From: Candidatus Latescibacterota bacterium
GTDB lineage: Bacteria > Latescibacterota > UBA2968
Direction of reading: 5' to 3'
DNA length: 64,000 bases
Assembly: GCA_965222605.1 (NCBI GenBank)
Contig: OZ244960.1
Span: 64,001-128,000, forward strand
Shown: one piece after another, positions 1 through 64,000 of the stretch
How the letters are laid out: every line of letters starts with the position of its first letter
Numbering within the stretch: the first letter of the stretch is position 1
The notes under the pieces: model-generated
Database searches by the model: none
Seen by the model: the letters and a program-made list of their open reading frames with translations, nothing else
Told to the model about the DNA's origin: nothing
Position numbers and translations under genes: made by a program

Positions 1-1385
1 ACATTATGTCCCGTTTTGGCGGAAATTTCGCAAACTTGAACATTACCGCCATAATCTTCTACGACGACATTGTGCTCAGTCAACTCCCGTTTGATTTTGG
101 CGGAATCGGCAGTGGGCAAATCAATTTTGTTAATTGCAATGACGAGGGGCACATTGGCCGCTTTGGCATGATCGATGGCTTCTACCGTCTGTGGCATCAC
201 ACTATCATCTGCCGCCACGACCAGAACGACGACATCGGTTACGCTGGCACCTCTGGCGCGCATTGCCGTGAAGGCCTCGTGCCCAGGCGTATCGAGAAAA
301 CAGATTTCACGACCGTTACTGAGTTCAACGTGATACGCGCCAATATGCTGTGTAATGCCGCCAGCTTCACCTTCCATCACATTGGTCTCTCGGATATAAT
401 CCAAAAGAGATGTTTTCCCGTGATCCACATGCCCCATAATTGTCACTACCGGGGGCCTTGGTTTCAGGGTATCTTTAGACGCTTCTACCTCTGCTTCTTC
501 CAATACCTCTTCACCGTATTCTTCGAGTTGCTCAACGCCAAAACCAAATTCATCGGCAACAAGCGTGATGGTGTCCATATCGAGGCGTTGGTTGATGGTC
601 ACCACCAGGCCCAGTTTGAGACATTGTGTGATGACTTCTGTGGGGCGCACATCCATTTGAGAAGAGAGTTCGCCAACAGTTGTGAACTCATTGACTTTGA
701 GAACTTGTCCGTCTGTGGTCTCCTCTTCTGGCTCTTCACTATCCTGACGACGGCGACGGCGCACCCGTGATGATGATGCGCCACTGGACATTTGCGCCAG
801 TGTTCGACGCACATTTTCTGATACTTCGCGCTCATCAACGACAGGACGCTTGCGCCTGCGACGACGTTTTCGTGGAGACCGCGTGCGGCTTCTCTCTTCC
901 TGTACGGGTTTTTCTTTGGGCTTAGCCGCATCCTGGACCTTGGGTTTTTCTTTTTTCGTTTCCGGCGCTTTTGTTTCGGGTACCTGAACCGGTGTCTGAC
1001 TGACATCTTCTACGACAACAGGCGGATAATCGGTTCGACGTCTTCTGCGCCGCGGGCGTTGCCTATTCTCGCTGCTGGTCTCGGGTTTTGCATCGGGCCG
1101 AACCGAACGGAGCCGACTCACGCGAGGTTTTTTCTTCTGAATCTCGCGTTCTTTTCTTTTATCATCCTTGCGTCTGAGTTTTCGTCGCGTTGCCTGGCGC
1201 TCTGAATCAAATTTCTCTTGCACCGCTTCGACCATGGCAGTCGTACAGACCGCCATGTGGTTTTTGACTTCAAAACCGAGGCTTCTAATCTGCTCAACCA
1301 TTGCGACGCTCGACAAATTGAACTCGCGCGCAATCTCGTAAACTCGTTTTTTCTTAGCTGCTGTTTTGACTTTTGCCTTCGCCAA
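1..1385 (-). CDS. infB: Translation initiation factor IF-2 (partial, runs off window start)
   Basis: TTG at 1385 after a GGAGG RBS reads [22 protein letters not shown]. Near position 1 the frame reads [20 protein letters not shown] (G domain). Lies downstream of nusA. Absent from the ORF track because there is no stop in the window. Confidence 0.95.
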
Positions 1386-1400
1386 TAAGCTCACCTCCGA

Positions 1401-2762
1401 TCACTTGTCAGTTTCAGATGTCTCTTCAGTAGATTTTGCTTCCTCTGCCTCTGCTTGTAAACGCGATTGTTCTTCGCGGTAAGCAGATACTTTTGCATTG
1501 ACAATTTCCTGCGCGGTCTCTCGCAATTTCTCAGCCGTCGTTTCGCCTATGCCTGGCACTTTGAGCAATGTATTGAAGGATACACGGACGAGGTCATTGG
1601 CAGAAAAAATACCCGCGGCCTCGAGACGATCTCGCGTCACTTGCCCCGTACCGGCTACTTCGACCAATGGCACTGTTGTAGCCAGCCGTTCGGCTTGTAT
1701 TTCGTTATAACGGGTTTCCGTCATAATATCGACATGCCAGCCAGTCAACTGCGATGCCAAACGGGCGTTCTGCCCCTCTTTGCCAATAGCCAGAGAAAGC
1801 TGATCATCATCGACAATAGCCGACATGCGTTTTTCGCGTCGGTCAATCACCACGCGGCGAACTGTGGCAGGGTTCAAAGCACGCGACAAAAAGATCGCTT
1901 CGTCGTCACTCCAGGGGACAATATCTATGCGTTCACTGCTCAATTCGCGCACCACAGCCTGTACGCGTGAGCCTTTCATGCCCACACAAGCACCCACGGG
2001 ATCAATGCGCGCATCATTGGAATAAACGGCAATTTTGGCCCGCACACCCGGTTCGCGCGAAACGGCTTTTATTTCTATAACGCCTTCATAAATTTCAGGA
2101 ACCTCAAGCTGGAAAAGCCTTTCGAGAAATACGGGATGTGTGCGGCTCAACACCACCTGGGGACCTTTGGCGGTACGCAAAACATCGAGCAAGTAGGCGC
2201 GAATGGGATCCCCCTGTCGATAGCGTTCCTTTCTGATTTGCTCTTTAAGCGGAATAACCGCTTCTGTTCGCCCCAGGTTGACGAGAATATCCCCCCGACT
2301 GATTTGTTGCACAGTTCCCGAAATAATTTCTCCGATGCGTCCCTGATAATCTTCGTAGATTTTCTCGCGCTCGGCTTCCCTGACCCGCTGTACGAGTACC
2401 TGCCTTGTCGTTTGAATCGCATTGCGCCCAAAATCGGTAAAATTGAGGTGGAGTCTCAATTCCCCACCGACCTTCGCATCTGTGTCTGCTTTGCGCGCTT
2501 GTGTCACGCCAATTTGGATTCCCGGGTCTTCAACCGAGCCGTCGGCAACGATTTCTTTTACTGCTTCAACGACGATCTCTCCAGAGTTGTTGTCGAAGTT
2601 GACTTCCACATTATCCCCGGTTCCAAACCGCTTTTTTGCCGCAGAGATTAACCCCATTTCAAGGGTTTCGATAACAAGATCGCGGTTGACATTTTTTTCC
2701 TGGGCAATTTGCCTTAACGCTTCGAGAACTTCGTAATTCAAGTGAGGATCCTCCTCAACCAT
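1401..2762 (-). CDS. nusA: Transcription termination/antitermination factor NusA
   Basis: FGRNAIQT, S1 and KH motifs (REPGVRAKIAV, DPVGACVGMKGSRV, LSLAIGKEGQNARLA), C-terminal HhH repeats. Confidence 0.97.
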   Translation of the reverse strand: MVEEDPHLNYEVLEALRQIAQEKNVNRDLVIETLEMGLISAAKKRFGTGDNVEVNFDNNSGEIVVEAVKEIVADGSVEDPGIQIGVTQARKADTDAKVGGELRLHLNFTDFGRNAIQTTRQVLVQRVREAEREKIYEDYQGRIGEIISGTVQQISRGDILVNLGRTEAVIPLKEQIRKERYRQGDPIRAYLLDVLRTAKGPQVVLSRTHPVFLERLFQLEVPEIYEGVIEIKAVSREPGVRAKIAVYSNDARIDPVGACVGMKGSRVQAVVRELSSERIDIVPWSDDEAIFLSRALNPATVRRVVIDRREKRMSAIVDDDQLSLAIGKEGQNARLASQLTGWHVDIMTETRYNEIQAERLATTVPLVEVAGTGQVTRDRLEAAGIFSANDLVRVSFNTLLKVPGIGETTAEKLRETAQEIVNAKVSAYREEQSRLQAEAEEAKSTEETSETDK

Positions 2763-3202
2763 TACAACTCAAAATGCACAGTGGCTTTCTGAATTTTTGC
2801 GCGTTCAATAATAGTTCGTTCACCTTGTAACTCGACATCGAGATGATCGGCTTTGACCTGTAAGAGCGTTCCAACTACAACACCGAGGCCATCTACAACA
2901 AGGCGAAGTGATTTGCCGACCACCCGCTCAAAATCTCGGTCTGTCTTTAAGGGCCGCGTCAGGCCCGGGGATGAAACTTCGAGCAGATATGTGCCATCAA
3001 CCGGATCGCGCGTATCCAATATATCTGCAATATCCCGACTGAGCGCAGCACATTCATCAACTGTAATCCCATCGGGACGATCGACAAAGATGCGTACGAT
3101 TTTTCGTCTATGACCGCCAGAAACAGCCAGCTCAACCAACTCGACATCCCGAAGGTTGAGAAGCGGAAGAATCAGATGGGTCAGGGTGTCTTTGATAAGC
3201 AT
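2762..3202 (-). CDS. rimP: Ribosome maturation factor RimP
   Basis: GITVDEC and YLLEVSSPGLTRPL motifs; TAATG coupling to nusA; alternative TTG start at 3214. Confidence 0.95.
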   Translation of the reverse strand: MLIKDTLTHLILPLLNLRDVELVELAVSGGHRRKIVRIFVDRPDGITVDECAALSRDIADILDTRDPVDGTYLLEVSSPGLTRPLKTDRDFERVVGKSLRLVVDGLGVVVGTLLQVKADHLDVELQGERTIIERAKIQKATVHFEL

Positions 3203-3292
3203 TGGATAACTCAAGACTGCCGCTTTACCGCGTCTGGTGGCTATGCCGGGCCTGTGCTTACGCTGGCGGTTCTAATTACACCCCATATACTC

Positions 3293-3317
3293 AAAAGAGT
3301 GGGCAGAAGCCCACTCT
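3293..3317 (-). promoter_or_regulatory. rimP leader hairpin (attenuator-like)
   Basis: Minus strand AGAGTGGG-cttctg-CCCACTCT-TTT upstream of rimP, resembling the conserved rimP-leader stem-loop. Confidence 0.7.
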
Positions 3318-3385
3318 GTAATTAGAAACCAAATATAGAAAATTATATAGTATAACGCAAGTTTTATTTCCCCGCATCCGATGCT

Positions 3386-3751
3386 TTATCCCCCTTCTAT
3401 TAATTGCTTAAGTTCAACTAACATCCGCCGCAATTCAACCAGTGGATTTTCAACATTAGATATCGCGCCTTCAATACTCTGATTTTCCCATAAACTGTGG
3501 TCTATCTTCAGCCTTTCAACCGCTCCTTGAATCGTGTATTTCTGGGCGTAGAGCAAGTCCTTAATTGCCAAAATGACCTTGATATTTCGCTCTGTGTACG
3601 TGCGATTGCCCGACCGACCACGCCTGGGATTCAGTTGAGAAAATTCCTTTTCCCAAAACCGCAGGACATGAGATTCTACACCAGTGAGTTCCGATACCTC
3701 GCGGATCGAATAATAGAGCTTTTTTATGCCCCTTGAACGCATAGATATCAC
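3386..3751 (-). CDS. MerR-family transcriptional regulator
   Basis: YYSIREVSELTGVESHVLRFWEKEF...GNRTY MerR HTH. Confidence 0.9.
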   Translation of the reverse strand: MISMRSRGIKKLYYSIREVSELTGVESHVLRFWEKEFSQLNPRRGRSGNRTYTERNIKVILAIKDLLYAQKYTIQGAVERLKIDHSLWENQSIEGAISNVENPLVELRRMLVELKQLIEGG

Positions 3752-5052
3752 TTCTTTTTAAATAAGATACGGATGGGTATGCCGAAAAAGTCAAACGCCT
3801 GTCTGAGCCTGCGCTCTAAAAATCGACGATAGTGCACGGGAACATCCTTGGGGCGCCCGGTAAAAAAGAGAATAGTTGGCGGTGCACTGCGCGGCATAAC
3901 GCAGAAAGACATGCGAAAGACCCGTCCATTTTTTGTAGGCGGAGCCGTTGTTGCATTGAGATGCGTCAAAAAGTCGTTCAAATCGCCCGTTGAAATGCGA
4001 TGCCGACGTTTCAGTGCCACATCCAAAGCCATATCAATAACGCGCCACGCGCGTTGCCCCGTAAGTGCCGAGAGAAAAACAATGGGATAGTTTTTGAGAT
4101 GTACAAAGCGCGAACGGATTTGTTGGGCTATTTTGTCGGCTGTGTGGCCGTCTTTTTCAACCAGATCCCATTTGTTGATGCCCACGATCAGCCCTTTGCC
4201 CAGCGCGACAGCGCGTTCTGAGATTTTGACATCCTGTACTGTACACCCTTCCACTGCATCAACCAGCACAATCGCCACATCGCATCGTTCAAGGCTTTCT
4301 ACGGTACGCAGCGAACTGTAAAAATCGACTTGCTCTTTAACGCGCGTTCGCCGTCTCAAACCCGCTGTGTCAACCAGAATAAATGGCCGTCCATTGCGTT
4401 CCATCGAGAGGTCAATCGCATCGCGTGTTGTTCCTGGAATTTCGCTCACCACTACCCGCTCCCGCCCCAGCAAGCGATTCACAAAGGTGGATTTACCCAT
4501 GTTCGGGCGGCCCAATACCGCGATTCGAGGAGGCAATTCTTCTTGTGAATCGCCTGCTTCTTCTGGCAAACATGTGAGGATGTCATCCAGCAAGTCACCC
4601 GATTGCCGCCCATTAATAGCAGAAACGCACAGCGGATCGCCAAGTGCGAGACCGTAAAAGGCCGTGCCATCGGCTTCGTTCTCATCTTTATCGACTTTGT
4701 TGACAATCAGCCGATAAGGTGCGCCCAAATCCCGGATCTTGCGCGCCATAATTGCGTCGTAATCCGTAGGACCAGTCTGTGCATCAACCACAAAGAGCAA
4801 CAGGTCTGCTTCCCCAAGGACAAGCTCGACCTGTCGGGAAACCAGATCGGTGATTATTTCGTCTGAATTGGGCACATATCCACCCGTATCGACTAATGTA
4901 AAGGTTCTGCCATTCCAGGTACACTGTGCATAGTTGCGATCGCGCGTGACACCGGGAAAGGCATCTACCACAGCTTTGCGCTCGCCAATCAGCCGATTAA
5001 AAAGCGTTGACTTGCCGACATTTGGCCGCCCCACAATCGCCACGACGCCCAT
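3748..5052 (-). CDS. der: Ribosome biogenesis GTPase Der (EngA)
   Basis: Two G domains (GRPNVGKS/DTGG/NKVD and GRPNMGKS/DTAG/NKWD) plus KH-like C-terminus. Confidence 0.97.
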   Translation of the reverse strand: MGVVAIVGRPNVGKSTLFNRLIGERKAVVDAFPGVTRDRNYAQCTWNGRTFTLVDTGGYVPNSDEIITDLVSRQVELVLGEADLLLFVVDAQTGPTDYDAIMARKIRDLGAPYRLIVNKVDKDENEADGTAFYGLALGDPLCVSAINGRQSGDLLDDILTCLPEEAGDSQEELPPRIAVLGRPNMGKSTFVNRLLGRERVVVSEIPGTTRDAIDLSMERNGRPFILVDTAGLRRRTRVKEQVDFYSSLRTVESLERCDVAIVLVDAVEGCTVQDVKISERAVALGKGLIVGINKWDLVEKDGHTADKIAQQIRSRFVHLKNYPIVFLSALTGQRAWRVIDMALDVALKRRHRISTGDLNDFLTHLNATTAPPTKNGRVFRMSFCVMPRSAPPTILFFTGRPKDVPVHYRRFLERRLRQAFDFFGIPIRILFKKK

Positions 5053-5055
5053 TGC

Positions 5056-6522
5056 CTAATTCTCCATCTGATGTGAGGAAATATACGGGTGCGCCACAAT
5101 CTCACTGCCTGCGCCCACAGAAGCCGACATACCACCAACGGCATTTTGAATGGTCTCCACCAAATCGTAAGTACCCACAATCGCCCGACATCCCACCTGC
5201 TGCTCCAGATCTTTGAGCAAGAGATCATCTAAAAATAGGCCATTGTGATTCAAGCAGTTGGGAGGTAAAAGAACGGTCTCATTGCTTCTGACACAGGCAT
5301 CTACAAGTGCGCGACCAATATCATTGCCCGACAGCAAGCCAGAAACCGTTATGCCCTTGCCAAGAAAACGATTGACGACTGGCACAACGCGAGCATCGAT
5401 CCAAGAAATTTGGTTCAAGCGTTTGACCATTGTATCTAAAAAATGCATCCCCAACATACCCGTTACAAGAACAAAACGCTGCGGCGGCAATGCTAAATTT
5501 TGGAGTTCCTCAATCCGATTCTCAAATCCATCGACAAAACGGCGAACCATGCCGATTCCGTTTTCGACAAGTGGAAACCCATCGTATTCAGATTGCGGCG
5601 GCACAGATTGGCCCGTCAGCAAATACATTTCATCGCCCAAATACACAAAGCGTGTGCCCAGACGTTTTTGGAGCATTTCCTGCCACGCTGTTATCTGGCG
5701 GATTGCCATGGCTGCATCGGCGTGCGTCACGCGGTTCAACCTGGGAAGATTTTTGCGAAATTTGGTCAAGCCCAGTGGCACAACCCCCACGGATTCAACG
5801 CGCGGATGACGCGCCGCAAGATCAAAAACCGTCTGTTTGAGTGCCTGACCATCGTTGATACCCGGGCACAATACCACTTGCGCGTGCATCTGAATTCCCT
5901 GCCTGGCTAAGATATCAATCCGATCCAAAACAGGTGTTGCCTGTCTGCGACCGAGCAACTCGGCTCGCAATTTGGGATCCGTGGCGTGAACCGAGATGTA
6001 CATTGGACTCAATTTTTGGTCAATAATGCGCTGAAATTCATCCTTAGAAAGGTTCGTCAGCGTGACATAAGCCCCATGTAGAAAAGACAATCGATAGTCG
6101 TCATCCTGGTAATACAGCGTTTTACGCAGACCTTTGGGCATCTGATGCAAAAAGCAAAAAACGCACTTGTTATCGCATTTGAGAATGGGCATATCTTCAA
6201 AATCCACGCCCAGATCGTCTTCAATATCTTTTTCAATCTCAAATAAAAATCGATCCTCGCCTCGCCGCACTAAGGCCGACACGTCTTCTTCACCCATGTG
6301 AAAACGGTAATCAATGGGATCGCGCACGGGATGTCCATTGATCGTTTCTACGACATCGCCGCGCTGCAACCCGATTGCTTCTCCAATCCCATCGGGATGT
6401 ACCAAACGGATTTGCAAACCGGTATCAACGCGTTCAACACTGCGTCGCCCCTCAACTTGTGCCCCTCTTATAACATCCATTTCGATTCCAGTAATTGATT
6501 GTTGGACAATGTAATATCCCAA
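5056..6522 (-). CDS. PDZ + radical-SAM-like Fe-S protein (DUF512 family)
   Basis: N-terminal PDZ-like region, CDNKCVFC (CxxxCxxC), DDDYRLSF, VLCPGIND and ENGIG motifs; start may be 6480. Confidence 0.85.
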   Translation of the reverse strand: MGYYIVQQSITGIEMDVIRGAQVEGRRSVERVDTGLQIRLVHPDGIGEAIGLQRGDVVETINGHPVRDPIDYRFHMGEEDVSALVRRGEDRFLFEIEKDIEDDLGVDFEDMPILKCDNKCVFCFLHQMPKGLRKTLYYQDDDYRLSFLHGAYVTLTNLSKDEFQRIIDQKLSPMYISVHATDPKLRAELLGRRQATPVLDRIDILARQGIQMHAQVVLCPGINDGQALKQTVFDLAARHPRVESVGVVPLGLTKFRKNLPRLNRVTHADAAMAIRQITAWQEMLQKRLGTRFVYLGDEMYLLTGQSVPPQSEYDGFPLVENGIGMVRRFVDGFENRIEELQNLALPPQRFVLVTGMLGMHFLDTMVKRLNQISWIDARVVPVVNRFLGKGITVSGLLSGNDIGRALVDACVRSNETVLLPPNCLNHNGLFLDDLLLKDLEQQVGCRAIVGTYDLVETIQNAVGGMSASVGAGSEIVAHPYISSHQMEN

Positions 6523-6750
6523 TAACTTATAAGTGTTCCTGAATTATCAAAACTTACGATAAAGCGAAAATAAGGTCAAGAAAAAAGCCGATTCTCCACT
6601 ATGCCCAAAGATTTAATATCTGACAAATTCAGAGCATCTCCTTATCTTGAATATAATCAAAATACAAAAAAAATTCTTCGGTCAACACGGTAGGTTATCC
6701 CCTTTGCGAATATATGAACGGATAACCCACTTTTGAAGAGGACACACCTC

Positions 6751-7443
6751 ATGCCCGATCACACCTGCATCTCAGTTATTATTCCGGTTTTTAACGAGCA
6801 GGATGCCATAGAAAAAGTAATTGGTGACATTCCCAGTGATCTACCTGCTGAAATCATCGTTGTCGATAATGGATCTACTGACCAAACCGCAAAATTAGCC
6901 GCCGCAATGGGCGCACGCATTGTTCGAGAAAATCGCCGGGGATACGGTTCTGCCTGCCTTGCGGGCATAGCAGCAACCAGGGAACCAGACATCGTCGTCT
7001 TTCTCGATGGCGACTACAGCGATCACCCCAACGAAATGTCAGATTTGATAGCGCCCATCCTGGAAAATCGCGCTGACCTCGTGATTGGCTCGCGCGTTTT
7101 GGGCAATAGCGAACCCGGTGCGCTGATGATTCAGGCGCGTTTTGGCAACCGTCTGGCCACCAGCCTTATCAAAATCCTCTTTGGCGTATCCTACACAGAT
7201 CTGGGACCTTTTCGAGCGATTCGCTATGGGACACTCATGGACTTAAATATGCGGGATAAAACTTTTGGATGGACAGTAGAAATGCAGGTCAAAGCAGCAA
7301 AACGGGCATTAAAAATACAAGAAGTGCCAGTAAGTTATAGAAAACGCATTGGCGTTTCCAAAATTACTGGCACTCTAAAAGGCACCCTCAAGGCAGGGTG
7401 GAAAATTTTATTTACAATTTTTAGGTACTGGTTTACAAAGTGA
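6751..7443 (+). CDS. Glycosyltransferase family 2 (DPM-synthase-like)
   Basis: VIIPVFNE, VVDNGSTD, FLDGD and TDLGPFR motifs. Confidence 0.9.
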   Translation: MPDHTCISVIIPVFNEQDAIEKVIGDIPSDLPAEIIVVDNGSTDQTAKLAAAMGARIVRENRRGYGSACLAGIAATREPDIVVFLDGDYSDHPNEMSDLIAPILENRADLVIGSRVLGNSEPGALMIQARFGNRLATSLIKILFGVSYTDLGPFRAIRYGTLMDLNMRDKTFGWTVEMQVKAAKRALKIQEVPVSYRKRIGVSKITGTLKGTLKAGWKILFTIFRYWFTK

Positions 7444-7470
7444 GACTAAAAGCTCCCCCATCCCCGCTTC

Positions 7471-7767
7471 TCACTTCTTTGTGTCATCTATATGCTGTTC
7501 CAAACGCTTGAGTGCTTCATCTATGCGAATGTGGTCTCCTCTGTGCCGAGTGCGTTGACGCGCAATTTGATCGGCAATATCAAATGCAGCCATCAGTGCA
7601 ATCTGGGTGGTATCACCTATATTTTCGGTCTCGGCAATTTCATGCATTTTTTCATCGACAAAATTTGAAATTTTAGAGGTATATTCCTCCGATTCCTCAC
7701 TGCTGAGTACATATTCAGAGCCAAAGATCATCACCTTGGTCTTATGTAAATCATCAGAATGGGACAT
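7471..7767 (-). CDS. zapA: Cell division protein ZapA family
   Basis: KVMIFGSEYVL...FVDEKMHEI...IALMAAFDIA followed by a coiled coil. Confidence 0.8.
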   Translation of the reverse strand: MSHSDDLHKTKVMIFGSEYVLSSEESEEYTSKISNFVDEKMHEIAETENIGDTTQIALMAAFDIADQIARQRTRHRGDHIRIDEALKRLEQHIDDTKK

Positions 7768-7839
7768 AGTATAACTTTACTTACGTTGTGCTGCGCGTGC
7801 AGCAGTCAGATTACCCAACTACCCCACCCCGCACTATGA

Positions 7840-8091
7840 TCACGGCTTTGCCACAAGGTCCAGGCGAACTACGCCATCGGTAGCAGGCACTTCCAATTCT
7901 ACAATCCATCCTTTGACGACCTCACTTCTCACAACTATTTCTTTGGCATCTTTTGAAATAACTTTGGCATCTTTTGACACACGCGCCAGCGCGTGACACT
8001 TGTCATCATCCACACAGAAATAACGCTGAATCCGCGCTTCGGGCATTCCCCCAAGTCTGGGACATTCGGCTTCATGTTTTTCTTTGTCCAT
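7840..8091 (-). CDS. Hypothetical protein (83 aa)
   Basis: ORF between nadD and zapA on the same strand; internal SKDAK duplication. Confidence 0.5.
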   Translation of the reverse strand: MDKEKHEAECPRLGGMPEARIQRYFCVDDDKCHALARVSKDAKVISKDAKEIVVRSEVVKGWIVELEVPATDGVVRLDLVAKP

Positions 8092-8133
8092 AACAAAACC
8101 AGTCAAAAATTTTGGGTCTCTGTCCCACTACTT

Positions 8134-8715
8134 CTAAAGATACAAACCGTGGGTTCTAATATAATCTGCAACAGCGTCGGGAACAAAAAAAGAAATCGGT
8201 CTTTTTTTCCGTACGCGTTCTCTAATCGCCGTTGACGAAATATCCAGCAGAGGCGTTTCAACAAACCGCATCTTGGATTTGAAAGCGGGATCAACGCGCG
8301 CGCGCTCAAAACCTGAGCGTTCAGCCACGAGTACATGAGCCAAATCCAACACGCCTTCGGGGTCGAACCAGTCACCCATTTCAACAGCATTATCGGCACC
8401 AATGATCAAGAATATCTTTGTGTTCTCACCCATATTCCGGCGCAAGTGACGCAAGGTATCAATCGTATAGGATTTTCCGGGGCGCGACAACTCAAATCGA
8501 CTCAGTTCAAATCCCGGATAATCGCGCACGGCCAGGCTGACCATCATCGCGCGATCTTCAGCCGAAGCCATAGTGCGTTTGAGCGGCGGTTCGCCCGACG
8601 GCATAAACACAACCCGATCGAGCGCGCATTGGAGCATGATTTCCTGCCCAATAATTAAATGCCCAATGTGAATGGGATCAAATGTCCCGCCAAAAATGCC
8701 AATGTGCCTTGCCAT
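8134..8715 (-). CDS. nadD: Nicotinate-nucleotide adenylyltransferase
   Basis: GIFGGTFDPIHIGH, SYTIDT, IIGAD and ISSTAIR motifs; ATG at 8715 directly after the bamD stop. Confidence 0.95.
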   Translation of the reverse strand: MARHIGIFGGTFDPIHIGHLIIGQEIMLQCALDRVVFMPSGEPPLKRTMASAEDRAMMVSLAVRDYPGFELSRFELSRPGKSYTIDTLRHLRRNMGENTKIFLIIGADNAVEMGDWFDPEGVLDLAHVLVAERSGFERARVDPAFKSKMRFVETPLLDISSTAIRERVRKKRPISFFVPDAVADYIRTHGLYL

Positions 8716-8716
8716 G

Positions 8717-9481
8717 CTAAGGTTTTTCAACGTGCAATTTGGCTTTTGTTTTTTCCATCTCTTCAATGACTTTTGCCTTCAGCTTCTCTGGCAAATCCTG
8801 CCCCATCAGCAATGTGAGTTCATTGAGAGCCTCATCAAGTGCCCCAGTCTTCAAATTGACCTGTGCAATAATAAAGCGCGCCTCTAAAGCAGCCTCTGTA
8901 TCGGGGTATTCCTTCAATACGCCTTCGGCGTAGAGTTTGGCCGAAGTATAATATTTCCACAGAATATAATCGTATGCAATCATGACTTCCTTACGGGCCA
9001 GTTGATTGCGCAATGCGTTAATTCTTTCCTCTGCCTCAGATACGAAATCGCTTTGGGGATAGTCTTCGATAAACCGCGCAAATTCCCGAATCGCCTTGTG
9101 CGTCTCATCTTGATCGTGGTGAATATCGCGCGCATCCTGATAATAACACTCGCCAATCTGGAAGCGCGCTTCGGCGGCATAAGGACTCACGGGATATTCG
9201 TTGAGCAGACGTTCGTATTCAAAAATAGCTGTCACATAATCTTTTTGACACTGAAAAGCTTTGCCCAACCCAAACTGCGCCTCATCTGACAAATGAGACC
9301 CGGGAAAATCCGATAGCATATTTCTAAACAATAATTCGGCGTCATAGCACTTCTTGTTTTTTAGTGCCTGTTGCGCGTCTTCGTAATAAATCTCTGGACT
9401 CAGTCGCCGATATTTTTGTTGTGCACACCCCAAACTCAACGCGATCAGACACGCACAATAGATATATAAAAACCGTCTCAT
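8717..9481 (-). CDS. bamD: Outer membrane assembly lipoprotein BamD
   Basis: Lipobox LSLGC; TPR-like repeats with YPVSPYA, DQDETHKAI and YPQSDF. Confidence 0.85.
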   Translation of the reverse strand: MRRFLYIYCACLIALSLGCAQQKYRRLSPEIYYEDAQQALKNKKCYDAELLFRNMLSDFPGSHLSDEAQFGLGKAFQCQKDYVTAIFEYERLLNEYPVSPYAAEARFQIGECYYQDARDIHHDQDETHKAIREFARFIEDYPQSDFVSEAEERINALRNQLARKEVMIAYDYILWKYYTSAKLYAEGVLKEYPDTEAALEARFIIAQVNLKTGALDEALNELTLLMGQDLPEKLKAKVIEEMEKTKAKLHVEKP

Positions 9482-9756
9482 AATCCGCCAATCTGCATGA
9501 TCCAAAGAACTGTTAACATATCGTCCTGTCTGATAAACGATGCAGATTCTGTAATGTTCCCCAGTTTCTTAAACAAAAAAGGGCGCGTTTTTCCCGCGCT
9601 TCATTTCAAAATCTTCAAAAATATAAGACCTTTACAACATAAGCAAACCCACCTATCAAGTCAAGAATACCGACTTGGTAATCATGATCTCTTGACTTGC
9701 ATAAGAGATTTTCGCATGAATGTTAAGTGCCTAAACAAAAACCTAAGAGGTACTCC

Positions 9757-9906
9757 ATGCCCCGCGTCCTTGTCATCGGGAGTTCCAACACCGATCTAAT
9801 TATTCGCGCCAGCAAATTGCCATCGCCGGGCGAAACAGTACTCGGCGGCACATTTTTTATTGCCGGAGGTGGCAAAGGCGCCAACCAGGCCGTTGCCGCA
9901 GCCCGC
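9757..9906 (+). pseudogene. rbsK: Ribokinase 5' fragment (first ~50 codons only)
   Basis: MPRVLVIGSSNTDL...PGETVLG...GGGKGANQAVAAAR, then non-homologous sequence and a stop at 10020; GAGG RBS. Confidence 0.85.
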
Positions 9907-10048
9907 GATCCCCACCAGAGATCAAATCGACGCGCTGTTGGCGAATCTCCCTTGACGACATCCCCACCTTGTCCTATATTTCTATTCCCTTTCCCAGACT
10001 CCCTCCCCCTCTCTCCCTGATGCCATCCCGTATCAGAAAGGAAATCTA

Positions 10049-10225
10049 ATGGGTTTGAGGAAGGCGAACGCGATCAGGCTCGATTTCGATGACCTCGTCA
10101 AAGAACTCGACGATTTCGAGCAAGACATTAGAACCCTTCAGGACCGTATAGACCAACTCATCACCAACGCGCGACAAAAACCAGTCAAAGCCATTACGAG
10201 CGAAGGCGATATGGGCACGACCTGA
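10049..10225 (+). CDS. Small coiled-coil protein (58 aa, not in ORF track)
   Basis: AAGGA RBS; MGLRKANAIRLDFDDLVKELDDFEQDIRTLQDRIDQLI heptad pattern; followed by a terminator. Confidence 0.7.
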   Translation: MGLRKANAIRLDFDDLVKELDDFEQDIRTLQDRIDQLITNARQKPVKAITSEGDMGTT

Positions 10226-10236
10226 ACACACAAATA

Positions 10237-10271
10237 AACAGGCGGGTATTCTTCCCGCCTGTTATTTTTTT
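10237..10271 (+). terminator. Rho-independent terminator
   Basis: AACAGGCGGG-tattctt-CCCGCCTGTT followed by a T run. Confidence 0.8.
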
Positions 10272-10276
10272 ACACC

Positions 10277-10471
10277 ATGTTCTACACCACTATATTTGCC
10301 ATCGTCCTCATCATTGTCATATCGGTCAAATATTTCTACAAACCCGTTGAACGCTGTCCCGAATGCAATACCCCGCGCGAATCCGATCATCCGATATGCC
10401 CTTGTGGCTATGTTTTTGAATTTCCCGATGATGATGATCCCCTCGAATACGGCGATCCCGAAGATCAGTAA
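10277..10471 (+). CDS. Small membrane-anchored zinc-ribbon protein (64 aa)
   Basis: N-terminal hydrophobic helix, CPEC...CPCG, acidic tail. Confidence 0.7.
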   Translation: MFYTTIFAIVLIIVISVKYFYKPVERCPECNTPRESDHPICPCGYVFEFPDDDDPLEYGDPEDQ

Positions 10472-10481
10472 AGGAATCCCC

Positions 10482-11840
10482 ATGACCCTCACCGCACTTT
10501 CTCCCCTCGACAATCGCTACACGAGTCGCTTGACAGACCTCGCTCCCTGTCTCTCGCATTTTGCACTAATAGCCTATCGCGTACAGATCGAAATCGAATG
10601 GTTGCGCTTTCAATCAGAGCACCCCGAACTCACACACATCCGCGCATTCACCGACGCTGAACATCAGATGTTGAAATCGTGGATAGACACTTTCGATGAA
10701 CAGCAGGCTCAACGCGTTGTCGCAATCGAAAGAGTCACCAATCACGATGTCAAATCCGTCGAATACTATGTCAGAGAACGCCTCGCGGAAACATCGCTCG
10801 CCGACGTATGCGAAGCCGTGCATTTTTGTTGCACCTCTGAAGACATCAACAATCTCTCTCACGCGCTCATGCTCAAATCCGCTATCAAAGATGTCTTTCT
10901 TCCACTGGCACAGCAAGTTATCCAAATCACTTCAAAACTCGCACAAGACACTAAAAACCTTTCTATACTCGCGCGCACACACGGCCAACCCGCCACCCCG
11001 ACCACGATGGGCAAAGAACTCGCAGTATTTGTCTATCGCTGGCAGCGGCAAATCAAACAGGCGACACAGCTCGAATACCTCGGCAAATTCAATGGCGCCA
11101 CCGGCAATTATAACGCGCACATCGCGGCCTATCCCGAAGTGCTCTGGCATGACCTCACCCGCGATTTCGTCCAGCGTTTCGGTCTCACATTCAATCCCCT
11201 CACCACGCAGATTGAATCGCATGATTATATGGCCGAAGTCTTTCACCTGATCATCCGATTCAACACTATCGCACTCGACTTTGCCCGCGACATGTGGACC
11301 TATATATCCCTATCCTATTTTCGCCAGAAAACAGTCGCTACAGAAGTCGGATCCTCGACTATGCCCCACAAAGTCAATCCCATCGATTTTGAAAATGCCG
11401 AAGCCAATCTGGGTATCAGTACAGCCCTGCTCGAACATCTATCGACCAAATTACCCGTCTCACGCCTTCAGCGCGACCTGTCTGATTCCTCAGCCAGTCG
11501 CAATATTGGCCCGGCTATCGGCCATGCGTGTCTCGCCCTGAAATCCCTCCTGAATGGCATGAGTAAGGTCGCCATCGGCAAACAGGCCATTGCCAGCGAT
11601 CTCGAAAACGCCTGGGAAATCCTCGGCGAAGCCGTACAAACCGTCATGCGAAAAAACGGATATGAAAATGCCTACGAGCTTATGAAAGACCTCACCCGCG
11701 GCACAGAGATTACAAAGGACGATCTCGACAATTTTCTCAACACTCTCAATCTGTCACCAGCAGACCTCAAACACCTGAAAAATCTAACGCCTCAATCTTA
11801 TATAGGACTTGCCCCGCAGCTTGTGGATGATATTTTATAG
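10482..11840 (+). CDS. purB: Adenylosuccinate lyase
   Basis: LTALSPLDNRY, TNHDVK, TSEDINN, ARTHGQ and SSTMPHKVNPIDFEN motifs; AAGGA RBS before ATG 10482. Confidence 0.97.
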   Translation: MTLTALSPLDNRYTSRLTDLAPCLSHFALIAYRVQIEIEWLRFQSEHPELTHIRAFTDAEHQMLKSWIDTFDEQQAQRVVAIERVTNHDVKSVEYYVRERLAETSLADVCEAVHFCCTSEDINNLSHALMLKSAIKDVFLPLAQQVIQITSKLAQDTKNLSILARTHGQPATPTTMGKELAVFVYRWQRQIKQATQLEYLGKFNGATGNYNAHIAAYPEVLWHDLTRDFVQRFGLTFNPLTTQIESHDYMAEVFHLIIRFNTIALDFARDMWTYISLSYFRQKTVATEVGSSTMPHKVNPIDFENAEANLGISTALLEHLSTKLPVSRLQRDLSDSSASRNIGPAIGHACLALKSLLNGMSKVAIGKQAIASDLENAWEILGEAVQTVMRKNGYENAYELMKDLTRGTEITKDDLDNFLNTLNLSPADLKHLKNLTPQSYIGLAPQLVDDIL

Positions 11841-11878
11841 TGGATAGCAGGTTGAATGCTGATTTCTAACCGCTACAA

Positions 11879-11926
11879 ATGATATATGTTTCCGACCTCG
11901 ACGGCACACTCTTGCGTAACAATTAA
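11879..11926 (+). pseudogene. HAD (Cof-like) hydrolase 5' stub
   Basis: Reads MIYVSDLDGTLLRNN*, i.e. HAD motif I (DxDGTLL) followed by a stop. Confidence 0.65.
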
Positions 11927-12016
11927 GTTGGAATCTTGTTCTCTGCCCGGTCTGTTCATCGTGAACTGGTCTGGACTTTGACCAGTTGTACACCGCTTTA
12001 CACTTCACACTTCATC

Positions 12017-12571
12017 ATGCCCTTTGAATTTGAGCACCTCGCCATACCCGACGTCATCCTCGTTCGCGCAAAGCGATTTTCCGATGGTCGCGGTTTTTTT
12101 GTTGAAACGTACAAACAGGACGATTTCGAAGCCAACGGCATTTTAGAAATGTTCGTTCAGGATAACCACTCTCGTTCTACCCGCGGCGTGCTACGCGGAT
12201 TGCACTACCAAAAAGCTCCTCGCGCACAGGGCAAACTCATCCAGGTAATCAAAGGCGAAATATACGATGTTGCCGTCGATATTCGTCGGGGATCCCCCAC
12301 TTATGGTCAGTGGACCGGCATTCATCTTTCCGAAGCGCGATTCGAACTCCTGTATGTACCCCCCGGTTTTGCACACGGCTTCTGCGTTCTCAGTGAGGTG
12401 GCGGACTTCACATATAAATGTACGGATATTTACGCACCAGAGACCTATCGCGGTATTTCCTGGGATGATCCCGACTTAGATATTTCCTGGCCCATAAAAA
12501 ACCCAATCCTTTCCAAGCGCGACCAAAATCTCCCCCCGCTCAAAGAGGCAGACAACAATTTCATTTACTGA
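12017..12571 (+). CDS. rfbC: dTDP-4-dehydrorhamnose 3,5-epimerase
   Basis: DGRGFF, QDNHSRS, RGLHYQ, DVAVDIR and GFAHGF motifs. Confidence 0.95.
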   Translation: MPFEFEHLAIPDVILVRAKRFSDGRGFFVETYKQDDFEANGILEMFVQDNHSRSTRGVLRGLHYQKAPRAQGKLIQVIKGEIYDVAVDIRRGSPTYGQWTGIHLSEARFELLYVPPGFAHGFCVLSEVADFTYKCTDIYAPETYRGISWDDPDLDISWPIKNPILSKRDQNLPPLKEADNNFIY

Positions 12572-12578
12572 GGATCCC

Positions 12579-15500
12579 ATGAGCCTGAAGCATTTTTTTC
12601 GCACATCCCCCACGCAGCAACACACCTTGCTCCAATTGTCAAAGCAACACGTCTCTGCACACATTCACGATATTGAAACTGAATACTGTTTCAACGTACA
12701 AACGGACAGTCCGCTTTCCGCTGACCAGCAAAGCCGGCTCACCTATCTGTTATCTGAAACCTTTGAAGCAGATCAATTCGCAGAGCAGTCCTTTCTTACG
12801 GGACCTGGCACGATCCTCGAAGTGGGGCCGCGCATGAATTTTTCTACGGCTTGGTCCACAAATGCCACGGCAATATGCCACGCCTGTGGGATCACGCAAA
12901 TTTCGCGTATCGAACGGTCGCGACGTTACCTCATCAAACCCTCCCTGAGCCTGGATCAACAGAATATCTTTTTATCCCTCGTACACGACCGCATGACCGA
13001 ATGCCCGTACCCTCACTCCCTTACCTCCTTTAAATCCGATGCAAAACCAGAGCCCGTATTCGAGATTTCCCTCATAGAAAAAGGTCGCCGCGCCCTCGAA
13101 AAAATCAATCGCACCATGGGCCTGGCATTCGACGAATGGGACCTCAATTATTACACAGACCTATTCCTCGATCAGATCGGGCGCAACCCCACCAATGTCG
13201 AATGCTTTGACATTGCCCAATCCAACAGCGAACACTGCAGGCACTGGTTCTTCAAAGGCCGCCTCATCATTGATAGCGAAGAGATGCCCGATCACCTCAT
13301 CGCCATGATCCAATCGCCGCTCAAAGCCAATCCCAACAACAGCACCATAGCCTTCAAAGACAATTCCAGCGCCATTCGAGGGTATCCGATCCGCACCATT
13401 GTGCCCACCACTATCGGTAGCCCATCCCCATTTGCATTCTCAGACCGCACCTGGGACATCATCTTCACAGCGGAAACGCACAACTTCCCATCGGGCGTTG
13501 CCCCTTTTCCCGGTGCAGAAACAGGTACCGGTGGACGCATCAGAGATGTGCAAGCCACGGGCCGCGGCGCACTTGTGGTCGCGGGCACAGCGGCGTATTG
13601 CGTGGGCAATTTGTATATCCCCGGATACGATCTGCCCTGGGAAAACCCCGCATTTCAGTACCCCGATAACCTCGCCACGCCCTTGCAAATCGCAATTGAA
13701 GCCAGCAATGGGGCCTCAGATTACGGCAACAAATTCGGCGAACCCCTCATACAGGGTTACACGCGATCTTATGGCGCGCGCCTGCCCAATGGAGAACGCA
13801 GAGAATGGATCAAACCCATTATGTTTAGCGGTGGAATCGGTCAAATGGACGCGCGTCATACCAATAAAGAAAAACCCGCGCCCCAAATGCTCGTCACTAA
13901 GATCGGTGGCCCGGCCTATCGTATTGGCATGGGGGGGGGCGCTGCTTCGAGCATGGTACAGGGTGAAAATGAAGCCGAACTCGATTTTAATGCCGTGCAG
14001 CGCGGCGACGCAGAAATGGAACAAAAACTCAATCGCGTGATCCGCGCCTGTGTTGAACTCGGCGATCAAAACCCCATTGTCAGCATCCACGATCAGGGTG
14101 CTGGTGGCAACTGCAATGTCCTCAAAGAAATCGTTGAGCCAGCAGGTGCTCGCATCGATATTCGCGCTGTGCCCATTGGGGATGAAACCCTATCTGTGCT
14201 CGAAATCTGGGGCGCCGAATATCAGGAAAACAATGCCCTGCTTATCCGCCCCGAACACGCCCATCTCTTTGACGCCCTCTGCAAACGAGAAAAGGTCATC
14301 TATGCTTTTGTCGGCGAAGTGACCGGCGATGGACAGGTGGTTGTCTTCGATAGCAAAGACAATACCACACCCGTTGACCTCGACCTGGAAAAATTCCTCG
14401 GCGATATGCCACAAAAACCATTCAAACTCGACCGCTTTCCCATCTGCACAGAACCGCTCATTCTGCCCGAGAACCTGACCGTTGAAAAAGCACTCGACCG
14501 CGTGCTTCGCCTCGTCTCTGTTGGTTCCAAGCGATTTCTCACCAACAAAGTTGACCGCTGCGTGACCGGGCTTGTCGCACAACAGCAATGCGTGGGACCG
14601 ATCCAGCTAACCGCAGCGGATGTCGCCGTCATTGCACAAAGCCATTTTGGCACGACTGGTGCCGCTACAGCCATTGGCGAACAACCCATCAAGGGTCTCA
14701 TCGATCCTGCGGCAATGGGACGCCTGTGCGTGGGCGAAATGCTCACCAACATCGCCTGGGCACGCCTGAGTGCTATCGAAGACATCAAATGCTCTGGCAA
14801 CTGGATGTGGGCAGCCAAATTGCCCGGAGAAGGCGCGGCGCTTTACGATGCAGCCCGCGCACTCACAGATATTCTACACGAATTGGGCATTGCCATAGAT
14901 GGCGGTAAGGACAGTCTATCGATGGCCGCAATCGCGCCGGGAGATGATGGCGATGAAACCGTCAAAGCACCCGGCACACTTGTCATATCGGGCTATGTCA
15001 CCAGCCCGGATATCACGCAGACCGTTACGCCCGACTTAAAATATCCCGACGAAGGTATCATACTTTACGTCGATCTCGGCGCAGACAAACATCGCCTCGG
15101 CGGATCTTCTCTCGCCCATGTGTATGAGCAACTCGGCAATGAGTCGCCAGATGTCGATGATCCCGCCCTGCTCAAACGCGCAATCGGCGCACTTCAATCC
15201 TGCATCGCAAAAAGTTATATTGCCTCGGGACACGACCGCAGCGATGGTGGCCTCCTCACCGCGCTTTTGGAAATGGCTTTTGCCGGCAACTGTGGTATTG
15301 AAATCGATCTTCAAACCCGTGCCAATGCGATCCCCGCGCTCTTTTCCGAAGAGCTCGGCCTCGTCTTTGAAGTGCGTTCAAAAAATCTGATGATCGTGCG
15401 AGAAATTTTTGAAAAAGCTGCCGTGCCTATCCAAACCATTGGAAAAGCGACATCCAGCCCCGACATCCAAATTTCTGTCAACAATCAGTGCGTTCTCAAA

Positions 15501-16484
15501 ACTCCCATGCCCGAATTGCGCGACCTGTGGGAAGCCACGAGTTTCCAGCTCGAACGCCGGCAAACCAATCCATTCTGCGTCGCGCAAGAAGAGGCTTTTC
15601 TACACGCGCGCACAGGTCCCAAATTCACCGTGCCTTTCACCCCAATGCCCACACCGCCCGCCATTCTCAATGCCAGTAGCAAACCCGCAGTCGCCATCGT
15701 GCGAGAAGAGGGCAGCAATGGAGACCGCGAAATGACCTCTGCGTTTTTTGCAGCGGGATTTGAACCCTGGGATGTGACCACCAGCGATCTCCTATCTGGC
15801 ACCATCGCGCTCGACCACCAATTCAGAGGAGTCGTATTTGTGGGCGGATTCAGCTATGCCGATGTACTCGACTCGGCCAAAGGCTGGGCTGGTGTGATTC
15901 GCTTCAACGACGGCCTTCGCACTCAGTTTGATGCCTTCTACAACCGCCCCGATACCTTCAGCCTCGGCGTGTGCAATGGCTGCCAGCTCATGGCCCTGCT
16001 CGGCTGGGTTCCGTTCCCCGGCCTTGCCAATACGGCACAACCCCGGTTTATTCGCAACGAATCCGCGCGTTTTGAATCCCGCTTTTCCACTGTGCAAATT
16101 CAGGACAGTCCAGCGATTATGTTCAGAAACATGGCCGGGGCATCTCTCGGCGTGTGGGTCGCGCACGGCGAAGGCCGCGCATTTTTCCCTCGCGCAGACG
16201 TGCTTGACCGCGTCATAGACGAAAATCTTTGCCCCGTGCGCTATGTCGATGACAATAATACCGCGACCGAAGCCTATCCCTTTAACCCAAATGGTTCGCC
16301 ACACGGTATTGCCAGCCTTTGCTCCCCTGATGGACGCCACCTCGCCATGATGCCCCATCCCGAACGCACCTTTCTCAAGTGGCAATGGGGCTATATGCCA
16401 AACCACTGGAAACGCGATCTTCAGGCTTCTCCGTGGCTTCAACTATTCCAAAACGCCCGCGAGTGGTGCGAGGGTAAAACGTAA
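12579..16484 (+). CDS. purL: Phosphoribosylformylglycinamidine synthase, large single-chain type
   Basis: SEHCRHWFF, ETHNFP, HDQGAGG, DGGKDS; glutaminase domain GVCNGCQ and MPHPER; 1301 aa. Confidence 0.97.
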   Translation: MSLKHFFRTSPTQQHTLLQLSKQHVSAHIHDIETEYCFNVQTDSPLSADQQSRLTYLLSETFEADQFAEQSFLTGPGTILEVGPRMNFSTAWSTNATAICHACGITQISRIERSRRYLIKPSLSLDQQNIFLSLVHDRMTECPYPHSLTSFKSDAKPEPVFEISLIEKGRRALEKINRTMGLAFDEWDLNYYTDLFLDQIGRNPTNVECFDIAQSNSEHCRHWFFKGRLIIDSEEMPDHLIAMIQSPLKANPNNSTIAFKDNSSAIRGYPIRTIVPTTIGSPSPFAFSDRTWDIIFTAETHNFPSGVAPFPGAETGTGGRIRDVQATGRGALVVAGTAAYCVGNLYIPGYDLPWENPAFQYPDNLATPLQIAIEASNGASDYGNKFGEPLIQGYTRSYGARLPNGERREWIKPIMFSGGIGQMDARHTNKEKPAPQMLVTKIGGPAYRIGMGGGAASSMVQGENEAELDFNAVQRGDAEMEQKLNRVIRACVELGDQNPIVSIHDQGAGGNCNVLKEIVEPAGARIDIRAVPIGDETLSVLEIWGAEYQENNALLIRPEHAHLFDALCKREKVIYAFVGEVTGDGQVVVFDSKDNTTPVDLDLEKFLGDMPQKPFKLDRFPICTEPLILPENLTVEKALDRVLRLVSVGSKRFLTNKVDRCVTGLVAQQQCVGPIQLTAADVAVIAQSHFGTTGAATAIGEQPIKGLIDPAAMGRLCVGEMLTNIAWARLSAIEDIKCSGNWMWAAKLPGEGAALYDAARALTDILHELGIAIDGGKDSLSMAAIAPGDDGDETVKAPGTLVISGYVTSPDITQTVTPDLKYPDEGIILYVDLGADKHRLGGSSLAHVYEQLGNESPDVDDPALLKRAIGALQSCIAKSYIASGHDRSDGGLLTALLEMAFAGNCGIEIDLQTRANAIPALFSEELGLVFEVRSKNLMIVREIFEKAAVPIQTIGKATSSPDIQISVNNQCVLKTPMPELRDLWEATSFQLERRQTNPFCVAQEEAFLHARTGPKFTVPFTPMPTPPAILNASSKPAVAIVREEGSNGDREMTSAFFAAGFEPWDVTTSDLLSGTIALDHQFRGVVFVGGFSYADVLDSAKGWAGVIRFNDGLRTQFDAFYNRPDTFSLGVCNGCQLMALLGWVPFPGLANTAQPRFIRNESARFESRFSTVQIQDSPAIMFRNMAGASLGVWVAHGEGRAFFPRADVLDRVIDENLCPVRYVDDNNTATEAYPFNPNGSPHGIASLCSPDGRHLAMMPHPERTFLKWQWGYMPNHWKRDLQASPWLQLFQNAREWCEGKT

Positions 16485-16501
16485 GACGGGAGACGTAAGA
16501 T

Positions 16502-16525
16502 GTAGGGGCGAGGCATGCCTCGCCC
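16502..16525 (+). repeat. GTAG-type REP-like palindrome
   Basis: GTAG-GGGCGAGGCA/TGCCTCGCCC. Confidence 0.65.
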
Positions 16526-16578
16526 ATTTTAAGATACAAGAGGGGAATTCAAGCCCTACCTCTGTCGTCATCACTACA

Positions 16579-16619
16579 AAAAGACACGCCCCGCATTTTC
16601 CTGCTGGGGCGTGTCTTTT
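16579..16619. terminator. Bidirectional terminator between purL and phytase
   Basis: AAAAGACACGCCCC...GGGGCGTGTCTTTT. Confidence 0.8.
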
Positions 16620-16668
16620 GCAATTCGATGGACCTCGGGCGGCCGAAAAGATAGGGGGAAAATAGCCG

Positions 16669-17751
16669 TTATCGAGGGCCGCAGTCGAGGCCGAAGGCCG
16701 CGATGATCTCCGCCATGTCGAAGGCGGCGACGTTGCCGTCGTCATGCACGGCGTAGAAGGCACCCCGGGTGAAGGGGCCGAAGCTGCGGCCAGTGAGGGC
16801 GACGCCGTCGGTGTTGATGGTGACGGCTCCTGAGAAGGTGCCCCGGATGGCGAGATTCTCCCGGTCAAAAATCAGGAAGCGGTTTTTCACATAATCCTGG
16901 TCGGTGGCGAACCAGTAGCCGCGGCCTTCCGCGCATTCCAGCAGTGCCACGCCTTCCGGTTGGCGGTAGAAGACCCCGTCTCCGACGAGTTGGCCGGTGA
17001 ACCGCCCCTCGAGGTCATAGACCTTGATCACCCCTTCCGACTCATCGGCAACCAGCATCCTGCCGAGAAGGGGATCCATCGCGACCGACTCAACCTTCCT
17101 CAGGTAACCGTCCTCCGTGGTGTCACCAAAGGCACCGACGTACTCCCCAGTTAGCTGTGTCTCCGACACTTGCAGACGAAATCGGCGCAGACGCTCTCCC
17201 ATCTCCGTAGCTGGCGCCGAGGACGATTTCGGTTCATAGCTGTCGGTGACCCAGACGTCCCAGCCGCCTTCACCATGGGCCGCGGCAATTCCGTACGGCG
17301 CGCGTAGCACTTCGGCTCCGAGAAGGGCGACCGGCTCCAAGTCCGGCAGCGACAGGGCCTGCAGGCGATGATTGTCGCGCTCGACGACGATGACGAAGTC
17401 ACCGATCACGACGATGCCGTTGGGGCGCTGAAACTGACCCGCCTCGGTACCCGGACCGCCGACCCGGCGGATCAGCTTTCCGTTGACCGCGTCGTGAACG
17501 AGCAGTTGGTGCGCCGACTTGGCGGTGGAGAGAAGCCAGTGGCGGCCTCCGGGGCCGTGCCAGACCGCCGGAGAGTCGATGTCGTCCGCTTCCCGGCGCT
17601 CGGTGAGAAAGGTCTCGACGATAGTGACATCCGCATCGGGCGGCGTCCGAAGCAACGACCACGGAATGCCCTGACACTGGACAAGAAGCAGAGCCACCCC
17701 CAGATAGAGGGAGGCCAAGAAGATTCGCCACACAGAATTACAACAGATCAT
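16669..17751 (-). CDS. Beta-propeller phytase-like protein (possible lipoprotein)
   Basis: DDIDSPAVW, TAK, QPEGVAL, NTDGV and AVHDD motifs; signal peptide ending in Cys; visibly more GC-rich than its flanks. Confidence 0.8.
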   Translation of the reverse strand: MICCNSVWRIFLASLYLGVALLLVQCQGIPWSLLRTPPDADVTIVETFLTERREADDIDSPAVWHGPGGRHWLLSTAKSAHQLLVHDAVNGKLIRRVGGPGTEAGQFQRPNGIVVIGDFVIVVERDNHRLQALSLPDLEPVALLGAEVLRAPYGIAAAHGEGGWDVWVTDSYEPKSSSAPATEMGERLRRFRLQVSETQLTGEYVGAFGDTTEDGYLRKVESVAMDPLLGRMLVADESEGVIKVYDLEGRFTGQLVGDGVFYRQPEGVALLECAEGRGYWFATDQDYVKNRFLIFDRENLAIRGTFSGAVTINTDGVALTGRSFGPFTRGAFYAVHDDGNVAAFDMAEIIAAFGLDCGPR

Positions 17752-17872
17752 TTCTCTTTTCCTTTGCTATGGGATCGGTGAGATCCGTCGAACATTAAAC
17801 GAAAACCCCGCATAAACTATTTCAATCCTTTGGTATAATATAATTGAGGGATGTGCATAAATCAAGTCCAGA

Positions 17873-18515
17873 CAGCCTTTATGCTGCTGTGCTCAACTCG
17901 ACCAAAGGCTGGGCTGGTGTGATTCGCTTCAACGATGGCCTTCGCGCCCAGTTTGATGCCTTCTACAACCGCCCCGATACCTTCAGCCTCGGCGTATGCA
18001 ATGGCTGCCAGCTCATGGCCCTGCTCGGCTGGGTTCCGTTCCCCGGCCTTGCCAATACGGCACAACCCCGGTTTATTCGCAACGAATCCGCGCGTTTTGA
18101 ATCCCGCTTTTCCACTGTGCAAATTCAGGACAGTCCAGCAATTATGTTCAAAAACATGGCTGGCGCATCTCTCGGCGTGTGGGTCGCGCACGGCGAAGGC
18201 CGCGCATTTTTTCCCCGCGCAGACGTACTCGACCGCGTCATAGGCGAAAATCTCTGCCCCGTGCGCTATGTCGATGACAATAATACCGCGACCGAAGCCT
18301 ACCCCTTTAACCCAAATGGTTCGCCACACGGTATTGCTGGCCTTTGCTCCCCCGATGGTCGCCACCTCGCCATGATGCCCCACCCCGAACGCACCTTTCT
18401 CAAGTGGCAATGGGGTTATATGCCAAACCATTGGAAACGCGATCTTCAGGCCTCTCCCTGGCTTCAACTATTCCAAAACGCCCGCGAGTGGTGCGAAAAA
18501 ACGGGTGAGATGTAA
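17873..18515 (+). pseudogene. purL: Duplicated 3' end of purL (partial glutaminase domain)
   Basis: 17896-18496 matches 15871-16471 (offset 2025; ~25 differences in ~600 nt by manual count); no credible own start. Confidence 0.9.
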
Positions 18516-18540
18516 AATCCATAACACGCAGGTATAGAAC

Positions 18541-18566
18541 GTAGGGCGATCCCTTGTGATCACCCT
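18541..18566 (+). repeat. GTAG-type REP-like palindrome
   Basis: GTAGGGCGATCCCTTGTGATCACCCT, in the same relative position as the REP after the intact purL. Confidence 0.55.
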
Positions 18567-18635
18567 TTCGTAAGATACAAGGTAAATTCAAGCCCTGCTG
18601 CTCACAGACAGCTCCACCGCTGGAGTCATCATCAG

Positions 18636-18676
18636 AAAAAGAAAACGCCCCAGCATTGTTGTGCCGGGGCGTTCTT
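18636..18676. terminator. Terminator, diverged homolog of 16579-16619
   Basis: AAAAGAAAACGCCCC...GGGGCGTTCTT. Confidence 0.7.
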
Positions 18677-18712
18677 ATCAGATAGGTAAATTCCACTCTC
18701 GCAACCTCACCA

Positions 18713-21607
18713 CTACGGAACAACATCAATTCGAAAATCGTTGCCGACACGAGTCCCCATGAATCCATTCAAGTTGAAGCTACTGACGCAAATCTGGTCA
18801 CTACCGAAGAGGGGAGTATAAACGAAGCACCCGTCACCAATATTTCTAAACTCCCCACCGCTGACCGTACAGCTCTGGTTGGGACTTACGACCATCCCTG
18901 CCTGGCAGCGGCCAAGGCTCCCACCGCCGCTACTGCCACTGCTGACCGTGACGCGTACGCCGGTTGAGCAGTTGTTATTGGTATCACTCTCACCGCTGAC
19001 ACTCTCGACACACGCACCATAGTAATATGTGCCCGCACTCGATGGCGCATTCAAACTGATTGATTCAGTACTGCTGCCAGAAGCTGAAAGACCATTTACC
19101 GTGTCGGTACCTACTTCCGTATCGCTGGTAGAAATCGTTGCGTCTGGCGAGCGGTAATAGCGCAAGGTCGTAGAAGCAGAAGAACCCCTGCCCTGGTTGC
19201 GAACCGTCGCACTCAGTGTGAACGATTGCCCTGTGGTCAGGGTGCTATTACTTACTGAAGGCGATTCTACAATCAGGTCTGGACTGCTACTACCACCGCC
19301 ATCACCACTTCCTGATTGCCCGGAACTGGTGTACACATAGACCTTCTCATCATCCGGATCAACCACATAGAATCGGTCGTTGGCATACGTGATGCCTTCC
19401 CGATAATTATTATCTCTATGCAGATCGAAGTCTGCACTTGCATCACGCTGCCCGGAACTCGTGTACACATAGACCTTATCATCCCACCAATCAACCACAT
19501 AGAATCGGTCGTTGGCATACGTGATACCTTCCGGATAACCATTGTCTCTATGCAGATGGAAGGCTGCACTTGCATCATGCTGCCCAGAACTCGTGTACGC
19601 ATAGACATCATCACCCGAATCAACCACATAGAATCGGTCGTTGGCATACGTGATGCCTACCGGACGACCATTGTCGCTATGCAGATCGAAGTCTGCACTT
19701 GCATCACGCTGCCCGGAACTCGTGTACACATAGACCTTATCATCGGTCCCATCAACCACATAGAATCGGTCGTTGGCATACGTGATACCATACGCTATAC
19801 TGTTGTTGCTATCCAGATCGAAGTCTGCACTTGCATCATGCTGCCCAGAACTCGTGTACGCATAGACCTTATCATCAACCACATAGAGTCGGTTGTTGGC
19901 ATACGTGATGCCTGCTGCTCTCCTGTTGTTGCTATCCAGATAGAAAGATGTGCTCGGCGGCGTCTCACCACCACTTCCTGATTGCCCGGAACTCGTGTAC
20001 ACATAGACCTTATCAAGCCAATCAACCACATAGAATCGGTTGTTGGCATACGTGATGCCTCCCGCTATAATGTTGTTGCTATCCAGATAGAAGTCTGCAC
20101 TTGCATCATGCTGCCCGGAACTCGTGTACACATAGACCTTCTCATCGGTCCGATCAACCACATAGAGTCGGTCGTTGGCATACGTGATACCACCCGGACG
20201 CTTATTCTCTCTGTGCAGATCGAAGTCTGCACTTGCATCACGCTGCCCGGAACTCGTGTACGCATAGACCTTATCATAAAACCCATCAACCACATAGAAC
20301 CGGTCGTTGGCATACGTGATACCATACGCTATAAAGATGTTGCCCAGATCGAAGTCTGCACTTGCATCACGCTGCCCGGAACTCGTGTACGCATAGACCT
20401 TATCATCATCTACATCAGCCACATAGAATCGGTTGTTGGCATACGTGATACCACCCGGATCACCATTGTCTCTATGCAGATCGAAGTCTGCACTTGCATC
20501 ACGCTGCCCGGAACTCGTGTACGCATAGACCTTATCATCCCCCCCCTCAGTAAACAATTCTCCCTGATCAACCACATAGAATCGGTTGTTGGCATACGTG
20601 ATGCCTTCCGGATAATCATTGCCTCTATGCAAATCGAAAGGGGTGCTCGTTGGCGGCGTCCCACTGCCACCGCTACTACCGCCGTTAGAAGGCGACACTT
20701 GCTGACCAAATCTACTGCTAAATATCAGAAAATCGGAAAATCCAATTGCGCCATCGCTATCCAGGTCATATTTGGCTTCATACCTTCCATCCCCTTGACG
20801 TGATCCAAACTGACCTGCAAACGCCAAAAAGTCAGCAAAGCCAACCGTGCCATCGCCATCAAAATCGGGAGAGATCATGGCATTGAACGAGATCGCATTT
20901 GTTGTTGTGATTACGTCGCTCAATACCGCGCTTTCAGCAAGCGTAACCTCCTTAATACCAAGGGTAAATTCCTTATTCGTAACATCCGCTGCGGTGGAAA
21001 ACTCAGCCCTTGCCAGAAAACCGGAAGATGGCAAAGTAACAGGCGTAGTAGCCGCAAAATTCGCGCCCGTCGCTTCTGGAATAGAAAGGGCAAAAGCACT
21101 ATTCTCGACCTTGTCAAGCGTCAAAACAGACGCATCAAAATCAAATAGGATTTTCACACCACTCAGCGGTGTAGTCACACCCTTTGCGAAAACTTCAACA
21201 GCGATCTTCGTGCCCTGCCCAGAAACAACGCCTGATGTGACGCCATCATCTATCTGATTGCCCGCCTCGCCATCGGTAATCAGGTCAAGTGACAGAACAG
21301 CATTGGCATTGGAGCCAACAGCAATTTTTGCGCGGCGTTCAAGTTCCGCATCCAATGTCGCCCTTTCTTTACGCGCTTTTTTCTCTGCGAGGTGCTCAAG
21401 CCACTGCCTTTCAGCCCGGTCAGCGACAATTTTTGTGCGGCGTGCGGAATCCGTGTCTAAATTGCTGCCATTGACACTCATATCAGGCGATAGTGTTGCA
21501 TTGACATTGGGATCAGGAGCGTCAGCAGCGGCGTGCCGACGACCCACCAGGACCAACAATGCCAGCACAATCATCAGCAAGCTCGCTGACAACATATGTT
21601 TGCCCAT
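18713..21607 (-). CDS. Secreted modular protein: cohesin-like domain, dockerin-like EF-hand pair, 10 beta-propeller (NHL-like) repeats, CARDB-like domain, Cys-rich tail
   Basis: Signal peptide; DFDGDGTVGFADFL and DLDSDGAIGFSDFL; GITYANxRFYVVD repeats; PDLIV...TVRNQG...ESDTNNN. Confidence 0.85.
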   Translation of the reverse strand: MGKHMLSASLLMIVLALLVLVGRRHAAADAPDPNVNATLSPDMSVNGSNLDTDSARRTKIVADRAERQWLEHLAEKKARKERATLDAELERRAKIAVGSNANAVLSLDLITDGEAGNQIDDGVTSGVVSGQGTKIAVEVFAKGVTTPLSGVKILFDFDASVLTLDKVENSAFALSIPEATGANFAATTPVTLPSSGFLARAEFSTAADVTNKEFTLGIKEVTLAESAVLSDVITTTNAISFNAMISPDFDGDGTVGFADFLAFAGQFGSRQGDGRYEAKYDLDSDGAIGFSDFLIFSSRFGQQVSPSNGGSSGGSGTPPTSTPFDLHRGNDYPEGITYANNRFYVVDQGELFTEGGDDKVYAYTSSGQRDASADFDLHRDNGDPGGITYANNRFYVADVDDDKVYAYTSSGQRDASADFDLGNIFIAYGITYANDRFYVVDGFYDKVYAYTSSGQRDASADFDLHRENKRPGGITYANDRLYVVDRTDEKVYVYTSSGQHDASADFYLDSNNIIAGGITYANNRFYVVDWLDKVYVYTSSGQSGSGGETPPSTSFYLDSNNRRAAGITYANNRLYVVDDKVYAYTSSGQHDASADFDLDSNNSIAYGITYANDRFYVVDGTDDKVYVYTSSGQRDASADFDLHSDNGRPVGITYANDRFYVVDSGDDVYAYTSSGQHDASAAFHLHRDNGYPEGITYANDRFYVVDWWDDKVYVYTSSGQRDASADFDLHRDNNYREGITYANDRFYVVDPDDEKVYVYTSSGQSGSGDGGGSSSPDLIVESPSVSNSTLTTGQSFTLSATVRNQGRGSSASTTLRYYRSPDATISTSDTEVGTDTVNGLSASGSSTESISLNAPSSAGTYYYGACVESVSGESDTNNNCSTGVRVTVSSGSSGGGSLGRCQAGMVVSPNQSCTVSGGEFRNIGDGCFVYTPLFGSDQICVSSFNLNGFMGTRVGNDFRIDVVP
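19316..20638 (-). repeat. Intragenic tandem array: 2 x 5 repeats of ~132 nt
   Basis: Constant blocks ATCACGTATGCCAAC and TACACGAGTTC.GGGCAGC.TGATGCAAGTGCAG recur; the two blocks are separated by an SGSGGETPPSTS linker. Confidence 0.95.
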
Positions 21608-21723
21608 GGGAAGCCCTCCAAAAAATGTAATTGATTTTAGGGTTGTGAGTTCTACGCGGATTCTTATGATTGTTTTTTAGATAGTGGATTCCACACAGAC
21701 AGTGTAGCCCTGCCTTTTCGCCA

Positions 21724-22530
21724 TTACTTCAGCAACATCATGCGCTGAACCTGAGAAAAATCGGCCACTGACATGCGATAAATATAAATCCCACTGGCTA
21801 CTTGCTTGCCAAATTCATCCGTACCATCCCAAACGACCGAGTGAAAACCCGCATCCATTGACTCTCGGACTAAAGTGCGAACTTCCTGCCCGAGCAGATT
21901 GTAGATCACCAGTTGGACGTCACCGGCTTCTGGCAACCGATAGTCTATCGTTGTGGAGGGGTTAAAAGGATTCGGGACATTTTGCCCAAGAGCGTAATCT
22001 TTGGGCATGGTCTTGAAAGTGCCAATTTCAATATTGGTAATGGCATCAATACCACCAACCAAATCAACCATCACACCGTCGAAAATCTGAAAATCAGAGG
22101 CAAGAGGCGTCTGTGTGGTTTTAAACGTAAACTCGACCAGAGCGCCATCGCCACTGACCGCCTGGCCATCGACCTTCATCGCACCAACAGCCACTTGCCC
22201 GGGCGTCTTGTTAGACGCGAGAAATAGCGCGGGCTGCCCACTGTTCGCATCGAGCAGATTTTGATCGACCTGGCGTGCTTCGACAAACTCATACTTGGAT
22301 TGATCGTACTGCAGCACAAAACCGTAACCCTTCAATTTCTGCGCGTGATTGACAGCAATCTGCAACTTCAGAACACCATCTTCGGCAACAATATTTTGCG
22401 TGCGTTGCGGCACCAGACTTGCCAGGCTATTTTCGCCGCCCGTAAACTCTATACCCTGTGTCAGAAGTCCAGCAATGGCCGATCCAACCAGACCCAGACC
22501 CAAACCTGCAGCAACAATTAAACGCTTCAT
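21724..22530 (-). CDS. Secreted cohesin-like protein with FlgD-Ig/T9SS-like C-terminal domain
   Basis: AGGAGG RBS, signal peptide, LKGYGFVLQYD...GDGALVEFTF, C-terminal QNVPNPFNPSTTI...WDGTD...ASGIYIYRM...MMLLK. Confidence 0.8.
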   Translation of the reverse strand: MKRLIVAAGLGLGLVGSAIAGLLTQGIEFTGGENSLASLVPQRTQNIVAEDGVLKLQIAVNHAQKLKGYGFVLQYDQSKYEFVEARQVDQNLLDANSGQPALFLASNKTPGQVAVGAMKVDGQAVSGDGALVEFTFKTTQTPLASDFQIFDGVMVDLVGGIDAITNIEIGTFKTMPKDYALGQNVPNPFNPSTTIDYRLPEAGDVQLVIYNLLGQEVRTLVRESMDAGFHSVVWDGTDEFGKQVASGIYIYRMSVADFSQVQRMMLLK

Positions 22531-22758
22531 AGCACTTCCTCCTGTTGAAGAATGTTCAGGGAACATTTAAGGAACTTACTGTGTCGCAATAGCTTATGAC
22601 GCCTATTTTTAAGGATAATTACTTGCTAATCAAAGCTTGCTACCACCTACAAGTTCCTTTCATACATAACCCCATGCGGGGTCAGATGCTGATAAGGTAC
22701 CCACCGAAACGGGTCAAGTCCAAGCCTAAATACGCCACCAAAATGGGGAACTCCAATC

Positions 22759-23247
22759 TCATTCAGCTTTTTTTATTTGAATCTGGACAGTTTGAGGCGA
22801 CACAACTTTTAAAAATACATCTTCATCTTCGGTTAGTACCATTTTAACGGGTATATCCAAAGCACCTGTTTGTTTGCTAGTGAGATTGACGGTGATTTCT
22901 TTTGGCTCGAGATTATTCCAGGTGCCCATGGCGGCATCTATAATGAGGGGTACTAAGCCACCGAGAATATCAAGGACAACGATACCTACGTTGACTTTTT
23001 GTCCAATTTTTACCTGCTGCGTCTCGTATCCTTCTTTTGAGATGGTAACAACATAACTATTATTGCGTTGCAGTTCGATCATCGCCGGGGTGAGATCTGT
23101 TGTACCATCGACTTCAATAGTGCTTCCTTGCGGGAATGATTTGATGCTCACGGTTTGAGTAGTACCCATAAAAAGTGCGCCACAACTGAAAAAAGAAAAA
23201 GCACACAGCAGGACTGCTAAAATGTAATTGATGACTCCCTTGTTCAT
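22759..23247 (-). CDS. PEGA-domain lipoprotein
   Basis: Lipobox FFSC; SFPQGSTIEVDG...TP...ISKEGYET; hydrophobic DILGGLVPLIIDA. Confidence 0.75.
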   Translation of the reverse strand: MNKGVINYILAVLLCAFSFFSCGALFMGTTQTVSIKSFPQGSTIEVDGTTDLTPAMIELQRNNSYVVTISKEGYETQQVKIGQKVNVGIVVLDILGGLVPLIIDAAMGTWNNLEPKEITVNLTSKQTGALDIPVKMVLTEDEDVFLKVVSPQTVQIQIKKAE

Positions 23248-23268
23248 GACAGTGTTCCTTTCAATTGG

Positions 23269-23385
23269 TTACAGGAATAAACGATGATGATTTACAACTG
23301 GAAGATAGCTATATCGTCGTTCAGTTATCACATTCGCTGTCTCTATAAAACGTTTTCTGCCGTTGCGGTATAAAAAAATCCGCAT
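23269..23385 (-). CDS. Putative small ORF or gene stub (38 aa)
   Basis: Strong GAGGAGG RBS before MRIFLYRNGRKRFIETANV...; no recognisable family. Confidence 0.3.
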   Translation of the reverse strand: MRIFLYRNGRKRFIETANVITERRYSYLPVVNHHRLFL

Positions 23386-23584
23386 TTTGTTCCTCCTCTA
23401 CGCAAGACGTAGTGTGATATGGTTGTGGGCTTGATCCGTTTTGGATGCTGTGCTGTTGCCGAATTATATTTTTACCATATCATGTAGGGTTTTTGATTCC
23501 ATATACCTCTCTTATAGCTGACTGAAGGCAATTCAACAACCAGGCTGGCAGAACTGCCGCCGCCCCGCCCCAAATCTACACTGG

Positions 23585-24172
23585 TCAGAACGTGACACGG
23601 GCACCCAGGACCACTTTAGGATTCTCCTTCTGACCGGATACCACATTGATCATGGGACTAACTCGCAAACGTCCACTCGCAGATGGTTTTGAGATGGTCA
23701 TCCATTCTTCACGCCTTATCAATGTACCGATGAGCAGGCCACCCAGCCCCAGTCCACCACCCCATACGACAGAGGACAAAACCATCGCCTCAACACCGAT
23801 CTCATCGCACTCTTCATCGGCGGTGCCGAAGGTCAGGGTCTGGCAAGTGTTATAAATGAGCGAACCGTATATATATCCCGCAATGACACCGGTTCCACCC
23901 CCAATTACGAACCCTTTTTTTCCGTGGTTTCGGGTCCCCAGGCTTCGTTCCAACTTCTGGATATTAGCGTGTATGACGCGTTGAGATCTGCCATCAGACA
24001 GGTTGAGTTCGAAACTACTCTGGCCCTTTGCTGCGACAGTGCCAATCACGGTGCTATTTTCCAAGGTCACGCGGAGACGCTCGCCTAAGTTTTGGCCAAA
24101 AAGAGGGGCTGGCAAACTCAGGGCTAAGGCCATTACACTCATGAGAACGATGAATTTCTGTAGGTGTTTCAT
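23585..24172 (-). CDS. Secreted hypothetical protein with Gly-rich hydrophobic hairpin and C-terminal Phe
   Basis: AAGGAG RBS, signal peptide, GGGTGVIAG...GGGLGLGG, ends LGARVTF. Confidence 0.7.
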   Translation of the reverse strand: MKHLQKFIVLMSVMALALSLPAPLFGQNLGERLRVTLENSTVIGTVAAKGQSSFELNLSDGRSQRVIHANIQKLERSLGTRNHGKKGFVIGGGTGVIAGYIYGSLIYNTCQTLTFGTADEECDEIGVEAMVLSSVVWGGGLGLGGLLIGTLIRREEWMTISKPSASGRLRVSPMINVVSGQKENPKVVLGARVTF

Positions 24173-24285
24173 GTCTGCTACTCCTTCCTTGAAAAAAGGT
24201 AAAACTGAGATCACTCCTCAGTTCGTGAAATTGACTGACCGGGTCTTTTTTTAGACGAGACCGCATGGGTTGTTGTGAGTTCGTC

Positions 24286-24361
24286 GTTTGCATTGGGACC
24301 CGCAGAAACTTGACCCGCAAACGCCAGAAATGCAAAGGCAACAATACTTTTTTTCAAACAT
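24286..24361 (-). pseudogene. 5' stub of a dockerin-family secreted protein
   Basis: (M)LKKSIVAFAFLAFAGQVSAGPNAN: a signal peptide plus a GPNAN motif matching GSNANAVLSLDL in the 18713-21607 protein; ATG is out of frame by one base. Confidence 0.55.
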
Positions 24362-24438
24362 TTGCAACCCCCGATGTCATTGTTGTTTTTCAGATATTTA
24401 CATGGTGGTTCCACACAGGCCGTGTAGCCCTTTCGCCA

Positions 24439-24532
24439 TTACTTCAGCAATATCATGCGCTGAACCCTGGTAAAATCGGCCACTGACATGCGATAAATGT
24501 AAATACCACTGGTGACTTGTTTGCCAAACTCA
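24439..24532 (-). pseudogene. Duplicated 3' end of the cohesin/FlgD gene
   Basis: EFGKQVTSGIYIYRMSVADFTRVQRMILLK* aligns with 21724-21817; the downstream intergenic DNA is also similar (24380-24438 vs 21670-21723). Confidence 0.85.
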
Positions 24533-24683
24533 AAGGAATGTGGCGCACGCGCCACTTAAAACTGTTCATTGTTTAAGATAAATAAATTTTCTGACGATTT
24601 CTCCACCTAAAGTTTGTCCTGACGTTCAAAATTTGTCTCAGTTTCCATTTTTTTCACATATAGTCGAACTATTGCGAAAAAAA

Positions 24684-24710
24684 TGTAACTGACTTTGTGG
24701 CTGTGGCGTT
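24684..24710 (+). promoter_or_regulatory. Possible ECF-sigma promoter
   Basis: TGTAAC-17 nt-CGTT upstream of the CocE/sulfatase operon. Confidence 0.3.
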
Positions 24711-24807
24711 TTATATTTTGACACAGCCATCAGATTAGCGATAAAGGAGACACCATGGACCTCTCCAAATTTCAAGACGATACTATTCTCGCCGATAGGA
24801 GGTTTTC

Positions 24808-26484
24808 ATGCAGACCAACTACGACGTCAACATGCAATTAGATGTCAAAGTGCCCATGCGAGACGGCATTAACCTCTCCGCCGACATCTACCTGCCCCGA
24901 GCACGGGGCAAATTTCCCACCGTGCTCATGCGAACGCCTTATAGCAACAACGCCGACAACATGGTTGAAAAAGCCCGACGGCTTGCCAACAATAGCTATG
25001 CCTGCCTTATTCAAGACTGCCGAGGACGATGGGACTCAGAAGGGGAATATTACGCCTTTCGGGAAGGCGAAGATGGGTACGATACCCAGGAATGGATTGG
25101 CAAACAAGAATGGTGCAATGGCAAAATCGGCATGGCCGGCAGCTCCTATGGCGGCACGGTCCAGTGGCGTAGCGCGCCGTATCGCAGCCAGTACCTCAAA
25201 TGCATCACACCCCGCGTTATATGCACGGACTATTACTCAGGCCTCGTCCACCCCGGCGGTGCTTTCCAACTCAATGTCATGATGACCTGGGGCATGCGCA
25301 CCAATGCTCGCACCGCGCAAACCATTGAATTCCACAACTGGACCGAAGCATTCCGCGCACTGCCCCTCATAGAAATGGATGAACAGGCAGGCCGCAACCT
25401 GAATTTCTGGAAAGACTGGGTCGAACACGCCGCTTACGACGACTACTGGGAACAATTCAATGACGAAACCAAATGGGGCGAAATCGCCGTCCCCGCGTTC
25501 AACATGGGCGGCTGGTACGATTTGTACGCGGCACAGACCTTCACAAACTTCAACGGCCTGCGCCTGCACGGTCGCACCGAAGAAGCAAAAAAGGGCAAAC
25601 TTATCGTCGGCCCCTGGCCGCATTCCCTTAGCCTATCGCCCAAAACTGGCGATGTTGACTTCGGCGCACCATCAATGGTCGATCTGGAAAGCCTTGAACA
25701 GCGCTGGTTCGACCACTGGCTCAAAGGTATTGATAACGGCATTGCGGATGAACCCCCTTTGCGCCTCTTTATTATGGGCATCAACCAGTGGCGCGACGAA
25801 TGCGAATGGCCGCTTGCGAGAACCCAATGGCAAAAATGGCACCTGCACTCGGGTGGCAGTGCCAATACCCTGCTCGGCAACGGCACGATCTCCACGGCAT
25901 CACCAGAGAACGAATCGCCCGATCACTACACTTACGATCCGCGCTACCCCACCCCGACGATGGGCGGCAACAACTGTTGCTCACCCCACATCGTACCATG
26001 GGGACCTTATGACCAGCGTCCAGTAGAAATGCGCAGCGACGTACTTTGTTACACCAGCGACCCCCTCGAAACAGCCCTGGAAGTCACGGGCCCCATCAAA
26101 GCCGTCATCTACGCCGCCACCGACTGCACAGACACCGATTGGACCGCCAAACTTGTCGATGTATCGCCTACTGGATATGCTATGAACCTCTGTGACGGCA
26201 TCCTGCGTGCGCGCTTTCGGGAAAGCCTCACCAACCCTACCCTGCTCAACCCCGGCAACGTCTATGCCTATGAAATTGACCTCGGCGTAACCGGAAACGT
26301 ATTTAAAAAGGGCCACCGCATCCGCCTTGAAATATCTTCTTCCAATTTCCCCCGGTTTGACCGCAATCTCAATACAGGCGGTTCTCTGGGTCGTGAGACC
26401 GAGATGCGCCAGGCCCATCAAACCGTCTATCACTCAAGAGCATACCCATCCCACATCACACTGCCCGTTATTCCCTCGGCATAG
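24808..26484 (+). CDS. CocE/NonD family hydrolase
   Basis: RTPY, QDCRGRWDSEG, GSSYGG nucleophile, GWYD, GPWPH and SSSNFPRFDRN motifs. Confidence 0.92.
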   Translation: MQTNYDVNMQLDVKVPMRDGINLSADIYLPRARGKFPTVLMRTPYSNNADNMVEKARRLANNSYACLIQDCRGRWDSEGEYYAFREGEDGYDTQEWIGKQEWCNGKIGMAGSSYGGTVQWRSAPYRSQYLKCITPRVICTDYYSGLVHPGGAFQLNVMMTWGMRTNARTAQTIEFHNWTEAFRALPLIEMDEQAGRNLNFWKDWVEHAAYDDYWEQFNDETKWGEIAVPAFNMGGWYDLYAAQTFTNFNGLRLHGRTEEAKKGKLIVGPWPHSLSLSPKTGDVDFGAPSMVDLESLEQRWFDHWLKGIDNGIADEPPLRLFIMGINQWRDECEWPLARTQWQKWHLHSGGSANTLLGNGTISTASPENESPDHYTYDPRYPTPTMGGNNCCSPHIVPWGPYDQRPVEMRSDVLCYTSDPLETALEVTGPIKAVIYAATDCTDTDWTAKLVDVSPTGYAMNLCDGILRARFRESLTNPTLLNPGNVYAYEIDLGVTGNVFKKGHRIRLEISSSNFPRFDRNLNTGGSLGRETEMRQAHQTVYHSRAYPSHITLPVIPSA

Positions 26485-26507
26485 CACCCCATCAAGCGGA
26501 GAATGAT

Positions 26508-27953
26508 ATGTCAGATCCTCGACCAAATATCCTGCTCATCACGACCGACCAGCAACGCGGCGACTGCATAGGTCTCGACCCGTGCAGTCCCCCTTGCCTG
26601 CAAACCCCCAACCTGGACTGGATTGCCCGCACTGGCACGCACTTTCACCGCGGATACTCCGAATGCCCCAGTTGCATACCCGCTCGCCGCTGCCTCATGA
26701 CCGGCACAGCACCTGCAGCAAATGGCGTTGTCGGATTCAAAAGCGCTCAGTGGCACCCGCCTCACACCCTGGCCGGCGAATTGTCCAGGGCGGGGTATCA
26801 AACAGAAATGATAGGCAAACTCCACTTAAACCCCAAACGCAAGCGCTATGGCTTCGACCACATGCAACTGGCCGACGCCACCCGGGGCGACCACAACGAC
26901 TATGTTGAATGGCTGCAGCAATACCACAACCGCAATGAAGTACACCCCGGCATGGCCCACGGTATCTCCTCCAACGGATGGATCGGTCGCCCACACCACC
27001 TGCCCGAAGAACAGATGCACACCTTCTGGTGTATCGACAGAGCAATGGACTTTCTCCAAAAACGCGATCCCACAGTCCCGTTTTTTCTCAACATATCCCT
27101 TATCGACCCCCATCCCCCGCTTACCCCCCCTGCTCTCTATTACGATCGCTATATCCAGCGGAACTTACCCGATCCCGTCATCGGAGACTGGGCACCCGAA
27201 TACGACGGTCCCCAAAAGGGTCTCGACCCCAATGCCTGGCAAATTTGCCTCGACGAACACGACATGCGCTGTTCTCGCGCGGCTTATTACGGCATGATCA
27301 ACTTCATAGACGACCAGATCGGCCGCCTCATCCAATATACCGGTGGTCTCAACAACTGTTTGACCATCTTCACATCCGACCACGGCGAAATGCTGGGCGA
27401 CCACAACCTCTTTCGCAAAACCTGGCCATATGAAGCATCTGCCCGAATTCCATTTCTCATACGCGCCCCAAAAAAATGGGGATACCCCGAAGAAATCACC
27501 ACCAAAAGTCCCGTCGGCATTCAGGACATCATGCCCACTATCCTCGATGCGGCCAGCATCGACATCCCCAATACCTGCACGGGCAAAAGCCTCCTGCCCG
27601 TCCTGCGAGGCGACACTGATCGCGTCCGAAAATTTCTACACGGAGAACACGCGGGCTGTTATGCCCCCGATCACGGCAACCACTATGTCACGGATGGCCA
27701 CCACAAATACATCTGGTATTCCCAAACGGGCGAAGAACACCTTTTCGACCTCGATGAAGACCCTCACGAAATGCGCGACATCACGCGCAATCCCAACTCT
27801 GAAAAGGGAATACAACCCTGGCGAAATCGCCTCATCGAAGTCCTCAAAGACCGTCCAGAAGGTTTTACCGATGGCACTCATTTAATCCCCGGCCAACCCC
27901 ACGAAGAACTCCTGCCTGGCTACACTCCCGAAGCGACCTACCCCTATTTATAA
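26508..27953 (+). CDS. Cys-type sulfatase
   Basis: PNILLITTDQQR, CIPAR formylglycine motif, GKLH, PHPP and SDHGEMLGDH motifs. Confidence 0.92.
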   Translation: MSDPRPNILLITTDQQRGDCIGLDPCSPPCLQTPNLDWIARTGTHFHRGYSECPSCIPARRCLMTGTAPAANGVVGFKSAQWHPPHTLAGELSRAGYQTEMIGKLHLNPKRKRYGFDHMQLADATRGDHNDYVEWLQQYHNRNEVHPGMAHGISSNGWIGRPHHLPEEQMHTFWCIDRAMDFLQKRDPTVPFFLNISLIDPHPPLTPPALYYDRYIQRNLPDPVIGDWAPEYDGPQKGLDPNAWQICLDEHDMRCSRAAYYGMINFIDDQIGRLIQYTGGLNNCLTIFTSDHGEMLGDHNLFRKTWPYEASARIPFLIRAPKKWGYPEEITTKSPVGIQDIMPTILDAASIDIPNTCTGKSLLPVLRGDTDRVRKFLHGEHAGCYAPDHGNHYVTDGHHKYIWYSQTGEEHLFDLDEDPHEMRDITRNPNSEKGIQPWRNRLIEVLKDRPEGFTDGTHLIPGQPHEELLPGYTPEATYPYL

Positions 27954-27977
27954 GGAATCATCAATCTGTTCATCCCC

Positions 27978-28007
27978 ACCGCCCGACAACAACGGGCGGT
28001 TTTTTTT
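27978..28007 (+). terminator. Rho-independent terminator
   Basis: ACCGCCCG-acaacaa-CGGGCGGT followed by a T run. Confidence 0.85.
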
Positions 28008-28084
28008 GTGTTTTTTAGAGCAACTTATGTGCATTTTAGCAGTTAAAATAAAATACCCCACTTCCCCAACTCCGGAGACGCCAA

Positions 28085-30178
28085 ATGATATTGCGAATGC
28101 TATTCAGTCTTATGCTCGTCGTACCAACAAATGTAGTATGGGCGAATATCGACTCTTTACTCATTGCGGCCACAGATACGACGCGTGCGTTTGAAGATCG
28201 CGAGTCGCTCTTAAAAGCGGCTGCAAAAAGCGATCCGTCGGGACGCGCGGCCCACGCGCTGGGTACATTGTACATGTTGCAGGGCAAAGGGCATGTACAC
28301 GATGCCGAGCGATGGTTAAAAAGGGCGATGCAAAAAAAACCGAATAATGGGAATATTTTGACCTCGCTGGCCGAGTATTACTGGCGCATCGGGAGGCGAA
28401 CAACCGCGATAGTATATGCCAAGCGAGGTATTGAACGCGATCCCGACAATGTGGGACCATTGTATTGGGCGGCGCGCTTTGAAATGTGGAATATGACGCG
28501 GTATCTGGATGGCGAGCGCAAAATTGTGAATTATGGTTCGGATTTCAATAGATACAGGAGAACAGTCAGAACATTGAGTTTGGAAAATTACGGCATTGAA
28601 GCGCGCGATGCGGCCATTGGATATTTGACGCGTGCAATTGACAAACACCCAGACCACTGGCCCTCGCATCACTTATTGGGACTGGTCTATTACGAAGGCC
28701 GAATGGCTCGTGAATTGATTCCCCTATTTGAAAATTATGTGCAACGGCATCCCGACAATGCCCATGCACATTTTTTTGTTGGATTGGGGTATCAAGCTGA
28801 GGACCGGTTGCAGGATGCGTATGCGGCCTATACCAGGGGGCTTGCGCGCATGGCAGAAGAAGAGCAACGCTTCATGATGGGTGTGTTCATACTCGCCGAT
28901 CCCGACTCAACTGCGCCAGATCGCGCGTCCATTCGCAAATTCTGGACGGGGCGAGACCCGTTATTTTTGACCGAATACAACGAGCGATTACTCGAACACT
29001 GTCGGCGCGTGGCTTATGCCAATTTGCGATTTGGCGATCCCTTAAAAGGCATTTCCGGATGGACAACAGATAAAGGCCAGGTTTATATCCGTTATGGTCA
29101 TCCAGTATCTCTGGTCGCGAGACCTGCGGAGTTTCATACAGGTGTGGATTTGCCCGGGTATATGCAGGATTATCTGGCCTGGCAGGCGCGGTGGCAGATG
29201 ATGTCGCATAATTACGAGCATCGGAAAGAATTGTGGCGATACGAAGGCTTTACCATCATTTTTGAAAATACGGACACGCGCGATCACTGGAATTTCCGCC
29301 TGGGCTGGTTGGATTCTGAAATGAATCCCCTGGGCTTTAAGATGTTTGTCGAGCGCAATCCCGACCATTTTCGAGACCCGTACTGGCACGAGCGGTACAA
29401 CGCGCCACATCAGATCGCGCAGTTTCGCGGAGAAGACGACAAAACGCGTGTTGAAGTGTATTATGCTCTGGACGCCGACGAGGTCGAAACAAAAGACCTC
29501 CGCGCAGGCGTAAAAGGCGTCAACTTGCGTCAGGGCCTGTTCCTTTTTGACGCTCAATGGGATACGTTGCGTCGGGATATAGGTCGGGTGCAGCGCATGC
29601 CCATCGTGAAGTACGATGCACTTGGCACGGGCTATTTGCTGGCGGGTGATCGGCTCAATTTGAAAGCCGGGCGTTATTATCTATCGGCAGAAGTCGAGGA
29701 CCTTATAAAAAAATCTGTGGGAACATTTCGCGATACGCTCAATGTGAGACAATTTTTAAAAGAGCAACTGGACATCAGCGACTTGTTGATGGCGCGACGC
29801 GTGGTCGAGCGCGAAGACCGCCCCTTTGGTCGCAATCGCTTTCTCATATTGTCAAATCCCTTGCGACGATATGAACACAACGGTCAAGCCGTGGTGTATT
29901 TTGAAATTTACAACTTACAGCGCGATAATTTTGGCGCGACCCATTACAAGCTCACCTTTCAAGTGCGCGCACTAAGCGATGCCGGCGATGTAGAGCAGGT
30001 GGATTGGGTAACAGCCGTGTCTTACGAACAACGCGGCAATAGCGACTGGGAGCCGTTGTTCTTGGCACTGGCACTGGACAAAACCATGCCAGGTCCCAAA
30101 GCACTGCGCGTGGTGATCGAAGATTTGCAAACTCTGGAAATGGCGCGTTCAACAACGCAGTTTCGCGTGATGTGGTAG
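28085..30178 (+). CDS. GWxTD domain protein with TPR repeats
   Basis: Signal peptide, TPRs, DPLFLTEYNERLLEH..RVAYAN..F...GWTTDKGQVYIRYG. Confidence 0.85.
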   Translation: MILRMLFSLMLVVPTNVVWANIDSLLIAATDTTRAFEDRESLLKAAAKSDPSGRAAHALGTLYMLQGKGHVHDAERWLKRAMQKKPNNGNILTSLAEYYWRIGRRTTAIVYAKRGIERDPDNVGPLYWAARFEMWNMTRYLDGERKIVNYGSDFNRYRRTVRTLSLENYGIEARDAAIGYLTRAIDKHPDHWPSHHLLGLVYYEGRMARELIPLFENYVQRHPDNAHAHFFVGLGYQAEDRLQDAYAAYTRGLARMAEEEQRFMMGVFILADPDSTAPDRASIRKFWTGRDPLFLTEYNERLLEHCRRVAYANLRFGDPLKGISGWTTDKGQVYIRYGHPVSLVARPAEFHTGVDLPGYMQDYLAWQARWQMMSHNYEHRKELWRYEGFTIIFENTDTRDHWNFRLGWLDSEMNPLGFKMFVERNPDHFRDPYWHERYNAPHQIAQFRGEDDKTRVEVYYALDADEVETKDLRAGVKGVNLRQGLFLFDAQWDTLRRDIGRVQRMPIVKYDALGTGYLLAGDRLNLKAGRYYLSAEVEDLIKKSVGTFRDTLNVRQFLKEQLDISDLLMARRVVEREDRPFGRNRFLILSNPLRRYEHNGQAVVYFEIYNLQRDNFGATHYKLTFQVRALSDAGDVEQVDWVTAVSYEQRGNSDWEPLFLALALDKTMPGPKALRVVIEDLQTLEMARSTTQFRVMW

Positions 30179-30205
30179 CCTCGCCGTCAAAAAAGGAGAC
30201 GCAAT

Positions 30206-31168
30206 ATGGGCAAAGTTACTGGTATTATTTTGGTATTAGTCGTTTCTGTTGGTGCGGCGGAAAAGCCGCAGATGTTGCGCGCCTGGGCAAAGGACCGCTG
30301 GGCTGTGGTGACGGTGCGCGAAGTTACCGGAACAGTCGTTGTTGTCAGCCCGGCCATAGGGCGAGAAATTGATTTTGATGAGGGCAATCGGTTGGGCGTT
30401 TTTCAAGGCATAACAGAATATACAAAGCGCAGCAACGTGCCCACATTGACACATCCGGTAACGGGATTTCAGTCTGCGGTATTTCTCAAATTGGCAGACG
30501 ATCAATATGGCATCTGTGTAACCTTTCGCGACGAAGCAGGCACGCGCTGTCGGTTGCTACACATTCGAGATGTAGAGGAATTGCATCGCATTCGAGATTA
30601 TATCCATCGAATGACCGATGTAAAGGCTGCACCGGACTATCCATTGGTAACAGACGAAAAAGCGACTTGTGACGTAATATCACCTGTTTATCGCGCCCAT
30701 GAGCGGTTGCAAGTAAAAATGGCGCTGACAGATGGCGAGAAAATAAAAGGTGAACTTTTGCCGATGCTGGAAGATGGGCAAATGCTCATCGACACGCCCC
30801 TGGGATTTCGACGGATCAAAGTGGGCGCAATTGATCAGATTCGCATTGCACCGCGCGGAGGCAAACGGATTGTGACTGAGACAATTCGGAGCGGCATGAA
30901 GTACGGCATTCTGGGCGGGATTACGGGATTACTCGCGGGCTTGTCATTTGGAGGCTTATCTGCCAAAGACGAAATGACTCTTGGCGCTCTATGGGGCGGG
31001 ACGGTTGGAGCTTCAGTCGGATTTTTAGATGGGTTGCTGTCAATTGAACGCGCCCGAACATTTCGATTTGAACATGGTGATGCCAATAAAAAACCGAAGA
31101 TCCGACTTTTACCGCAGCAATTAAAGCCCTCAAGGGCTATCTCTTTTATACTTTCTTTTTCTATTTAA
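30206..31168 (+). CDS. Secreted hypothetical protein with C-terminal Gly-zipper hairpin
   Basis: AAGGAG RBS, signal peptide, GILGGITGLLAG...GGTVGASVG. Confidence 0.7.
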   Translation: MGKVTGIILVLVVSVGAAEKPQMLRAWAKDRWAVVTVREVTGTVVVVSPAIGREIDFDEGNRLGVFQGITEYTKRSNVPTLTHPVTGFQSAVFLKLADDQYGICVTFRDEAGTRCRLLHIRDVEELHRIRDYIHRMTDVKAAPDYPLVTDEKATCDVISPVYRAHERLQVKMALTDGEKIKGELLPMLEDGQMLIDTPLGFRRIKVGAIDQIRIAPRGGKRIVTETIRSGMKYGILGGITGLLAGLSFGGLSAKDEMTLGALWGGTVGASVGFLDGLLSIERARTFRFEHGDANKKPKIRLLPQQLKPSRAISFILSFSI

Positions 31169-31197
31169 TTGTAACCCAATCTTCACTCGCGCTTAAT

Positions 31198-31272
31198 AAA
31201 GAAAAAGCCCTCCGCAAATTGCGTCACCCTTCTCGAGGCCGCAAACTCATCTCGTATGCAGAAGCTGGCTAA
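31198..31272 (+). pseudogene. rpoD: 3' stub of a primary sigma70 factor gene
   Basis: Reads KEKALRKLRHPSRGRKLISYAEAG*, the conserved end of sigma region 4.2; no upstream part of the gene. Confidence 0.75.
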
Positions 31273-31295
31273 CGCATTAATCCCTCCCAAAAGTG

Positions 31296-31334
31296 AAAAA
31301 GCCTCTGAAGCGTGTATTTTCAGAGGCTTTTTTT
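31296..31334 (+). terminator. Rho-independent terminator
   Basis: AAAAAGCCTCTGAA...TTCAGAGGCTTTTTTT. Confidence 0.85.
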
Positions 31335-31352
31335 AATATCTAACACCAAAAC

Positions 31353-31390
31353 TTGATTTGTCTGAGGTTGTTATGTACATTGCTGTACAT
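31353..31390 (+). promoter_or_regulatory. Sigma70 promoter with tandem TGTACA operator palindromes
   Basis: TTGATT-17-TACATT; TGTACA at 31374 and 31384, as in YefM-type operators. Confidence 0.65.
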
Positions 31391-31408
31391 AATCTGAAAG
31401 GAGGAAAA

Positions 31409-31642
31409 ATGAAAACTGTTACATCCACTGAATTTCGTCAGCATGCGACGGCGTATTTAAATGCTGTTGAACAGGGCGAGACGTTTCGTATATTGCGGCA
31501 CGGTAAACCTGTTGCTGATCTAAAACCCATAAAAACAAGCAACACCGTACCTTCCTGGAAACGGTGTATTGAACCGATCAAGTTAAGAGGTATTTCTGTT
31601 TCGGATATGATAGTAAAAGAAAGAGATGAGTACGGACGATGA
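31409..31642 (+). CDS. Phd/YefM-family antitoxin
   Basis: MKTVTSTEFRQHATAYLNAVEQGETFRILRHGKPVADL; AGGAGG RBS. Confidence 0.9.
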   Translation: MKTVTSTEFRQHATAYLNAVEQGETFRILRHGKPVADLKPIKTSNTVPSWKRCIEPIKLRGISVSDMIVKERDEYGR

Positions 31643-31695
31643 ATGCTTTTTTTGATTCTTCTGCCCTTGTCAAAAGATAGGTTGAAGATGATGGA
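31639..31695 (+). pseudogene. VapC/PIN toxin 5' stub with nonsense codon
   Basis: ATGA-coupled to the antitoxin; reads MNAFFDSSALVKR*VEDDG (VapC consensus FDSSALVKRYVxE). Confidence 0.8.
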
Positions 31696-31702
31696 GGTCG
31701 TT

Positions 31703-32302
31703 ATGAGATATTCGGGTATGGTATTCGCGGTGATCTCCTCCACGCTATTTTTATCTGGATGTGAGGATTCCGATTTTGGTGTTGCCAATTTTATGCTGCC
31801 GGTTTTTCCCGAAGGCACAGAAGTCGATCCAAATTTGTTCACGGGAACCTGGCACGGCATAGAGGATGATGCAATGGTAAAAATCGAGAAGGAGGGGAAA
31901 AGTGCCATGCGCGTGCATTTTACAAGCGCGTCCGATACCTTGCATTTTACCGGTACTGCGTTTGGCATTGACGGCCAGGTATTTTTCGATCTCTTCCCCG
32001 ATATTCCCGATGACGTGATGGAAAGGCTCAACTACCTGGTCATGTATCTTTTTCCCGTACATACGGTTGCAAAGGTTCGTTTGAGCGATACAACGATGGA
32101 TTTTGCGCTCATGGATCCGTTCAAACTCTACAGATTTCTCACACGGCAGGCCACAAGTGCGATACCCCATGTGAAGCCCGACGCGGGTTCTATCGCGATT
32201 ACGGCATCGCGTTTGGAGAATTACAATTTCCTCAAGACCCATGCCCATCAAATCGAGGGTTTGTTCGATGAGGTCATTACGCTGGTGCGAAGAGAACCCT
32301 GA
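31703..32302 (+). CDS. Hypothetical lipoprotein
   Basis: GGAGG RBS, lipobox LSGC. Confidence 0.75.
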   Translation: MRYSGMVFAVISSTLFLSGCEDSDFGVANFMLPVFPEGTEVDPNLFTGTWHGIEDDAMVKIEKEGKSAMRVHFTSASDTLHFTGTAFGIDGQVFFDLFPDIPDDVMERLNYLVMYLFPVHTVAKVRLSDTTMDFALMDPFKLYRFLTRQATSAIPHVKPDAGSIAITASRLENYNFLKTHAHQIEGLFDEVITLVRREP

Positions 32303-32381
32303 ATGCGGTTTTCTCTTTTCTTTTTTAGCTCTGCCTTATTTTTTTAAACCACTTTTTACAGAGACCAACAGGAGGCAAGCG

Positions 32382-32951
32382 ATGGACGTTTTGGAAGCTA
32401 TTCACACGCGGCGCACAATTTTTAAATTCAAACCGGGCGGTGTGCCCAAAGATGTGGTTGAAAAAATTTTTGAAGCCGGTCTGTGGGCGCCCAATCACCA
32501 TTTGACAGAACCGTGGCGATTTGTGGTGTTGGGAGAAGAGACCAAAGAAATACTGGCGCAACGCTACAGCGAAATTCAGGAGGAAAAAGCTGCAGAAAGT
32601 GCAAGCGACGAGGCCAGGCGGATATTAAAAGAAGCCGGTTATGCCAAGTTCATGTCAAAGCCAACAATTATTGCGGTGGCGTGTTTGCAAGATGGTGACG
32701 AAATAAAAAACAGAGAAGATTATGCGGCTACGTGTTGCGCCATGCAAAATGTACAGTTGGTTGCCTGGGCAGTAGGGGTTGGCATGCAGTGGAGCACGGG
32801 GCCGATTACATTGGAAGAAAACACCTACAAATTATTGAGTGTAGATACTGAGAACGAATATATTATCGGATTTTTCTACACCGGATATCCCGATGAAATT
32901 CCAGAACCGAGGCGAAAACCCCTCGAAGAGGTGATGAGCTGGACGGATTGA
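32382..32951 (+). CDS. Nitroreductase family protein (YdjA-like)
   Basis: AIHTRRTI, WAPNHHLTEPWRF and AMQNVQL..W..GVGMQWST motifs. Confidence 0.9.
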   Translation: MDVLEAIHTRRTIFKFKPGGVPKDVVEKIFEAGLWAPNHHLTEPWRFVVLGEETKEILAQRYSEIQEEKAAESASDEARRILKEAGYAKFMSKPTIIAVACLQDGDEIKNREDYAATCCAMQNVQLVAWAVGVGMQWSTGPITLEENTYKLLSVDTENEYIIGFFYTGYPDEIPEPRRKPLEEVMSWTD

Positions 32952-32962
32952 TTCCGCTAACC

Positions 32963-33748
32963 ATGGATGGTTTTGAATTTTTTGTTTTGTATCGCCTGCC
33001 CTACCTCACATGCCCTTTCTATCTTATCATGTTGGGCGTGCGAATATGGGTGTGGATGCGGTTTTACAACCCTGCGCTCAAGCTATTGCCATGGGCCAGA
33101 GGATCTGTATATGGCGTATGGAAGCGGCAGTACCGCCCAACCATTCACATTTTCCCAGGATCTCGCTCACAGGGAACGGAATGGAAGCGCGCAATAAAGG
33201 GCTTTGTTTTTTTTACCGGCCTATACAAACGCGACAAAGTGCTATGGCTGGGTTCCTGGTCGCTCCATTTGGGGCTATTTCTGGTAATCGTTGCTCATGT
33301 GCGCGTGATTTTGCCGCCTGACCAGGAGCTGATCTGTTTGCGCGTCGCATTGACCGGCAGTGGACTGATGACTGTATCGGGCACATATTTGTTGCTTCGT
33401 CGAATAATCGTACAGCGCGTACGAGAAATTACAGACTTTCGGGACTATCTGGCGGAGTTCATCCTCCTGTCCTTTTCTGCGACAGCATTTCTCGTAGTAT
33501 TAGATAGCGGCGTGTCATCCGAGGCCCTGCGCCACTATATGTCTGGCCTATTGACGGGCACAACGGCAGTTATTGAAGTCCAACGCATTTTTGTCTGGCA
33601 CATGCTCGCCGCACAGCTCTTGTTGATCGTGATCCCATTTTCCCATCTGTTGCATTTGGGTGGGATTTTTTTGAGCCGCGAATTTTTGGGCACATCCGAT
33701 ACATTTGCAGGGGATTTTGGACCGGAATTCAAGGATAGACAGGATTAA
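32963..33748 (+). CDS. DsrM/NarI-like diheme cytochrome b membrane subunit
   Basis: About five TM helices; His pairs LHLGL...AHVR and WHML...PFSHLLH; RRI...VREIT...DY motif; alternative TTG start at 32948. Confidence 0.82.
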   Translation: MDGFEFFVLYRLPYLTCPFYLIMLGVRIWVWMRFYNPALKLLPWARGSVYGVWKRQYRPTIHIFPGSRSQGTEWKRAIKGFVFFTGLYKRDKVLWLGSWSLHLGLFLVIVAHVRVILPPDQELICLRVALTGSGLMTVSGTYLLLRRIIVQRVREITDFRDYLAEFILLSFSATAFLVVLDSGVSSEALRHYMSGLLTGTTAVIEVQRIFVWHMLAAQLLLIVIPFSHLLHLGGIFLSREFLGTSDTFAGDFGPEFKDRQD

Positions 33749-33768
33749 CATCCGCAGGGATTGAACGA

Positions 33769-35103
33769 ATGGAACGCGAAAAAAAATACATTCCATCAGG
33801 CATGGTTGGCACGTATATGCGGCGCATTGCCGAATCGGATCCGTTTGTCCGAGAGATTCAGGATGAACCGTCGGCGTTGCGTTTGTACATGGATACCTGT
33901 ACCAAATGTGGGGTTTGCGCGCAGGAATGCCCGGTGTATTACGGGCAGCCCGATAAGCGCATGCACCCTGTGGAACGCTCTCGACAAGTGATTCGTTTAT
34001 ATAAAAAGTACACGACATTTTGGGGGCGATTCTGGAACGCCATTTTCCCAAAACCAGATTTTGAAAATAACGATGCCGAATTGTTTTCCGAGCGCATGTA
34101 CGAGTGTTTGACCTGTCGGCGGTGTGCGGCATTTTGTCCTGTGGGAATCGATCATTCGGTGGTTTCCCGCGTTGGACGCTCGCTTGTCGATTTGATGGGG
34201 CTGACGCCACCATCCCTGGCACAGGGCACGCACAATTCGTTTGAAACGGGCAATTTGGAAGGTGCGTCGCCCGAGGCATTTTTGGATGCGATTCAATTTA
34301 TCGAAGAGGAACTCAGGGAAGAAACAGGACGAAATATTTCCATTCCCTTAGACCGCGAAGGCGCGGAAATTTTCTTTTTACCACCGTCGGGCGATGTGCT
34401 GGTTTATGCTGAAAACTTAATGGGCATGGCGAAAATTTTTCACGCCATCGGCGCCGATTGGACAATGAGTTCGCGGGCATTTGACGGATCGAATTTCGGA
34501 TTTACGACCGGCAACAACTTTTCGATGAAGTACGAGAACAAGCACTACATCGACGCGTGCGAAAAATTGGGATGTAAACTCATGGTGATGGGCGAATGCG
34601 GGCATGCGTATCGGGTGATGAAGTTTATGGCCTGCGAAGGGCACTGGTGGGGCACATTGCCTTTTGAGATTACCAGTGGATTTGAATATACGGCGCAACT
34701 TATTCGCGCGGGCAACCTGAAATTGGACCCGGATAAAAATCCCGATTCTGTGACCTATCACGACGCTTGCCAATTTGCTGCCGGGTGTGGAATTGTTGAG
34801 GAACCCCGAGAGATTTTGAAAGCGGCCTGTGCCGATTACCGCGAGATGCCCGATGGCGGGTACACGCAGTGGTGTTGTGGTGGTGGCGGCGGGTTGTCGG
34901 CACTGCGCTCGGTGCGCGCATTTCGGATGGAGGTCTCGGGAAAAAAGAAAGCAGAGCAAATGCGCCAGACCGATGCGAAGATCGTATCCACTTCGTGTTT
35001 GCAGTGCCGCACACAACTCAAAGAAATTGCGCGCTATCACAAAATGCCACTAAAAATTACGGGTGTACACGAGTTGGTAAACAATGCGATTCTACTGGAA
35101 TAG
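33769..35103 (+). CDS. DsrK/HdrD-like Fe-S protein with CCG domain
   Basis: CTKCGVCAQEC and CLTCRRCAAFCP ferredoxin motifs; GECGH, YHDAC, WCCGGGGG and CLQC. Confidence 0.85.
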   Translation: MEREKKYIPSGMVGTYMRRIAESDPFVREIQDEPSALRLYMDTCTKCGVCAQECPVYYGQPDKRMHPVERSRQVIRLYKKYTTFWGRFWNAIFPKPDFENNDAELFSERMYECLTCRRCAAFCPVGIDHSVVSRVGRSLVDLMGLTPPSLAQGTHNSFETGNLEGASPEAFLDAIQFIEEELREETGRNISIPLDREGAEIFFLPPSGDVLVYAENLMGMAKIFHAIGADWTMSSRAFDGSNFGFTTGNNFSMKYENKHYIDACEKLGCKLMVMGECGHAYRVMKFMACEGHWWGTLPFEITSGFEYTAQLIRAGNLKLDPDKNPDSVTYHDACQFAAGCGIVEEPREILKAACADYREMPDGGYTQWCCGGGGGLSALRSVRAFRMEVSGKKKAEQMRQTDAKIVSTSCLQCRTQLKEIARYHKMPLKITGVHELVNNAILLE

Positions 35104-35113
35104 CCGATAGCTC

Positions 35114-36289
35114 ATGTCTCATTTAATTTACATGGACAATGCGGCAACGACGTTTCCAAAGCCCCCCAATGTGCTGGAAGACGCGCTGGCGTTTTATCGA
35201 AAATACGGGGTGAACCCCGGGCGCAGTGGCATGGATTTAGCGCGGGAGGCCGAGGCTATGGTTGCCGAGGCGCGTGCATCACTCGCATCGTTTTTGGGGG
35301 CTACGGGCAGTCCCGATCAGCTGGTGTTTACACACAATGCCTCAGATGCGTTGAATATTGCGATTCAGGGCACGTTGAAATCCGGCGATCACGTAATTAC
35401 AACGCTTCTGGATCACAACTCGGTTTTGCGCCCGATTTACCATCTCTCAAAATATGAAGGAATTGAGACGACTTATGTGGGCTTTGGGGCGGATGGCTTT
35501 GCCGACCCCGCCGATATTGCCAGAGCGATCAGACCAAATACAAAACTCGTGGTAATGACCCATGCATCCAATGTACTGGGCACTGTGCAGCCCGTAGCAG
35601 CAGTCGGCGCAATCTGTCGCGCACGCGGTGTAATTTTCTGCGTTGATGTGGCGCAAACAGCGGGTATGTTGCCCATTGATATGGAGGCGATGCAGGCCGA
35701 TATTTTGTGTTTTACCGGACACAAGTCACTCATGGGACCAACGGGTACTGGTGGGATGTACGTGCGCAAAGGCGTGGCGATTGCACCGTTGCGATACGGC
35801 GGGACGGGTGTGCGATCCGAGTATCCCGATCATCTGGACGAGTATCCCTGGCGATTGGAGTGTGGCACGGGCAATCTGATGGGCATTGCAGGGTTGTTGT
35901 ACGCGCAGAAATGGATGCGATGCGAAGGCGTAGAAAATATTCATGCACGCGAGATGGCTTTGTTCAAACAACTGGTCAATGGCCTGCGCGAAGTCGATGG
36001 AACCATTTTGTATTGCGCTGAAAATCTCGATCAACACGTACCTGTACTGTCGGTCAATATCGAAGGGATGACAGCGAACAATGTAGGTACATTACTGGAT
36101 GTAAAGTTCAATGTGGCAACGCGCACGGGATTGCAATGCGCGCCAAAGGTACATGAGATATTGGGCACGAAAGCGATGAAGGGCACCGTGCGCCTTTCGT
36201 TGGGTCCCTTCAATACCGAAGCACAGATTGAGACTGTGATCGAGGGCTTGAGCGATATTTCCAAAAGACACGGGCGAAGTAGTGTATGA
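35114..36289 (+). CDS. Cysteine desulfurase / selenocysteine lyase family (class V PLP enzyme)
   Basis: YMDNAATT, HNSV, HASNV, TGHKSL (PLP Lys) and RTGLQCAP catalytic Cys. Confidence 0.9.
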   Translation: MSHLIYMDNAATTFPKPPNVLEDALAFYRKYGVNPGRSGMDLAREAEAMVAEARASLASFLGATGSPDQLVFTHNASDALNIAIQGTLKSGDHVITTLLDHNSVLRPIYHLSKYEGIETTYVGFGADGFADPADIARAIRPNTKLVVMTHASNVLGTVQPVAAVGAICRARGVIFCVDVAQTAGMLPIDMEAMQADILCFTGHKSLMGPTGTGGMYVRKGVAIAPLRYGGTGVRSEYPDHLDEYPWRLECGTGNLMGIAGLLYAQKWMRCEGVENIHAREMALFKQLVNGLREVDGTILYCAENLDQHVPVLSVNIEGMTANNVGTLLDVKFNVATRTGLQCAPKVHEILGTKAMKGTVRLSLGPFNTEAQIETVIEGLSDISKRHGRSSV

Positions 36290-36341
36290 AGGCGAGTAAT
36301 TCGAGCATGACTGCACCAGCAGGTAAAAGGTCAGGTGAGGA

Positions 36342-36665
36342 ATGGCGTATGAAATTGTGACGCTGGGTGGCAAAGAAATTGAGGTGGATGAAGATGGATT
36401 TGTCCAACAGCCCGAGTTGTGGGATGAAGATGTGGCGCGCGATCTGGCCCAACAAGATGGCATTGAAGAGATGAGTGAGGATCACTGGCAAGTGGTGTAT
36501 TATATCCGCAATTATTGGTTGAAATTTGAGATCGCCCCATTGATCCGCCGCTTATGTAAGGAGACGGAGAAAGATATCGATACGATTTACGATCTGTTTT
36601 CCGCAGGCCCCGCCGATGGCGCGTGTAAAATCGCGGGCTTGCCAACTCCTACTGGCTGTACATGA
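36342..36665 (+). CDS. DsrC/TusE family sulfur carrier with both C-terminal cysteines
   Basis: VDEDGF...HWQVVYYIR...LF..GPA..ACKIAGLPTPTGC (CX10C). Confidence 0.9.
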   Translation: MAYEIVTLGGKEIEVDEDGFVQQPELWDEDVARDLAQQDGIEEMSEDHWQVVYYIRNYWLKFEIAPLIRRLCKETEKDIDTIYDLFSAGPADGACKIAGLPTPTGCT

Positions 36666-36703
36666 CCGCTAAACTAAAAATAAGACAACAAATGAGGCCA
36701 AAG

Positions 36704-36970
36704 ATGTCGTCTATAATGATTGAATGCCCTGCCAACATTCTGGATGCGCTAAAAGAAACCCCTGATGAATTTGCGCGAGAAGCACGGATACTTTTGGCAG
36801 CAAAGCTATATGAAATTGGTCGCTTATCTTCAGGGCGAGCTGCAGAACTCGCAGGCCTGGGTAGGGTGGCTTTTTTTGATATGTTGAAGTCGTACAAAGT
36901 ACCTGTCGCAAATTTAACCCGTGAAGAGTTGAAAAAGGACTTTGAGAGTGCCAGAAAGATGCGTGGTTGA
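36704..36970 (+). CDS. UPF0175-family antitoxin-like protein
   Basis: LAAKLYEIGRLSSGRAAELAGL.RVAFF..L motif. Confidence 0.85.
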   Translation: MSSIMIECPANILDALKETPDEFAREARILLAAKLYEIGRLSSGRAAELAGLGRVAFFDMLKSYKVPVANLTREELKKDFESARKMRG

Positions 36971-37010
36971 TACATCTGCACTACAATATCTTTTTCGCAT
37001 TGATCAACTC
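36948..37010 (+). pseudogene. DUF3368/PIN toxin 5' stub
   Basis: GTG overlapping the antitoxin end reads MPERCVVDTSALQYLFRIDQL, then runs into the convergent gene. Confidence 0.7.
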
Positions 37011-37906
37011 TGCTCTGTACGCGCTTGAATATTCGACATATCTTCAATAATCGTGAGCAAACCCGAGTGGTCAAGTTCGCCCCGACCTTTGACCATTGCG
37101 GTCTTGAAAAGCTCAAAAACCTCGCTGGTAACGGGCAAGGGCACGTCGAAATCATTGCTTGTCTTTTGGATGATATTGAGGTCTTTATAGTGCAGACGAA
37201 TGCGAAAGCCGGGATCAAAATCGCCGTTGACCATGCGTTCGCCCCTGTTTTCAAGGACGCCACAGCGAGCGAGGCCCCCGCTGAGCACCTGAACGATTTT
37301 AATCGGATCAACACCCGCTTTGGTGCCCATTGTGAGGGCTTCGGACACGCCAGCAATGGTGACAGCAACGAGGATTTGATTGCACGCTTTCACGGTTTGC
37401 CCCGCGCCGAGAGGGCCACACAAAATCGCACTTTGGCCCATGATATCAAAAAGCGGTTTGACCGTATTGAACGTATCTTCATCGCCGCCAACCATAATGG
37501 AAAGGGTGGCGTTTTGAGCGCCGATGTCGCCGCCGCTGACGGGTGCATCAAGGCTTTGGACGCCTTTTTTTGCGAGTGCCTCCCCTACCTGTGTGGTGAC
37601 ACTGGGCGCAATCGTGCTCATATCGACGAAAATCAGGCCCTCGTGCGCGCCTTCAATAATGCCGCCCTCGCCCAAAGCAACACTCTCAACATCGGGCGAA
37701 TCGGGCAACATAGTGATAAGGATATCGCTTTGCTCTGCCACCTCTTTGCCAGAGTGCGCTTCTGCTGCTCCTTTTCCCACGAGTTCATCGACCGCATCGC
37801 GATTGCGGTTGTGTACGACGAGTTCATATCCAGCATCTATCAAATGACTGGCCATCGGCTTCCCCATAATTCCAAGACCGATAAATCCAATTTTTGGTTT
37901 TGACAT
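37004..37906 (-). CDS. 2-hydroxy-3-oxopropionate reductase (GarR/GlxR family)
   Basis: GFIGLGIMGKPMA, DAPVSGGDIGA, GAGQTVKACNQ and FRIRLHYKDL motifs. Confidence 0.9.
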   Translation of the reverse strand: MSKPKIGFIGLGIMGKPMASHLIDAGYELVVHNRNRDAVDELVGKGAAEAHSGKEVAEQSDILITMLPDSPDVESVALGEGGIIEGAHEGLIFVDMSTIAPSVTTQVGEALAKKGVQSLDAPVSGGDIGAQNATLSIMVGGDEDTFNTVKPLFDIMGQSAILCGPLGAGQTVKACNQILVAVTIAGVSEALTMGTKAGVDPIKIVQVLSGGLARCGVLENRGERMVNGDFDPGFRIRLHYKDLNIIQKTSNDFDVPLPVTSEVFELFKTAMVKGRGELDHSGLLTIIEDMSNIQARTEQS

Positions 37907-38041
37907 GTGTTAAATCCCTTTCAATAGATGGTTTCTCTTATCCTGCGGCCTGCGATAAATATAATCGCCTGCTCCCCATTCCTCAACTTCAATCGGCAAA
38001 AAACTATCGGCGGACACTCCTGGTTTGTTCATTTTTACTTC

Positions 38042-38968
38042 TCACAAGGACTTCTTCAACTCCGCAAGCGAGGGAAAGGCATGGCGCTCCCACACCCGCA
38101 CGACCACCCCATCCACAATATAGGCCAACCTCGGGTAGCCCTGTCCATGGGTCAATCGCTTAAAATCCGCGAGAGAAATTGCGGCGATGGTGAAGCGCGG
38201 TCGAAACTGCATTTTGAACTGCACGGTCGCGGGATGGTCTTTGGGATACTGGCTCAAAGCAATTAATTTGGGCACCTCTGGATCGGCCGCCCAGACATTG
38301 AGCTTGGGCACGGCGGCCTGGCAATAGTGGCAGGTTGGACTGAACAACTCGATCAGATAGGCTCCCTGAGTCAAATCGATATTCGCATCCAGCACGGATA
38401 CACCTTTCAGATAATTACCCACCTGCAGGTCTGAGTCAGCTATGCGATCGCGCTCGGGCAAATAGCGAAAACCCAGCACCGTTAGAGAAACCAATCCGCC
38501 GACCAGGACCACCCATCGCCCCCATGCCCATAGCGCAACAGACCGCCGACGCAGCCCCCACCATGAAAAGACCAACAGCCCCAACATGAGAAAATTTTCC
38601 ACCATTGCCTCAACCGGCGACCGATCGATTAGAGTGCCAAAACATCCACAACTCTCCCCCATTCCCCGATGCCATGCATGAGCGGTAATCGCGATAAAAA
38701 AAACCATCATCACCGCACCTATGGGCAAAACGAGACGCGGCTTCCAATCGACCAAAAGCGCGAGACCCACCAGACATTCCAGCGGGCCGAGCAACAGTGC
38801 CAAACTGGCGACCATCTCCACTGTCTCGCGCCCGACAAAAATCTGGGCAGGCATCGAAGCCTCCCAAAAAAAGAGCACGGGATCCCATATCTTAGTCAGA
38901 CCAGCCACCAAAAAAACCACCCCCATAATCCGCTGGCTTATCCACAGGCTCTTTTCTAATCCACTCAT
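38042..38968 (-). CDS. MauE/DoxX membrane protein fused to a thioredoxin-like domain
   Basis: TM helices with SCGCFG; C-terminal FSPTCHYC...YP. Confidence 0.75.
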   Translation of the reverse strand: MSGLEKSLWISQRIMGVVFLVAGLTKIWDPVLFFWEASMPAQIFVGRETVEMVASLALLLGPLECLVGLALLVDWKPRLVLPIGAVMMVFFIAITAHAWHRGMGESCGCFGTLIDRSPVEAMVENFLMLGLLVFSWWGLRRRSVALWAWGRWVVLVGGLVSLTVLGFRYLPERDRIADSDLQVGNYLKGVSVLDANIDLTQGAYLIELFSPTCHYCQAAVPKLNVWAADPEVPKLIALSQYPKDHPATVQFKMQFRPRFTIAAISLADFKRLTHGQGYPRLAYIVDGVVVRVWERHAFPSLAELKKSL

Positions 38969-39009
38969 AGATATTTTCCTCTCAAACTGATCGTCAATAA
39001 TTGCGTCAT

Positions 39010-39840
39010 TCAGTCAATAAATAACGGCTGATCGGATCGCGGTACAATACCCGCTTCTTCTGCCCGCGCAAAAAGATCGACTAGCGCAGCCTCGCCATCT
39101 GCACCGTAATCCAACGTGTATTCATTGACGTAGAGATCGATATGTTGCTGCATCACAGCTTCGTCCATCTCCTGTGCGTAATGGCGGATATAATTTTTAA
39201 CCGAATCGGGGTTGGTATGTGCATATTCTACACTGGCGCAAAGAGATACATCAATTTGTTGAATTTTTTCTTTGCCGAGATCGCGTCGGGCAAGAATACC
39301 GCCGAGCGGAATGGGATGCCCCGTAGTTACCTCCCACCATTCGCCCAGGTCAATAACCTTGTGCAAGCCATAATCGGGATAGGTAAATCGCGATTCGTGG
39401 ATGATCACGCCGGCATCAACATCGCCTTTTTGCGTGGCCTCCATAATCTCGTGAAAAGGCATTGCGACGAGGTTGTCAAGTGCAGGATTAAAGAGACGCA
39501 GCAAGAGCGCGGCTGTGGTGAGTTTGCCGGGAATGGCAATGCGTTTGCTCAACAGATCGCGCGGATCGAGGGCATCAGACGCGATAACAAGCGGTCCACA
39601 CCCACGCCCCAATGCCCCGCCTGAATGCAGCAGACAATACCGGTCGCGCATAAATGCAAAGGCATGGAATGATATCTTGGTCATATCCAATTTACCAGCC
39701 ATAGCCATGCGATTCAGGGTCTCGATATCTTCGAGAATCTCGCGGTATCTGGGTGCGCCATCAATTTTCCCGTGAACCAGACCGTAAAAAATATACGTGT
39801 CATTGGGACAAGGAGAATAACCGAGAGAAATGCGGGACAT
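39010..39840 (-). CDS. mqnD: 1,4-dihydroxy-6-naphthoate synthase (futalosine pathway)
   Basis: SPCPNDTYIF, GALGRGCGP, IIHESRFTY, PIPLG and HIDLYVN motifs. Confidence 0.92.
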   Translation of the reverse strand: MSRISLGYSPCPNDTYIFYGLVHGKIDGAPRYREILEDIETLNRMAMAGKLDMTKISFHAFAFMRDRYCLLHSGGALGRGCGPLVIASDALDPRDLLSKRIAIPGKLTTAALLLRLFNPALDNLVAMPFHEIMEATQKGDVDAGVIIHESRFTYPDYGLHKVIDLGEWWEVTTGHPIPLGGILARRDLGKEKIQQIDVSLCASVEYAHTNPDSVKNYIRHYAQEMDEAVMQQHIDLYVNEYTLDYGADGEAALVDLFARAEEAGIVPRSDQPLFID

Positions 39841-39868
39841 TGTGTACCTCATGTCATGTGATTTATCC

Positions 39869-39894
39869 GGGACGGCACAGGGGCCGTCCCCTAC
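39869..39894 (-). repeat. GTAG-type REP-like palindrome
   Basis: Minus strand GTAG-GGGACGGC-ccctgt-GCCGTCCC. Confidence 0.7.
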
Positions 39895-39912
39895 CGTGTA
39901 GCGCGTAATCTC

Positions 39913-40635
39913 CTACCCCAATGCTTCAATGAATTTTCGCGCTGCGATTTGCACGCGCTGAACAGATCGGGGAATATCCCAGGCGTCTTTATTTCGGTCT
40001 TCCACGCGGTTGCTGATAGCACGCAGTTCGAGGAATGGAACCGCATAAAGGGTACAAATATGCGCCGCGGCCGCGCCCTCCATATTTTCGCATATCGCCT
40101 TGAAACGCGCTGCCAGTTCATTTCCAATATCCTCGCGTCCCGTACATTGTTGCACCGTGACAAAAGGACCTTGCACAACATGTTCGCCCGATTGTTCGAG
40201 TATGTGTTGCGCTTTGGCGACAAGCGTGGGATCGAGAGAATACGTATTGTAATAATCGCGGTTGGTCGATAGGACGGGAATGCCGATCTCATCGGCAGGA
40301 AACCAGCCAGCAGATGTGATAACGCCTAAATCGCCATAATTTTCTTCGGTCGCAAGTGCGAGATCGCCTTTGTCCAGGCCACTGTCGAGATAAGCACCGC
40401 CAATGCCGATTTGCAGGACGAGTTTGGGATCGATTTCTTGCAGTGCAACAGTCAGAGCCTGCGCCGTATTGACCGCGCCAATACCCGTTTCAACAAGAAC
40501 AACGGGCCTGATGCCAATCAGGCCGCGAACCCAGGCGCGATGTCCCATGCGTTGTGTCGTCACCTGTTGAAGGCTGTCGCGCAAACGCTGTTGCTCATAA
40601 GCCGTAGCTGTCAGGACGATCAAAAGATCGGGCAT
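39913..40635 (-). CDS. mqnB: Futalosine hydrolase
   Basis: TGIGAVNTA, GIGGAY, ENMEGAA and RAISNRVEDR motifs; adjacent to mqnD. Confidence 0.9.
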   Translation of the reverse strand: MPDLLIVLTATAYEQQRLRDSLQQVTTQRMGHRAWVRGLIGIRPVVLVETGIGAVNTAQALTVALQEIDPKLVLQIGIGGAYLDSGLDKGDLALATEENYGDLGVITSAGWFPADEIGIPVLSTNRDYYNTYSLDPTLVAKAQHILEQSGEHVVQGPFVTVQQCTGREDIGNELAARFKAICENMEGAAAAHICTLYAVPFLELRAISNRVEDRNKDAWDIPRSVQRVQIAARKFIEALG

Positions 40636-40645
40636 GGTCGAGCAC

Positions 40646-41665
40646 CTAAAAAGAAAAGGGCATCTTCAGAGGCACGGTTCGCTGCGCAGGCTCGTACCAT
40701 CCCTGAGGGGCAAAATGATCGGAATGCAAATAGCATTTTACATCTACCCGATCACAACCCTCTGTAAAGGTCAAAACGCGACTCATCGGCACGTTCTTTT
40801 GCCCGTGAAATTTTGAAATCGCAGCGACGTTAATAAATGTCGCGCCCCACTTCTGTTCCACATGCGAACGCCCGCCAGTGGTATCTTCGGGATTTGTGTG
40901 CGTGTGCCCGCCCAGCCAGATATCACAAACACCGGGATTATCTGCCAGAACACCTTCAAACTGTCCGCTATCTGGTTTGCCCCCCACCCAGTAGAGATAC
41001 GAAGCTCCAATAGGCGCGCCATCGTCAAAACGACCGTGATAGCCTTCATCCACCCCCACCCAATCGAGCGAAGCAACCGTCGTCTCTTTTAACATGTGGT
41101 GATGTGCCGAAATGATAATTTTATCCCGATTGGAAAGCACCATATCGCGCCACCATTCAAATGTCTCCTGCGTGACTGCGCCTGCGGGATAACCGCCCCT
41201 TTCTCCTCGCCCTACAGGCGGCCCTCCATCATTGCGATCCCCCATACACAGGAACAGGATATTCCCCACCTCAAAAGAATACCGATCCCACTGCCCGGTT
41301 ACGGAATACGGTCGTTGGTCGGCATAAACACCCGAATATTCGGAGTTTTCCCCCATCGGATCCACCCACTTTTGAAACCACCACTGCGTCTCTTCATCAG
41401 GCCCACTCGCATCGTGATTGCCCACGATATTGTAAAAATGCGATCGCGGGTGTTTGGTCGATACACGGTATTGCCGAACCACCTCCTCGCCTTCTTCATC
41501 GTCGGGCGGTTCCTGCGCGCCGGATAGATCGCCAATATCGAGCATCACATCCCATTCAAAATCCCGCTCTGCCTGCAAAATAGCTGTTTCCAAACTCTTT
41601 CGTCCCTGCCGCAGATCCGTTCCCACATGTGCATCCCCACCAGCCCAGAGTGTAAATGCGTTCAT
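40646..41665 (-). CDS. Calcineurin-like metallophosphoesterase
   Basis: DAH, GD, GNHD, HH and GHTH metal motifs; ATGA-coupled to the upstream gene. Confidence 0.8.
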   Translation of the reverse strand: MNAFTLWAGGDAHVGTDLRQGRKSLETAILQAERDFEWDVMLDIGDLSGAQEPPDDEEGEEVVRQYRVSTKHPRSHFYNIVGNHDASGPDEETQWWFQKWVDPMGENSEYSGVYADQRPYSVTGQWDRYSFEVGNILFLCMGDRNDGGPPVGRGERGGYPAGAVTQETFEWWRDMVLSNRDKIIISAHHHMLKETTVASLDWVGVDEGYHGRFDDGAPIGASYLYWVGGKPDSGQFEGVLADNPGVCDIWLGGHTHTNPEDTTGGRSHVEQKWGATFINVAAISKFHGQKNVPMSRVLTFTEGCDRVDVKCYLHSDHFAPQGWYEPAQRTVPLKMPFSF

Positions 41666-42537
41666 TGCGATCCCCGCCAACCGATATCAATACTCGTGTA
41701 CCCATCTGTATATCGCTTCAAATGATCCGGTATATTTTTCAAAAACCACCGGCCCGACTCCGGTATCTCCCACGGAATATCAATCCTGTGATTGCGATCT
41801 CTAAACCCAATCGCACACGAAAGGCGCGTCTCGTCCAACCGATTGTGAAATGCCCCGTGGTACGTACGGTGGGCAAACACAATCATATCTCCCCCATTTG
41901 TGAACAGAGGCACCAGCCCCGGAATATCAAATCCCGCGTAGCGGTGTTCTTCATTGCCTTCGGGATAAAATGAGCGTCGGTCCGCAGTCATCTTAAATCC
42001 CTCAGGGCCTTCCCAGCCCTCCACATGAGAATCTTCGATCACGCACAGACCACCGTGAACCGGACGCGACCCTGTCAGATAAAACCACTTGCCCGACGGC
42101 CAGAGTCCGCGATTCAACACATCGCCCGAGTTCAAGACTTTATTGGAAAAACCACACCAATCCGTGTGCCACCCCACGGGCTGAGACCCCGACATGCGAA
42201 TAATCGCAGCAGAGCGATGGACGGTCAGACCATCTGTACCGATCAAATACCGGTGAATATCCATAAATGGCTCGTATTCCAAAAGTTCCCAGGCACCCGG
42301 TCCAGATTCGATCCACGCATGTCGCGTGCGACTCTGCCCACGCTCTATCGTCCCGTCTGGATCGGTGCCGTCATACACTGCCTGTTTGAGTTTTTCGACA
42401 ATCTCATCTGGCAACACGTCTTTAATAATCGCAAACCCGTGTGCCTCCAGACATTCGGACATTGCATCGAGTTCATCTGTCGCAAACTCATAGCGATAGC
42501 CCAAATCGGGCTTTTTAATATGTGAGTAGTCTGCCAT
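41662..42537 (-). CDS. PhyH-family 2OG/Fe(II) dioxygenase
   Basis: WHTD...YHG...R facial-triad pattern; GGAGG RBS. Confidence 0.8.
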   Translation of the reverse strand: MADYSHIKKPDLGYRYEFATDELDAMSECLEAHGFAIIKDVLPDEIVEKLKQAVYDGTDPDGTIERGQSRTRHAWIESGPGAWELLEYEPFMDIHRYLIGTDGLTVHRSAAIIRMSGSQPVGWHTDWCGFSNKVLNSGDVLNRGLWPSGKWFYLTGSRPVHGGLCVIEDSHVEGWEGPEGFKMTADRRSFYPEGNEEHRYAGFDIPGLVPLFTNGGDMIVFAHRTYHGAFHNRLDETRLSCAIGFRDRNHRIDIPWEIPESGRWFLKNIPDHLKRYTDGYTSIDIGWRGSQ

Positions 42538-42611
42538 CTTTTCCTCCATTGATCGCGGATGAAGCAGAAGCACCGCCCCTGTGTTCATACTGGACTGCTT
42601 CTCTCACCTTC

Positions 42612-42642
42612 TATCTGCGTTCATCTGTGTTTATCGGTGGTT
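42612..42642. repeat. Short intergenic repeat-type sequence
   Basis: ATCTGCGTTCATCTGTGTTTATCGGTGG with ~10-nt periodicity. Confidence 0.4.
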
Positions 42643-42653
42643 GCTTTTGCACC

Positions 42654-43667
42654 TTACCCAGGTGGATCAGAAGACAGGGCATTTCCATCTGTCACCTGGC
42701 ACCCGGCTAACAACACTTCTTGCACGGTCAAATCGTGTGCCTGAGAATAATCCGGTTCTTTCTCGCCATTCATGCACGCCCTCACCTCCCTCAACAGCGT
42801 TGGAAAACTATCGGGAGGTTCAATCTCCAATTCTTGCCAGCCGCTCTGATACCCTTCGGCTTCCTCTTCCAAACACAAACTCAGATTATTGGAGCCAATA
42901 GGCGCGTGAATCGCTGTTCCCGCCGTCCCATGCACTTCAATCCGCCGCGCCATACCCACCTGCATGGCGGCCATGTCAATCGTGCCCAGGCCGCGTTCAA
43001 AATCGTGTACCACAACCGCATTGTCAACGACGACTCGCTTGCCGTAATGTTTTCGAAGAATGGGATGCACATCTGTCGGGAGACCCATCAGAGCCACCAT
43101 AATATCTATGAGATGACCCGCCATTTCAAAATAAATCCCTCCGTGATAAATGCCGTTCTCCTCTTCCAATTCAGTGCGCCAACTGTGGGGCTTTGGGATA
43201 TGCCCGCGGTAAGCGTAAATATCACCCAACACACCCAGCTTCGCCAATCGAATAATCTCGTGAACGCCCGGGTTATAACGCCACATATAAGCCAAATTGA
43301 GTACCAGTTGTTTGTCCGATGCCATTTTTTGGATGCGCTTAAACTGGTCCAGATTAACACCCGCGGGCTTTTCCAGCAATACGTGCTTGCCTGCGGTGAG
43401 TGCTCGTTCGGCATAATCCAAATTCTGATAGACATGCCCTTCTACAATAACAGCATCGACCTCACTGTTTAAAACAGCGTCAACCGAATCGAAAACGGGA
43501 ATATCCAGACCCTCTTCCTCGCTCTTTTCCTGCCGAATCGCAATCACTTCGGGATCGGGATCGTACATGCCAATGAACTGAACCTCATCGGGCGATCGCG
43601 CAGCTTCGCGCAAGTGCATACCCGTATGACTGTGCCAGCAACCTAAAAATGCAACTTTTAATGCCAT
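42654..43667 (-). CDS. Gfo/Idh/MocA oxidoreductase
   Basis: AGKHVLLEKP, YMWRYNP and EMAGHLID motifs. Confidence 0.9.
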   Translation of the reverse strand: MALKVAFLGCWHSHTGMHLREAARSPDEVQFIGMYDPDPEVIAIRQEKSEEEGLDIPVFDSVDAVLNSEVDAVIVEGHVYQNLDYAERALTAGKHVLLEKPAGVNLDQFKRIQKMASDKQLVLNLAYMWRYNPGVHEIIRLAKLGVLGDIYAYRGHIPKPHSWRTELEEENGIYHGGIYFEMAGHLIDIMVALMGLPTDVHPILRKHYGKRVVVDNAVVVHDFERGLGTIDMAAMQVGMARRIEVHGTAGTAIHAPIGSNNLSLCLEEEAEGYQSGWQELEIEPPDSFPTLLREVRACMNGEKEPDYSQAHDLTVQEVLLAGCQVTDGNALSSDPPG

Positions 43668-43681
43668 TGAAAACTCCTTTT

Positions 43682-46318
43682 CTATTTCACCTCAAAATCA
43701 CCCGGGCCAACCGCGTGTTGTTCCACACCCCCATCTCGAATGGTCACAAACGCCGATGTCCGAATCTGCAACTGTACTGTGCCCTCAATCTCTCGAAGCG
43801 GAAAAAAGCAATGCGCCATTCCCGTATTTGTAATGCGAAAACCGGGATCGTCTTCGAGAATGACCTTCTCTCCCTCCGCGTGTTGAACGCGCAACCCGCG
43901 CGTGGTGCCATCGCCAAATGTCACCACAGCAACAGCTCCATCTATCTCATCCATTTCGGTTGTGCCACTCACGACCAATGCATGGTACGGCGCACCATCC
44001 TGTATTCGCAATACATCTGTGACCTGCCCCATAAGGATTCCACCACCTGTTAATTGCGCGGTTTGCCATTGTATCTTCTCTCCGCCCCATAAACCCATAA
44101 CTCGCGCCTCCCCATTCTGTTCGCGCACAAAACCGACTTCGCCTTGAAATGTGAGATCGTCAGCACGAAAGACTTCTGTGCCGGGTTGCAGAACAATGTG
44201 GTCCGTAACCCCCCGGTGGCGCACTTTCAGGTACACGCCGCGCTCGCCAATATCCTCTACCTCAACGGAATCGATAAACGCCTTATCCCGAAACGGTTCG
44301 TGGATAGCCAGGAATCGACTGGGTGATTGACCTTTTTGTCGAACCATCAACATGGGCATGCGAAAGCGATCGAGTAGCGGTTCGTCTTCGTCTGCACGCC
44401 GCACAGAGGGCGCGTCCCCTACAAAAAGTTCGCTATCCGCCAGTCCCACAAGATGAATACGCACGGCAACGGCATCATCCCCATGAAATGTGACACGCGC
44501 ATTCTCTGCCCCCCTGTTCTGCAACACATTCTGGAAAAATGCAAGCGCGACATTCCGCCCTTCTGCGTCTCCATCGTCGCGTTCGTGTTCTGGAAATCGC
44601 ACCTTCACACCCGGCAAAAGATTTTCACCATAGTGTTGCAAAGGCACATTGGCCTCTACCCGCATATCGCCATCCGCACTTCCGTGCATAACCCAATCGC
44701 GCTGATCTCCGCCCCGAACGCGGAAGAGGTCAACCACATAGTGATCCTCTCCCCCCGCATTTACAAGCATGACCAGTCGCCGATATTCTTCGGCAAGTTC
44801 GGGATACACATCCTCCCCACTCGCTTCCACCCATTGCACCGCGTCATAAGCGGCTTCAAAAGCCAGTAGAGAACCGTCTGTTATGTCCCTTCTATCGGTG
44901 TGCTGCTCTTTTTCATCGATCAATACGGTATTGTGACACAAGGTACTCGCTGCCCAGCTTCGATATCGGGTATGGGTATAGCCCACGTCGGAGAGCAGTT
45001 CCTGCCCCCTGGCAAAAAGCATCAAGTTCAAATTGTCCGCATGGGCATGCCCATAAGCCCCCGAAAAGTGTAGATGCACCTGCACTTGATGTTCGCCCTT
45101 CCCCCTCCCCAACCACGCATGCCCAACACCCGGCAGCAGTGTCGCATGCGATTGTTCAAGCGGTTTCACATTTGGATCAACCCGCCGACTATCCAACCGC
45201 GCCCAGGCATCGTGTATTGGAATCCATCGTCCATCGGGATATCTGCAAATATCCAGAAGCCGATTTGCCTTTCTCACAATATCAATATCGCGCTCCAAAT
45301 CGAGATTATCGTATCGCACCCCATCATCCGACACATAACCCAATGGGTCGGAATACCCCTTTAGCGCATCAAAAACCCCCTGCATACCGGCCATTGTCAT
45401 CCGGTGGTACCCCAAACTGCCTTCATGCCAAAATCCATCCGCATAAAATTGACGCTCAAACAGCCCGAGACTGCGTCGAATGGCTTCGTGTACGAGTTCT
45501 GGATCATTTAGAACGCGACCAATTACCGCATACCCGACATAAATCCGAGGGCTTGCATTGCCATAAGTAATCTCTTGAAAACCTTCCTGGCGAATGGCTC
45601 CGCAAAAAAAATCGTCCTCAATCCGCTGCTTGACATCAACCCCAATCGCATCGGACAATCGCTCCAGTTCACCACTTGTATAAATCGCATCATAAGCCCT
45701 GGCCAGATTGGTCGGCATTTCATCTGCGCGCCACCGCCCCCACTTTCCCCCAAAATTTGGATAGGGTGGTTCAAACACAAATCCCTTTTGTTCGTGTGCC
45801 CGATCATAACTCACCAGAAAACCCGGATAATACCGCGCAAATGCATCCAGAATCAGTGCCGCGCGCCGCGCATACGCCACATCACCAGTCGCCTGGTACA
45901 ACTGCCCCAAATCTTCGGCGATCGCCGCAAAATACACACGCGCTTCCCGCCACGCCTTTGCCTGGAAATGATACCGATATCCCGTCTCATCTTCCCAAAA
46001 CGGATATGTCGCTGTCTCCCCCACCGGGTTGACGACCATCAGCACCTGATCATCGGGATACGTCTCATTGGGAAACACCGCCTCACAATAGCGACACTGC
46101 ACGTGATGTGGATCTTTAATTGACCATCGCAACTGTCCCTCTTGAGCTCCCGCATCGCAATCGGGACATCCCACAAATCGAAATCCCGTCTTATCGGGGA
46201 TCAGCGCCACCAACTCCGCTTCGGAAAGTGCCATTACTAACCGCACGCGCCGCTTCAAACGCGCGACTTCCTTCTCGGTTAAGCTCACCTGATAAACCGG
46301 ATGTTCACTGGCTTGCAT
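43682..46318 (-). CDS. Heparinase II/III-like polysaccharide lyase
   Basis: DGFWHEGSLGYH, GHAHAD, DVGYT and HNTVLID motifs; AGGAG RBS before ATG 46318 (the track start at 46507 overlaps the upstream gene). Confidence 0.8.
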   Translation of the reverse strand: MQASEHPVYQVSLTEKEVARLKRRVRLVMALSEAELVALIPDKTGFRFVGCPDCDAGAQEGQLRWSIKDPHHVQCRYCEAVFPNETYPDDQVLMVVNPVGETATYPFWEDETGYRYHFQAKAWREARVYFAAIAEDLGQLYQATGDVAYARRAALILDAFARYYPGFLVSYDRAHEQKGFVFEPPYPNFGGKWGRWRADEMPTNLARAYDAIYTSGELERLSDAIGVDVKQRIEDDFFCGAIRQEGFQEITYGNASPRIYVGYAVIGRVLNDPELVHEAIRRSLGLFERQFYADGFWHEGSLGYHRMTMAGMQGVFDALKGYSDPLGYVSDDGVRYDNLDLERDIDIVRKANRLLDICRYPDGRWIPIHDAWARLDSRRVDPNVKPLEQSHATLLPGVGHAWLGRGKGEHQVQVHLHFSGAYGHAHADNLNLMLFARGQELLSDVGYTHTRYRSWAASTLCHNTVLIDEKEQHTDRRDITDGSLLAFEAAYDAVQWVEASGEDVYPELAEEYRRLVMLVNAGGEDHYVVDLFRVRGGDQRDWVMHGSADGDMRVEANVPLQHYGENLLPGVKVRFPEHERDDGDAEGRNVALAFFQNVLQNRGAENARVTFHGDDAVAVRIHLVGLADSELFVGDAPSVRRADEDEPLLDRFRMPMLMVRQKGQSPSRFLAIHEPFRDKAFIDSVEVEDIGERGVYLKVRHRGVTDHIVLQPGTEVFRADDLTFQGEVGFVREQNGEARVMGLWGGEKIQWQTAQLTGGGILMGQVTDVLRIQDGAPYHALVVSGTTEMDEIDGAVAVVTFGDGTTRGLRVQHAEGEKVILEDDPGFRITNTGMAHCFFPLREIEGTVQLQIRTSAFVTIRDGGVEQHAVGPGDFEVK

Positions 46319-46436
46319 AGCCGACACTCCTGTAAAAATTTGGATTGTAATCAGAATAAGCATGCGTATTGATATTGACAGCCATCCACCGGTATTCTGC
46401 CATTGCAATAGACATCGGAGCATTGAAAGTACCCAT

Positions 46437-46946
46437 TTAAAGAAGTTCGCTAATATTCTGAACAGGTGAAAAGTATCCTGCATCAACCATAGCTTGAAGA
46501 ACAGCATCAGCCGCTTGGGGTGTTAATATCTCATCACGGCAACACACTTTGAGAATACCAATTGTTCCCGTAAATTGCACATTCCGTTCTACACAACAGT
46601 CTCTGGCAGCCTTATCATCTGTAGCGACAATTCCACCACGGCTTTGCACACAGGCAATACAGGAAGCTTCGCCCGGTGACAAGATTCGCAATAAATCACG
46701 AAATATTTCTCTTTCCCGACCTTTCAAAATGTCCGCTTGAGCAAACACACCTGTCCTGACAGCATCTTCTATTTCTCGCAATGCATGATATCCTTCCATA
46801 ATACCATCGGTAATTTCATCCAAAACAGGAGATGTAATCTGAATCCTGGAACCATAACGCGCGATCAGCAAATCCAGATGGTTTGTCAGTGCAAAATTGC
46901 ATAATGTCACTGTGTCAAAGTAATAATGAGACATATCTTCAAGCAT
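46437..46946 (-). CDS. DUF3368-like PIN-domain toxin (intact)
   Basis: FDTVTLCNF, LSPGEASCI, TDDKAAR and GTIGIL motifs; start overlaps the antitoxin stop. Confidence 0.85.
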   Translation of the reverse strand: MLEDMSHYYFDTVTLCNFALTNHLDLLIARYGSRIQITSPVLDEITDGIMEGYHALREIEDAVRTGVFAQADILKGREREIFRDLLRILSPGEASCIACVQSRGGIVATDDKAARDCCVERNVQFTGTIGILKVCCRDEILTPQAADAVLQAMVDAGYFSPVQNISELL

Positions 46947-47253
46947 TGGCGGTATCCTCATCGGCATACGCACTATTCTGATCAATCCCATGTTCCTTGA
47001 GCCACTGCCTCAATTGTAAAATGTGCATTCCCATCACACGCGCCAGTTTACCAAGGCTAATGAATCCACCTTGATAAGCTACAAGTGCCTGGCTTTGATG
47101 CAGGGGCAGATCGACAAATGAAATTTGGTAACATGCCGAAAGCGCCTCGCGCACGAGTTGGTCTTTGCTTTTACGCCGAGATTTTGCCAACATCTTGAGT
47201 CTCTCATCCATCTCGCTGTCGAGTTTTACATGCAACGTCGTTTCTTGTGCCAT
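46939..47253 (-). CDS. RHH/CopG + UPF0175 antitoxin
   Basis: TLHVKLD...SKDQLVREAL and YQGGFISLGKLA; GGAGG RBS. Confidence 0.85.
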   Translation of the reverse strand: MAQETTLHVKLDSEMDERLKMLAKSRRKSKDQLVREALSACYQISFVDLPLHQSQALVAYQGGFISLGKLARVMGMHILQLRQWLKEHGIDQNSAYADEDTANA

Positions 47254-47278
47254 GTGTTACCTCCCCAAAATATGTGCA

Positions 47279-47307
47279 TTGACATGATATATACAGTTCT
47301 CTACATT
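47279..47307 (+). promoter_or_regulatory. Sigma70 promoter, probably leaderless mRNA
   Basis: TTGACA-17-TACATT, 7 nt before ATG 47315. Confidence 0.65.
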
Positions 47308-47314
47308 GTGCCAT

Positions 47315-47611
47315 ATGGAAATTGACAAACTGAAAAAGCGCCTGCGAAAAAACCGTCCTATGACCATCGTATCTATTCGGTTTCCCGAAGATGTTATCGA
47401 CGATTTAAAGCAAGTTGCACCAATGCTGGGCTTCTCCGGATACCAACCACTCATTCGAGCTTACGTCGGTCAGGGCTTGCGTGTGGATCTTGAACGCTTA
47501 GATCAGGAACTTCTACCCGCTTTGGTTAATAACTTAAAAAAACGCGGTATCAGTGAAGCAATAATCACCGAAGCTTTGGCAGAAGCAAGTCGGGAACCAA
47601 AACCGCAATAA
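47315..47611 (+). CDS. Orphan CopG/BrnA-like antitoxin
   Basis: RPMTIVSIRFPEDVIDDLK.VAP.LGFSGYQPLIRAYVGQGLR; no toxin gene upstream. Confidence 0.75.
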   Translation: MEIDKLKKRLRKNRPMTIVSIRFPEDVIDDLKQVAPMLGFSGYQPLIRAYVGQGLRVDLERLDQELLPALVNNLKKRGISEAIITEALAEASREPKPQ

Positions 47612-47643
47612 TTATTACTGTACAAATCATCCCATTTTTGAGC

Positions 47644-47673
47644 AAGCCTCGCAGAATTCTCTGTGAGGCTTTT
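47644..47673. terminator. Bidirectional terminator
   Basis: AAGCCTCGCAGA-att-CTCTGTGAGGCTTTT between convergent genes. Confidence 0.7.
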
Positions 47674-48946
47674 ATTTTATCTCATCCAAACGCGTTCGGA
47701 ACCCGGGTAAAAAGGCTGTTACCAGGGCGGTTGCAACCATGGCGACACTGGTGTGTAAGCCGAGGGCGGTAGGCGCGCCATAGACTTCGGTGAGTTTGCC
47801 AATTTGCAGGCTGCCAAGCGGTCCTGCGCCAATCGCGAGGACAAGTGTACCCATAGCGCGATCTCTCATGTCATCGCGGGCAGCGATGAGCATAATTGAG
47901 CTTTGCATCACGCTAAAAAACGCATGCCCCAGGCCGGCAAGTATGAGGAGAAAGATGGCGAGTGGAAAGGCAACCGACGTGCCGAATAGGGTAAGCGCAC
48001 CAACCCAGGACGTGCTAAAGGCAAAGACAAACAGCGCGAGGGACTGAAAAACCGATCCAATGGAAAATATCCAGCCACGGCTGAGGCGCGAGCGCAACAC
48101 ACTGACCGCGTAAAGGCCGAAAAATGCACCAATACCATTGCACGCGCCCAGCACGCCGTATTCAAGTGGCCCTTTGTGGAGAATATCGTGTGTAAAAACG
48201 GGCAGGATGGTCTGGTAGGGAAACGCCAAAAAATTCATGATCACAGTAATGAGTAACGTCCCCATAATCGGCTGGCTGGTGCGTATGTATTGCAAGCCTT
48301 CGCGCATCAGCGTCCACGGAGAGGTTTTGAGAATCGCGGGATGACGCGGTACTTTGACGCGAAGCATGATCAGGAATGAGACGAGGGAGATGCAAAAAAT
48401 AGCGAGATAACAGTCCTGTACGCCAAATAAAGCATAAATATATCCACTTAAAAAGGGACCGACCACGCGAGCTATATTTTGGGTAAAGCTTTCGAGCATC
48501 ATCGCTTCAACCGTGCGCTGCTTACCAACAAGATCGGGTACCAGAGCGCGGCGAGCAGTCCAGTTGAGAGACCACGAGAGACCAAATAGCACTGCGCCAA
48601 TCGCAAGATGCCAGAATGCCAGTTGGTTGGTCCAGATCAGCATGCCAATTGTTGCGAGGACCAATACGCTGAGCCACTGCGAGAAAATCACGATGCGAAC
48701 GCGTCCAATGCGATTGATCAATGGCCCGGCGATAAAACCGATGAGCACCAGAGGAATAGATCGGTAAAATCCAATCAGCGCGACATCAAACGCAGAGTGG
48801 GTAATCTCAAAAACGAGCCATCCCACAACAATCATTTCCATCCACATAGCCTGCCACCAGAGCATATTGCTCAGAAGCAGATAGCGAAAGCCGCGATTGT
48901 CCAGGGGGGCAAGGGACCCTCGAAAGGTGATGACAAATTTTCCCAT
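47672..48946 (-). CDS. MFS transporter
   Basis: About 12 TM segments; ARRALVPDLV, ARVVGP and MRDRAMG motifs. Confidence 0.9.
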   Translation of the reverse strand: MGKFVITFRGSLAPLDNRGFRYLLLSNMLWWQAMWMEMIVVGWLVFEITHSAFDVALIGFYRSIPLVLIGFIAGPLINRIGRVRIVIFSQWLSVLVLATIGMLIWTNQLAFWHLAIGAVLFGLSWSLNWTARRALVPDLVGKQRTVEAMMLESFTQNIARVVGPFLSGYIYALFGVQDCYLAIFCISLVSFLIMLRVKVPRHPAILKTSPWTLMREGLQYIRTSQPIMGTLLITVIMNFLAFPYQTILPVFTHDILHKGPLEYGVLGACNGIGAFFGLYAVSVLRSRLSRGWIFSIGSVFQSLALFVFAFSTSWVGALTLFGTSVAFPLAIFLLILAGLGHAFFSVMQSSIMLIAARDDMRDRAMGTLVLAIGAGPLGSLQIGKLTEVYGAPTALGLHTSVAMVATALVTAFLPGFRTRLDEIK

Positions 48947-49037
48947 TCTTCTGATGTGCATGGCCGAGTTTCAAACCCAAAATAATCCAATATTCAGAGC
49001 GCGGAGGATATCATCTATCGCGACAGCCTCTGCTCTT

Positions 49038-49610
49038 TTACCGCCCAATTTCAAAATCACGCGCCACCGCCCGTGCCATAGTCACGAGCACATCGCCATC
49101 GATACGCACGCGATAATTGGGATTGATATATTGAAATTGGATCTTGCGATCGGGGGCGATAACAAAGACCGATGGCACGGGTAAAGCGCGTTTTCTATTA
49201 TTCATAAACGCAACGCCATAAGCCTTTGCTGCCTCAAATTCCACATCCGATAATAGCGTAAACTCGAGACCCACGCGATCGCGCACCTCAGCCAATTTTT
49301 CAGGCCGATCGGGCGCAATAGCAATAATTTCAAACCCCAAACTGTCCAACTGTGACTTCAGTTCCTGCAGTCGTCCCAACTGCCGTCGGCAATGCGGTCA
49401 CCAGTATCCGCGATAAAAAATCAAAATCGTCGGCTTTTTGTGCGCGCCCAGGTCAAGCTCTCGTCCATTCGCATCAGCGAGCGTCAGCGCGGGAACTTCA
49501 TCTCCAACCATCAGGGGCTGCACTTTATTGGGTGCATCGGGCAATTGCGCGTGCCCCCACCCAAAAGTACCAAACACCACCAGCAACGCGATCCAGATTA
49601 TTTTTTTCAT
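49038..49610 (-). CDS. Peroxiredoxin-like (AhpC/TSA) selenoprotein with UxxC motif
   Basis: The two track ORFs are in frame across TGA 49400-49398: FYRGYW-U-PHC-RRQL...PVPSVFVI; signal peptide; hairpin just downstream. Confidence 0.85.
49367..49383 (-). promoter_or_regulatory. Putative bacterial SECIS element
   Basis: GCAGTTG-GGA-CGACTGC stem-loop starting 15 nt after the UGA. Confidence 0.7.
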
Positions 49611-49639
49611 AAAGCCTCCTCTATATTACATAATAAACA

Positions 49640-51115
49640 TTACAATGAGAGAATCTTACTTATCTTTCCCGGCTGCGCCCAGTTGCATTTTCCCTCTCCG
49701 TTGAGTTGTCTCAACAAAATGGGAATACCTGGATGTTGCAGTGCAGAGCAAATCCGCTTCGCATCGGCCCTGTTCCAACAAGGGACAAACGCCTGCATAG
49801 CTTGATTCGCCTGCCACACCTGCCCCTCCGCGCTATTTAAGATCACCGGATGGAAATGGCTCTTGCCATAAGCCTCCCAAATAACCTTGTAAGGTGCAAA
49901 AGAATACGGGCCAACGCCGAGCAGCGACCACCAGACACCTTTGGCAATGGCAGATCGGATCAAGGTACCTCTCCGACCTTCAAGTTTGTCTCTAACCTCG
50001 GTGAGATAGTGTCTGAGTTCGGCATATTGCTCAATGCTAGCCCACGAAAGCGGTCGTCCTGTATTTCTATTATACGGAAGTAAAACCCATTTATGCGAGA
50101 CCATGTCTCCATTTTTCCATATCTCCTTTGTTGCAAGCGGAAAGAGAAATTCCCCAGGCAGATGCTTTGGCTTATCCTCGAACATGAAAATCGCATTTGC
50201 ACCACACGTATTCACGCCCTGGCGCGGTTTCTGGTCTGGAGACAGTTTGACTTTAATGGGGCTATCGAGATCCGCAGTATCTCCGTGTTGAAGAATCCGC
50301 CACTGATCGTCAGGTGACTTGAGAGGAACCGCACGGTGCTCGATCCAGTTCCCACTGCGCTCTCTGAAATACCTGACGGGGAATTTATGCGGCACATCCA
50401 TGCAAAACCTGACACAGCAATAAGATGTACCTACCCCTTCGAACACCTTTGTCGCGGTAAACTCACAGACCTCATCCACTGCAAATCTCCGACTGCTGGC
50501 AATGTAATCCCTGAATCCCCTGTGAGCATCACCAAAAAAAAGAGAAAGCGGCAGGTAAAAACATCCGACCCCGTCCTTCCGCAACAACTTGCCCAGAACG
50601 ACCTTCAACACCAGAGCCGCTATATCGGTGCGCGAGGAACCGAGAAGAACCTGTTTTTTATCGGGAACCAGGCCCTCTGAAGCAAAATAAGGTTTGAGTC
50701 TTCCTTTGTATGAATCGGACAAATTCGTGAAATTTGCCCACGGCGGATTGCCAAACAGGATATCGTACTCGGCATTCGGGGGATCTGTAATTACATCTAA
50801 AGCGAGAAGCTGCGATGAGGGGAAATCAATCTCAAATTTCTGACGCGCTTTAAGCTGAAACGCCTGAAGATGTGACGCATGGACCTCGATCAAACTCAAC
50901 CGGGAAAGAAGATCTGGCGACACCCGCACACCTCTCGCTCTGGCGAGACGGAACAGCGCGAACGCGAAAGCACCCTGTCCCGCAGTCGGGTCACAAATAG
51001 ACGCCCCCTCAATCCACGCATCGAAAATACCCCACCGCTCGATAAGCCATTCTGCCCATTTAAGCGGAGTAAAAATCTGTCCGACCTCAATACCGTGCAA
51101 ATTGCATACAGACAT
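49640..51115 (-). CDS. N6-adenine DNA methyltransferase (gamma motif order)
   Basis: GQIFTP, DPTAGQGAF (motif I), GNPPW (motif IV), C-terminal TRD-like region. Confidence 0.85.
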   Translation of the reverse strand: MSVCNLHGIEVGQIFTPLKWAEWLIERWGIFDAWIEGASICDPTAGQGAFAFALFRLARARGVRVSPDLLSRLSLIEVHASHLQAFQLKARQKFEIDFPSSQLLALDVITDPPNAEYDILFGNPPWANFTNLSDSYKGRLKPYFASEGLVPDKKQVLLGSSRTDIAALVLKVVLGKLLRKDGVGCFYLPLSLFFGDAHRGFRDYIASSRRFAVDEVCEFTATKVFEGVGTSYCCVRFCMDVPHKFPVRYFRERSGNWIEHRAVPLKSPDDQWRILQHGDTADLDSPIKVKLSPDQKPRQGVNTCGANAIFMFEDKPKHLPGEFLFPLATKEIWKNGDMVSHKWVLLPYNRNTGRPLSWASIEQYAELRHYLTEVRDKLEGRRGTLIRSAIAKGVWWSLLGVGPYSFAPYKVIWEAYGKSHFHPVILNSAEGQVWQANQAMQAFVPCWNRADAKRICSALQHPGIPILLRQLNGEGKCNWAQPGKISKILSL

Positions 51116-51353
51116 CCTTCTCAACCCATTCCAGTGCAGCGAGTTATGTCAAATATCTGACAACTGACCTTCAACTTAACCAAATACTGTCTTTGGATCC
51201 ATTTTTCCTTTGAAATCACATATCGCATTTATACACACCTGTTTGTCAAGATTCAATCCGATTATACCCGCCTGACAAACACCTGTCAACCGATTTGTGT
51301 CAATGAAACGCGTAAATATCTCATGCCATCGGTTATTCTCAACCTGTCCAGTT

Positions 51354-51394
51354 AAAAAAAGACGGCACTGGCAATATCCTTCACCAGTGCCGCC
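51354..51394 (-). terminator. Rho-independent terminator
   Basis: Minus strand CGGCACTGG...CCAGTGCCG followed by T7. Confidence 0.7.
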
Positions 51395-51611
51395 TTCGCA
51401 CGATTGGCACCCGGGGGTGGTACCAATCATGACAGAGAACCACTATTACTGACTATTAGTGACCTCTGTAACGGCTATGTTGTACGCACCGAGGTCCGTT
51501 TCATCTATTGCAACATGTGTGCCAATATGATTTGCTTCAAATAATTATATTTATAAGATATTATTTTTAATTGGGATAGAAGAAAAAATAAAAAAACTGA
51601 ATTTTATATAG

Positions 51612-51677
51612 TGCCTTTTTAGACGATACCTCGTCTTTTTTTCCCATACCTCGCCTTTTAGACGATACCTCGTCTTT
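51612..51677. repeat. Direct repeat of a palindromic unit
   Basis: GCCTTTT(T)AGACGA-tacc-TCGTCTTT occurs twice, with a partial third ATACCTCG between the copies. Confidence 0.7.
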
Positions 51678-51915
51678 AATGTTGAAGCTATGTTGGGAAT
51701 AGCCGGAACTGGAAGGTCGGCAAGTCGTCCTAAAGGGTAGCTAATCTTTCATAAAAGGAGAATTTCATGCATATACCTTTATTGCTTTAATCCACCCCGC
51801 TACCCCTGAGATGGACAGGATCAGGATACAGGTACCCGTGGTATTGTTCTCACTGCCCTCAATTTAGCGGATTACCGCAGCGCCCAGCCATTTAAAAAGA
51901 AAAGGGAATATTGGG

Positions 51916-52383
51916 ATGCAACAGAAATTCATGGGCAGAGCCATAGAGCTCTCGCGAGTTTATATGAGGGCGGGAGAAGGCGGCCCATTCGGTGCGGTTA
52001 TCGTCAAGGATGGAAGAATTATTTCGGAGGGGTATAATGAGGTGGTCTCCAGCAAAGACCCCACAGCCCATGCGGAGATCATGGCCATCAGAAAGGCGGC
52101 ATTCAAGCTCGACACCTTCCACCTCGTGGGATGCGAAATCTACACCAGTTGCGAACCCTGTCCCATGTGTCTCGCCGCCATCTACTGGGCCAGGATCGAG
52201 AAAATTTATTTCGCCAATACTGCTAAAGACGCCAGAAATATTGGCTTTGACGACAAAGCCTTTTACCGGGAATTGCAACTGCCGTGGGCCAAACGCCAAA
52301 TCCCCTCCCAGCAATTGCTACGCGACCAGGCGTTAGCGGTCTTCATGGAATGGCAGGAAAAGGTAGATCGCATTGAGTACTAG
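51916..52383 (+). CDS. Nucleoside/guanine deaminase (GuaD-like, CDA superfamily)
   Basis: GGPFGAV, DPTAHAE, SCEPCPMC and IGFDD motifs. Confidence 0.9.
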   Translation: MQQKFMGRAIELSRVYMRAGEGGPFGAVIVKDGRIISEGYNEVVSSKDPTAHAEIMAIRKAAFKLDTFHLVGCEIYTSCEPCPMCLAAIYWARIEKIYFANTAKDARNIGFDDKAFYRELQLPWAKRQIPSQQLLRDQALAVFMEWQEKVDRIEY

Positions 52384-52488
52384 AGCAACTTGAGAACTTT
52401 ACACTTTGCACATTCCCTCAAAAGCGATACTTTAAGCGAGAAACAGATGGGTTGAGCAGACTGACCACTGACCACTACTACTCACCGC

Positions 52489-53586
52489 ATGAATGATATT
52501 GTAATCTATTCTGCCACAAGCCTTTGCGCTGTGTACTTCATGTTGATCGCCATTTTTTTATTCGGCCTTTTTCGCAGATCGCGGCCATTAGATGCCCGGC
52601 GTCTATCTGTTTCCGTTGTTGTGCCTGCTCGCAATGAAGCCGCCAACATCGATGCGTGTTTGCAGGCATTGGCCACACAGACCTATCCTGACAACCTTCT
52701 GGAAATTATCGTCGTAGATGACCGCTCCACCGATGATACCGCCGCACGAATCGATCAATGGACGCGCCGTTTGCCCAACCTGAGTCGCGTATCTGTCACA
52801 CGGCAGAACTACGCTTGTCCCAAAAAAAATGCCCTGTGGCAGGGCATCAAACACGCGCGTGGAGATATTATTTTTACAACAGACGCCGATTGTCAGCCCG
52901 GGCCCAATTGGATAGCCTCAACCCTCGCTTACTTTGCGCCCGATGTCGGCATGGTCATCGGCTACGCCCCCCTCTTGAAAAGCGAAAAAGTCCTATCAGG
53001 CCTGCTATCTCTCCAGGCACTCATCGTCTCAACTCTCGCAGCAGGCAGCGCTGGCATTGGATTTTCGCTCACCTGTTCGGGGCGCAACATGGCCTACCGC
53101 AGAAAAGCTTTTGATGAGGTCAACGGCTTTAACGACATCGGCCATATCATCGGCGGCGACGATGTGTTGCTCATGCGGCAGGTCGCACAAAAAAGCGCGT
53201 GGAAAATTCGATTCAACTCAGACGCCGATGCATTTGTCCCCTCGGCATCTCATCCCGACAATCTCATCAATCGACAGGTGCGCTATCAATCTAAAACCAT
53301 CCACTACGGCATTCCCACCTTGATTCTGGCTCTTGCGGTGTATATATTCCATGTCATTCTGGCGACGCTGCCCATTCTGTTCTGGCTCAACGCAGAATTA
53401 TTTTATGCGGTCGGCTTTTGCCTGGCGATGAAAATAATCGCTGACGCCGCTTTTTTGCTCTTCGGCAGTATCCGGTTCAAAAGCCTGAAATTGCTCCTGT
53501 GGTTTCCTGTTCTCGAAATCCTGATCATTCCCTATATTGTCATCATCTGTGCGCTCGGCACATTTTCACCATTCAAATGGAAATAA
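52489..53586 (+). CDS. Membrane GT2 glycosyltransferase
   Basis: VPARNE, DDRSTD, TDADC and GDD motifs; QVRY in place of QxxRW; TM helices. Confidence 0.9.
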   Translation: MNDIVIYSATSLCAVYFMLIAIFLFGLFRRSRPLDARRLSVSVVVPARNEAANIDACLQALATQTYPDNLLEIIVVDDRSTDDTAARIDQWTRRLPNLSRVSVTRQNYACPKKNALWQGIKHARGDIIFTTDADCQPGPNWIASTLAYFAPDVGMVIGYAPLLKSEKVLSGLLSLQALIVSTLAAGSAGIGFSLTCSGRNMAYRRKAFDEVNGFNDIGHIIGGDDVLLMRQVAQKSAWKIRFNSDADAFVPSASHPDNLINRQVRYQSKTIHYGIPTLILALAVYIFHVILATLPILFWLNAELFYAVGFCLAMKIIADAAFLLFGSIRFKSLKLLLWFPVLEILIIPYIVIICALGTFSPFKWK

Positions 53587-53587
53587 T

Positions 53588-54646
53588 ATGTTATCAATCA
53601 AACTGCTGCCCGAAATCTTCGTGCGATACCATCGTGCAATCACACCCCGGCGGATATGGAATGCCTCAAAAGTAGTCGCGTCCTACGTCCTCTCCAATCT
53701 GTTTCGGCGGGATATTCGCATGGGCAAACCCTTTGTACTCATGGTCGAACCCACCAATTTCTGCAACCTCAAATGTCCGCTCTGTCCCTCTGGCAATGGC
53801 GACATGACCCGCGAGCGCGGTATTATGCCGTTTGAACACTTCAAGCATATCTTTGAGCAACAGGCCGATCACCTTCTGCTCCTCATGTTGTGGAATCAGG
53901 GCGAACCCTTTATCAACAAGCATCTCACCGACATGATCCGATTGGCCTCCGCGCACAATGTCCCCACACTGACCAGCACCAATGTCCACTACATCAAAAA
54001 CCGGGAAACTGCCCGAGATATCGTCGATTCCGGCCTGTCCGAACTCGTGGTTTCTCTGGATGGCGTCACACCCGAAAGCTATGTCAAATATCGCGTGGGA
54101 GGTAATTTTGATCGCGTGCTCAACGGCATCCGTCTGCTCGTTCAGGCCAAACGCGATCTGCAAAGCAACTATCCCCTGATCCACCTGCAATTCATCATCA
54201 TGAAACACAACGAGCACGAAATTGAAGCTGCGCGCAAACTCGCTCGGGATCTCTGCGTGGATCGCCTCTCGCTCAAAACAGCCCAGGTATATACCGAATC
54301 TGATGTAGAGACCTTCTTGCCTTCTGACGAAAAATTCAGCCGCTACGATTACGATGCAGACCATCTCGCGACCAAAAGCAAAATCAGCAACACCTGTCGG
54401 CATCTTTGGTACAGCACAGTCATCAATTGGGACGGCGCAGTATCGCCTTGTTGCTTTGACAAAGATGTTCACTACGGCCTCGGCGATGCCCTCAATGAAT
54501 CGGACTTCGACCAGATTTGGACCGGTCAAAAATACACGGACTTCCGCAATGCCATCCTCAAAGACCGCAAATCTGTCCCAATATGCAACAACTGTTCAGA
54601 AGGCGTAAAAGGCATGTTTTACGATATAGAAAAGGTCGAGCACTGA
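53588..54646 (+). CDS. Radical SAM protein with SPASM/twitch domain
   Basis: CNLKCPLC, QGEP, C-terminal C...PCC...CNNC. Confidence 0.9.
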   Translation: MLSIKLLPEIFVRYHRAITPRRIWNASKVVASYVLSNLFRRDIRMGKPFVLMVEPTNFCNLKCPLCPSGNGDMTRERGIMPFEHFKHIFEQQADHLLLLMLWNQGEPFINKHLTDMIRLASAHNVPTLTSTNVHYIKNRETARDIVDSGLSELVVSLDGVTPESYVKYRVGGNFDRVLNGIRLLVQAKRDLQSNYPLIHLQFIIMKHNEHEIEAARKLARDLCVDRLSLKTAQVYTESDVETFLPSDEKFSRYDYDADHLATKSKISNTCRHLWYSTVINWDGAVSPCCFDKDVHYGLGDALNESDFDQIWTGQKYTDFRNAILKDRKSVPICNNCSEGVKGMFYDIEKVEH

Positions 54647-54653
54647 TAAAACT

Positions 54654-55775
54654 ATGGATATCGTCCTTCCCTTATTGCTGCTCTTTACAGTTCTCTACAC
54701 CCTCGTCGCGCTGTGTTTTTTTTTCGGATTATTCCGCCTGAACAACCAGCCACGCACTGCTAAAACGCCATTTATATCTATCGTTATTGCCGCGCGCAAT
54801 GAAGCGGATTATATCGGCAAATGCCTCGATTCCCTAAAACAACAGACCTATCCATCCGACCGATTTGAAATCCTCGTCGTTGACGACGACTCGACAGATA
54901 ATACATCCCAAATTGTCGCCTCCACGCACCTGGACAATCTCCGCCTTTTGTCAGTCGATAATAGCTTTCCAAAAATGGCGGCAAAAAAACGTCCGATGTC
55001 CGTTGGCATTCACCGCGCGCGGGGCGAATGGATCCTCACCACCGATGCCGACTGCACAGTGCCACCTACCTGGGTCGCCAGCATGGCGTCTTATATGGCG
55101 GCTGATATCGGCGTTGTCATAGGATTTTCGCAACTTAAAATGACTTCACGCTCATTTTTCAACCGCTTGCAGGCTTATGATTTTCTCACTCTCATGGCGG
55201 CGGCGGCTGGTGCTGCCGGATTGGGCATGCCTCTTGCTGCTTCGGGACAAAATTTCGCTTATCGTAAATGTCTCTTTGAAAAAGTGGGCGGTTTCCGCGA
55301 CATCGCACACCGCCCGTCTGGCGATGATGTGCTATTGCTCCAGTTGCTGCGCCAGGCATGGGATGGGCGCATCGCTTTTGCCGCTGATCCCGGCGCTTAT
55401 GCAACCACCCATCGCCCAGAAACACCGTCATCGCTGTGGCAGCAACGCAAACGGTGGGCATCTAACGCCGCGTATCAACTGCGTCTCAACCCCATTTTTT
55501 TTTCTTATATTGCGGTGGTCTTTTTCATCAACGTGCTCATCCCCGCTGCTTTTGTCATCTCAATAACAGATGGCACATATACACTACCTCTGATCTGCTG
55601 GGGCGCGAAAATACTGGTAGATCTACTCGTGGTGGGAAAAGGCATCCATACCTTCAAGCGCATTGACCTGCTCATCATGTTTCCATTCTGGGAGATCGTG
55701 CAAATCCCCTACACCATTCTCATCGGCCTCGCGGGAACCCTGCGTGGATTCGCGTGGAAAGGCCGAGAACATTGA
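54654..55775 (+). CDS. Membrane GT2 glycosyltransferase
   Basis: AARNE, DDDSTD, TDADC, SGDD and QRKRW motifs. Confidence 0.9.
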   Translation: MDIVLPLLLLFTVLYTLVALCFFFGLFRLNNQPRTAKTPFISIVIAARNEADYIGKCLDSLKQQTYPSDRFEILVVDDDSTDNTSQIVASTHLDNLRLLSVDNSFPKMAAKKRPMSVGIHRARGEWILTTDADCTVPPTWVASMASYMAADIGVVIGFSQLKMTSRSFFNRLQAYDFLTLMAAAAGAAGLGMPLAASGQNFAYRKCLFEKVGGFRDIAHRPSGDDVLLLQLLRQAWDGRIAFAADPGAYATTHRPETPSSLWQQRKRWASNAAYQLRLNPIFFSYIAVVFFINVLIPAAFVISITDGTYTLPLICWGAKILVDLLVVGKGIHTFKRIDLLIMFPFWEIVQIPYTILIGLAGTLRGFAWKGREH

Positions 55776-55789
55776 TATAGAGGTACCTT

Positions 55790-56911
55790 ATGACCGCCAA
55801 AATCCTTTTCTGTCTCCTCAGCCTGCTGCTCGCCCTGCCGTCCCATGCACAACGCCCGCGTGCCCGGGATCTGGGCATTGAAATTGGCACATTGCCCACG
55901 GGACAATACAACGCCATCACCGATGTCAAAGGCGTTCTTGTGGGTCACATTACCTTAATCGAAGGCAGCGGCAAACTCGTCGTGGGCAAAGGTCCCGTGC
56001 GAACGGGTGTCACAGCCATCGTTCCGCACGACGAGGACATCTATCGAAATAACGTATTCGCCGCAGCCGAAGCCCTCAATGGTAACGGTGAAATGACGGG
56101 CATGGCCTGGATTAACGAACGCGGACAACTCGAAGTGCCCGTTGTACTTACGAATACGCTCTCTGTGGGCGAAGGCTACAGCGGCGTAGTCGCATACATG
56201 CTCAAACAGAGTGCGGGACGGGTCCCCCTGCCCGTGGTCGCCGAATGTTACGACGGCGGCCTCAATGATATTGCCGGGCGACACGTCACGGTTGATCACG
56301 TTGTCGAAGCGATTGAAACCGCAAAAAGCGGCGCAGTGCCCGAAGGCTCGGTCGGTGCAGGCACGGGAATGCGCGCATATCAGTTCAAAGCAGGCATCGG
56401 CACGGCCTCGCGCGTTGTCCCAGATGGACATACCGTAGGCGTGCTCGTCAATGCCAACTGTGGACGCAGACCGAAACTTACCATTGCCGGCGTTCCCGTA
56501 GGACGCGAATTACCCGTTCAGGCCTCCCCCACGCGCGATGGATCAATCATTGTGGTCATAGCCACGGATGCCCCTCTGGTGCCACATCAATTGCGCCGCC
56601 TGTGCAAACGCGCTGCCCTGGGCATTGGTCGCACGGGCACTGTTTCCCGCACCAGCAGTGGTGATTTTGCCATTGCCTTTTCAACCGCCTATCGCCTATC
56701 TCGCTCCCGTGCCGACCGCGATACAATTACCACACTACGCGATGGCCGGCTAAACGCTATTTTCCAGGCCACCATTGAAGCCACCGAAGAAGCCATTGTC
56801 AACGCCATGTGCGTGGCAGAACCCATGACGGGCCGAGACAACCGCACAATGCCCGCTTTGCCGCATGACAAATTGATCGAAGTGCTTCAAAAATACGGTC
56901 GCATAAAATAA
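55790..56911 (+). CDS. DmpA/P1-family aminopeptidase, secreted
   Basis: NAITDV.GV.VGH, RTGVT, EGSVGAGTGM, GS/IIVVIATDAP and SGDF motifs. Confidence 0.9.
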   Translation: MTAKILFCLLSLLLALPSHAQRPRARDLGIEIGTLPTGQYNAITDVKGVLVGHITLIEGSGKLVVGKGPVRTGVTAIVPHDEDIYRNNVFAAAEALNGNGEMTGMAWINERGQLEVPVVLTNTLSVGEGYSGVVAYMLKQSAGRVPLPVVAECYDGGLNDIAGRHVTVDHVVEAIETAKSGAVPEGSVGAGTGMRAYQFKAGIGTASRVVPDGHTVGVLVNANCGRRPKLTIAGVPVGRELPVQASPTRDGSIIVVIATDAPLVPHQLRRLCKRAALGIGRTGTVSRTSSGDFAIAFSTAYRLSRSRADRDTITTLRDGRLNAIFQATIEATEEAIVNAMCVAEPMTGRDNRTMPALPHDKLIEVLQKYGRIK

Positions 56912-56923
56912 ACGAGGTGATCT

Positions 56924-58399
56924 ATGTCTCAAACCCCCATCATCATTGGCCTTTGCGCCTATGTTCTGGTCACCCTATTGGTCGGCGTCTATGCCGGCAG
57001 GCGCGTCAAAGATTCCGCCGATTTTGTCGTTGCGGGTCGGCGGCTGGGCATCTGGCTGGCCACAGGCACGCTTTCTGCTACCTGGTTTGGCACGGGCACA
57101 GTGCTCGGCGCGGCAGGTGCGGCTTACAAAGGGGGCTTTTTAGCCGTCATTGCCGATCCTTTTGGCGCCGCCCTGTGTCTATTTCTCGCGGGTCTGTTTT
57201 ACGTGCGGATGATGCGGCGCATGGGCGTTTCAACCATTGCCGAATTTTTTGAACGGAGATTTGGCAAAACAGCCGGTGTGATCGCTGCTGCATGTACGAT
57301 TCCGGCTTATATCGGCTGGGTTGCATCGCTGATGGTGGGATTTGGAAAAATTATCCACGCGGTCACGGGATTAGATGCGGTATTGGGTACCTGCCTCGGT
57401 GCTGCGATTGTGCTGATCTATACAACCGTAGGCGGCATGTGGGCGGTGACGCTGACAGACTTTATCCAGGTGACTGTCTTAACCCTGGGGCTGATCTTCA
57501 TGACACCTATTCTCTTAAGCGACATGGGGGGATGGGCCGCCATTCGAGCGCAACTGCCCGATGATCAATTTTATCTCTATCCCCGCGATGCGGATATGAC
57601 CACCTGGTTTAACTATGCGCGTGCCTGGTTGGTAATTGGCCTGGGCAATCTCGCCGGACAGGACCTTTTGCAACGCAGCCTATCCAGCCGAAACGAGTCC
57701 GTCGCCCAACACAGTGCGTATCTCTCTGGTATTATTTATCTGACCGTAGGCCTCTTGCCCGTTTTTCTGGGCATTGCAGCCACCCTCACATTTCCCAATC
57801 TGGCTGACCCCGAGCAGGTGATGATGAAACTTGCCGAAACTTATCTTCCCCCACTCGGCATGGCTGTTTTTATCGGTGCTTTGATCTCTGCATTGATGAG
57901 CAGTGCCGACAGCGCCTTGCTCGCCCCCGCCAGCGTGATCGGCAACGATCTGATCCGCTACCTGCGCCCCGATATTGACGCCCGAACCCAACTTCGCCTG
58001 TGCCGCCTGAGTGTCCCCATCCTCGGCGTCATCGCGCTTTATCTCGCCCTTTCCCACGACACGGTTTATACGCTGATGGTCGATTCCTGGTCCATCTTAT
58101 TGGCGACCCTTTTTGTGCCCCTCACTGCGGGTATCTGGTGGCCTAAAGCCAATCGCTCTGGCGCGCTCTGGTCGATGATTTCAGGAGCTATCGCCTATCT
58201 CATCCTGCTTCAAATCGCGCCAGATCACCCCGCCGACCTCCTCGCAGTACCCATCGGCCTTCTCGCACTTGTCATCATAACCAAAGCGACCACAAAAACA
58301 GATCCACCCTTGCCCTTGAGCGATACGTCAGGAACACCTCTCCCTTATGACAATCGCCTGGGTGCGCTAAATCCGCTTCGACCTGCATCTGACAAGTAA
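56924..58399 (+). CDS. Sodium:solute symporter
   Basis: DFVVAGRRL, ATWFG, GGMWAVTLTD and MSSADS motifs. Confidence 0.9.
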   Translation: MSQTPIIIGLCAYVLVTLLVGVYAGRRVKDSADFVVAGRRLGIWLATGTLSATWFGTGTVLGAAGAAYKGGFLAVIADPFGAALCLFLAGLFYVRMMRRMGVSTIAEFFERRFGKTAGVIAAACTIPAYIGWVASLMVGFGKIIHAVTGLDAVLGTCLGAAIVLIYTTVGGMWAVTLTDFIQVTVLTLGLIFMTPILLSDMGGWAAIRAQLPDDQFYLYPRDADMTTWFNYARAWLVIGLGNLAGQDLLQRSLSSRNESVAQHSAYLSGIIYLTVGLLPVFLGIAATLTFPNLADPEQVMMKLAETYLPPLGMAVFIGALISALMSSADSALLAPASVIGNDLIRYLRPDIDARTQLRLCRLSVPILGVIALYLALSHDTVYTLMVDSWSILLATLFVPLTAGIWWPKANRSGALWSMISGAIAYLILLQIAPDHPADLLAVPIGLLALVIITKATTKTDPPLPLSDTSGTPLPYDNRLGALNPLRPASDK

Positions 58400-58433
58400 A
58401 TTCACGGTTGCAAAAACGAAGTTACCTTCTAAA

Positions 58434-58563
58434 ATAGACGCACTGGCTGAAGATTATGGGCGTAAGAGATGGGAGATTGAAGAAACGATCCGGTATGAAT
58501 CGGCCAGAAGTAGAAAAGCCGCTTGACCTTCCACCCGTTTTTGTAGAAATATACCTCAATTAG
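58434..58563 (+). pseudogene. Decayed DUF433-antitoxin/PIN-toxin junction
   Basis: 58434-58526 reads IDALAEDYGRKRWEIEETIRYE...KAA* (DUF433-like end); an overlapping ATG at 58495 reads MNRPEVEKPLDLPPVFVE...*. Confidence 0.5.
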
Positions 58564-58624
58564 TAAACTGCGAGAAGTCATTGGAGGCGACTTCAATTGA
58601 TGTGCGAATAAGGAGGTTTTGACG

Positions 58625-58876
58625 ATGAAACATCCACACTGGACACAAGCTGATTCACACAAGGCCAAACAAATCTGGGAAGAATACAAAAAGCAGCATA
58701 ATCTCTCGGACCGAATTGGACAAACAGCGGGAATTGATCCGAAAAGTAGGCGCATTTGGTTTGGCTCTTCGATTAGAGATATTGTTCTCCAAAGAAACAC
58801 TAAAGGATTGAATTCTCCTCTTTTCTTTCAACGAGTTGGATCTGAAACCTATTTTCGTAAAGGAGTTCGTCGGTGA
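58625..58876 (+). CDS. Small antitoxin-like protein (DUF5678-like)
   Basis: AAGGAGG RBS; GQTAGIDP...IWFG...FFQRVG. Confidence 0.7.
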   Translation: MKHPHWTQADSHKAKQIWEEYKKQHNLSDRIGQTAGIDPKSRRIWFGSSIRDIVLQRNTKGLNSPLFFQRVGSETYFRKGVRR

Positions 58877-58920
58877 TTCACGGAATGGTTTCGGCTGATG
58901 GGGTACCGAAAATCACACTT
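58873..58920 (+). pseudogene. Clan AA aspartic protease 5' stub
   Basis: GTGA-coupled MIHGMVSADGVPKITL, cut before any DTG motif. Confidence 0.55.
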
Positions 58921-58938
58921 TGGCAAAATCCTTGTCCT

Positions 58939-58984
58939 AAAAAAAACAAAGGCGCAGTTCCATAATAAATGAACTCCGCCTTTT
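58939..58984 (-). terminator. Terminator downstream of larB
   Basis: Imperfect stem AAAGGCG.AGTTC...GAACT.CGCCTTT with flanking A/T runs. Confidence 0.55.
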
Positions 58985-59006
58985 CTATTTTTATGTGAGC
59001 AAAACA

Positions 59007-59765
59007 TCACCCCGCCCGAATCCGGTTGATCTTGCTCGCTGCGACACCCGCGCCAAATCCGTTGTCGATATTGACTACGGTCACACCCGACGCGCAACTG
59101 TTCAACATGCCCAGCAATGCTGCTAAACCGTTGAAACTCGCCCCGTATCCCACACTGGTTGGCACAGCAATAAGCGGCACATTGACCAGGCCACCAACCA
59201 CGCTGGGCAGTGCCCCTTCCATTCCGGCCACCACGATAATTACACTCGCATCCGATAGGCGTTCTCGGCACGCCAGCAAACGGTGAATCCCGGCAACCCC
59301 CACATCGTAAAGCGTTTCGACCTTATTGCCCATCACCCGCGCGGTTTCCACGGCTTCTTCTGCCACGGGCAAATCGGATGTCCCTGCGGACACAACCAGA
59401 ATTTTTCCCACAGTTTCCGCAGCGGGAATCTCTCCTGCGACCACCAACGTACGAGCGAGCGCGTTGACATTTGCCTCGGGATATCTTGCGACCAGAGCAT
59501 CTCGCATCTCTGCATTTGTCCGCGTCGCCAGCAGTGCCGCGCCCGATGACACGATGCGGTCTGCTATGGCAATCACTTGCTCAACCGTCTTTCCCTCGCA
59601 AAAAATAACTTCGGGAAACCCCTGTCTGAGCGTGCGGTGATGGTCAATGCGCGCAAAACCAAGCTCTTCAAATGGCAAATGCGCGAGGTGTGCAAACGCC
59701 TCATCCACATCTGTTTGCCCCTGTGCAACAGCCTCTAACAACGCGCGTATGCGTTCAGGTGTCAC
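59007..59765 (-). CDS. larB: Nickel pincer cofactor biosynthesis protein LarB
   Basis: [40 protein letters not shown] and NIDNGFGA motifs. Confidence 0.92.
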
Positions 59766-60742
59766 GCCGCCACCTCCGCTTTGATCTGCGCCAGCAAATC
59801 CATGAGATGATTTGGATCGTCTTCTGTCATCAACGTGCGGCGATAACGCGCTGCGCCGGGCACCCCCTTGATATATGCCGCGAGATGGCGACGCATTTCC
59901 AGAACGCCATAACGCAAGCCCTTAAACGCGATAGACGCCTTGAGATGATGCACAGCCATTTCGAGGCGATCTCCATCCGTCGGTTCGGGCAATAATTCTC
60001 CCCTATTCAGAAAGACTTCCATGCGCTTGAATAGCCATGGATTGCCAATAGCCCATCGCCCCACCATCACCAGATCACAACCCGTTTTCTGCATCATCTC
60101 CTTTGCGGCCTCTGGCCCGCGCACATCGCCATTGCCAATTACGGGAATCGAAACCGCGTTTTTGACTTCCGCGATAATATCCCAGTCCGCGCGGCCCGCA
60201 AATTTTGCCTCGCGCGTGCGCCCATGCACGGCAATTGCCGCTGCACCAGAATCTTCAGCAATTCGCGCAACTTCCACTGCCTGATTGGCTTGCGCCCATC
60301 CACTTCTAATTTTTAGCGTCACGGGAATATCCACGGCTCGCACCATTGCGGCAATGATCTGTCCCAATCTTTCAGGTGTATTGAGCAGAGCAGCACCCGC
60401 ATTTCGCGTCACAATTTTTTTTACCGGGCACCCGCAGTTGATGTCGATAATATCCGGATTTCGCTCTGCCACAACCCGAGCACCTTCGGCCATGACCTCG
60501 GGTTCTGAACCGAACAACTGCGCGGAAATCGGAAACTCATCGGCCTCAAAATCGAGATATTGATTCGACCGTTCACTGCCGTCGGCCAGCCCCTTGGCAC
60601 TGACCATCTCTGTAACCGCAAAGCTCGCACCCTGTTGCCGGCACAGCATGCGAAACGACCGGTCTGTAATACCAGCCAATGGCGCCAGTGCTGTACGCCC
60701 GGGAATATTTACCCCACCGATTTGTACGCCCATATCATTCAT
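59762..60742 (-). CDS. dusB: tRNA-dihydrouridine synthase
   Basis: [26 protein letters not shown] and GNPWLF motifs. Confidence 0.92.
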
Positions 60743-61589
60743 TCTGATAATCTTCTCGCGCCTCTAACAACACTTTCGACAATTGCTCGGCAAATTTCAC
60801 CTGACTATTGTCTTCGGGTTCATAGCCGATTTTCTTTCGCGCATTGGAGATCGTCCAGAAATTGTGCGAATTGCCGCTGATACCGTAAAAAATTTGAAAT
60901 GGGATGCCATGCTCATTTTCGATATTTTCAGCCTCAATGCTTTTCACAATCAACTGCACCTGATCCCGAATGCTCAAATACGCGCCCAAACCCCGATGCA
61001 TGCTTTTCAAATTCGTGGATTTCGCGCGATCCATATCGGTCTCGCGCGGGCCACCTATTCGAATCTGCACATTTTCCAGCTTCTTGCCGCCATTCATCAA
61101 TCCCGTTGCAAAGGTAAAGCCCAACAACTCGTATTGCGCCTTTGCCCAGCCATAATAATTATCGGAAAGCGGGTACATCTCTGGCGTCACAAATTCCTGC
61201 TTGCCCGCCCAGATCAGATTTTCGTAATAATCTGCCGCGTGATTTGAACTGATGATCACAGCGCGCCGAACATTCTCCTCCACGCACGTCTGATACACAT
61301 TGTGTGCCATATCGATGTTCGTCATCTCTGCCCAAAAGCGATCCGCCTGGTCTTTTGTCCGCACAAATCCGCAGTGGATAATCGCATCCTGCCCCCTGAA
61401 ATATTCCCGATACGCATCCCGATCCCGATTCGTCAAATCCGCAATTACCACATCGCTTACTTCCTCGCCTTCGCGATTGGTCGTCTTCACATCTAAAATC
61501 GTCAGGTCATATCGCTCGCGCAATACAGGCAACATCCGCCCGGCCACATAACCCGTACCTCCCGTAATGAGCACTTTTCTCTTTGACAT
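60735..61589 (-). CDS. NAD-dependent epimerase/dehydratase (uronate dehydrogenase-like)
   Basis: TGGTGYVA, SSNHA, YGWAK and FYGISGN motifs. Confidence 0.85.
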   Translation of the reverse strand: MSKRKVLITGGTGYVAGRMLPVLRERYDLTILDVKTTNREGEEVSDVVIADLTNRDRDAYREYFRGQDAIIHCGFVRTKDQADRFWAEMTNIDMAHNVYQTCVEENVRRAVIISSNHAADYYENLIWAGKQEFVTPEMYPLSDNYYGWAKAQYELLGFTFATGLMNGGKKLENVQIRIGGPRETDMDRAKSTNLKSMHRGLGAYLSIRDQVQLIVKSIEAENIENEHGIPFQIFYGISGNSHNFWTISNARKKIGYEPEDNSQVKFAEQLSKVLLEAREDYQNE

Positions 61590-61615
61590 ATCAGTTCCTC
61601 AAATCAATAGTTGAA

Positions 61616-62143
61616 TCACGTGCCTAACATACGATGCGCTTCAGCCCTCGCGCCATTCTGCAACCACTCAATCGGCTTTTCATTATCACACGTCGGATTT
61701 ACCCACACGATTTGCTTTAATTCCACTACCCCATCCGATGCATCCTTAAATACGCCGCGTGCGCTTCCATCCTTAGAAGTAACCAACTGATCCGTCGCAA
61801 TCGCCGCTTCGATAAGATGGACATCTTTGTCAATAATCGCCTTTTGATCCCTATGCACAGCCGCATCAATTCTATTTCGCAAATTGTTATCGCGTTCCTT
61901 AGCCTGATCAATGCGATAAACCCGCCTACGACCATACATTTGCCTACGCCACCTTCTCGAATATCTGGACAGGTGGTGATGCCATTCTGCCAGTATCGCA
62001 TCTATTATCACAACCTGGTGTCCAACATCCAACACCGTCTCTAAAAATCTCCGACACGCGCTTGAAACCGGATGCTCCGTTTCACCCGCAGAATGCACCA
62101 CATCGGCATCAATCACCAATCGCCGAGAACCCTGATTTGTCAT
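61616..62143 (-). CDS. PIN-like hypothetical protein
   Basis: LVIDADV...EW...KDVHLIEAA...TSKD acidic pattern; TAATG-coupled to the ATPase. Confidence 0.65.
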   Translation of the reverse strand: MTNQGSRRLVIDADVVHSAGETEHPVSSACRRFLETVLDVGHQVVIIDAILAEWHHHLSRYSRRWRRQMYGRRRVYRIDQAKERDNNLRNRIDAAVHRDQKAIIDKDVHLIEAAIATDQLVTSKDGSARGVFKDASDGVVELKQIVWVNPTCDNEKPIEWLQNGARAEAHRMLGT

Positions 62144-63486
62144 TATTTGCTCCGCCCTTCCACCGCATCCAGATACGCACCCTCAGCCTTCCATTCAACA
62201 TCGCCAAAGTCCTCTGGCCAATCCCCAAAAGCACCATCTTCATCCAAATCAGCACTCTGAATTGACGTCATTCCATCTTCATCACTACGCGAAAACCAGT
62301 GTAGCTTCACCAAATCGGGGTCGAGATTACGCTTCGCTACCAACGTCTGCACCTGTAATAACAACAACGCACTGTGTGTCTCCACGACCAACTTCACGCC
62401 GCGCTTCGCTGTCTCTGCCAAAATTTTTGCCAGTGCATATTGCGCTCGCGGGTGCAGGTGCAACTCTGGCTGTTCGAGATAAACTAGCTGCCCAGACTCT
62501 GCAACCAAAAGTGCGACAAGCACTGGCAATACTTGTGAAACGCCAAATCCAACGTCTGCGATACTTACGAGGTCGTCTGCCGACGTTGCTTGGGAGAGCC
62601 GTCCGACTTGTAATTCAATTTGCGCATCATTAACGACTTTGGCAAAAATTTTCCATGTTAGACCAAGGGCTATAAGCATATTTTCAAGACGTTTTACACG
62701 GTCATCTTCTTTTTGCTGCCAGTCTGCAATAATCGTGGCGACATAATTCTCAAATGTGCCTGGGAACTCAGGCCCTGTGGCAGTCCTGGGATAATCACGC
62801 TGAGGATTGCCGCGTAATCCAGGGACATGAATCAGGCCGCGCAGTGTTTCACTGATAATAAAAGAAGGTCCATCCAACCCGTAAAGTTCAGGAACAGAAG
62901 GTAAGACAAAATTACCCTTATCATCAAGAGGATCAAAATCAAGTAGGAGAAAACACCGGTTGCTAACAACCTTCAATCCTCCAGGCCATTCTATTCTTGC
63001 AGAAAGAAATTTTGAGATAGCGTTTTTTAAATGGTCCAAACTTTGGTTTGATTCCAAATGAAGAGAACGTTTATTTGTTTTAAAAATCATCTCTCGAATT
63101 TCAAGTGTTTGATTCTTTTTGAGAGAAAATACATTTTTAAGTATGAAGCTAGCTTTTACATTCTCTATTTCGACACTAAACTCCTGGCAATCAGAATTTT
63201 TTTGCATACGAGAGATGAGTTGGTCAAAAGAAGTGAAACTTACATTTGGGCCATTCAACAAAAGTGGTCCGGGGTCATAACTCGCTTCAAGGGTCTGCTT
63301 CATCAGCAACAGGGGTTGCATAGTACTCGATTTGCCAGAACTGTTTGCACCTGATAGGATCGTCAGCGGACGAATTTCAATCCGGCTCTCATTGGCAAGC
63401 GACTTGAACCCCTGCACGGAAATTGCAGTGATACCTTTATCTTGATCTTTTTTCGGATCATTTTTTGATATTCGCTGCTTTGCCAT
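62143..63486 (-). CDS. ABC-type AAA ATPase (AAA_15/21-like) with DUF3696-like C-terminus
   Basis: Walker A GANSSGKS, VGFGVSQVLP signature, LEQPELHLHP, VETHS and GDWPEDF. Confidence 0.88.
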   Translation of the reverse strand: MAKQRISKNDPKKDQDKGITAISVQGFKSLANESRIEIRPLTILSGANSSGKSSTMQPLLLMKQTLEASYDPGPLLLNGPNVSFTSFDQLISRMQKNSDCQEFSVEIENVKASFILKNVFSLKKNQTLEIREMIFKTNKRSLHLESNQSLDHLKNAISKFLSARIEWPGGLKVVSNRCFLLLDFDPLDDKGNFVLPSVPELYGLDGPSFIISETLRGLIHVPGLRGNPQRDYPRTATGPEFPGTFENYVATIIADWQQKEDDRVKRLENMLIALGLTWKIFAKVVNDAQIELQVGRLSQATSADDLVSIADVGFGVSQVLPVLVALLVAESGQLVYLEQPELHLHPRAQYALAKILAETAKRGVKLVVETHSALLLLQVQTLVAKRNLDPDLVKLHWFSRSDEDGMTSIQSADLDEDGAFGDWPEDFGDVEWKAEGAYLDAVEGRSK

Positions 63487-63569
63487 CTTCAAACTCTTTA
63501 TCGGTGTTCATACTCGCTTCGCTACGTTGTAGGCTACCGCCTGTGCGGTGGTTGCTTTGAAGTCACACA

Positions 63570-64000
63570 TCACGACACTGGAAACGGCATCCCGACCTTT
63601 GCGAAATGCCCAAATTGATCTTTGCCGCGCAACACAACCGGCTGCCACGCCTGCTTGTGTGAATTGAGCGTGGCCTGTTTAACATGCGGGGGAATAAATC
63701 GCACAGTCAGCCCACATCGCCGTCGGTTTGACCGATTGGGATTGCTCGCGTGAAACAATTGTCCGTCGTGAACCGACATCTGCCCGGCCTTCAACACAAT
63801 ATCGACCGCCGCGCTATCATCGACATGTTCATCCGGGATCTCCTGGTTAATACTCAGCAAATTGCCTTCGCGCGCAGATTTGTCGTGTACTGCAATCCCT
63901 TTTTTATGCGATCTCGGAATAAAACGCATACACCCATTCTCCACATCCGCGTCATCAATGGCGATCCATGCCGTGTGAGCAATGGGTGGTTTAAGCCCCC
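63570..64000 (-). CDS. PhyH-family dioxygenase (partial; 5' end outside window)
   Basis: AWIAIDDADVENGCMRFIP.SH and H.S.PNRS.RRR motifs. Confidence 0.85.
   Translation of the reverse strand, partial: GLKPPIAHTAWIAIDDADVENGCMRFIPRSHKKGIAVHDKSAREGNLLSINQEIPDEHVDDSAAVDIVLKAGQMSVHDGQLFHASNPNRSNRRRCGLTVRFIPPHVKQATLNSHKQAWQPVVLRGKDQFGHFAKVGMPFPVS

Follow-up and report, generated by a model that had tools for sequence, protein, structure and literature searches.

We consider it probable that P0001, a protein encoded in a window of 64,000 nucleotides (the whole stretch of DNA analysed here), carries two five-bladed NHL-like propellers whose scaffold is kept uniform by recombination and whose loops have been diversified in the course of evolution, and that it serves as an extracellular recognition protein. 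The data suggest that ordinary recombination, and not an antibody-like generator, has shaped a putative binding surface that evolves fast.

The repeat array lies on the minus strand at positions 19310-20638 and consists of ten blades of about 44 residues in two sets of five. An earlier note, made from the letters alone, had described ten repeats (2 x 5) at this place. We found them inside the ORF 18713-21607, and the loop strings quoted there agree with our translation in 10 of 10 cases for loop 1 and in 10 of 10 for loop 2, all of them distinct. Tandem Repeats Finder detects the same array at 19317-20539 (period 132, 9.3 copies, 78% matches, score 1289). All ten translated units begin with F[DYH]L, and the GITYAN anchors follow each other at distances of 51, 43, 44, 44, 49, 41, 44, 43 and 44 residues. 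The scaffold of each blade is built of the strands GITYAN (a), RFYVVD (b), KVYAYT (c) and a short FDL (d). Two loops are variable: the d-a loop (loop 1, x-x-x-N-x-x-P-x), with a semi-conserved Asn at position 7 and Pro/Ala at position 10, and the b-c loop (loop 2), which comprises 0-11 residues.

When all 45 blade pairs are compared, 197 of 3618 bases are different in the framework codons (94.6% identity), 425 of 1053 in loop 1 (about 60% identity) and 149 of 300 in loop 2 (about 50%). On the amino-acid level identity within the array amounts to 0.86 for the framework and 0.32 for the loops, and whole units match each other at 78-82% on the DNA level. If the same residue occurs in two blades, it is encoded by the same codon in 1009 of 1093 framework comparisons and in 108 of 142 loop comparisons. 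The near-identity of the framework even at synonymous sites, as proposed previously, is borne out but is not perfect: framework pS is 0.10, chiefly owing to GGC/GGT alternation at the Gly preceding ITYAN. We also considered whether this near-identity was created by a collapsed or chimeric assembly of the repeats. The orthologue from the fragmented assembly of the nearest genome (G006), in which two-blade units are repeated exactly and one stretch is masked, could be read in this way. The genome of the window, however, is one single contig of 6.34 Mb (98.7% complete), and contigs of sequencing run X7, which may be the source sample, show no differences over the listed gene pieces. Moreover, the orthologues P0002, represented by 4 member sequences from 2 contigs, and P0003, from a contig of 224 kb, were assembled independently and both have the ten-blade layout, and the reading frame is unbroken through all ten blades. 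We regard an assembly artefact as scarcely credible.

The domains surrounding the propellers are listed in Table 1.

Table 1. Position of P0001 and its domains within the window.
Feature	Position	Strand	Basis
Whole gene P0001, 964 aa	18713..21607, including stop codon	minus	ORF list and translation
Probable Sec signal peptide, aa 1-28 (hydrophobic core, AAA-D)	21524..21607	minus	Read off the translation
Cohesin-fold domain, about aa 100-245	20873..21310	minus	AF2 model and Foldseek
Dockerin module, about aa 246-305, two DxDxDG calcium loops	20693..20872	minus	phmmer and model helices
Propeller A, blades 1-5, aa 324-545	19973..20638	minus	Translation and AF2 model
Inter-propeller linker SGSGGETPPSTS, aa 546-554	19946..19972	minus	Follows blade 5 in the translation
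Propeller B, blades 6-10, aa 555-766	19310..19945	minus	71% alignment to propeller A
CARDB domain, aa 775-882	18962..19285	minus	Pfam PF07705
Cys-rich C-terminal domain, aa 890-964	18716..18940	minus	No family match

The CARDB assignment lies well above its Pfam cut-off (E 2.3e-13, 50.6 bits; cut-off 22.7). For the N-terminal part, an AF2 model of aa 88-312 (pLDDT 79.4) was compared with solved structures by Foldseek, and almost all of the 30 best rows are cohesin modules, with E-values of 5e-6 to 2e-4 and TM scores by target of 0.5-0.67; the Pfam Cohesin family gave no match in P0001, and an Atlas search with the N-terminal domain provided a lead only (score 0.88). In a phmmer comparison with solved dockerins, aa 245-305 matched 2y3n_B (E 2.1e-6) and 4wi0_B (6e-5), and Pfam Dockerin_1 was found below its cut-off (E 0.0079); the model forms two helices in this region. 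The Cys-rich domain matched nothing in Pfam or NCBIfam and had no usable Atlas match, and the region aa 765-964 recurs in many paralogues of related genomes at 70-83% identity. In the NCBIfam scan LIC12708_fam and CIS12_fam stayed far below their cut-offs. Judging by its signal-peptide-like N-terminus P0001 is probably secreted. We infer a binding function as well as cohesin-dockerin assembly for P0001, which would most likely work outside the cell, in adhesion or recognition, anchored in surface assemblies via its cohesin and dockerin modules. Relatives of the protein are found in metagenome-assembled genomes titled Poribacteria, Latescibacterota, Gammaproteobacteria and Acidobacteriota, and from the titles and source names of the relatives the host, an uncultured bacterium whose nearest named relatives are metagenome-assembled genomes titled Candidatus Latescibacterota, is probably sponge-associated. 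The runs X1-X6, some of which are labelled sponge metagenome, account for small shares only (0.06-0.15) and lend no support for a habitat.

Propeller A was modelled with AF2 from a 17-sequence alignment (model m8031950625cb, pLDDT 89.9, pTM 0.89). The model has five blades, each made up of strands a, b and c plus a short strand d, with blade 5 completed by the FD strand from the N-terminus; the linker forms the C-terminus of the model, with a pLDDT below 50. In the secondary structure of the model one variable segment of each blade links strand d to strand a, and the other links strand b to strand c. As the earlier note had proposed, they thus correspond to the d-a and b-c loops, which by propeller topology share one face. 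This clustering on one putative ligand face is predicted from topology and model secondary structure. Each propeller would display ten differing loops around its axis as one composite putative binding surface, and the opposite face, made up of the NN turn and SSGQRDASAD, would be constant. A Foldseek search with propeller A gave the best E-values for six-bladed NHL domains (Thin, TRIM2/3/71, Brat and Lin41; E 2.5e-11 to 1e-10, TM by query 0.58-0.65). The NHL repeat family PF01436 is absent from the 17 Pfam families listed for P0001 at E-values up to 1 and present in the precomputed Pfam lists of many homologues including P0002. DUF5128 (30.6 bits, cut-off 22.9) and DUF6242 (30.1 bits, cut-off 29) exceed their cut-offs in P0001.

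The best TM scores in both directions (0.69-0.73) were obtained for the glutaminyl cyclases 3nol, 2faw, 2iwa and 3mbr and for YjiK (3qqz), and the virginiamycin B lyases 2z2n and 2qc5 were also matched by Foldseek. P0001 could accordingly be a catalytic propeller of this type, in which the loops tune substrate access. Pfam Vgb_lyase (29.8 bits, cut-off 50) and Glu_cyclase_2 (18 bits, cut-off 22.3) point in the same direction, but both remain below their cut-offs, and identity to the matched NHL and cyclase structures is only 12-19%. In propeller enzymes the catalytic residues are specific to individual blades; the blades of P0001, however, are near-identical copies. In addition, the residues conserved throughout the family (F1, L3, G12, I13, V22, D24, Y33, G37 and D44) belong to the scaffold, and the face that carries the active site in such enzymes is the hypervariable face in P0001. 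An enzymatic function is thus very unlikely.

The protein family comprises 2684 clusters from several phyla. In 166 of 232 family proteins the number of blades is a multiple of five (five blades in 48, ten in 98 and fifteen in 13), and the loops were less conserved than the framework in all 221 proteins analysed of these 232. At positions 5, 8, 9, 11, 25 and 26 identity is 0.13-0.34 within an array and 0.08-0.14 between unrelated arrays, so that blades of one array differ there about as much as blades of unrelated arrays do. Framework positions 14-21 and 34-38 reach 0.47-0.75 within arrays compared with 0.17-0.54 between them; this greater likeness within than between arrays is a signature of concerted evolution. 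The six most variable positions are enriched in Trp (3.2-fold), Ser (1.9-fold) and Arg (1.7-fold; 10004 residues from 1691 blades). Loop diversity is not universal, since blades with identical loops occur in some related arrays, among them L018 with three identical blades. None of 47 candidate stretches on viral contigs encoded a relative. A wider reading of the family is possible but doubtful: bacteria associated with sponges might share, by horizontal transfer, a recognition system of secreted "variable propellers", in which selection keeps the ten loops of each propeller diverse, short-tract intragenic conversion reshuffles them, and cohesin-dockerin surface assembly presents them as an evolving repertoire for recognition of host, phage or neighbours. 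The propellers would then be bacterial, extracellular equivalents of the WD40 sensor domains in fungal NLRs.

Next to the window protein we analyzed its strain orthologues. P0002 has 964 aa and is 91% identical to P0001 across the repeat region. The amino-acid differences from the window protein are distributed unevenly: in both P0002 and P0003 they amount to 19 of 323 residues in the N-terminal part and to 9 of 312 in the framework, whereas loop 1 differs at 16 (P0002) and 22 (P0003) of 79 residues, loop 2 at 13 and 12 of 43, and the C-terminal part at 6 and 4 of 189. The two orthologues thus diverge from the window protein by 20-30% in the loops, by 3% in the framework and by 2-6% in the other domains. 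The arrays are therefore not identical across strains, and it is mainly the loops in which they differ. The several-fold faster change of the loops between strains most likely reflects that diversity at the putative binding face is favoured. Over 817 nt of the N-terminal part a P0002-like contig differs at only 26 bases, about 18 of which would be amino-acid changes; from the count of this one contig, which carries a wide error, we estimate a rough dS of about 0.04 compared with a loop dN of at least 0.10. A scan of metagenome contigs for orthologue DNA yielded three loci, the best 71-74% identical, and a scan of genome contigs found no relative closer than 67%. In the nearest genome (G006) the array is partly masked and its blades do not correspond one-to-one to those of the window array. 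Over the array the Logan contigs of runs X7, X9, X11 and X12 are pieces of 90-260 nt with a depth far above that of the flanks, which indicates that paralogues and other organisms are mixed in, so that variation within the population is not readable from them. Of the classified between-sample variants within the array 17 out of 18 lie in loop codons and one lies in the framework (40 of 143 positions were classified).

The arrays in which we assessed selection on the loops are not independent of one another: several of them belong to a single genome, and the orthologue is included as L024. Nonsynonymous single-step changes are more frequent in the loops than in the framework (odds ratio 2.84, p 1e-12). 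The excess of nonsynonymous change in the loops, which the earlier note had named as a test, is modest. Loop pN/pS exceeds 1 in 7 of 9 young arrays (framework pS <0.1) and rises to 7.9, but the loop value pooled over 117 nearest-neighbour blade pairs from 20 arrays is 0.98 (1.19 at the eight most variable positions), and 74 of 351 single-step codon differences in the loops are synonymous, i.e. 21.1% compared with a neutral expectation of 19.8%. The pooled ratio and the synonymous share would fit loops that are simply unconstrained. According to such a neutral explanation the blades were amplified recently, short-tract conversion keeps resetting the well-matched framework segments, and the loops, once diverged, prevent heteroduplex formation and drift, so that no selected repertoire exists. 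In the window array loop pS equals loop pN (both 0.40), roughly a tenfold of the framework pS (0.03-0.10). Loops that predate the homogenised framework would give this picture, and it also fits neutral loops combined with conversion confined to the framework. Four-gamete violations at framework sites 18-63 nt apart imply that the conversion tracts are indeed very short. Against drift speak the young arrays, the strain comparison with its low dS, and the Trp and Arg enrichment at the hypervariable positions, which would be unusual for drifting exposed loops; furthermore the same two places in each blade are variable across thousands of proteins from several phyla. We consider the neutral explanation unlikely. 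Taken together, the comparison of codons argues modestly for positive selection on the loops, for which formal evidence is weak, and selection for loop diversity is what we infer from these observations.

The framework sites just mentioned are part of a broader pattern: all four gametes occur in 125 of 276 pairs of informative sites. The claim that sub-motifs recur in mixed combinations was confirmed, since reassortment is seen between blades as well as between strains. Blade 2 of P0063 combines loop 1 of window blade 4 (HRENKRPG) with loop 2 of window blade 2 (VDDD), and in P0003 blade 9 the second half of blade 7 is repeated. We take the mosaic blades and the four-gamete violations as signs of intragenic recombination over short tracts. 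Mixed combinations and the concentration of between-sample variants in loop codons would also be expected from a dedicated rewriting system (DGR-like, with silent cassettes of the pilS/vls type, or by site-specific shuffling) that generates lineage-specific surfaces. We searched for the components of such systems. The absence of a reverse transcriptase, noted before for the window, holds for the whole 6.34-Mb genome, with no match to PF00078 (RVT_1); in the same search 3 of 14 control genomes matched, which are the expected positives. Near-identical donor or template copies, which the earlier note had suggested looking for as silent repeats, are not present in the genome either: the array itself matches at 81-100%, and the best DNA match to three blades outside of it is 74-76%, to the only other matching locus, a paralogue at 5.30 Mb that is a full gene. 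We therefore rejected a DGR or reverse-transcriptase mechanism, with neither PF00078 nor a near-identical template repeat being found, as well as a mechanism based on donor cassettes. Substitutions are moreover not limited to one base, and the two strain orthologues correspond to the window array blade by blade with 70-80% loop identity, indicating stable inheritance. Programmed rewriting is thus highly improbable, and without reverse transcriptase or donor cassettes in the genome nothing supports the antibody- or VLR-like generator that had been suggested.

The diversity is best read as germline diversity, with a scaffold in concerted evolution and loops that are kept or left diverse. Blade duplication and loss together with short-tract gene conversion, i.e. 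intragenic recombination, would keep the scaffold uniform within an array, and the loops would be reassorted without being homogenised. Diversification would then be evolutionary, of the kind seen in the WD40 repeats of fungal NLRs, and programmed mutagenesis would not be involved. Sponge symbionts of several phyla encode many "eukaryotic-like" repeat proteins (ELPs). The family described here offers a defined and predictable putative binding face of ten loops on a rigid five-bladed scaffold. As this face changes between strains and the rest of the protein stays still, its specificity is directly testable. The consensus-like five-bladed scaffold may also serve binder engineering.

Several known systems resemble P0001 in part. 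The NHL propellers of TRIM2/3/71, Brat, Lin41 and Thin share the blade fold, but NHL domains have six blades instead of five, and NHL, cyclase and YjiK proteins do not consist of near-identical blades. TAL effectors, lamprey VLRs and PRDM9 zinc fingers are encoded by near-identical DNA repeats in which few positions set the specificity and whose arrays evolve by recombination; they differ from P0001 in fold and ligand. Lamprey VLRs are assembled somatically from donor cassettes, which the genome of P0001 lacks. NHL is one of the ELP classes listed for Latescibacterota that live in association with sponges (PMC12993501), and recombinant ELP9 is reported to have altered the phagocytic processing of bacteria by the sponge (PMC13747020). 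For such proteins we found in the literature searched no description of five-blade units, of hypervariable loops on a constant scaffold, or of a cohesin-dockerin context. Such NHL ELPs of sponge symbionts and P0001 are both NHL-type propeller proteins, and the host of P0001 is probably sponge-associated as well.

By analogy, the closest known counterpart appears to be the WD40 repeats in fungal NLRs, which are strongly conserved within one gene. For the Podospora HNWD genes het-d, het-e and het-r, these are described as closely similar blades of 42-44 residues that evolve in concert, with repeats being shuffled and exchanged and their number being polymorphic, and that carry a few hypervariable positions per repeat on the interaction face (PMC4986451; see also PMC1805685 and PMC2873952). 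P0001 would share with them the similar blades within one gene, the concerted evolution and the hypervariable face, the latter assigned by topology in our case. The criterion quoted for internally conserved repeats in PMC4986451 is more than 85% identity over at least 100 aa; blades of P0001 lie below this value when the loops are included, and the framework alone reaches 0.86. Fungal NLRs of this kind are intracellular STAND NTPases with seven-bladed WD40 propellers for which positive selection has been shown at four positions. In contrast, P0001 is bacterial and probably secreted, has no NTPase domain in the Pfam and NCBIfam scans, and combines five-bladed NHL-like propellers and loops of variable length with cohesin, dockerin and CARDB modules. 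If our reading is true, concerted evolution of a constant scaffold that carries variable loops would be a principle extending from intracellular fungal immune receptors to secreted bacterial proteins.

Translation of the propeller gene gave a 964-aa protein (P0001) with ten units of 41–51 residues, each reading F-D-L, loop 1, G-I-T-Y-A-N-[ND]-R-F-Y-V-V-D, loop 2 and D-K-V-Y-[AV]-Y-T-S-S-G-Q-R-D-A-S-A-D. Unit 5 is followed by the linker SGSGGETPPSTS and unit 10 by a Gly/Ser linker; we refer to blades 1–5 as propeller A, to blades 6–10 as propeller B, and to the blade scaffold outside the loops as framework. All loop strings quoted in an earlier note on this DNA were correct, and the ten versions of each loop are all distinct. 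Across all 45 blade pairs of the array the framework differs at 197/3618 bases (94.6% identity), loop 1 at 425/1053 and loop 2 at 149/300. Codon pairs that change the amino acid make up 113/1206 in the framework versus 308/451 in both loops, and an identical amino acid is encoded by an identical codon in 1009/1093 framework and 108/142 loop comparisons. The contrast of a near-constant framework with variable loops described in the note was thus reproduced, whereas strict identity of the framework at synonymous sites was not (pS 0.10).

Location of the propeller gene, its parts and its neighbors (nucleotide positions unless marked aa)
Feature	Position	Strand	Description
purL	12579-16484		full length, FGAM synthase, 1301 aa
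NHL-like gene	16669-17751	minus	follows purL; stretch of raised G+C (0.588)
purL 3'-end duplicate	17844-18515		223 aa; 97% identity over 206 aa to C-terminus of the full-length gene
Propeller gene ORF	18713-21607	minus	964 aa, array within
Cys-rich C-terminal domain	18716-18940	minus	~75 residues
Tandem array	19317-20539		Tandem Repeats Finder: period 132, 9.3 copies, 78% matches
CARDB	aa 775-882 of P0001		Pfam, E 2.3e-13
Upstream neighbor	21724-22566	minus	280 aa; Cohesin E 5.8e-5; C-terminus FlgD-Ig / Por_Secre_tail-like (T9SS-like tail)

Pfam detected only weak propeller families over the repeats. An AlphaFold2 model of propeller A, built from an alignment with propeller B and 15 five-blade units from related genomes, reached a mean pLDDT of 89.9 and a pTM of 0.89. 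Each repeat in the model contributes the strands PEGITYA (a), RFYVVD (b) and KVYAYT (c) and a short FD (d) past the SSGQRDASAD turn, and the fifth blade is closed by the N-terminal FD strand. Because of this strand assignment loop 1 corresponds to the d-a connection and loop 2 to the b-c hairpin. Established propeller geometry puts the d-a and b-c connections of any four-stranded antiparallel blade on the same face, opposite the a-b and c-d connections. The variable loops are therefore predicted to share one face, as had been proposed, with the constant NN turn and SSGQRDASAD on the opposite one; this placement follows from topology, not from coordinates. Foldseek returned matches of 12–19% identity: the best E-values were for six-bladed NHL domains (2.5e-11), the best two-way TM (0.69–0.73) for the glutaminyl cyclases 3nol, 2faw, 2iwa and 3mbr and for YjiK (3qqz). 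Glutaminyl cyclases of plants and bacteria are five-bladed. Five blades per unit are independently supported by the blade counts among 232 family proteins, where 5 blades occur in 48, 10 in 98 and 15 in 13 proteins and multiples of five in 166.

Using a blade HMM we excised 2564 blades from these 232 proteins and aligned them over 44 match positions; the 221 proteins with at least 4 near-complete blades were analyzed and the 11 with fewer left out. In 221/221 proteins the blades of one protein were more alike in the framework than in the loops, with a median within-protein identity of 0.68 versus 0.31. A framework identity of at least 0.85 was found in 29/221 proteins, the protein studied here having 0.86. 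At positions 9, 11, 25 and 26 identity is 0.13–0.14 within an array versus 0.08–0.10 between unrelated proteins, while at framework positions 15, 34 and 38 it is 0.68, 0.53 and 0.54 within arrays and 0.24, 0.17 and 0.25 between them. With a framework far more alike within arrays than between them and loop positions almost as different within as between, the pattern is that of a scaffold under concerted evolution and of loops outside it. Loop 1 retains Asn7 and Pro10 (motif x-x-x-N-x-x-P-x). Blade position 25, the first b-c loop residue, is Trp in 213 of ~1690 blades. Residue composition at the six most variable positions is biased towards Trp (3.2-fold), Ser (1.9-fold) and Arg (1.7-fold), with Lys, Leu, Val, Met and Cys underrepresented. 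Such a composition is soft evidence for a binding surface over a drifting loop; exposed Trp residues forming a ring on the variable face might hint at sugar binding.

An excess of nonsynonymous change across repeats had also been expected. We obtained Nei-Gojobori counts for 117 nearest-neighbor blade pairs from 20 arrays, with neighbors picked on framework bases only and duplicate loci dropped; the arrays are not independent, as four come from one genome and one (L024) is the orthologue from the related genome G006. In the framework pS was 0.161 and pN 0.080, in the loops 0.379 and 0.372, and at the eight most variable positions 0.386 and 0.460. For the nine arrays with a framework pS below 0.1 the loop pN/pS values were 1.36, 1.38, 1.06, 1.00 (this array), 1.93, 0.86, 7.87, 2.66 and 4.74, exceeding 1 in seven. 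One-base codon differences in the loops comprised 74 synonymous and 277 nonsynonymous cases (21.1% synonymous versus 19.8% expected), those in the framework 289 and 381 (43.1% versus 22.2%), giving an odds ratio of 2.84 for loops versus framework (p 1e-12). Judging from the pS and pN values and these counts, the loops are clearly free of the purifying selection seen on the scaffold. The nonsynonymous excess itself is modest, and its size varies with the method used.

Synonymous divergence in the loops of the array is about ten times that in the framework, which fits loops predating a framework that short conversion tracts have reset repeatedly. The loops may escape this homogenization through selection for diversity, or they may do so since mismatches block conversion.

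All four combinations were present at 125/276 pairs of informative biallelic sites in the array, including framework codons 12, 18 and 39 (spaced 18–63 nt). Mosaic blades occur among relatives: blade 2 of the five-blade protein P0063 joins loop 1 of blade 4 of P0001 (HRENKRPG) to its blade-2 loop 2 (VDDD), blade 9 of the strain orthologue P0003 repeats the second half of its own blade 7, and a loop 2 reading WIRE is common to P0063 and a second strain orthologue, P0002. Blade number also varies, from five in P0063 to more than ten in the G006 orthologue, which includes exactly duplicated two-blade units in a fragmented and partly masked assembly. Because of the four-combination sites, the mosaic blades and the varying blade number, the repeat shuffling suggested earlier is supported as ordinary intragenic recombination. 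Among homologous loci, three of the blades in L018 (genome G001) share identical loops, L016 (genome G028) has four blades only, and in L024 a TAG stands straight after the array; some of these array states, the L024 duplications included, may stem from faulty assembly of fragmented MAGs.

The genome is a single 6.34-Mb contig, 98.7% complete. The absence of a reverse transcriptase, originally noted for the window, extends to the whole genome, with 0 matches to PF00078 in a search that matched three control genomes. Silent donor cassettes were not found when a 393-nt three-blade piece was compared with the genome DNA: it matched the array itself (81–100%) and a paralogue at 5.30 Mb (74–76%), with no other match. 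The loop substitutions involve all four bases. The lack of PF00078 matches and of donor cassettes makes a programmed generator of loops very unlikely.

Arrays are not identical across strains. P0002 (964 aa) and P0003 (839 aa, without CARDB), which were assembled independently, were compared with P0001 as proteins. They differ, respectively, at 19/323 and 19/323 residues in the N-terminal part, 9/312 and 9/312 in the framework, 16/79 and 22/79 in loop 1, 13/43 and 12/43 in loop 2, and 6/189 and 4/189 in the C-terminal part, i.e. chiefly in the loops. In P0003 the whole CARDB is gone (115-residue gap) and the Cys-rich tail is kept; the missing CARDB therefore represents module loss at strain level. 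Logan contigs of the sequencing runs X11 and X12 carry a P0002-like allele, with 8/9 nonsynonymous changes listed for codons 51–232 giving P0002's residue. One P0002-like contig differs at 26/817 bases in the N-terminal part, a region over which P0002 has 18 amino-acid differences, leaving at most ~8 synonymous changes and a dS near 0.04. The P0002 loops contain 29 amino-acid differences in 122 codons, corresponding to a dN of at least ~0.10, an estimate that is inflated if conversion events move several residues together. By this estimate amino-acid replacement in the loops appears to outpace synonymous change, with a wide error as the comparison uses one contig. Of 143 variant positions between the four runs compared (X7, X9, X11 and X12) and the window 40 were listed, 18 of them inside the array (17 in loop codons, 1 in framework), where loops make up 122 of 434 codons outside linkers. 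With short Logan contigs mixed with paralogues, these positions agree with strain differences in the loops and add little.

The start of P0001 resembles a Sec signal peptide. For a model of aa 88–312 from nine sequences (pLDDT 79.4), nearly every top Foldseek match was a cohesin module, and residues 245–305 matched solved dockerins by sequence (E 2.1e-6). The Cys-rich C-terminal domain had no match in Pfam, NCBIfam or Atlas. In related genomes, many proteins of differing architecture carry the CARDB and tail region (aa 765–964) at 70–83% identity; the cohesin-dockerin and CARDB/C-terminal regions reappear in dozens of genes, in 31/31 related genomes searched. The dockerin of the propeller protein may pair with the cohesin protein encoded upstream. 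In G006 the propeller gene directly adjoins an intact purL 3' end; taken with the duplicated end here, this arrangement makes the NHL-like gene look like an insertion that duplicated ~0.65 kb of its target.

Of 8000 candidates scored in a word-indexed search, 621 proteins had E ≤1e-3. An exhaustive HMMER search returned 2684 cluster representatives; 424 of these have E-values below 1e-30, and some are longer than 4000 aa. None of 47 candidate stretches from viral contigs encodes a relative. The genome itself has only three other propeller loci, one being the 5.30-Mb paralogue (60–67% identical; L011:5006-7957, G000:C1). Its modules run dockerin, CARDB, ten blades, CARDB and five blades, a TAA stop lies immediately past the 15th blade, and its blades are less uniform (30% framework amino-acid differences). 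Source names of propeller relatives were MAGs of Poribacteria, Gammaproteobacteria, Acidobacteria and Rhodospirillaceae. Among species-representative genomes, the nearest loci (52–68% identity) come from records titled Candidatus Latescibacterota MAGs, remoter ones from records titled Terriglobia/Bryobacterales, Gammaproteobacteria, Dehalococcoidia and Poribacteria. Published reports describe Poribacteria as sponge symbionts (PMC3909097) and NHL-type eukaryotic-like proteins from sponge-associated Latescibacterota (PMC12993501). Because its relatives are sponge-linked, the bacterium is likely sponge-associated as well, an assignment drawn from relatives' titles and literature.

The best-supported interpretation is a secreted recognition or adhesion protein with two rigid five-bladed propellers, each presenting ten different loops on one face. 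Intragenic recombination would homogenize the scaffold and reassort the loops, with loop turnover several-fold faster than in the rest of the protein. The protein may be part of surface complexes, as suggested by cohesin and dockerin in one chain, by the neighboring cohesin gene and by the dozens of paralogues with cohesin and dockerin. By analogy, a host-facing role is plausible: an NHL-type eukaryotic-like protein of sponge symbionts is reported to have altered phagocytic processing by a sponge (PMC13747020).

Among the full-text papers searched, none described the same pattern for extracellular propellers of sponge symbionts or other bacteria. For fungal NLR receptors, 'high internal conservation' has been described for WD40, ANK and TPR repeats, in which concerted evolution is combined with repeat-number polymorphism and with positive selection at positions of the interaction surface (PMC4986451, PMC1805685, PMC2873952). 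This 'high internal conservation' is the nearest described phenomenon; the present array shares its logic but does not belong to it: unlike the fungal NLRs, the propeller protein has no NTPase, is bacterial and predicted to be secreted, and displays its variable-length loops on five NHL-like blades in a context of cohesin, dockerin and CARDB.

Follow-up and report, generated by a model that had tools for sequence, protein, structure and literature searches.

Among the closest described systems are the DsrMK and DsrMKJOP complexes of sulfate and sulfite reducers, in which a dihaem cytochrome b of NarI type, bearing four conserved histidines, is associated with a two-Cys DsrC that carries a CX10C arm. 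Their cytoplasmic component combines two ferredoxin motifs with one CCG motif and a GECGH motif, and DsrMK-only gene arrangements are described (PMC10861901). The DsrMKJOP complex of A. fulgidus is reported to have menadiol:DsrC-trisulfide oxidoreductase activity, releasing sulfide (PMC10861901), and in DsrMK-only complexes, DsrM is predicted to retain an open quinol site resembling that of NarI (preprint 10.64898/2026.08.25.746951). A desulfurase is reported to start the E. coli IscS-TusA-TusBCD-TusE-MnmA relay, which feeds a DsrC/TusE-family carrier via its penultimate cysteine, and E. coli IscS together with cysteine persulfurates the penultimate cysteine of A. vinosum DsrC in vitro (both PMC3397948).

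A cytochrome b anchor joined to a cytoplasmic CCG disulfide reductase is also found in HdrDE of methanogens and in the Tmc and Hmc complexes of sulfate reducers. HdrD of methanogens contains two CCG motifs. Cysteine desulfurases are known to work with dedicated acceptors, as in the SufS–SufE and CsdA–CsdE pairs, and dedicated desulfurases are common beside Fe-S enzymes, with NifS as the textbook case.

The operon considered here lies in a window of 64,000 nucleotides (the whole stretch of DNA that was analysed) from a Candidatus Latescibacterota genome. All five co-directional open reading frames of the original prediction, spanning 32382–36665 on the plus strand, are present as described (Table 1), with intergenic gaps, calculated from the ORF coordinates, of −4, 20, 10, and 52 nt. 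A cysteine desulfurase (CSD) is encoded between the DsrK-like protein and DsrC; to our knowledge, no known dsr cluster has such an enzyme at that place. A literature search found no account of a desulfurase–DsrC–DsrMK-like system of this kind without DsrAB, and the operon suggests that cysteine-derived sulfur is handled by a route not yet described. The two-Cys DsrC, the four-histidine cytochrome b, and the motifs of the cytoplasmic protein are all shared with DsrMK/DsrMKJOP, as is the DsrMK-only gene arrangement (PMC10861901). Menaquinone genes were claimed to lie about 2.3 kb away, and MqnB and an MqnA/MqnD-family gene are indeed encoded 2.3 kb downstream on the minus strand. Contigs from RNA libraries cover only parts of four of the operon genes, a coverage from which transcription is not provable.

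Table 1. Operon genes and nearby menaquinone genes, numbered by position in the window.
Gene product	Position	Strand	Profile evidence
Nitroreductase-family flavoprotein	32382..32951	+	PF00881, 92.4 bits
DsrM/NarI-like membrane dihaem cytochrome b	32948..33748	+	PF02665 Nitrate_red_gam, 45.8 bits (cut-off 22.9)
DsrK-like CCG iron-sulfur protein, cytoplasmic	33769..35103	+	Fer4_8 and CCG domains; best NCBIfam match DsrK, 315 bits
PLP-dependent cysteine desulfurase (CSD), class-V aminotransferase	35114..36289	+	TIGR01977, 412.5 bits (cut-off 377)
Two-Cys DsrC	36342..36665	+	PF04358, 113.9 bits
MqnA/MqnD-family gene	39010-39852	-	PF02621, 274 bits
MqnB	39913-40635	-	TIGR03664, 216 bits

The source genome is closed (6.34 Mb), and the presence or absence of genes was judged across all of it. 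Profile searches found no dsrA or dsrB above cut-off, weak matches being confined to a NirA-family sirohaem-type protein encoded 4.6 Mb from the cluster and adjoining moaA; dsrA was found in none of the 31 genomes of this Latescibacterota family. The absence of dsrAB claimed from the window thus extends to the closed genome, as does that of dsrEFH: no DsrE-family protein is encoded, and hence neither DsrEFH nor TusBCD. TusA is likewise missing from the genome, so that the canonical Tus relay is lacking, and mnmA, correctly said to be absent from the window, sits 1.5 Mb away. The genome contains only one DsrC gene and only one DsrK-like gene. Three further desulfurases are encoded elsewhere—IscS, SufS with SufBD, and a NifS-like enzyme—making the operon CSD a fourth, extra and dedicated copy.

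Within the family, the DsrM–DsrK–CSD–DsrC core occurs in the same order in all 24 untruncated loci, down to 74–75% DsrK identity, and DsrC is present in 27 of the 30 other genomes. The desulfurase is therefore a conserved member of the cluster, in support of the original prediction. All operon genes are under strong purifying selection, with dN/dS values of 0.02–0.21 over five pairwise comparisons (0.045–0.10 for the nitroreductase). Of 24 related loci, 17 have the nitroreductase, which had been counted as part of the operon, immediately upstream, three have it displaced by 1.2–3.1 kb, and four lack it; it is an accessory gene outside the conserved core.

The operon cytochrome b scores 54 bits against the DsrM profile NF038037 (cut-off 300). 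Its His107, His117, His218, and His236 are invariant in 25/25 family sequences and are also kept in 21/21 sequences that take in the sister module described below. E. coli NarI accounts for each of the top eight PDB matches to its AlphaFold model (pLDDT 77.7, pTM 0.75), with E 2e-4 to 9e-4 and TM 0.55–0.70, and this DsrM/NarI-like protein is proposed to be the quinol-oxidising anchor. The CCG protein scores 315 bits against the DsrK profile NF045796 (cut-off 400), 217 bits against TmcB, and 197 bits against HmcF. Invariant features are two four-Cys ferredoxin motifs, the GECGH motif (Cys277 and His279), and cysteines 334, 369, 370, 410, and 413 of a single CCG domain. The last CCG position is Cys in the operon protein but Asp in five of five canonical DsrKs, and in the tree the operon protein branches apart from canonical DsrK and sister to a second DsrMK module (support 95*). 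Judged by its sequence, the DsrK-like protein is a paralogue and not a canonical DsrK, so the 'DsrMK' identity originally assigned has to give way to that of a paralogous pair. The sub-cut-off scores of both subunits, together with the Cys in place of Asp, mean that the substrate may differ from DsrC trisulfide. The operon differs from HdrDE and Tmc/Hmc (TmcB/HmcF motif as given in PMC10861901) in having one CCG motif rather than the two of HdrD, in lacking cytochrome c subunits, and in its proposed substrate, a protein, the desulfurase-loaded DsrC.

The second DsrMK module is found in dsrAB-positive bacteria at 29 loci in eight or more phyla, and four of five of its host genomes contain dsrA. 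Its DsrK is the nearest to the operon protein (47–53% identity), and it shares with the operon both the four-His DsrM and the Cys at the last CCG position. In its DsrC-like protein, however, CysB is replaced by Phe or Tyr, whereas the operon DsrC is of the two-Cys type. Also encoded in the module are a tandem DsrC–DsrC protein with no C-terminal arm and, in many cases, a Cys-rich HTH_17/MerR regulator. CSD is present at none of the 29 loci, and thus this DsrMK lineage is not by itself tied to a desulfurase.

The C-terminal arm of the operon DsrC reads Cys95-X10-Cys106, followed by Thr; the full CX10C arm first noted is thereby verified, and both cysteines are kept in 25/25 relatives. The closest relatives of solved structure are DsrCs that partner DsrAB, namely 1ji8 (E 4e-31), followed by 1sau and 2v4j, whereas for 7syb, a chain titled 'Sulfurtransferase', E is only 1e-7. 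The family DsrC also groups with dsr-linked DsrCs in the tree (support 90/92, not starred). In CSD, Lys204 and Cys342 are invariant across 59 sequences. Structure models of a CSD dimer with DsrC score 0.65, 0.66, and 0.62, with 0.00 for the best control; of 80 solved complexes 58 attain this mark, as do 2 of 110 mismatched pairs, a calibration that is only rough for a complex modelled with custom alignments and three chains. The runs have at least 63% of contacts in common, with a partner pLDDT of 86. The predicted interface joins CSD residues 320–331 and 385–386, together with residues 41 and 44 from the other CSD copy, to DsrC residues 67–72, 78–83, and 87–92, which form the base of the C-terminal arm; confidence is confined to the arm base, with no confident contact at Cys106. 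Binding between CSD and DsrC is thus supported by modelling. The pair resembles SufS–SufE and CsdA–CsdE in placing a dedicated desulfurase beside a small cysteine-bearing acceptor, but DsrC has an unrelated fold and two redox-active cysteines and is linked to a quinol-dependent reductase.

Outside the Latescibacterota, 71 loci encode CSDs 50–57% identical to that of the operon. DsrC adjoins CSD in 26 and a CCG protein in 23, with one or both in 30 and neither nearby in 41; both cysteines are present in all 34 CSD-adjacent DsrCs of the alignment. The CCG partners belong to different lineages, TmcB/HmcF-like (310 and 299 bits) and forming two clades, and occur with a weakly TmcC-like membrane protein. 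No dsrA was found in five tested genomes of other phyla with the linkage. The same CSD subfamily is therefore found beside two-Cys DsrCs and/or CCG reductases in dsrA-less phyla, and the linkage recurs independently across phyla. selD was found in one of five genomes of other phyla bearing the CSD–DsrC(–CCG) linkage; one of the four without it carries the locus on a record of 3.5 Mb titled 'chromosome'.

In the reading that we favour, and to which we give an even chance, CSD would load DsrC and the DsrMK-like pair would recycle DsrC with menaquinol, the four core genes forming one sulfur-redox module without a sulfite reductase. CSD, the proposed donor, would draw sulfane sulfur from L-cysteine, with alanine as the other product, and leave a persulfide on the penultimate Cys106 of DsrC, which would serve as sulfur carrier and redox substrate. 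Cys95 would then resolve this persulfide, as the strict keeping of both cysteines suggests, with sulfide being freed or handed on and DsrC left as an intramolecular disulfide or trisulfide. By analogy with DsrMK(JOP), the DsrK-like protein—the proposed DsrC disulfide/trisulfide reductase—would use its single non-cubane cluster and GECGH cysteine to return DsrC to the reduced state, with electrons from menaquinol oxidised by the NarI-like cytochrome. Overall, this would amount to cysteine + menaquinol → alanine + H2S + menaquinone, with organic sulfur feeding either a membrane-linked sink or a controlled supply of sulfide. The 'respiration' and 'detoxification' first suggested are candidate roles; menaquinol-driven reduction of a protein disulfide may, however, be thermodynamically unfavourable. 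Of the original interpretation, which is supported in part, the conserved CSD, the missing dsrAB, and (in the model) the CSD–DsrC contact stand; canonical DsrMK and a nitroreductase within the core do not, and a role for selenium is weakened.

It is rather unlikely, though the most serious of the competing readings, that the module is anabolic, with CSD loading DsrC for a TusE-like delivery to a thiolation enzyme (of tRNA, a cofactor, or Fe-S assembly) and the DsrMK-like pair merely repairing a by-product disulfide. The operon DsrC does fall within the TusE/DsrC family (TIGR03342, 109 bits), the genome encodes MnmA, seven of the 71 foreign loci pair CSD with DsrC but no adjoining CCG gene, and a desulfurase likewise opens the Tus relay; against this, DsrC scores 76.5 against the TusE equivalog (cut-off 191), mnmA is unlinked, TusA and TusBCD are missing, and the cluster contains no conserved acceptor enzyme. 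CysB, needless for a plain persulfide relay, is retained in all 34 aligned CSD-adjacent DsrCs, and a membrane quinol-linked reductase would be an odd repair device for anabolism. Those same seven loci, and the modelled CSD–DsrC contact, also weigh against CSD being a NifS-like sulfur source for the Fe-S clusters of the DsrK-like protein, with DsrC receiving its sulfur from, for example, polysulfide, thiosulfate, or a NirA-like reductase. Precedent for dedicated desulfurases, the CCG proteins adjoining CSD (without DsrC in four of the 71 loci), and the NirA-family protein favour this arrangement, but IscS and a full Suf system are already present and the NirA-like gene is remote, and we consider it improbable.

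That DsrC and a DsrMK paralogue simply outlived the loss of dsrAB, with no coherent function shared with the desulfurase, is hardly credible. The grouping of the family DsrC with dsr-linked DsrCs would fit such a history, as would the canonical DsrK and DsrC encoded by another Latescibacterota genome; purifying selection on all genes, the fixed gene order, and the building of the same linkage with other CCG lineages elsewhere speak against it. Only marginally better placed is a selenium route, in which CSD would be a selenocysteine lyase, DsrC would carry a perselenide, and the reductase would free selenide for SelD. SclA is the second-best NCBIfam match of CSD, the SclA of E. faecalis is reported to prefer selenocysteine (preprint 10.1101/2020.02.07.939272), and the source genome has a selD with an in-frame TGA. 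The SclA score is, however, 323 bits against a cut-off of 525, while that of TIGR01977 is passed, and the scarcity of selD among cluster-bearing genomes of other phyla makes a selenium role unlikely, weakening the selenium loading of DsrC once suggested. Nor do selD and the cluster co-vary within the family: selD occurs in 30 of 31 genomes, including all three that lack the cluster, and the single genome without selD does carry it.

The original prediction described five co-directional open reading frames, a description that proves accurate and with which the family scores agree. All on the plus strand, they encode a nitroreductase, a DsrM-like membrane protein, a DsrK-like protein with a CCG domain (a cysteine-rich Fe-S motif), a cysteine desulfurase (CSD) and DsrC, with intergenic gaps of -4, 20, 10 and 52 nt; a promoter and terminator scan of positions 31000-38000 remained at shuffle level (9 against 8.7 and 12 against 7.8, respectively) and gave no operon boundary. 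DsrC with two arm cysteines and DsrMK are regarded as hallmarks of DsrAB-based dissimilatory sulfur metabolism. Here, two-cysteine DsrC is tied to a dedicated CSD and a predicted quinol-linked CCG reductase in genomes without DsrAB, and we propose a DsrC/DsrMK-type cycle in which a desulfurase stands in for DsrAB. One Latescibacterota family has this arrangement, and several other phyla have a convergent version of it.

Features of the cluster, its surroundings and related loci (L-numbers are loci of relatives; G000 is the genome holding the window and C1 its contig; G169 is the genome of L087)
Feature	Position	Strand	Details
Whole cluster	window:32382-36665	+	five genes
Nitroreductase-family protein		+	first cluster gene; PF00881
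DsrM-like membrane protein		+	266 aa; PF02665 Nitrate_red_gam 45.8 bits (cut-off 22.9)
DsrK-like protein		+	444 aa; two ferredoxin-type motifs, one CCG domain
CSD		+	391 aa; class-V aminotransferase; TIGR01977 'cysteine desulfurase family'
DsrC		+	107 aa; PF04358 113.9 bits (cut-off 24.9)
MqnB	downstream of cluster	-	TIGR03664, 216 bits
MqnA/MqnD-family gene	downstream of cluster	-	PF02621, 274 bits
TPR protein	window:28085-30178	+	697 aa; GWxTD domain, 58 bits
Phd/YefM-type antitoxin-like gene	window:31358-31642	+	small gene
UPF0175-type antitoxin-like gene	window:36662-36970	+	small gene
MauE/DoxX-like membrane protein	window:38042-38968	-	PF07291, 70 bits; CxxC motif in C-terminal part
NirA-family protein	L001:778-3000 (G000:C1 about 4738918-4741140)	-	740 aa; 280 bits, under cut-off; adjoins moaA
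selD	G000:C1:3613020-3613943		outside window; one in-frame TGA
dsr-type genes of G169	C1:592585-593832, C1:913343-914773, C1:916817-917110		
DsrM-like gene of a family member	L050:2628-3395		in-frame stop
CSD-adjacent DsrC, Acidobacteriota record	L136:6187-6495		in-frame stop
Second DsrMK module	L061-L089, L054:2348-5659		examples L088:3762-8019, L072:4866-8063
CSD clades without DsrC or CCG neighbour	L119:4234-6510, L100:4270-6149, L112 and L099 around 4178-7807		

The premise of a sulfur relay without DsrAB holds at the scale of the closed genome (6.34 Mb, completeness 98.7%): neither dsrA nor dsrB scores over cut-off, and thus the co-occurrence of DsrC with DsrAB is absent. The sole weak dsrA and dsrB matches fall in the NirA-family protein, the only sirohaem-type reductase encoded. 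The whole genome holds one DsrC-family gene and one DsrK-like gene. The DsrE family (PF02635) has no match in the closed genome, and hence there is no DsrEFH or TusBCD; TusA (PF01206) likewise has none, and MnmA is encoded far from the cluster. Three further desulfurases lie elsewhere—IscS, adjoining an ApbC/Mrp-type carrier, SufS, accompanied by SufB and SufD, and a NifS-like enzyme—and the CSD of the cluster is therefore an additional, dedicated enzyme.

DsrC, which also exceeds the curated cut-off of TIGR03342 (109.4 bits against 53.5), ends in Cys95-X10-Cys106-Thr. Both arm cysteines, the penultimate Cys106 (CysA) and Cys95 (CysB), are invariant in 25/25 family sequences and in all 36 aligned DsrCs. 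According to PMC3397948, CysB is restricted, with few exceptions, to DsrAB-bearing organisms. On the TusE equivalog NF008562, the protein reaches 76.5 bits against a cut-off of 191, and the TusE partners TusBCD and TusA are those missing from the closed genome. Its nearest solved structures are DsrAB-partner DsrCs, led by that of P. aerophilum (1ji8, E 4e-31) and followed by those of A. fulgidus and D. vulgaris, while a chain named 'Sulfurtransferase' (7syb) reaches only 1e-7. The CSD passes its family model (412.5 bits, cut-off 377) and falls short of the SclA selenocysteine-lyase model NF040779 (323 bits, cut-off 525). Lys204, within a His-Lys motif, and Cys342 are invariant in 59/59 sequences, an alignment into which 50 of 71 CSDs from other lineages were taken; these are presumably the PLP lysine and the catalytic cysteine.

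The DsrM-like protein scores 54 bits on the DsrM equivalog NF038037 (cut-off 300). Its His107/His117 and His218/His236 are invariant in 25/25 family sequences and in a further comparison of 21 sequences that included a second type of DsrMK module and two additional DsrM-like proteins; we take their spacing to be that of the NarI haem ligands. In a Foldseek search against the PDB, the AlphaFold model (pLDDT 77.7, pTM 0.75) had E. coli NarI as all of its top eight matches (probability 1.00, E 1.8e-4 to 9e-4, TM 0.55-0.70), and on this model the protein probably adopts the NarI fold. Among NCBIfam models, the DsrK-like protein matches DsrK (NF045796) best, with 315 bits (cut-off 400); TmcB (217) and HmcF (197) come next. 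On NF045796, 707-744 bits are reached by the canonical DsrKs of five genomes that carry dsr genes. Both four-cysteine motifs, GECGH and the five CCG cysteines are shared without exception by the family and the 50 other sequences compared. The GECGH motif contains the proposed catalytic cysteine (PMC10861901 and a 2026 preprint). The last CCG position is Cys413 here and a cysteine in all seven family relatives compared, as in every other non-canonical DsrK lineage compared, and an aspartate in 5/5 canonical DsrKs; PMC10861901 reports this aspartate for many DsrKs of sulfate reducers. A PDB sequence search with the DsrK-like protein returned no DsrK structure, the sole match being the CCG part of M. 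smegmatis EtfD (9ojn).

Within the family, the gene order is fixed: DsrM-DsrK-CSD-DsrC recurs in 24/24 untruncated related loci (two further loci end inside DsrK), and this core is retained down to 74-75% DsrK, 65-67% CSD and 41-44% DsrM identity. The nitroreductase lies directly upstream in 17 of these 24 loci, is displaced in three and absent from four, and is thus an accessory gene. Among 168 genomes of the phylum, DsrC of at least 73% identity was confined to the family, where 27 of the 30 other genomes have it; two further families have, between them, five distant DsrCs (37-40% identity). All 31 family genomes, many of them single-contig, lack dsrA. Pairwise dN/dS against five relatives is 0.02-0.21 across all five genes. 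One family member carries a DsrM-like gene with an in-frame stop (L050), which could reflect sequencing error, pseudogene formation or recoding. Another Latescibacterota genome, G169, encodes a canonical DsrK (744 bits) and a DsrC (128.6 bits) and has a dsrB-like match and a dsrA match of only 50 residues; therefore, Dsr genes do occur in Latescibacterota beyond this family.

First DsrK scans of genome contigs recovered almost only close relatives, and wider reach came from searching 1.84 billion representatives exhaustively by HMMER with the DsrK-like protein, after which P0001 and the CSD alignment served as queries. Across these representatives, one cluster (P0001) stands at 52% identity and the next best at 40%. 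P0001-type DsrKs were located in 29 loci, with record titles of Gemmatimonadota, Planctomycetota, Elusimicrobia, Myxococcota, Zixibacteria, Desulfobacteria, Calditrichaeota, LCP-89 and others. They mark an uncharacterised, widespread second DsrMK module of dsrAB-positive bacteria in eight or more phyla: dsrA is over cut-off in four of five such genomes, and a canonical DsrK (707-744 bits) lies elsewhere in all five. The module comprises DsrM, DsrK, a DsrC-like protein with Phe or Tyr in place of CysB and an extra cysteine in an FPCG motif, and a tandem DsrC-DsrC protein in which CysB is retained but the C-terminal arm is missing; a Cys-rich HTH_17/MerR-type regulator is frequent, and a CSD was found in 0/29 loci.

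In a DsrK tree of 54 rows, the family forms one clade (support 100, starred) that is sister (95, starred) to this second module, represented by 20 rows (17 of the 29 loci plus three genome loci identical to three of them). It stands apart from canonical DsrK and two archaeal sequences, as well as from the TmcB-like clades linked to CSDs in other phyla, for which 13 of 23 CCG genes were taken in. In a DsrC tree of 48 rows, the family DsrC groups with the dsr-linked DsrCs of the bacteria carrying the second module (support 90/92, not starred, for a short protein). Judging by these placements, the cluster appears to be a mosaic that unites a DsrMK paralogue with a DsrC of respiratory type and a recruited desulfurase.

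Beyond the phylum, the CSD-alignment scan showed a related association. Of the best 80 among 575 relatives, nine belong to the family itself; the remaining 71 come from different lineages and are 50-57% identical. Within this best 80, an adjacent DsrC accompanies 26 of the 71 foreign loci and an adjacent CCG protein 23 (both in 19, DsrC only in seven, the CCG protein only in four and neither in 41). The commonest foreign form among them joins DsrC, a 204-aa membrane protein (a weak TmcC-like match), a TmcB/HmcF-like CCG protein (310 and 299 bits, DsrK 221) and the CSD, under record titles of Holophagaceae, Geothrix, Thermoanaerobaculia, Eisenbacteria, Fibrobacteraceae and Clostridia; CSD-DsrC pairs alone occur, again among the best 80 of 575, in Aminicenantes/Saccharicenans, Bacteroidales and Eubacteriales records. 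All 34 CSD-adjacent DsrCs aligned possess both cysteines. In five foreign CSD-DsrC(-CCG) genomes tested, dsrA was absent, including one with the locus on a 3.5 Mb record titled 'chromosome'. On the CSD tree, from whose family set L021 was left out, the linkage label is strongly clustered (nine changes against 32 in shuffles), but kin share labels, and the tree does not resolve a sister relationship between the family CSD clade and the other DsrC-linked clade. CSDs of one subfamily are thus joined to two-cysteine DsrC and to CCG proteins of at least three lineages, and this recurrent joining is the strongest argument that CSD, DsrC and CCG protein act together. The CSD clades with neither neighbour, some of them titled Sulfomarinibacteraceae, have either a GntR/FCD regulator with BolA or NUDIX and PDZ proteins next to them, and these neighbours give no functional hint. 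The in-frame stop in the CSD-adjacent DsrC of an Acidobacteriota record (L136) could be a sequencing error, a pseudogene or recoding.

Binding of DsrC by the CSD is supported by complex prediction with two CSD copies and one DsrC, each with its own alignment (59 and 36 rows). The models scored 0.65, 0.66 and 0.62 and all three controls 0.00. In a calibration of different setup, 58 of 80 solved complexes attained that mark, as did 2 of 110 mismatched pairs. The runs have at least 63% of contacts in common, with a partner pLDDT of 86. Predicted confident contacts involve CSD residues 320-331 and 385-386, plus 41 and 44 of the second protomer, and DsrC residues 67-72, 78-83 and 87-92, the conserved face at the base of the arm; the arm cysteines lie outside them. 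No solved desulfurase-DsrC complex is known to us, and the score is therefore unlikely to reflect a memorised structure. At the RNA level, contigs from four libraries of one sponge metagenome study match pieces of the nitroreductase, DsrM-like, DsrK-like and CSD genes at 99-100% (zero to a few differences), with DsrC and several other bins left uncovered, and two contigs bridge the nitroreductase/DsrM junction. These are compatible with transcription of the cluster, and also with DNA carry-over.

Three precedents underlie a three-step reading. DsrC trisulfide is the product of DsrAB, and A. fulgidus DsrMKJOP reduces it with menadiol, releasing sulfide (PMC10861901); an open NarI-like quinol site has been predicted for the DsrM of DsrMK-only complexes (2026 preprint); and the penultimate cysteine of A. 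vinosum DsrC is persulfurated in vitro by IscS and cysteine (PMC3397948). By analogy, the CSD would load sulfur onto Cys106 of DsrC; Cys95 would resolve the persulfide, or a trisulfide would form; and the DsrK-like protein would regenerate DsrC with electrons from menaquinol passed through the cytochrome b. Such a cycle could serve as an electron sink, as a sulfide supply or for sulfane detoxification. The cysteine in place of aspartate in the CCG motif, together with the odd DsrC-like partners of the second module, calls for caution, as this DsrK lineage may act on something other than a trisulfide.

A biosynthetic relay, in which sulfur passes from the CSD through DsrC to an acceptor, is possible; every known partner of such a relay is missing, however, and the retention of CysB would go unexplained. 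It is hard to square a CSD acting only in the maturation of DsrK clusters with CSD-DsrC pairs that have no CCG gene, or with the predicted CSD-DsrC interface. The original prediction had also allowed for selenium in place of sulfur. The in-frame TGA of selD recurs in 30 of 31 family genomes, and the lineage therefore uses selenocysteine, but selD is present there whether or not the cluster is, and in only one of five foreign CSD-DsrC(-CCG) carriers, which weakens this idea and argues against a general selenium role, although selenium may still play a part in this genome. That the cluster is a decaying remnant is ruled out by purifying selection and fixed gene order.

If the proposed DsrC/DsrMK-type cycle is real, DsrC cycling gains a sulfur donor other than DsrAB, amino-acid sulfur becomes linked to the respiratory quinone pool, and dsrC/dsrMK matches in metagenomes are to be read differently. 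A broader reading, which we consider unlikely, is that the module conducts a widespread, energy-conserving 'organic sulfane-sulfur respiration' in bacteria that reduce neither sulfate nor sulfite, with cysteine-derived sulfur on DsrC as terminal acceptor for the menaquinone pool. Candidate respirers of this kind may include sponge-associated Latescibacterota, Holophagaceae, Thermoanaerobaculia, Eisenbacteria, Fibrobacterota and some Clostridia; were it true, two-cysteine dsrC and dsrMK-like genes in metagenomes would be no proof of DsrAB-type sulfur metabolism. The proposed cycle lends itself to a direct test, since only four proteins, soluble or membrane-bound, are involved, and Holophagaceae, which carry a related cluster, have cultured members. 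No published description of a desulfurase-DsrC-DsrK cluster was found in full-text literature searches, although supplements or the 2014 DsrC review may mention one; the accessible main text of PMC10504309, PMC8528874 and PMC10579422 does not cover it.

Several flanking genes merit mention. The antitoxin-like genes stand one on either side of the cluster; the UPF0175 gene overlaps the DsrC stop codon and is found in only 4 of 24 related loci, and is therefore an insertion outside the system. Upstream, the TPR protein is syntenic in most relatives. The MauE/DoxX-like gene, located between the cluster and the mqn genes, also keeps its synteny in most relatives, and its product may be a quinone-linked thiol-disulfide protein.
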